Below, one piece after another: positions 1-28,701 of a stretch of 28,701 nt of DNA (positions are counted from its first letter, which is position 1; the number at the start of each line of letters is the position of its first letter). The DNA comes from Macrostomum lignano (Eukaryota), in NCBI GenBank assembly GCA_002269645.1, contig NIVC01005005.1:1-28701 (forward strand), given 5' to 3'. The notes below the pieces were generated by a model. The model had not been told where the DNA came from, ran no database searches, and worked only from the letters and a program-made list of their open reading frames with translations. The translations under genes were made by a program, and so were the position numbers.

Positions 1-1560
1 GCAGTCTAATCACTCAGTAAGCAGTCTAATCACTCATGAGCAGTCTAATCACTCAGTAAGCAGTCTAATCACTCAAGTGAGCAGTCTAATATCACTCAGT
101 GAGCAGTCTAATCACTCAGTAAGCAGTCTAATATCACTCAGTGAGCAGTCTAATATCACTCAGTGAGCAGTCTAATATCACTCAGTGAGCAGTCTAATAT
201 CACTCAGTGAGCAGTCTATATATCAATCAGCGAGCAGTCTAATATCACTCAGTGAGCAGTCTAATATCACTCAGTGAGCAGTCTAATCACTCAGTGAGCA
301 GTCTAATATCACTCAGTGAGAAGTCTAATGTCACTCATTATGAGCAGCTAATATCACTCAGTGAGCAGTCTAATATCACTCAGTGAGGCAGTCTAATATC
401 ACTCAGTGAGCAGTCTAATCACTCAGTAAGGCAGTCTAATATCACTCAGTGAGCAGTCTAATATCACTCAGTGAGCAGTCTAATATCACTCAGTGAGCAG
501 TCTAATATCAATCAGCGAGCAGTCTAATATCACTCAGTGAGCAGTCTAATATCACTCAGTGAGCAGTCTAATCACTCAGTGAGCAGTCTAATATCACTCA
601 GTGAGCAGTCTAATGTCACTCAATGAGCAGTCTAATATCACTCAGTGAGCAGTCTAATATCATTCAGTGAGCAGTCTAATATCACTCAATGAGCAGTCTA
701 ATCACTAAGTGAGCAGTCTAATCGCTCAGTGAGCAGTCTAATCACTCAGTGAGCAGTCTAATCACTCAGTGAGCAGTCTAATATCACTCAGTGAGCAGTC
801 TAATCACTCAGTGAGCAGTCTAATATCACTCAATGAGCAGTCTAATCACTAAGTGAGCAGTCTAATCACTCAGTGAGCAGTCTAATCACTCAGTGAGCAG
901 TCTAATCACTCAGTGAGCAGTCTAATCACTCAATGAGCAGTCTAATCACTAAGTGAGCAGTCTAATCACTCAGTGAGCAGTCTAATCACGCAGAGAGCAG
1001 TCTAATCACTTACTGAGCAGTCTAATCACTCAGGGAGCAGTCTAATCACTCAATGAGCAGTCTAATCACTCAGTGAGCAGTCTAATCACTCAGTGAGCAG
1101 TCTAATCACTCAGTGAGCAGTCTAATCACTAAGTGAGCAGTCTAATCACTCAGTGAGCAGTCTAATCACTAAGTGAGCAGTCTAATCACTCAGTGAGCAG
1201 TCTAATCACGCAGAGAGCAGTCTAATCACTCAGTGAGCAGTCTAATATCACTCAGTGAGCAGTCTAATCACTCAATGAGCAGTCTTATCACTCAGTAAGC
1301 AGTCTAATCACTCAATGAGCAGTCTAATCACTCAGTGAGCAGTCTAATCACTAATTGAGCAGTCTAATCACTCAGTGAGCAGTCTAATCACTAAGTGAGC
1401 AGTCTAATCACTAAGTGAGCAGTCTAATCATCAGTGAGCAGTCTAATCACGCAGAGAGCAGTCTAATCACTAAGTGAGCATTCTAATCACTCAGTGAGCA
1501 GTCTAATTACTCAGTGAGCAGTTTAAATACTCAGTGAGCAGTCTAATTACTCAGTGAGCA
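1..1560. repeat. Minisatellite array, unit GAGCAGTCTAAT(AT)CACTCAGT (20/22 bp), about 75 copies, truncated by the window start
   Basis: Directly visible head-to-tail repeats. The 22-bp variant dominates roughly the first 800 bp and the 20-bp variant thereafter; the array decays after about 1500. Confidence 0.98.
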
Positions 1561-2311
1561 CTCCCATTACACAGTAATTACCCAGTGAGAAATAAAGACC
1601 ATTTCAAAGCATAGAAGTTGGCTAAACAAGACATAGAACTAACTGAAAACTCTGTTATTTAAAAATAAAGAGACAAAAACTAGCAATAAAATACCAGTGG
1701 AAATTTTACTTGCGAAATTTGACAAATTCAATATGAATTAAATTTGTAGATAAACGTACATCAAAGTACACCTATGGAATGGAAAAGTGCAGTCACTGAG
1801 TACTGTTAAAAGCAAAAGTTAAATTCAAATTATTGTTGGTTCATATCAATAAAGCTACAATAGCTTGCAATTAATAAATAAAATTTACAATTCTATTTTG
1901 TAAAGAAAAAATTTTGTTAAAAACGCTAGCCAATACAGAATGATTTCCCAACAGTGTGCCAAAAACTAACAGGAATGGATATCGAGTTCATTTTTTAACA
2001 ATAAAGAAACTAACTAGCCAGTAGTTGAATGAGTACCATTAAAATTGAAATTATGATAAATAAGACATTCAAAAAGACTGGCACAGAGCGCACAGCCTTA
2101 GGTAACGCGCGCACAGCACAGCCTATTTGATCTAACAAAAATAATTTTTATAAAAATTCAAAACTAATATCTAAATATAGATAGACAAACACAAGTTAGG
2201 AAATTGCATAATAAAAAGTGACCCAGACTCAACAATGATCCTACTTTAGTAATAGTCTAATAGAAAAACACACGAGCTCAAGTCACAGGGTGTTATACTA
2301 ATAAGTGCTTC

Positions 2312-3912
2312 TCAGTCTTCGTCTGACGAATGCTCCGATTCGAACTCCGGACTTCCATAGGACTCAGCAGCCGCCTCTTCGTCTTCATCATAGTAATAAT
2401 CCCCAACAGCCTCTCTAGTGTAAGATTCCCCAGCCGGTTCCTCCTGCGAATATCGTCGCCTGGCCATGGCGGCCGCGGCCTCGGCGCCGCCAACCCCGGT
2501 CTCGCTGGCGACCAGGTGGCCGACAATGGCGTCGCTAGCCGTCAGCAGCTCTCCGGCCGCGTCGGTCAGCATCTCGTCTAGCAGCTGCTCGGCGATGGCG
2601 TCAGTCAGCTGGGTTGGTCGGAAAGCGGCGCCTCCGGACGACGGATCAGCGGCGGCGGCGGTGGTCAGGAAGTCCCGATAACGATCACGCTGCGACCGGA
2701 TGCTCTGGACCTCCGCCGGGGTCAGCTGCAGCACCGCTGGCTGCCTGCTGCCGCCGAGTCCGCTGCTTTCGCCAAGTTCAGCGGCCGCAGCCGGCCGTCT
2801 GGAGCCGCCGGTTTTAACAAATCGCAGCGGATCTGGCGGCCCTGCCTGCCAGCGGCCGTCAACAGAGCATATCGGCTCGTCGCCGGCGGCCAGAGCGGCG
2901 GCCCAGCGATCGCGAATGTCGTCACCTTCGGTCTCCAGCTGGCTGAGCGATGGTCGATGTTGCACAGCTCTGCTAAGCTTCCAGCGATGCTACCGCGGAT
3001 CAGCGAGCCGGCCGAAGCCGACAGAGCCGGCGTGGCCGACGGGACGAAGCCGCCGCCGGCACGGCCGCCGCCGCCTCCTCTCAAGCCGAGCTCGCGCTTG
3101 ACCGCGGCCAGCACCTCGGCAACGATGCGGGACCGCTCCGAGTCGGAGCTGGCGGCGGCGGCGGCCACTTGGCCACTTGAAGTCGCCGGCTGGTCCGCGA
3201 CAACGGCGGCCGTACGCGCTGGAGCTGGAGCGGATGGCACAGCAGTAGTCGGTGGGCGATAACGCGACGATGGCTGGCGTTGCTGCTGTTGTTGTTGCGA
3301 CACAGCAGACGGAGCGACTCGGGCACTCCTGGGTCTTGTAGGAAACGGCAAGGCTCCTGGACGGCGCTTGGCGGCGCCACCAGTGGAGCCGCGTCCAAGC
3401 AGACGTTCGGCCTCCAGCTCGGCCATCCTAGTCGCATACTGTTGAACTTCCTCGCGTAGGCGGCGCAGCTCCAACGCTTCGTGGCGCTTCATTGAGGCGG
3501 CGTTCTCGCGCGGATGCCTTGAAGAGGCGGCGCCGGCGCCAGTGGGATTGGGGCGCCAGGCGCGATCAGTGTCGCGAACTGGAGGCGAATGACTTCTCGA
3601 TGGCAGCTGCTGTCTTTGCTGCCGCTGCTGCTGTTGCTGCTCGGCCGTTTTCCTAGAAACCACCGCCCGGCTCTGGCGCAGCCGCCGTTCAACATTTTTC
3701 GGGCCCGGCGGCAGGCCGGCGTCCAGCCTCTCGCGGCTGTGCTGCAGCTCTCGCCTGGCCAGCCGGCCCATCAGCTCCATTCGGCGCGGATCGATTCGTT
3801 TCTCAATGAGCAGCGGCTGCGGATTGGCCGGCAGCCGGGTGACCAGGTTGCTGGGGGACGCCCGATGGTCCAGGTTGAACTGCAGCTGGTTGACCGCCTG
3901 GCTTAAATCCAT
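2312..3912 (-). CDS. KIAA0753: KIAA0753/moonraker (OFIP/MNR)-like centriolar protein, interrupted by one apparent frameshift near 2947
   Basis: The N-terminus of ORF 3912..2722 (NQLQFN...SNL..R...P..LIEK...RLARRE) matches the recalled vertebrate KIAA0753 N-terminal motif (NQLQFN...SNLAIR...IRIEKL...HLARRD). ORF 2965..2312 (FRPTQLTDAIAEQLLDEMLTDAAGEL...IVGHLVASE) matches the recalled C-terminal motif ([26 protein letters not shown]...AEAVFTSE). Adding one base gives a continuous 533-aa frame. Confidence 0.8.
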
Positions 3913-5661
3913 GATGCTGGCGGCTGGAATTGTGAGTCATTACAATATAGTTAGAATATATTTATAAAATTTTCAGAAGGGCTGTGGGCACCCTGGTGCA
4001 ACACTGAGACAATTCTGCACATTCCACTGACTCCTGAGCACATACAAGCCCACGAATGCTGTACGCAGGCACGCACTCACACACACGCTCATTCAGGGTG
4101 TACAGCGGCCCTGGCATGTACACCTTGTTTTTTACTCGTATTTTAATTGTAAATCATGGCTGGCTGACATTTAGCGCCTACAACTAAAGTACCTCCTGCC
4201 GAGTTGCATCCATTGTATTGCCTAAGATGCACATCTTGACTAATGGCTGGCAGGCACTCAATGCATTTCCCATATCCCAACCATGTGTTTATCAATCACC
4301 ATCTGTATTTTATTGATCCAAACAACCCAATCATGCATGCAAACACAATTGAAGGTGCCTAGGTATATGTGAAGGCAAAGTTCTGCAGCCAGCATGGCAC
4401 TAGTGACAACCTCTTTGACTCCCATCTTAATGAGTTCCTCTAGCACCAACTCTACCTAGAGAAGTGCTTTGGCAACTCCCTATACTAAGTGACCTATTAC
4501 TATACTGTGCCTTTAAGACCTCCATAGCTTAGACTTGCACAGATCTTAAGTATGCCTTAGTAAACTCATTTTGGTTCATTTGTTTAAATTTGGTGTCAAA
4601 ATAATGTAATAGAAGAAACTAGGACATGGCCAAATAGTATATTGGTTGTAAGGCTATCATTTTATGCTAAATGTTAATAAATAAATTGCACTTATTTTTC
4701 ATAATTATACTTTGTTTAATGCAATTTGTTTACAAACAAAAATTTCCCCTATTGTTAATTCTCAATTGTCAATTCTATTGCACTCAATATGATTAGGAAT
4801 ATGGCATCAATGATACGTTTATCTATAATTATTTTAATATCTTTTTATTAAAAGGTATTTTGTAAATTTTTTATTTTGTTAATTCTATTCTGAATTTTTA
4901 AGTTCCAACTATTTCAATATTTTACCATAGACAGTGATTATTCCCATAGCCCCATGCCAAAAATGACAATATTATCTATATAAAATCATGCCAACAATAC
5001 TCTGCTTATTTGTATAGGCCTAGGCCTACTGTATTGCAGCTTAATTATAATAGGCCTACTTAATATTACCTTGGCCAAGGTGAAATTCATCCTAAAAATA
5101 ATTTTGTATAGAAAAAAAATTAAATGTATATATATGCAAAACTTTATTAATTTTTTCTTTAGCCCTAAGAGAGTTTAATAAATTAATATTAGTTTTAGTA
5201 TTTACTATTGCTATATTTAAATGGGTCATTCCACGAAAGAGACCTATTATGTTTTTGAACTTTAAGCACTTGTAACTTTTGAACCATAATTCAAAAGTCC
5301 TATTAGATAAAGCTGCAAAAAGCAATCTATGTCAAACTTCTAGTTCTATATTTTTCACATGGCTACTTATGAAGTCTAAAACAATTGAAAAAATAGCAGA
5401 GCATAAACTATGTTGATTGTTGATGGCTATTTGGTAACAAAAAAGGAGTCATGCATACCAACTCAACTGTGCATACCTAACTTTTGGTATACTAGGCAAA
5501 TGCATACCCAAATTTTTGGGTGTATTGTATACTACATGATCTAGAGTATAGCATAGATAATATTTTCATTATTAGCACGAGACCATGGGAATAAGCACTG
5601 CCTTCACTATATACTTTTAGTAGACATTGACTTGTCCTGACCTGAATTAAGTATGCTAAAA

Positions 5662-5702
5662 AAGAATAGTTATACCATAATGGCTATGGTATAACTATTC
5701 TT
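5662..5702. other. Perfect 18-bp inverted repeat with 5-nt loop, followed by a (TTATTC/TTC)n tract to about 5735
   Basis: AAGAATAGTTATACCATA (5662-5679), loop ATGGC, TATGGTATAACTATTCTT (5685-5702); the arms are exact reverse complements. Confidence 0.95.
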
Positions 5703-7336
5703 ATTCTTCTATTCTTATTCTTATTCTTCTTATTATATGGTATGGACCTATGGTTATACCATAAGAAATTAAATAAGTCATAAAATATAATAAAATGATC
5801 CTAAGCCTAAAGTTAAGCGCTTGACTAAAAATAGTAATACTATTAACCTTAACTAGCGTGGCGAGTTAAGAAAGCCCAAAATTCCTAATGAATTCAGAAT
5901 TGAAACAATGAAGCATGCATGTCAAATGGCTGGCTTGAACATCATTGACAATTTGTGCAGGCTAAGACTAGCAGCATAGTTTTTTAAATGGTCATAGACA
6001 AGGATGAAATAATTTAAGCAAATTTGTGCTTTTAGCTATTCTTTTTATAAGCCGTATGAATTTTGCTTTTTCCCTCGGTTTGGGTTTAGTCGTTAAGTTT
6101 ATATATTGGAAAATGTGTTTTTTGTGGAGGTAATTCATTTCTTAGAAAATCTGTTCAATTTACATTTCAAATTATCTGCATGTTTTACAGAAAACCAAAA
6201 GCTAAATACTTGCCTTTTTGTTATTGATAACAGAAAATAAAAGCGTTTATTTTTTAGTCTGTAACTTGATTTTAGTAGTTTGATTGATCTTTTGTCCCTA
6301 CGCTTAAAAAATTATTTGTTTCTCATTACGAGTAAACCTGCATACTTGTAGAACGAATTTGTCAAATGGAGATTCTTCCGCGACTAAGAAAGCATAAGTC
6401 ACACCAAATGCATTATCGAGTAAAGTACTCGGAGATAGATTATTCTGTTAGGAAAATTGATCATGTATAAGTGTAATACTTTTGGAAATGTGAATCGTGG
6501 CACAATACAGCACATCGATCATATAATTATGCATGTACATGTAATAAGTTCTAAGCTGTTAGCGTGCTTTCTGAAAAACCTACCCACTCGGGCAAATAAA
6601 TTTTGCGAAGCGTCTCTATTTAACTTTAAGATTTCGAAAACCAATTTTTGCTCTAGATGTACGAGCAATATGCTAGGATCGAACTACATGCAGCTGTGTG
6701 GGCGTAGACGCATTTGTGCCATACAGCATATCCACTGTAACAGCATGTGTACACCCTCTTCATTCAAAAAAGGTAATCTCTATATATATGCACTGCAACT
6801 GGTGAAAACTCGTAAACTACCCCATACAGAGGTAGATCACTAAAACAAAGTCAGCGGGCACATTTGAACAATATTTGACTTTTTCGGCACCGTTTTGTGC
6901 TATGCGAAAACCAAAAAATCAAAAACCAAAAAACCAAAACTCACTCCATCAAACACCCAAACAGGCCGGGCCGGACAGCACAAAATAGGAGACAATTTCT
7001 TAAAAATCCTTTAAAATCATTTGCACTCAAACAGTAAATAAATGAGAATGCGACGGATTTTGTCGGATATTCATTTTTAGATCGGAGAATATATAGTGCT
7101 GCTAGCTGTTTATTCATATTTATTAAAAGACGGCTTATGTTTTTCCCATCCAGTCTAAACTTTGATTTTCTGATTAAATCGACTCTGACTATCAAATATC
7201 TATGGTAGTTAGTTAGATCGATCTTAGCGTACACTTAACTTTTAGAACACTTTTTGTATCGAAGAATCCGCGAAATTTTTAATTAGCAGAAGCATCTTAA
7301 AAAGCAATTACAATTACCATTCTGCAATTATAGAGC

Positions 7337-9572
7337 ATGGATGGCCTGGATGAACAGGATTTGAAGCGAGCGGAGCTTGATTACTGCCTAAAAAATAGTC
7401 TGAACTTCGTAGACACACAGGCGCTTGCCGAAGCCAGGAAAGGTAACGGCGACGTCAGCGAAGCGGATAATGAAGAGGAAACACCGGATGAGTGGCTCGT
7501 GGACGTTCGCTATACAAGCCGGCTGCTCAAGAAGGCAAACGAAATGCGCATTAAAAAGCGCCTCTGCGACCTCACCATTGGCTTGAAAGACGGCAAGCTG
7601 GAGGCGCACAAAAGCATGCTGGCCGCCGGTTCACCTTTCTTCAAGCATTTGACGGAAACGACTCGCGCTTCTACGTTAAATTTCTTCCACGTGACCTGCA
7701 GCGTGGCGGACATCCTGTTCGACTTTATGTACACCGGTGAGGTCAGCATAGAGAAGGCGGAGAAGCTGGGCCGCTCGGAGCGACAAATGCTACGCGAGAA
7801 AGCCGAGCTGTTCGAAGTTGACCAGCAGCTTCAAGCGCTGTGGGATCGGCTTGGAGTCGCTACTAAGAATTCCGGCAAGCAGAGCCAGCAGGCAGAACGC
7901 CAAGAGGTGCCATTGGAGGATGCCAGTGAAATAGTAAAACGCAAGGTGAGTTAGCAAGTGCTACTCGTATTCTTCTAGCACGAAACAAGGCTTGGAGCTG
8001 CTCCGGTAAAGTACAAAGTATTGTACATACTCTGCCACTTCCCCGCAGGTTCTCTACATGAACGATCGTCGAAAACAGGGCGACTTCGCGGACTGGAAGA
8101 TCCGCATCAGCGCCGTAGACATTCCTGTCAGCAAGGTTTTCCTGGCCGCTAGCAGCACCTATTTCGCCGACTTCTTTGCCAGAAATCCCATGGAGGCCAA
8201 GTCTGAAACTTACACTTTGACGGAGCTTAATCGTCGAACTTTTCGAAAGGTGCTCAACTTTATTTATACTGGTCACGTGATCACCACGGGACGAGACCTG
8301 GCCGAACTCAAGGACCTCCTGTTTCAGGCTAGCTACCTGGGCGTAGGCGATCTATCTAGCCGACTTGTGGAGGAGTTCGAGTCGCGTCTTACCACCGAGA
8401 ACTGCTTCGCAATGTTCTCTTATTCGAACAGCATAAACTGCCGTCAGTTATTTAAATCGGTCTCGCACTTCATTGGTCGCATAGGTGCCAAGTGGTCTCA
8501 CAACTCTGGCTTCCTGGGTCTTGAATTCAATGATCTGCGCGCTGCGCTGCTGAACCCGGATCTGCGATTCGATGGCGACGACTCTGACTCTGATGAGGAA
8601 TGCAGCTGCCTTCCCTGGCCAGTCGACTTTGAGTCGCGCACGCTTGACTTGCTCATTGCTTGGATCCGCGTTGATCGCGTCCGACGATCAAGTCACGTGA
8701 CTGAACTGTTCGACCTGGTTGACCGGCTGGGCAGGCTACCGTACACCGGCCGGAGAGAAGAGATGCACCAACGGCTGCCAGCAGAACTGAACAATGTGAT
8801 GTCTGCGTACTACTTGAAGCTAATAAAAGAACAGCAAGGAAAAACTTGCCCAACCAAGCAACCATCGCCGCAGACCAAACAGTCGCCCATCCGAGCTCGT
8901 CGCTACCTGTTTCCCACCCAGCTGCTCATGTCCCGGGAGTTTCACCTAGCGGGTCCTCAGCTGCCGGGCTCTGCCCTGCTTCCGACAAAATTACAGTCCT
9001 CTCCGGATGAGGAAGAGCTCAGAGGCTGCTGGCAACTGTCGCCAACTGAATGGCGCTTGCAGTCGATTGAAATTCAAGCGTCCGATCAAGAGCTGACTTG
9101 GCTATCTGGCCTCAAACTGATCTATCAGCGGTACCCAATGCTCGCTAAGTCTGAAGATCCCCCAACCGAACTGCGCACCTTCTGCTGCGGTTACCGCGGC
9201 TCGTTCCAGCACAGTATCGAACTGGACGAGACGGAGAGAGTGGTTCAGCTTGGCCTTGGCAGCGCGACTGCTGGCAGCAGCGGCCGCAGAAGTTATATCA
9301 GCTGGTTGAAGACCTGCAAGGGTCGACGACTTCAAGTACCAGTGGCGGCGGCAGCGTCAGAGACGACGAGTGTCAGCAACAGCAACCAGAGCGCCGACGA
9401 GAACCCAACTACAGTTGTCAAATCACCGAAGAAAAGTCACGGCTTCTTGCACGGCTTTGGATTGCGCTTCAGCGAGGCTGGAGGCGGCGCCATGACCATT
9501 GTCTGGGCAGTCGAAACCGACGTTGACGGGCTGGGCGACTCTCCTTGGAGCTCTGTGGTCGAGAATGAATGA
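7337..9572 (+). CDS. Two-exon tandem BTB/POZ-BTB-BACK protein with C-terminal jacalin-like module, 710 aa (exons 7337-7945, 8049-9572)
   Basis: BTB1: LLKKANEMR..LCDLTI...AHKSMLAAGSPFF...DFMYTGEV. BTB2: MNDRRKQGDFADWKI...KVFLAASSTYF...VLNFIYTGHV. BACK: LTTENCF...CRQLF...FLGLEFNDL...LLIAWIRVD. The two ORFs are joined by a canonical phase-0 intron. Confidence 0.9.
7946..8048 (+). other. 103-nt GT-AG intron (phase 0) of the BTB gene
   Basis: Donor AAG|GTGAGT at 7946 and acceptor cttccccgcag|GTT at 8048; splicing removes the stop at 7952-7954 and puts GTT CTC TAC ATG in frame. Confidence 0.88.
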
Positions 9573-9952
9573 GTAGGCACTCATAACCACAACACTAGCT
9601 GTAGATCTACTAATTCTGGATTAGGACTGCTACAAAAGGTGAAGCAACGTCCAACTAATCGTAGAAATTGTACTAAGCTAAAAGCACTCCTCGTCCAAAT
9701 AATTTATAATATTTTTATAATTTTGTTTTTTTCAGCAAAACAATCCCATCGCTTTCTACTAACAGTAGCTAATATGTCTCGTAGAAATGAATATATGCTA
9801 CGCTCGTAGGCACAAAAATCTTTAAACTCTTGAACCACATCCAAAGCAGGCGTCGAAACAGTGAGCAACTTTTAAAAATAGAACACTGTGCTACCCTACT
9901 TGAGGGTCTTTGTTTTTTGCAATTATATTTTACTTCTGTCCTCGATCTAGTT

Positions 9953-10274
9953 CAGGGGTCGGCAAATGCGTTTCGCGAGTCACATGCGGCCCGCAAAGAC
10001 TCTCTATCCGGTCATCGGGTCCTTCGAAACTTCACAATAGCAATCTAGCCCGCTTAAGGTTTGTGTCTCTTCTCAGCTCACTTTCTCTTCTCTCCTCTCT
10101 CCTTTCTCTCCTCTCTCCTTTCTCTCCTCTCTCCTTTCTCTCCTCTCTCCCTTCTCCTCCTCCTCCCCTCATCTCTCATTTTCTATTCCCTCCTCCTTTT
10201 CTCTCTCATCTGGCCCGCAGCCATGAGCTTGATTCTTAATCTGGCCCTTGAGGTAAAAAAGTTGTCGACCCCTG
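9953..10274 (+). mobile_element. Non-autonomous hAT (Charlie/Buster-like) MITE with internal CT-rich tract
   Basis: TIRs CAGGGGTCGGCAAA and the reverse complement of GTTGTCGACCCCTG (12/14 match). 8-bp flanks ATCTAGTT (9945-9952) and CTCTAGTT (10275-10282) match 7/8 and resemble the Charlie NTCTAGAN target. Confidence 0.88.
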
Positions 10275-10685
10275 CTCTAGTTCCACCGGTGGTAAGCCCT
10301 CCGCAAATGAAGGTAACAATTATTAACACGGCAGAGATTCTGGGTGTACGCTTGAATGGCTCGCTATGTAGTAATATATCGAAAATTGGTATTTTAATTC
10401 CGTCTGCAGCTTTCACTGGTTAGAATGCTAAATAGCCCGTGTGGGTGGGCTCACCAGCTCATCATCCAGGCACTGAAGTATCAACTCGTGCAGTCAGGCA
10501 AACCGGAGTCTGGAATTCATGGAATTTAGGTTTTGAGACGAGAACTTTCGGGAGAAAAAATACCATCCATAAAAGATTCAGGGATCCTTATCTGCCTGCA
10601 GAAAAAAAATACATTAAAAGTACATTGAAAGCAAAGACATGCTGGGCTAATTGGAGCACAGAAAAAGCCCCTATATAGCAACTAA

Positions 10686-12322
10686 CTAAATAGCATCAAT
10701 CAATTTATGCTTGTGTGCGTTGCTCCCAGAGCCAGCTGCTGCGAAGGCTTGTAGGGCGATAGGAGTTACAAATTCATGAAGAGTCTGAGCCGCTGAGTCC
10801 GACGCCTTTAGCTGGCGTGCGAAACTTTGCTGTGACAGGAAACACACCAACCCCTGTGCTATGTGTGCCCACATAGAATATTTGCTAGCTAGAAAAAAAA
10901 GTCAAAAGGCAAATGGCTCGCACAACCACTTCTAGCGAATCAATCAAATCCTGTCATTCATTCTCGATGAGGCTGCAATACATGCAGGCGCAATTTAATG
11001 CACTGTAAGCCCCTGACTTGCATGGCGGAGAAAGAGATTACGCTTTAGAGTTCTCCGAAGTGCCTTGCTTAGAATGTAACATTTACTGGGTGTGTTGTAA
11101 CAGTACGCGCTAGAATTACGAAATTGGGAATGTAGCTACCCTATATATAACAATCCTCTTCTCAACTGCACCCGAGAAGAGGGCTTGCAGCCAAACAGCC
11201 AAACATTATTCAACGGATGTTCAATCAAGAAATGGTTGAATATCTCTACGATGGTGAATGATCTTGACATGAAACTGTGAGGATGCGTCGTTTCGTACAG
11301 GCGTTATGCCAGTCGAGCAGTCGGCGAAGTCGAAGGGGTGGGGTGAAAGTATTGATAATATTCGCAAGAGGACTGTGGCCCCCTGGCCCAACGCTGGCAA
11401 TTCTGCCCATTCTGCCCGTTTACCGCTGAGCTGCCCTGCCTCATGAAGTCCGGCGGAAGAAATTCCACAAATTTCCATCCACTATGGTTTCATTTTAAAG
11501 CAGAAAAACAGCTTGGAATTGCTACAGCTAAAGCTGCATGGATTCTGTTCAATAATGGTACTCAACTATAGACTGTGTGTCACCTGCACACTGGTGTCAC
11601 AGTGTTACAATGGATGCTTTTGCAGTTTACAGAGAGCACAATTTTATGATTTTATGACAGAGCGACGACGGAGCTATGAATATTAAAATACATGCCATAG
11701 CCCTGTACAGTAGGATGCAGACACGGAGCCAACACAAGACAGCCAGCCATTACGTCAATTGCCTCGCGTGCACTTTTAGCTTGTATCACTGAAGCGGCGC
11801 GCAATTTTGCTGATTTGCTTTGTTTTGAAAAGGTTTTTTTACAAAATATACCTGTGTACAGTTTTGTTCTGGATTGAATGATATACCATTCTCAGTATAG
11901 ATTTCTATCTACTGTTTTGACCCTCTCCTCTGTCTACCCCGTCCATCACTCATGTTTAAAGTGTCTTCCCAAGTAGAAAAGTGCAAATCAGCAGCGAATA
12001 TTCTCGCACAGGGCACAGCTTGTAGATAGGGAGAAACTTCCAGCCGATCGCGAAGTTTTACAGCGCAACGACCGTGTGCGGTGATCCAGGAAAGTCAATA
12101 AACAGTTGTGCATCAGGGCCGGACCAGCTTACATTCGGAAGAGAGGGTTGGTAACTTTGGAAGAGAATATGCAGTGCAGGAAAAGATGCACTAAAATTTA
12201 TACATAGTCGAATGTACATACCATGCCGTGTTTGGTGCACGAATTAGTTTATAGTGCACAGTGAACGCATTGGTGCTGTTTTGGTTGCATTAGCTAGTTG
12301 GAATATAAAATAGCGATCCGAT
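10686..12322 (-). CDS. Candidate spliced 3-prime gene portion (exons 12322 or 12275->12222, 12154->12133, 11481->11299, 10829->10686); product unrecognised
   Basis: GT-AG boundaries with matching phases (2, 0, 0) give ...TNAFTVHYKLIRAPNTA-CYQPSLPN-WMEICG...STGITP-QSFARQLKASDSAAQ...LIDAI*. Strong sites are ATG|GTATGT, ctcttccaaag|, AAT|GTAAGC and gtgtttcctgtcacag|; the donor at 11298 (GTACGA) is weaker. No homology recognised. Confidence 0.35.
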
Positions 12323-12999
12323 CTGAAACGTAAGACAAGGCAATATAGATGGAGAGAGAAAGAATTATAGCTGGAACTCGATTTTTCGAGTTCCAATTCG
12401 GCAGACTGTTGCCATTCAAGCAGCCGCATTGAGATGCTGGAGCAAGTCATGCGCGGAACGCGAGGACTTGGAGAGGGGAGAGTATGGGATTCTGTGGGAG
12501 ATAGTTCCCCAAGTCCATAGCCATCGGGTACCGCCGGATTCTCAAGGCTTAATTGGCAGCCCGCCAGACGAGACTGTGACGATCCAAGTCCCATGAGGGA
12601 AAAGTGCAACTGGGTGCAGACTGGGCGCAGTTCGGATTTTCTCATCGTTGTGGGAGTGACAGCGGCATGGCCATTTATTGATCCAACGGGATCAATGGCC
12701 AATCGATTGAGCAGCTTGGGGGGGGACGTCGGGTGCAGCTGTTTGCAGGCTGCCCTGAATCAGCAGAGCTCGTTAATTCGCCGGCTTTTTCCTTGCATGC
12801 AGTTGATCGAAAATTTCGAAAGTATGAAAAGTCAAAACATTTTTGCTAGTCAAACGCAAAAGTCCATTAAATTGAGCTAATTTTGAGGGCGGGTGGGTCA
12901 TCTCCAACCGAGAAAGTAGTTAATGAGGATGTTAGGAAGGAAAAATACATTGATATAAAGGTGAAAGTTCAGAATTTTTATCAAGTAAAAGTGTTATAA

Positions 13000-13330
13000 A
13001 TTACTTCGTAGTCTTTAGCTGAAAGTGTCTGTAGCAGCACTCCTTAATCACGGATGTTCCGACAGCTCATGTGTAACCGACAGCTAAGCCACAGCTATTG
13101 CGCGGCGCATCTGAAGGCTGCGTACGGCTGTTCAGTCCAAGGACTGGGGGGTCGCCACACACCCTCAATTACCCCAGCTAATGCTGGCACCCATTTTACA
13201 GCTGGGTGAACTGAAGCAGTGCAGAGTTAAGTGTCTTGCTCTAGGACACAAATTGTTCCGAGTGAGTCGAGAATCGAACCCCCGACCTTCAAATCGTGAG
13301 TCCGACGCTCTACGCACTTGGCTACATTCC
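13000..13330 (-). mobile_element. tRNA-derived SINE with CORE-type central domain (3-prime boundary uncertain)
   Basis: On the minus strand: A-box TAGCCAAGTGCG (13324-13313), B-box GGTTCGATTCT (13280-13270), then GTGTCCTAGAGCAAGACACTTAAC...CACCCAGCTGTAAAATGGG (about 13250-13190), resembling the CORE-SINE conserved domain. No tRNA acceptor-stem closure. Confidence 0.85.
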
Positions 13331-14189
13331 TTGTGTGAAGATACATGAATATAAATTACATGAAAAACGGCGGCCACCTGTTGCCTCAATAAACTTTTGC
13401 ATAATTTTCACGACGTATGAATAGAAAATCAATACAGATTTTGATTGCATCATCATCCAGCTATTTCTCTAGCTATCTAACACACTTCACTCTCTGTCGG
13501 CAATGAAACCAGCATTACGCAATAGTTAGTTATCTTTTAAAAGTTGATGACGAGGCTTCTTCTCCGTCGCCAGCCAACTAGAAGGATGCTGATAGCGTTT
13601 TATCGCATGATAGGGTTTCGCAGCTTTCCCTGTCACGTCGGCCCTCTAGCTGTATGCAATCGTTATACTGTGAAGGACCGACCGCCCAGCCCTCACTTGG
13701 ATCCTCATTAACGATAGCCGCGTGCAGTTCCGCCTGCCAGCTGGGCCCCGCCAGATAAAACCAGCAGCCCAAGGAATTACAGTGGAAGCCACAGACAGAC
13801 AGGGCCTATAGGCGCAGGGGTCAAACTGGCAAATGGGGAATGGCGTCAAGCGTCTATTCCTCTCTTATATCTCCCTACCCACTCAGCGATATACGCAAAC
13901 AAGCATCTATAGTAGGCAAGTTTGGTTGAACTAACATTTATCCTGCAGCCGCCGCGCACAATCATTATGATATTGCCAACTGCCCTCCTAACGATGACTC
14001 ATTCAATACCAAGATAGGAGGCAAATTTTGGAATAAGAATATAGAACTCTCTGACCATGTTGCTTTGCAGAAAAGAAATTACAAGTGGAGTTCAAAATTC
14101 AATGGCTTCTGTAATCGCTCCGACCCTTCAAATTAGTGAAGCTTAGGTAAGGGAGCGAAACAGCATAGCAACTCGAGAGGGCTGAGAGT

Positions 14190-14301
<112 letters not shown>

Positions 14302-14339
14302 CACGCTCGACACTTGAGACACCTGGATGAAGGAGGAGG

Positions 14340-14547
14340 GACAGCAGCTTTATAAATATTTGCTTGAAAGCCCGCCTGATCTGTGCGCGAGTGTGTCTTG
14401 TTGCGGGCCTGAGCCTGGGGGGGGGGTTACCGAATAATAAGCTTCAAGCTGCCGCCTCCCACCCCCGATTGCGTCATCGGCAAACCGACCATAGACAGGC
14501 AGCAGTGGGCCTCATCGAGCCCCCCCCCTCTCCAAGCGGGTGAGTCA
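14340..14547 (+). promoter_or_regulatory. Promoter-like GC-rich island: TATAAATA (14351-14358), bZIP-like ATTGCGTCAT (14468-14477), donor-like CGG|GTGAGT (14540)
   Basis: Motifs read directly from sequence next to the (CT)n tract; no transcript evidence. Confidence 0.3.
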
Positions 14548-16208
14548 GCGAGAACCGGGTCAGCAGTGTCTCTCTGGCTGCAGCGGCTGGGCCTCGAACA
14601 AAAGGTTTAAACTGGGCCCGCTCGGCGCTCTAGAAAATTCAATTTCCTGCCTCGCGCTGTTTTCTTTGGAAGCTGCTGTCTCCGCTGCTTCTGCAGCTCA
14701 TCTCAAAGCGCTCTTTTTCCTAATGGCAGGTGGCGGAAAATTGGCAATAATAATAAGAAGAAGAATAATTCTGACCTGTCACGAAAGCGAATCAACTGGA
14801 ATTCATTCGCCAAAATTGCGTGCTGCGCTTATTTTGGTTCGCTGGGATTTTCTTCGAAATAATAACATTTTGAGGCCAGGAGCTTGAAACTGCAACCTCG
14901 AGTTGCTATGTATCAGAGAAATGAAACCTTCCTGCATTAGCTACAGTCTTTTTTAATAAGGCTGAGAAGCAACATACAATTAAAATTCTATGACAGTCGC
15001 TAGAAGGTACACTTAAAGAAGCTTTCTGGCTGTCATGAGGACACCCGCACTCGAACCAGTATTTGGCCTCCTTTAGAAGAGGGCAGCTACATGGCCAAAT
15101 GCAATTAGTTTCCAGCCTGACTAAGGCCTTGAACTCAAAATCGTATCTCTTCCCAGACTGGGGTATGGAGGATCCTTATAAACCCGATAGAGAGACAACT
15201 GCGAGTCAGCTATTCTACAAGTTAGTACAAGATCTACTCACATAATTTGTAGCAGCACTAACAATACGCTCGTACTAATTGGGGCTTGTTGCGGCGATTC
15301 ACGCTCATGAGGGCAAGCGTTCACGGGTTCAGAGAGTGTGAATGTACATACCTGACGATTAGAAAGTCGTCATCATCACCCTGAGTGATTGCTCCTCATG
15401 GGCCAGCAGAATGGCACCTGGGTGGGCTTCGGTTTTACTGTTGTCTTGACTCTTGCTGCAGTGCACAACCCCCCCCCCCTCCCTCGTTGCGAACCAAGAG
15501 GCACCATTGTTAAAAAGAAATTATTCATTCGGTATGTTCAAAAAAGCAGCACTACAAGCAATGGGGCCGCACACGCAGTAAATTGGCAGCGTTGCAAGTC
15601 GCCCACGAAGTTTTGCTTTTTGGATCCAGAAAGTAGCTTCTGCTTCTGCTTGAGTGATGCCTATAGCAACCAGCCACCCAGCTAGCTACTGGTAACGGAT
15701 GCCGCGGCAAAAACACGAACAAGTTTGATACAAGCCAAATGCAAGCAAGGCTGTGGCTCGGCCTGACGCGCACTGCATAGCCGGTCATTGGCTTTTTTAT
15801 CGCTAAGCTCTGGGAAAGATTGGAGGTTAGAAAAACATTGCTAGCTTTAGTGCTTGCATGTGTAGTGCGGGTGCATGTAACGCATGTAGTAAAAGGAACC
15901 GATGCAGCTGCTAAGCATAATTTTGCTATTCCCACGAGCTTCTAGGTTCGTTAAGTGGATTTCGAAACTTGGCGCTAAGGTCCTTCATTCTGCGAGGCCA
16001 GTGGGTCCAGACCGTCCTGCTCTGAAACTCAGAGACTTGGTCCTGGCCCAGCCCCTCGAAGCGATCTGTTGCGTCGTAGGCGACTTCTCGTCTTGAGTCC
16101 AATCTTACAATCTTTAAAAATCGTATTTTTGTTTTTGTTTTGGTCCCTAGGACTTGCAAAAATCTTAAAATCCCTAGATCTCTATCAGATTTTTACAAAA
16201 CTTTATTT

Positions 16209-16625
16209 CAGGAGCCGTCGTCAAACTTATTAATCTAAAGGACAAGATAGAGAATCTTGTCGTGACTGCGGACCAGAGGAGGGGAAGAGGAGAGGGTCAA
16301 AGAGAATAGAGAAGAAATAAAAGAGATAGGAGAAGGGAGAGAAGCGAGAAGCGAGAAGCAAGAAGCGAGAAGAGAGAAGAGAGAAGAGAGAGGAGAAAAG
16401 AGGAGAGGAGAGGAGACGAGGAGAGAATGGAGAGGAGAGGGGACCGGAGATGGGAGAAAAAGAGGAGAGAAAATAGAAAAAATAAATGAGCTGAGAAATT
16501 GGAGATTGGAGATTTAACTCTCAAGATAAGAGAGTTGAGAAGCGACACAAACCTTGAGCGGGCCAGAATCGCTATTGTGAAGTTTCAAAGAACCCGAGGG
16601 CCGGATAGAGAGGCTTTGCGGACCG
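16209..16625 (-). mobile_element. Second, more diverged and one-end-truncated copy of the hAT MITE at 9953-10274, in inverted orientation
   Basis: The reverse complement of about 16535-16625 aligns closely with 9987-10080 (…ccgcaaag.ctctctatccgg…gaaacttcacaatagc…cccgct.aaggtttgtgtc). The purine tract at 16280-16490 mirrors the CT tract. CAGGAGCCGTCGTCAAAC at 16209 is a degenerate TIR; the other TIR is absent. Confidence 0.85.
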
Positions 16626-16729
16626 GATCTGCTCTATTCAATTGATTGTATCTACGAGTATCAAACACAAAATCAAATATCAAAGCGTTTACTGCAGTTA
16701 AAAACTTCGAAACATGAGGCATGAGATGT

Positions 16730-16735
16730 TTTATT
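16730..16735 (-). terminator. Candidate polyadenylation signal AATAAA for the 850-aa gene (would imply a 3-prime UTR of about 1.6 kb)
   Basis: TTTATT on the plus strand with U-rich minus-strand sequence upstream; positional inference only. Confidence 0.3.
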
Positions 16736-17808
16736 GTCGCTTAGGACGCGAAACTGTTACAGCAAGTTCAGTAAGTGTGGTATTTGCTTGATAATTCCAT
16801 GCAACTAAACTGCACTCTTATAAAAAAACAGAATTCATGCAACAGATATTTACAAACAAAAAAACAGAAAAAACAGTTGCACAGGGTTCAATTTTGCGTA
16901 GTCTTATTGATTTATGATAGGATCGAAAGTGTGTACGGGACGAAACTAACGCGTTGAAAGAGAAAAACTGTGACAGAACTAATATGAGACTTGCTCATAT
17001 CTGAGACAGACCATGGGAATTTCAACAAGAATTTCTACACAGTTCGTAGGGTTATCGCTGCACGTAAAGCAAAGAAAAACATTAAGATCTCACCGTTCAT
17101 TAAGAGTGTACACTGAAGTACCGAAAATGGCTTTCCATGAAACTGTGAGACACATTAAACACAGTCCCAACGCGCTGCGTCGCCCGGAGCTCACTGAAAG
17201 TGAGTAAATAGCGGTGTGCAAACCATACAAGGCCGAAGTAAAGAAGAAAGCAATGCCCCACTTGAATTTCATAGCAGGCCCTAAAGCGCTATAGGCAAAC
17301 AGAAAGTTATTCTAAAGTTAGTATAGAATTGGTGGCTCAGTTTGAAACTGATCCTATAGAGCTCCCTCGAAAATGAGCTCTGCTGCTTTGATCGATTATA
17401 AAAGCGGAGATTCAACCGGAAGCAGTTTTACTATTTCCTGGATTTTGTTTGGCTCTATTTTACTTTTGCTGAATAAACATTTAGTTTTAGTCCGCCTCCT
17501 TATGTCTGTTTCTCTGTACTTCAGGTCCCTCAGGGAAAGCTGCTCAATTGAAAAAAAGTGGGGCATTGCGAGTACCTGGAGAGTTCCGCAGTTTCCAGCT
17601 GCATCTCTCCCGGACTATTCGGTAGGGCGAAAGGCGACCGGATTTTTTCACCTTTCGCTACCTTTCGTCAGCCGTAGCCAAATTGAAATCAGGTGAGGAA
17701 ATCGCGTCAGTACAACAAGTTCGAAAGCAGGACTTGCTACGCAGAAAATAAAAAAGAACGGAGATGCCTTCAAGCGGCTGGAAAAATAGCGGCCGAAAAT
17801 TAGCTAAT

Positions 17809-18002
17809 GGGCCGTATGCAAAAAGCTCTGTCTAGGGTAGTCCGGTCTTGAAAAGCTAGTCTGGACTTGGATATGGTATGCAGAAACACAAAGTTAGACC
17901 AGTCTACTATAGACAGAACTAGGCTAGCTAGACCATAGACTATAGACTGAACTACCCAAGTCCGGACTAGCTAGTCTGGACTAAGCTTTCTGCATACGGC
18001 CG
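17809..18002. mobile_element. 194-bp MITE, PIF/Harbinger-like
   Basis: 18-bp TIRs GGCCGTATGCAAAAAGCT (17810-17827) and the reverse complement of 17984-18001 match 17/18. AAT flanks both ends (17806-17808, 18003-18005). Subterminal inverted repeat GCTAGTC(T/C)GGACTTGG. Confidence 0.8.
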
Positions 18003-18329
18003 AATATTTATCCCATTCGGATGTGGGATTAGAAAATAAATTAGCAATAACAAGTCCAATGTCTCAATGCTAATTAATGATCGAAGGAAAATGTCCGTCC
18101 TGTTGTAGATCTTATTTCTACGAAACTTCTGCAATGAATATTCTGGTCTAGCGCACTAGTTATTGGACAATGCAATAAAACTGCCTTTCCCGAACAGAAA
18201 ATTTCTCGAGCTTAAAAAGTGCGATCGGTACTATTCGTGCTAATACTAATTTCATTCTCGAGCTGCCAACGAAATGCCTACCACGTTACTAACAGAGGGA
18301 ATGAGGACCAGACACAGAGAATGAAAATC

Positions 18330-20882
18330 TCATACGTAGCCACTCGGCATCAAGCGATAGTCACAGTTAGTTCTCATGGCCTCGGATTTCGCCCGCCAGA
18401 GCCGCTGCTGCGAGCCGCCAGCGGAGGAAATCGTCTCAGGCGTGGCCGCCCCGCTCCAGCCGTAGGAGGCCGATGACGATAGGAAGAGCAGGTCCCGATG
18501 GCTTCTCGCCTCGTGACCGCCTCCGCCACCGTAGCCGCCTGTTGAAGGCGAAGACGACGCGGTAGTTTCGCTGCGGCTGTCTGCGGCAGCTCGGCTTAAC
18601 CGCCTGCTGAGCGTGTGCCGCTCCTGGATCTGCTTTTGCAGGCCGACCGTCTCCTCGCTGGTAGTGAGGTAATAGAGAAAGCGCTTCACGTCTCTGAGTC
18701 GCGGCCCTGCCACCTCTACCCGGCGCAGACCATCCGGCAGGTCTTCCGCCTCTTCTGGCGGGAGCAGACGCAGAGTGCAGCTGTGCCGGCTGGCCAGAGA
18801 TGCTACCACCGGGTCTAGCAGGAACGCCTCGCTCTGAGCCAGGCTGCCGCCCGCCCGGATGTGGAAGAAGTAAAACGCTCGCTGACCCGCGGCGCGTCGC
18901 TCCACCGGGAGAGGACTCTTGGGCGCCGGGCCGTCGCGCGGCTGACCGCGCACAGCTGAGAAGGTTCGGCAACGGCGGCGCATCTCAGCTGCGTGACGGA
19001 CATCCGCGATGCGTCGAGGCTGTGCCGGTGGCTGGCCAACAAAGTCCGGCTCCTGTTGTCGATACTGTTGAATGGGCCGGTCCTCGCCGTTAAGCTTTCC
19101 GGGACAAGAGTCGCGTCGAACACGGGGCCTGCGCTGGTGCTCGAAGACCCCAGCGTCGTAGTAGTCGTTGTCTCTTTCGGTATCGATGCACTCGTCGTCA
19201 TCGTCGCAGAACATGTGCAGCCGCTCAAGGCCTTCAACTAGTGAGCGACGCTGAGCAAAGTAGCGCGGCCGGTAGAGCACAGTTGGTTGGCTATCAAACA
19301 CGCGATGACCGCGGCCAGACGCATTTACCGCTGTCTGCGTCAGCGCCGGAAGAAGGCGCATCCGGGGAACGTCTCGCCTACGCTGGCTGCGGCTGCGACT
19401 ACGCCGAAGCGTAATGCGGAGCTGCGGAGGCGACGGCGATTCTCTGCCGGTATTTGTCCCTACTGTTGACGATGCTTTCGTTGTGGCTGCCGCTGTCTGG
19501 CAGGCGTCATCTCGAGAACTTGGTGGCTGGGGACGTCGTTCAGCTTGAGCCCGAACTGTGCTTCTAGTTTTGGTTCGGCCTCTGGATTGTTCTGTGTTTG
19601 TTCGCATTGAGTTGGACGCATCTGCTTCCCGCTCGGATTTTACTGCCTGCGACTGTTGCCGTTGGTCACGCTGTTGTGGCTGCTGCTGTTTTTGTTGTTG
19701 TTGTTGTTGTTGCTGTTGCTGTTGTTGCTGTTGTTGCTGTTGTTGTTGCTGTTGTTGTTGCTGTTGTTGTTGCTGTTCTTGTTGTTGTTGTTGTTGTTGT
19801 TGTTGCTGCTGCTGTCGTTGTTGTTGCTGCTGCTGCTGTTGCAGCTGATTTTGCATTTGCCTTTGTAGCAACTGTTGCTGCTCAAGCATCTTCTGTTGTA
19901 GCAGTTTCTGTTGCTGCTGTTGAAAGATTTGAAGCTGATGTTGATGCAAGAGGCGCTGCTGTTGAAGCAGCTGCTGCTGATGAGGCGCTTGCTTCAGCTG
20001 CTCTTGGTGCTGTAGCAACTGACAATTTGATTGTCGAAATGATCTCTGTGTGTTTAACGTCGATTGCCGCTGCTGTTCTGGCTGAGAATTGCACTCCGGC
20101 AGTGGCGGGGCGCCCCTCCGACCGCGAATTACAGTCTCACTACCCCGCGGCCCAGCTGCAGCTCTGAGAGTGCGGTCATCCGCTGCTTTCTGCTCTATGA
20201 TTGTGTCAACCTCCAAGTCCATAGCTGACGAATCGTCCTCCTCTTCCGCTTTAGGCATGACCCGATCGATGCTGCTAGGAAATTGTTGGTGGGCAATTTG
20301 CCGCAGCAGGCGCTGCTGTTGCTGCTGTTGCTGTTGGCTGAGCTGTCGCCTCGGACTCAGCCCATAGTTACCGTGGACTGGACACGGCCGACTATGAGCT
20401 GCAGCTGCCGAAGACTGACTTCGCTTAGGGGGCTGATTTCGACCGGCGCTGGCACTGTCGGACCGCTGCTCAGCTGGCTGAGTACGACCGTCATTGTCGG
20501 AATACTCTGGTGGTGGAGGCAGCATCGGTGGCGGAGGCAGCGGGCGCATTGGTGGCTGAAGGATTGACAGGTCTTCCGTCTGCCGCTTGGCCTGGCCATT
20601 TTCAATACAGACAGCGGGAGCAGCAGGCGCATCGGCTCTAGCAGCACCACCTTGGCCACCGTTGACTCCTTGAGCATCCTGTCGACTCTGATGATGATGC
20701 CGCGGTTTGTACAGCGGAGACTCGCAGCCGCCATTGTCAACTATGTAGTCCGTGATGACGAAGTTGTAATTCGGCGTCGGCTTCTGGTCGGCTGGCGACA
20801 CGCCGACTCCGCCGCTGCCGTTGCCAGCGGATCTCTGCTGCTGGCCGGGCCGTTTGCTCAGTCGAGACTGGCGTGCTCCCAT
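18330..20882 (-). CDS. 850-aa low-complexity, glutamine-rich protein of unknown family; N-terminal MG, possible degenerate KH-like module near the C-terminus
   Basis: 2553-nt open frame with the same GC-rich, Q/A/S/P/R-biased style as the other genes in the window. ATG at 20882 is preceded by acceptor-like cttccgccttcag. The 3-prime end may splice at TAC|GTATGA (18335). Confidence 0.8.
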   Translation of the reverse strand: MGARQSRLSKRPGQQQRSAGNGSGGVGVSPADQKPTPNYNFVITDYIVDNGGCESPLYKPRHHHQSRQDAQGVNGGQGGAARADAPAAPAVCIENGQAKRQTEDLSILQPPMRPLPPPPMLPPPPEYSDNDGRTQPAEQRSDSASAGRNQPPKRSQSSAAAAHSRPCPVHGNYGLSPRRQLSQQQQQQQQRLLRQIAHQQFPSSIDRVMPKAEEEDDSSAMDLEVDTIIEQKAADDRTLRAAAGPRGSETVIRGRRGAPPLPECNSQPEQQRQSTLNTQRSFRQSNCQLLQHQEQLKQAPHQQQLLQQQRLLHQHQLQIFQQQQQKLLQQKMLEQQQLLQRQMQNQLQQQQQQQQRQQQQQQQQQQQQEQQQQQQQQQQQQQQQQQQQQQQQQQQQQKQQQPQQRDQRQQSQAVKSEREADASNSMRTNTEQSRGRTKTRSTVRAQAERRPQPPSSRDDACQTAAATTKASSTVGTNTGRESPSPPQLRITLRRSRSRSQRRRDVPRMRLLPALTQTAVNASGRGHRVFDSQPTVLYRPRYFAQRRSLVEGLERLHMFCDDDDECIDTERDNDYYDAGVFEHQRRPRVRRDSCPGKLNGEDRPIQQYRQQEPDFVGQPPAQPRRIADVRHAAEMRRRCRTFSAVRGQPRDGPAPKSPLPVERRAAGQRAFYFFHIRAGGSLAQSEAFLLDPVVASLASRHSCTLRLLPPEEAEDLPDGLRRVEVAGPRLRDVKRFLYYLTTSEETVGLQKQIQERHTLSRRLSRAAADSRSETTASSSPSTGGYGGGGGHEARSHRDLLFLSSSASYGWSGAATPETISSAGGSQQRLWRAKSEAMRTNCDYRLMPSGYV
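19660..19850 (-). repeat. Coding (CAA/CAG)n polyglutamine tract; longest pure run 28 Gln (19775->19692)
   Basis: TTG/CTG triplets on the plus strand, interrupted by single K, E and R codons. Confidence 0.97.
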
Positions 20883-22325
20883 TCAGTCTGGCTGGCTGAA
20901 GGCGGAAGTCCGGCTGAGCGACAGAATTCAGTCGGCCATGGCCCGCGCCACAGATGAAAAATTCCTCAGCAACTTCTTGCTCTTTCTCTCTGTCTGCCTC
21001 CACAGTTTTCCACCCAAGTGTGGCAGGCCGGCCCGGTTGTCAAGCGAAGCGAGAACAAGGGATTTGGGGGGATCTTCACGCTGTAATTCACTTTATTCCT
21101 TTGCCACCTTGGATTTTCTACCCTCTAGCCTTGTAGATTGGTGCTGTCGGGTAAGAAAACACGCGCCAGTATCAGGAGAGAGAGGAGGAGAGCAGCCGTG
21201 GAGAGCAATAAGTCGCTTGGTAGGAGGTTGCGCAGGTCAGGAGGCGTTCGCTCTTTTCTCGCCGGAAGACAAGACGGGGGCTGTACGGCCAGTGGTTGGC
21301 AGCAGTACTTTTGTCTACGGAGGGGAGTTGGGAACTTCGGTTCCAATTTTAGAGAACTGCGAGCAAGAGAGAGGAGGGCGACGAATAAGGCAACGACCAA
21401 AATGGGAATTCTGTGTGGTTCTTTCTCGCTAAGCTGCTATGGAAAGCCAAGTGCTTGGGAGAGAGAAGGAGAGAGAACGCATGCGCGCATTAATACACTG
21501 GCCAGGCCAGAAAGTCGCCTGCCCCAGCCTTAGCTGCGCCACCATTGGCTGCTGCGGCAAGTAGGACTGGAAGCATGCGTGCAGCATTAGCAATGGGCCT
21601 TCCGATTCGCCCAATGCCTTCAAAGCCCATCGTGGCTGCCTCATTTTCTCTTCTCCGCAACTGTAGGAAAATCCGTTCTACTGGCTGTGACGGGGTTGGG
21701 GCCTACCAGCCTTAGCTGTCAAAAGTTCTGAACTGTGGAGGAAGGGTTCTTTGGCCAAGGGCGGTTCCCACCGCGGTTGCATGACCTGTCCACCTGTCCA
21801 CCAATGGAAGTTCCAAGTGCGTGCTTCTTTTTAGTCCAATTTTCATAACTTCTCATCAACTGCGGGTTTCTTTAGGCCCAAAGATTGGAGCTTCTGGGTA
21901 AGGGGAATAGTTTTGGAAATGGGAAGGGAGACGAAAGAGAACGTGGGATTATAGATTTAGCTAGCCATGTGGACTTGCAGCGGGATGCAGCGGAGCTATA
22001 ACTGGGCGTAGCCGCAAGGACAACAATTGTCATTGTCCTTAAAATGCACCCAAATCTGCCGTTTTTCAGCCCGCTTTCTTGGAAATACTTCTAGAAGCGA
22101 ATATCCTGCGGAATTTCACATGCAATTATAGTTTTCATGCGTGTTTTTCTCGTACGTATTTTAAGCCTTCAACACAAACAAGGATAAATGGCCACTCCAC
22201 AGGTGTCGCCTTGGACTAGGGGGGGGGGGGCAGAGGGGCAAAGGGGGGATAGTGGGGACAGATCCAAGAATCATAAAGGAAAACTTCGTATATCATTTTG
22301 GGAATCAGTGTTTTTAGTAAGTATT

Positions 22326-23148
22326 CTTGGCGCCACAGTCACTCATTTTGGCGCCACAGTCACTCATTTTAGCGCAGCAGTCACTCATTATAGCGCAGCA
22401 GTCACTCATTTTAGCGCCACAGTCACTCATTTTAGCGCCGCAGTCACTCATTTTAGCGCCACAGTCACTCATTTTAGCGCAGCAGTCACTCATTTTAGCG
22501 CAGCAGTCACTCATTTTAGCGCAGCAGTCACTCATTATAGCGCAGCAGTCACTCATTTTAGCGCCGCAGTCACTCATTTTAGCGCAGCAGTCACTCATTA
22601 TAGCGCAGCAGTCACTCATTATAGCGCAGCAGTCACTCATTATAGCGCAGCAGTCACTCATTTTAGCGCCGCAGTCACTCATTTTAGCGCCGCAGTCACT
22701 CATTTTAGCGCCGCAGTCACTCATTTTAGCGCAGCAGTCACTCATTATAGCGCAGCAGTCACTCATTATAGCGCAGCAGTCACTCATTTTAGCGCAGCAG
22801 TCACTCATTTTAGCGCCACAGTCACTCATTTTAGCGCAGCAGTCACTCATTTTAGCGCCGCAGTCACTCATTTAAGCGCAGCAGTCACTCATTATAGCGC
22901 AGCAGTCACTCATTTTAGCGCAGCAGTCACTCATTTTAGCGCCACAGTCACTCATTTTATTAGCACCGCAGGCACTCATTTTAGCGCAGCAGTCACTCAT
23001 TATAGCGCAGCAGTCACTCATTTTAGCGCCGCAGTCACTCATTTTAGCGCAGCAGTCACTCATTTTAGCGCCGCAGTCACTCATTTTAGCGCCGCAGTCA
23101 CTCATTTTAGCGCAGCAGTCACTCATTTTAGCGCTGCAGGCACTCATT
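22326..23148. repeat. 21-bp minisatellite AGCGCAGCAGTCACTCATTTT, about 39 copies
   Basis: Directly visible; variants CGCAGCAG/CGCCGCAG/CGCCACAG and TTTT/TTAT. It accounts for ORFs 22188..23153, 22327..22875 and 22314..22871. Confidence 0.98.
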
Positions 23149-24796
23149 CTTGATTTCCATGACGGGTCACAAGGTGTGGGGGCTGGAGGACAAAGCCCCC
23201 ATGTCCCCCTACAGCTTTTACAGGCCTGTACACAGTCTATACACAGTATTATCCAAAGTTCTAGCTAAATTGCTAGCTAACTGACTACCCATCTGCAGTC
23301 GGAAGTGAATAATGTTAAGCATAGCTAATTGCGCAATTTGAATAAAAACTCATTACGCAATGGTTGGCGATGAGATCAATGCCCCTGAAAGATACCCAAC
23401 TTGAAAGGCTATCCAGGTCTGAAATGCAATTTCTCCTCAGACAGAATGTTTTTCTCAACGACTTTCTGCTAAGCTAATATTCGGGACAGGAGGCATGGGG
23501 CCACACCAATCTTGGTGCACACTACTGGCACTCCCTCATCAGTACACTATTTACTTAATCCCGATTTGCATAGCTTCTGGATCTTACTCGGCCACTTTAC
23601 TGATGCTTGCTCAGCTCACTGAGCCAGATTTTTCCATCTAGATTATTCCTTCTCGCTTGGTAGAATTTTTCCCATTAATATTTATCCCTGACCCGATTTC
23701 CCTTAATTTCGATGCGGGTAAGCTCATAGGTTCTTGGTCACGAGCTCGAGTTTCCGGACCTCCCGGTATGTAAAACTTCTCGAAATCTCATGCTTAGCTT
23801 GCAAGAGCGTTTCATCCGCGAACATAGCGGTGAGGCTCCGCACCCAGATGGCTTGGAAGTGTAAAGTAGCCTAGCAGCAACCCGTCTCTGTTGTCTCGCG
23901 TCGAATTAACGCGGGTTTAATAGTGCACGATCAGCACACATACAGAGTTAGCCAGTACAATACCCTGTGCGTGTACATGTATCCATGTGCTTGTGCGTGC
24001 TCAGGGATCAGCAAAATGTTGATTTACGGCAGTATCCAAAGCTCTCTGTGAAATAACTATAGCAACTAAGGCTTCTGATTACTGGCTTTTATGTATAGTC
24101 CAATTTTTAAGGCACTTTAGTCTGGACACTGCAAAGGACCTTGGCTTCATTGTTTCATTTCCTGTTTCTTCTTGATTCAACTTTTCTACTGTATTAGGCA
24201 AAACATACAAAAGCAATACATCATCAGGCTGCACACATGCAGCAATGGTTTATTTCCTTACAGAGAAAAAACAGGAAAGCCACGTTTTAACAACCGAATA
24301 ATGACTGATAGACTGGCTGACTACTGACCGATCGCTGGGACATTTTGAGTGACTGACTACTGCTGTAGTCGCTTTATCGATCTAACATCAAGGACAACTA
24401 AAGCAACGTATATACTTTAGTAGTCCTTGTCTAACATGAGTGTCTGATTGTCCTACATTGTTAACATTTAAGTCAACAATTTTATTGACTTCCGAGTCTA
24501 AAACTTTTTTTGTTGGGGCGTTTCTCAAGCTAGAAACTTCCCAAGTTTGATATTGTACATCGTCGAAAAGTCTTGCTAGTCAACTTTGTCAGTTTACAAG
24601 CCAAACTACATACACGATTTCGCGATGATGTAAATTTTCGAGCTTGTGTCCTAATTTGCGGTCCTAAAAACGAATGCCACATCAAATGCAAGCCCAACGC
24701 TAACAAGAAGATGAAGCAGATGACCTCCATGGCCTTCACATTTAGAAGCAATTACAAAACGCTGGGGTTGATGTTTTGTTTGACAACAAAACGATG

Positions 24797-25276
24797 TATG
24801 GAGGTTTCTGTAACTTTACGGAGGCCCTGTAGCTCTATGGAGGTCCTTGTAACTCTACAGAGGTTACTGCACGTATCTATACGAAGGTCCCTGTATCTAT
24901 ACGGAGGTCCCTGTATCGATACGGAGGTCCCTGTATCTATACGGAGGTCCCTGTATCGATACGGAGGTCCCTGTATCGATACGAAGGTCCCTGTATCTAT
25001 ACGGAGGTCCCTGTATCAATACGGAGGTCCCTGTATCTATACGGAGGTCCCTGTATCTATACGGAGGTCCCTGTATCGATACGGAGGTCCCTGTATCTAT
25101 ACGAAGGTCCCTGTATCTATACGGAGGTTCCTGTATCTATACGGAGGTCCCAGTATCTATACGGAGGTCCCTGTATCCATACGGAGGCCCTGTAACTCTA
25201 CAGAGGTCACTGTATCTATACGGAGGCCCTGTAACTCTACAGAGGTCCCTATAACTCTACAGAGGTCCCTATAACT
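24797..25276. repeat. 20-bp minisatellite ATACGGAGGTCCCTGTATCT, about 24 copies with diverged edge units
   Basis: Directly visible; homogeneous core at about 24880-25180. Confidence 0.97.
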
Positions 25277-26326
25277 AAAGCGCCAAAAAATTGACAATAA
25301 ATATGACTTGACACGGACTAAAAGCAGATATAGAATACGTACTTCATGTTGTTGTAAATAGTAAATTATATCGGGTAGTCATGTACAATATTGGAATTTG
25401 ATTTAGCACCGGAGTCATATCAAGGTCACAGATAATTTGGCAGGACACACTTGTTTTCCCAAGGAAACCCGGGATATTTCATATTTTATCGTCGTAACTA
25501 AAATGTACCAAAACGTGGAGCACTCATCGAGTCTGCCTGCCTTGATTTTGACAGATTTATCGCGTGCTCATTGTTGGCCTAACAAGAGGAACAAATACAT
25601 ATTCCTGGGAATACGTTAGTCGTGCAATTTAAAAACCAAAGAGCGTTTTGAAAATAGAAAACAGGTAGAGCTAAGTGTAACTTCTATTCGGTAGTGCAAC
25701 AACAGAAGGGAATCGTTGCGTAAAATTACAGGCCAATGAGATTTCGGTGCGTCAATCATACGAGTTTGCTCCATATGTAATGACCCCCCGCGTCAAAGAT
25801 AACAAGGCTCGATATATATAGTTAAAAAAATAAGCTGCATACATTCACATGTAGCCAGAGATAAGGGCTTGCATGTTACATAGCCTATAACGCCGTTCGT
25901 TACCTTTCTGAGATTCTGAGGATAAGGGAGGGATGACCGAGGTCATTTAAGAATAGATCTTAGGTTTGATCGGCATCGGTGCCATGCGGTTTGGCGTTTG
26001 CAGCTACACGCTGGCCCGACCCTGCCTTATCTCTTTGTCAGGCCCTGTCAATCAACTGTTGGGGTTACACTGTACACGACCAGCGAACACAAAGTATTAC
26101 GTCATCGCTGAGCTTTTTCTGTTTTTGAAAATGACAGCCTAGGCCCTCTACAATAGACCCATCTATCACTCTCTGAGGCAGGAATGTAGATTGCTAAAAT
26201 AATGCTCGTCGCAAAAAAACTGTGCAGATAGTTTTCTGTACAAAATCAGCTTTTAATTTGTTTTAATCCAACAGAATTTGATGCATATACATGTATAATG
26301 GCAGTGTAGCATAAAGGCAAAGAGCT

Positions 26327-26415
26327 GTGCTGTCTGGTCTATGGCAGCGGAGAATATGGAGAGTGCTGTCTGCAGTCTATGGCAGCGGAGAATATGAAGA
26401 GTGCTGTCCATGGCA
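26327..26415. repeat. Short tandem duplication, 37-38 bp x about 2.3 (GTGCTGTCTG..GTCTATGGCAGCGGAGAATATG.AGA)
   Basis: Two near-identical adjacent copies and a partial third. Confidence 0.9.
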
Positions 26416-27634
26416 ATGCGATCCAATTCAGAATTGTTCAGTGTTAGATCGGTGCAAAACGATTTAAAACAAAGAATAAAACGTTGTACATCAAATCGCA
26501 TAACCTTAACTTATAGCTTGAATTTGCAGTCAGCTTGCAGGTGAAGCACAAACTCAGAGTTTTGTTAGAGTGGATAAATCTCTTCTCGCATTGTGTTCGT
26601 TTAATTAGTGACCATTGATTACATGTACAGTATGTTGATTTTTCAGTGTACTCGACGCTCCTTGAACTTAATATACATGTATATGCATGGTTTGGTTGAT
26701 TTTTTAAAATATGCGTGCTCAGATGTCAGTGTGACGAAACTCTTAGGCTATAAGCCTATAATAAAAATCTAAGTTTGTGTTAACATTCATTTTTCTCCTT
26801 TGTGGGGGTATACATGTAATACATGTAAATGTAACATCAATCATTGTAGTTGCAGTAGTTGTGTAGTTGTAGTTGTACTTGCAAAAATCTATAAAAAGTA
26901 ACTTTTATATTGAATGATGTAAATATATTGAATATAAAATATTGAATATTTTCAATTGGTGCAAGTTGTTGAAATAAAGCAGAACGTAGTGTTCCACCAA
27001 AGAAAACTTGATAAATTTATTTACATTGATAATTTAGATTCATTACTAAAGCTAACTAAAAGTACTAAATAGAATACCACTTAAAAGAGCAATTTACATC
27101 GTCTTAATATATAGTAAGTCTAAATCTATTTCAAGCACATTTTAAAAGTCAATTACATACAAATAAACACTCTAGAGTTTTCGTTTTGTTGTTAAAATTT
27201 TGATTTAGAAAATTTGCGTATGTTTAACAGTGGGTAAATTTGCGAAATTTGCAATATCAAGTAGGCCGCGACCCGCATTATAAATTTGTGTTGAGGCAAA
27301 GTTTTGGCGAAAATAAGTCGTGTAATAAATATACTTGTGATTACTTTTTATGAAATATTATCAACATCTAAATAATAAATAAAGTCGTATAAAGCGACAA
27401 AACTATATTTATAGTAGCATTATTCATTATATTCCATCACTATCACTATATCAGTGCCAGTCATGAGTCAACCAGTGGAAGGTCAAAGCAATTCAATAAC
27501 CAATGGCCATAGCTTATTCATTGACAGTAGGCCTACGGGCCCTAGTGCCTAGAACTAGAATATAATAAAATAAAAAAATTCAAATAAGGAGCTTCTGGTT
27601 CATTCAGTACAGAAGTTACTATTATTAATGTTAT

Positions 27635-28080
27635 GGCAGTTATTATTTGTCCAGTGACCGGACAAATAGCAAAAAGGCTATTTGTCCGGTTAAATTGCTA
27701 ACACAAGTATCTTATTTGTTTCGTGATGAATATTCTAGATTTTTAAGACCTTTTCTCATATATTGATTAATATTTTCTTGTATACTAGAGTGTAAGCAAA
27801 ACAGTGTATTCAATTTGGCACAATTTGGTGTATAAGACACATACTAGTATAACAATATAATAATCAAGATATGAGTAAGAAGTCTTTGAAGTCTAAGAAT
27901 ATTTACCCTTGTGGTTTTTATGAACTAGATATTATAACATTATCAATTTAACCGGACAAATAACAAAATGTCTATTTGTCCGGTATTAATCGGATGAATA
28001 GGAAAGCATGGTCAGGATCTAGTAACCGGACAAATAACCACATTGCTATTCATCCGGTCACTGGACAAATAACAACTGCC
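27635..28080. mobile_element. 446-bp TIR element (MITE) with 38-bp TIRs and repeated CCGGACAAATA motifs; superfamily uncertain
   Basis: 27635-27672 versus the reverse complement of 28043-28080 match 35/38. An inner inverted pair (TATTTGTCCGGTTAAATTG at about 27680 / CAATTTAACCGGACAAATA at about 27945) extends the symmetry. Flanks TTAT and TAAT are an imperfect TSD. Confidence 0.85.
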
Positions 28081-28676
28081 TAATAGTATTATTAAGCCCA
28101 TTGGCTTTGATATTAATAATATTTAATATTTAATCATTTTAGTATTTAATATTTTAATATTTATCTTTTATCATCATTATATTAATCTTTTAATACTCTT
28201 TTTAATTTATTAATTCATGGCTTTATCCTTCAAAATATACCAAGCCATAGAATGAATTCATCAAATTTTGGAAAATAATTTACATTAAAAAGTTTAGATT
28301 CTAAAAAATGTTCAACTTTCAAATACACAATTCTCCAAAACTGCTTGGATCAAATTAATATTAGTTACATAGGACTATAGGAATGCTCACAAATCAACCT
28401 ACTATTACCTCTGAGGGTAATTTTTTGCAGTTTTTTGCTTTATTATCATTTTGGATAGCCTCTAAGACTCTGGCGAAAGTTTCAGAAAAATTGAAAAATT
28501 GGAAGTATTTTATGTACCTAAAGTTCAAGAAGGCCACAACCTTGGCTTGGCTATTAGTATTAGGGCCTATAGGGTTATATCTTTTAAATAGTTGAATTTC
28601 TAGCCTTTTGCTTTTTTTTCTATCTAGTAGGCCTACATAGGCTTAAAACTATTTCTAACTATAAAAATCAAAACTC

Positions 28677-28699
28677 GTGTGTGTGTGTGTCTGTGTGTG
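28677..28699. repeat. Short (GT)n microsatellite at the window end
   Basis: GTGTGT run with one C interruption. Confidence 0.9.
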
Positions 28700-28701
28700 G
28701 A

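What the first reader, a model, noticed from the sequence alone, without database searches (positions are those of the whole stretch)
7337..9572. Tandem BTB-BTB-BACK protein ending in a jacalin-like lectin module instead of kelch repeats
Seen: two ORFs fuse through a canonical intron into a 710-aa protein with two BTB domains and a BACK domain. The region at about 9030-9515 reads LQSIEIQ...LSGLKLIYQ...CGYRG..QHSIELDETERVVQLGLGS...YISWLKTCKGRRLQV...GFLHGFGLRF. Established: jacalin/beta-prism-I repeats follow the pattern I..I.i...i..l.f.Y...hG...i.L...E.i..v.g...l.f.T..Gr...G...l.GF.G, and BTB-BACK proteins are usually Cullin-3 adaptors with kelch or PHR substrate domains. Inference: a Cul3 E3 adaptor with a lectin-like substrate receptor. 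A cytosolic, glycan- or pathogen-sensing ubiquitin ligase adaptor of this kind is an architecture I do not recognise from characterised animal proteins.
Basis: partly seen in the sequence, partly recalled or inferred. Interest (0 to 1): 0.72.

Follow-up and report, generated by a model that had tools for sequence, protein, structure and literature searches.

The report
Tandem-BTB flatworm protein, orphan tail
This is a real, transcript-backed gene of the flatworm Macrostomum lignano for a BTB-BTB-BACK protein, but its last ~190 residues resemble neither jacalin lectins nor anything else known, so the idea of a glycan-sensing ubiquitin-ligase adaptor has no support.

Summary
The gene model is correct. 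Exon 1 (7337-7945), a 103-nt GT..AG intron and exon 2 (8049-9572) give a 710-aa protein identical to Macrostomum lignano PAA46190.1. The window is the whole contig NIVC01005005.1, whose gene models come from RNA-seq. Pfam and PDB searches confirm BTB1 (residues 68-163), BTB2 (207-312) and a 3-box/BACK (from 322). BTB2-BACK is most similar to the Cul3 adaptors KBTBD2 and KLHL3.

The jacalin reading failed every sequence test I could run:
- Pfam PF01419 gave no hit at E<=10.
- A jacalin profile that scores held-out algal, plant and animal members at 31-96 bits scores the tail at -0.7 bits, and 10.5% of shuffled tails do as well.
- hhalign gave probability 0.3%.
- The conserved sugar-binding GxxxD loop is absent, and there is no internal repeat.
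- A PHR profile, an unrelated beta fold, matches by eye just as well and is equally non-significant.

An exhaustive phmmer search of 1.84 billion representatives found no homologue of the tail. AlphaFold2 without an alignment gave pLDDT 33, so the fold remains untested.

Verdict: an ordinary lineage-restricted member of the BTB-BACK superfamily, probably a Cul3 adaptor or oligomeric scaffold, with an orphan C-terminal region. Low interest.

The parts
7337..7945 (+). Exon 1 (codons 1-203): acidic N-terminus, BTB1, helical linker
   Evidence: ORF. The spliced translation is identical to annotated PAA46190.1.
7538..7825 (+). BTB domain 1 (residues 68-163), ZBTB-like
   Evidence: PF00651 E 1.3e-14, profile positions 2-97 of 110. 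The best PDB matches for this part are Kaiso, PLZF, Miz-1 and NAC1.
7946..8048 (+). Intron, 103 nt, GT..AG, phase 0, with an in-frame TAG at 7952-7954
   Evidence: Sequence. Between gene copies it has 2/97 substitutions plus a 6-nt indel, against 8/2133 substitutions and no indel in the exons.
8049..9572 (+). Exon 2 (codons 204-710 plus stop)
8058..8375 (+). BTB domain 2 (residues 207-312), KLHL/KBTBD-like. It carries P250-M251-E252 where Cul3 adaptors have phi-x-E.
   Evidence: PF00651 best stretch 207-312, profile positions 1-105 of 110. Alignment to KBTBD2. Motif definition from PMC3616122.
8403..8834 (+). 3-box plus BACK helical domain (residues 322 to about 465), with an acidic insert DGDDSDSDEE at 378-387
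   Evidence: PF07707 covers 322-376 plus a second stretch, E 1e-6. The KBTBD2 alignment runs to residue 415. The end at about 465 is inferred from composition.
8835..9011 (+). Pro/Gln/Ser/Lys-rich linker (residues 466-524), probably disordered
   Evidence: Composition and TOP-IDP profile. No family match.
9012..9569 (+). Orphan C-terminal region (residues 525-710). It has three hydrophobic, Trp-rich islands (about 540-565, 580-630 and 667-700).
   Evidence: No homologue among 1.84 billion representatives. No PDB match at E<=10. Null against jacalin and PHR profiles. AF2 pLDDT 33. 0/726 nt differences among four gene copies over 8847-9572.
9339..9437 (+). Ser/Thr/Ala/Asn-rich low-complexity insert (residues 634-666) inside the orphan region
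   Evidence: Sequence. Entropy and TOP-IDP profile.

Best explanation
The locus encodes a Macrostomum-restricted member of the BTB-BACK superfamily. The order of parts is an acidic N-terminus, a ZBTB-like BTB1, a helical linker, a KLHL/KBTBD-like BTB2 with 3-box/BACK, a Pro/Gln-rich linker, and a roughly 186-residue orphan tail. The most likely mechanism is inferred, not shown. BTB2 plus 3-box/BACK docks the N-terminal domain of Cullin-3 as KLHL3 and KBTBD2 do. The two BTB domains give dimerisation or higher-order self-association. The tail is the partner- or substrate-binding end. Nothing indicates that the tail binds sugars or has a jacalin/beta-prism fold. Its fold and ligand are unknown.
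For: The gene model is identical to a transcript-derived annotation. There are two BTB domains and a BACK domain above Pfam thresholds. BTB2-BACK aligns to KBTBD2 (E 1.9e-12, residues 214-415) and KLHL3 (4hxi, the KLHL3-Cul3 complex). E252 aligns with the Glu of phi-x-E. The tail is certainly coding: 242 codons are open where base composition predicts about 5.4% stop codons per codon, giving P about 1e-6 by my calculation. The tail has 0/726 nt differences among four assembled copies while the flanks differ by 1.4-2.2%. The tail has 6 Trp and ordered-like hydrophobic islands. It has no homologue anywhere. Jacalin tests were negative while positive controls scored 31-96 bits.
Against: Cul3 binding is untested. 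The phi position of phi-x-E is Pro250 rather than a large hydrophobic residue, with Met shifted by one. No orthologue or close relative of the whole protein was found, so conservation of the Cul3 surface cannot be judged. AF2 gave no usable model even for the BTB domains. The complete identity of the tail among copies includes synonymous sites, so it may reflect recent duplication or gene conversion rather than selection on the protein.
Confidence: 0.6

Rival explanations
1. Residues about 525-700 form a diverged jacalin-like (beta-prism I) lectin domain, which makes the protein a glycan-sensing Cul3 adaptor.
For: The segments LQSIEIQ, LSGLKLIYQ, HSIELDETERVVQLG, YISWLKTCKGRR and GFLHGFGLRF occur in the same order as jacalin strands. 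The best local HMM and hhalign alignment does pair HSIELDETERVVQL with the jacalin 'f.L..gE.i..v' strand pair. The fold could not be tested.
Against: Pfam PF01419 is not listed at E<=10. The jacalin HMM scores the tail at -0.7 bits and 10.5% of shuffles do as well. hhalign gives probability 0.33% and P 0.18 over 14 columns. Held-out griffithsin, BanLec, heltuba, jacalin, artocarpin and ZG16 score 31-96 bits with the same method. The G-x-x-x-D loop, present in all 16 reference sequences, is replaced by GGGAMTIVW with no Asp. There is no Gly-rich N-terminal loop and no internal repeat (p 0.9). The match needs a 33-residue low-complexity insertion. A PHR profile gives an equally plausible eyeball match.
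Confidence: 0.04
2. The protein is a non-degradative BTB-BACK scaffold. The two BTB domains and BACK drive oligomerisation or condensate formation. The largely flexible tail recruits partners through short hydrophobic, Trp-containing motifs, as described for C. elegans PEI-1 and proposed for BTBD7-type BTB-BACK-IDR proteins.
For: BTB-BACK proteins with disordered C-terminal regions that act as granule scaffolds exist (bioRxiv 10.1101/2020.12.10.417311). The tail is interrupted by low-complexity and Pro-rich stretches. It has no homologues, which is typical of fast-evolving disordered regions. The phi residue of phi-x-E is not canonical.
Against: The islands at 540-565, 580-630 and 667-700 have order-like composition similar to the BTB/BACK segments, plus 6 Trp and 4 Cys. 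BTB2-3-box-BACK is closest to genuine Cul3 adaptors.
Confidence: 0.25
3. The tail is a degenerate PHR domain, as in the BTB-BACK-PHR adaptors BTBD1/2/3/6.
For: The best hhalign alignment pairs GYRGSFQHSIELDETERVVQLGLG with the PHR motif [23 protein letters not shown] of BTBD2. BTB-BACK-PHR is a known architecture (bioRxiv 10.1101/575910).
Against: hmmsearch against the PHR profile gives -1.1 bits, and 17% of shuffles do as well. hhalign gives P 0.48. Pfam PHR is not listed. The middle and C-terminal PHR motifs (NNGT, GQIP) are absent. The PHR profile rests on only three PDB sequences.
Confidence: 0.03

Closest known systems
BTB-BACK-Kelch Cul3 substrate adaptors (KBTBD2, KLHL3, gigaxonin)
   Same: BTB2 plus 3-box/BACK aligns over about 200 residues. 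The Glu of the phi-x-E Cul3 contact is retained.
   Different: There are no kelch repeats. An extra N-terminal BTB is present. The phi position is Pro. Similarity is low (about 50 bits).
Tandem-BTB proteins: RhoBTB1-3, LZTR1, BTBD7
   Same: Two BTB domains sit in one chain with a BACK-type helical region. RhoBTB and LZTR1 assemble Cul3 ligases (abstracts listed). The BTB-BTB-BACK order of BTBD7 is from my own knowledge.
   Different: There is no Rho GTPase domain and no kelch propeller. No sequence relationship beyond the domains was detectable. The protein is much shorter than BTBD7.
BTB-BACK-PHR adaptors (BTBD1/2/3/6)
   Same: BTB-BACK followed by a C-terminal region of about 150-190 residues with strand-like patterns.
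   Different: The PHR profile test is null, and there is only a single BTB in those proteins.
BTB-BACK-IDR scaffolds (C. elegans PEI-1, human BTBD7/BTBD18/GMCL1 group)
   Same: A structured BTB-BACK head and a lineage-specific, low-complexity-containing tail.
   Different: The tail here is short and has order-like, Trp-rich islands. No functional data exist.
Jacalin-related lectins (ZG16, griffithsin, BanLec, jacalin; Pfam PF01419)
   Same: Only a loose succession of alternating hydrophobic segments.
   Different: There is no profile match, no GxxxD loop, no Gly-rich loops and no repeat.
Sugar-recognising ubiquitin-ligase receptors (F-box proteins FBXO2/Fbs1, FBXO6, FBXO27; own knowledge)
   Different: Those are SCF (Cul1) receptors with an FBA domain. 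Nothing links the flatworm tail to them.

Membership tests
Jacalin-like lectin domain (PF01419, beta-prism I) | Significant match to the family profile | tested here: not met
   PF01419 is not listed at E<=10 for the whole protein or for three tail fragments. My own HMM scores -0.7 bits with shuffle p=0.105. hhalign gives probability 0.33%. Held-out true members score 31-96 bits.
Jacalin-like lectin domain (PF01419, beta-prism I) | Carbohydrate-binding G-x-x-x-D loop before the last strand, and Gly-rich loops | tested here: not met
   All 16 reference sequences have G..[LI]D (alignment). The corresponding tail segment SEAGGGAMTIVWAV has no Asp, and no GG loop is present near residue 525.
Jacalin-like lectin domain (PF01419, beta-prism I) | Three-fold beta-prism fold (three four-stranded Greek keys) | tested here: inconclusive
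   AF2 without an alignment gave mean pLDDT 33.2 for residues 505-710 and 32.9 for the full length. The models are unusable, so no Foldseek search was run. No internal sequence repeat was found.
BTB-BACK Cul3 substrate adaptors | BTB domain followed directly by 3-box/BACK | tested here: met
   PF00651 covers 207-312 and PF07707 starts at 322. Alignment to KBTBD2 residues 28-226 and to KLHL3.
BTB-BACK Cul3 substrate adaptors | phi-x-E motif in the alpha3-beta4 region that inserts into Cul3 (M83-S84-E85 in KLHL3, PMC3616122) | tested here: inconclusive
   The tail protein has P250-M251-E252 opposite L-S-E of KBTBD2. The Glu is kept but the phi position is Pro. The motif definition was read.
BTB-BACK Cul3 substrate adaptors | Physical binding to Cullin-3 | not testable with these tools
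   Needs co-IP, ITC or yeast two-hybrid with M. lignano Cul3.
BTB-BACK Cul3 substrate adaptors | Recognised C-terminal substrate domain (kelch, PHR, MATH, discoidin) | tested here: not met
   No Pfam family other than BTB/BACK reaches threshold. The PHR profile is null. There are no repeats.
BTB-BACK-PHR (BTBD1/2/3/6) | Match to the PHR domain profile | tested here: not met
   hmmsearch gives -1.1 bits with shuffle p=0.17, and hhalign gives P=0.48. The profile was built from 3no8, 3gbw and 3hwj.
BTB-BACK-IDR scaffolds (PEI-1-like) | Long intrinsically disordered C-terminal region | tested here: inconclusive
   The composition profile shows alternating order-like and disorder-like stretches. 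AF2 is uninformative.

The most novel reading that the evidence does not exclude
Residues 525-710 are a cooperatively folded, Macrostomum-restricted substrate-recognition domain on a tandem-BTB Cul3 adaptor. The fold would be either new or diverged beyond sequence recognition. Within this reading, I put the specific jacalin/lectin version at only about 0.04.
Probability: 0.2. Interest if true: 0.4.

Novelty: new member of a known kind. Interest (0 to 1): 0.14.

Why it matters
If the lectin reading had held, this would have been the first BTB/Cul3 adaptor with a carbohydrate-binding receptor, a Cul3 counterpart of the sugar-recognising F-box proteins. On the evidence it is instead one of many lineage-specific BTB-BACK proteins with an uncharacterised tail. 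Its practical value is small. It is a clean, transcript-supported, two-exon gene in a transgenesis- and RNAi-amenable flatworm, and could be used to ask what taxon-restricted BTB adaptor tails do. The case also shows that an eyeballed strand pattern matched two unrelated beta folds equally well and neither better than shuffled sequence.

Tried and rejected
1. The search for homologous proteins with the full protein returned only the protein itself. With the tail it returned nothing, not even the self-hit. I treat as uninformative and rely on the exhaustive phmmer search.
2. The only non-self hit (P0004, 1328 aa, 8 stretches) is a helical repeat protein whose score is summed over repeats matching ELRTFCCGYR-like words. 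I rejected it as spurious.
3. The weak Pfam hit EACC1 (E 0.011-0.066, 13.6-16.1 bits against a cut-off of 23.6) lies over the low-complexity stretch at about 600-653. I rejected it.
4. AF2 without an alignment, for the tail and for the full length, gave pLDDT of about 33, and even the BTB domains were not folded. I therefore ran no Foldseek search, because its matches would be meaningless.
5. I considered an AF2 run with a jacalin-seeded alignment and rejected it as circular.
6. Comparing the paralogues for selection gave little. The copies are 99.7-100% identical in protein, and the tail has no nucleotide differences at all, so dN/dS is undefined.
7. The PHR hypothesis was tested and is null.
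8. A literature search for this gene and for a BTB+jacalin architecture found nothing relevant.
9. Rfam and tRNA scans of the window found nothing.

Full report
**What is there**

The window is the complete 28,701-bp contig NIVC01005005.1 of the Macrostomum lignano Mlig_3_7 assembly (GCA_002269645.1). The gene sits at exactly 7337-9572 (locus L004). ORF 7337-7954 and ORF 8058-9572 are joined by a 103-nt intron at 7946-8048 with GTGAGT at the donor and a pyrimidine tract plus CAG at the acceptor, in phase 0.

The spliced product is 710 aa. It is identical, residue for residue, to P0002 = PAA46190.1/PAA47129.1/PAA76675.1 (BOX15_Mlig019819g3/g4). P0001 (g1) differs by R188H and I348M.

Gene models of this assembly were built from RNA-seq (StringTie/TACO, TBONE, TransDecoder; PMC5730564). 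The fusion of the two ORFs into one transcript is therefore supported by the annotation and not only by the splice signals. An unspliced intron would end translation at TAG 7952-7954.

Between gene copies the intron carries 2/97 substitutions and a 6-nt indel. The exons carry 8/2133 substitutions and no indel, and the 5' flank differs by about 2.2%. This is as expected for an intron.

**Domain architecture**

Pfam and PDB searches give the following:
- BTB twice (PF00651, E 4.4e-33): BTB1 at residues 68-163 (E 1.3e-14) and BTB2 at 207-312.
- BACK (PF07707) from residue 322, at E 1e-6 and 29.2 bits, above the 20.9-bit cut-off.
- BTB1 is closest to ZBTB-type BTB domains such as Kaiso, PLZF, Miz-1 and NAC1.
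- BTB2 plus 3-box/BACK aligns to KBTBD2 (residues 214-415 against 28-226, E 1.9e-12), to KLHL3 in its Cul3 complex (4hxi), and to gigaxonin.

In the Cul3-contacting phi-x-E motif (M83-S84-E85 in KLHL3; PMC3616122) the flatworm protein has P250-M251-E252 opposite L-S-E of KBTBD2. The glutamate is kept but the large hydrophobic position is not canonical. The observation 'BTB-BTB-BACK' is therefore correct.

**The tail**

After BACK comes a Pro/Gln/Ser/Lys-rich linker (residues 466-524), and then residues 525-710. This last region has three hydrophobic, Trp-rich islands (about 540-565, 580-630 and 667-700; 6 Trp and 4 Cys in total). A Ser/Thr/Ala/Asn low-complexity insert at 634-666 interrupts it.

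The tail is certainly coding. There are 242 open codons where the base composition predicts about 5.4% stops per codon, giving P about 1e-6 by my calculation.

The tail has no detectable relatives:
- An exhaustive phmmer search of 1.84 billion representatives found only the protein itself and one spurious repeat protein.
- phmmer against all PDB sequences found nothing at E<=10.
- Pfam gives only a sub-threshold EACC1 hit over the low-complexity stretch.

**Testing the jacalin claim**

Pfam PF01419 is not reported, but HMMER's filters hide weak matches, so I built a direct test.
- griffithsin (2gty)
- BanLec (2bmy)
- heltuba (1c3k)
- jacalin (1jac)
- artocarpin (1vbo)

Human ZG16 was verified the same way (7o3i). 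I added ten tetrapod ZG16 sequences, aligned everything and ran hmmsearch --max.

Results:
- The tail scores -0.7 bits, and 10.5% of 3000 residue shuffles do as well.
- hhalign gives probability 0.33% and P 0.18 over 14 columns.
- The same procedure scores held-out members at 31 bits (griffithsin) to 96 bits (BanLec). ZG16 scores 62 bits against a profile with no animal sequences. The method therefore does recognise cross-kingdom jacalins.
- The G-x-x-x-D sugar-binding loop, present in all 16 reference sequences, is absent. The corresponding tail segment is SEAGGGAMTIVW.
- There is no internal repeat (p 0.9).

As a control on pattern-matching by eye, I noticed that the same stretch (GYRGSFQHSIELDETERVVQLGLGS) looks just as much like the PHR motif of BTBD2 ([27 protein letters not shown]). 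A PHR profile built from 3no8, 3gbw and 3hwj is equally null: -1.1 bits, shuffle p 0.17, hhalign P 0.48. Two unrelated beta folds fit equally well by eye and neither beats chance.

**Structure**

AlphaFold2 could only be run without an alignment, because no homologues exist to build one. Mean pLDDT was 33.2 for residues 505-710 and 32.9 for the full protein. In the full-length run even the confirmed BTB domains were not folded. The low confidence therefore says nothing about order or disorder, and a Foldseek search would have been meaningless. The fold of the tail remains untested. This is the main gap.

**Copies in the genome**

Four assembled copies exist: L001 on NIVC01002331.1, plus L002, L003 and L004. 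L002 and L004 are identical. L003 has 1.4% divergent 5' flanks but an identical gene body, intron included. L001 differs by 8 exon substitutions (6 synonymous, 2 not), all of them upstream of the tail. The tail has 0/726 differences in every pair.

This fits the known redundancy and recent genome duplication of this line (PMC5730564), not a diversifying paralogue expansion. The data are too shallow to measure selection.

**Interpretation**

The best-supported reading is a lineage-restricted BTB-BACK superfamily member. BTB2-3-box-BACK most likely docks Cul3. The two BTB domains provide dimerisation or higher-order assembly. The orphan tail is the partner-binding end. All three steps are inferred from homology and none is shown here.

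The main rival is a non-degradative oligomeric scaffold with a partly flexible tail, as described for PEI-1 and BTBD7-type proteins. I give the jacalin-lectin reading about 4% and a degenerate PHR about 3%.

Tandem BTB proteins are already known: RhoBTB and LZTR1, and BTBD7 (own knowledge). Sugar-sensing E3 receptors also exist already in the SCF system (FBXO2 and relatives, own knowledge).

**Verdict**

The gene and the BTB-BTB-BACK architecture are real. The lectin module is not supported. This is a new member of a known kind, of low interest.

Noticed in passing
window 1-1560; 22336-23148; 24800-25270: Three satellite arrays with 20-21-bp units: 75 copies at the contig start, 38.6 copies and 23.5 copies. 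The second and third create long spurious ORFs (22188-23153 and 24573-25274). The first of these ORFs gives many meaningless sub-threshold Pfam hits.
   Followed up: partly
window 18330-20882 (-): A single-exon 850-aa ORF, annotated as a gene in the paralogous contig. It has no Pfam domain, long poly-Gln tracts (the (TGT)n array at 19672-19841) and an N-terminal MGARQS that looks like a myristoylation start.
   Followed up: partly
window 2722-3912 (-): A 396-aa ORF rich in Ala/Arg/Gln/Pro, with no Pfam match. It may be a low-complexity protein or may not be a gene.
   Followed up: no
L003 versus window 4837-12072: The copy on NIVC01000803.1 has a gene body (both exons and the intron, 2236 nt) identical to the window, while its 5' flank differs by 1.4% and its 3' flank by about 0.9% with large indels. 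This may reflect gene conversion between homeologous copies, or simply a local low-divergence patch.
   Followed up: partly
window 14194-14298; 10084-10177; 16301-16444: A perfect (TC)52 microsatellite and two purine/pyrimidine-rich simple repeats (TCTCCTC and AGAGAAG types) lie in the intergenic space downstream of the gene.
   Followed up: no
window 8847-9569 (tool behaviour): The word-indexed homologue search with the tail as query returned no hit at all, not even the parent protein that the full-length query had found. That negative result should not be counted as evidence.
   Followed up: yes
window 7330-7336: The start codon is preceded directly by ...TTCTGCAATTATAGAGC. This is a pyrimidine-rich stretch ending in AG, 2-4 nt upstream of the ATG, and could be a spliced-leader trans-splice acceptor. 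About 39% of M. lignano genes are trans-spliced. I did not test it.
   Followed up: no
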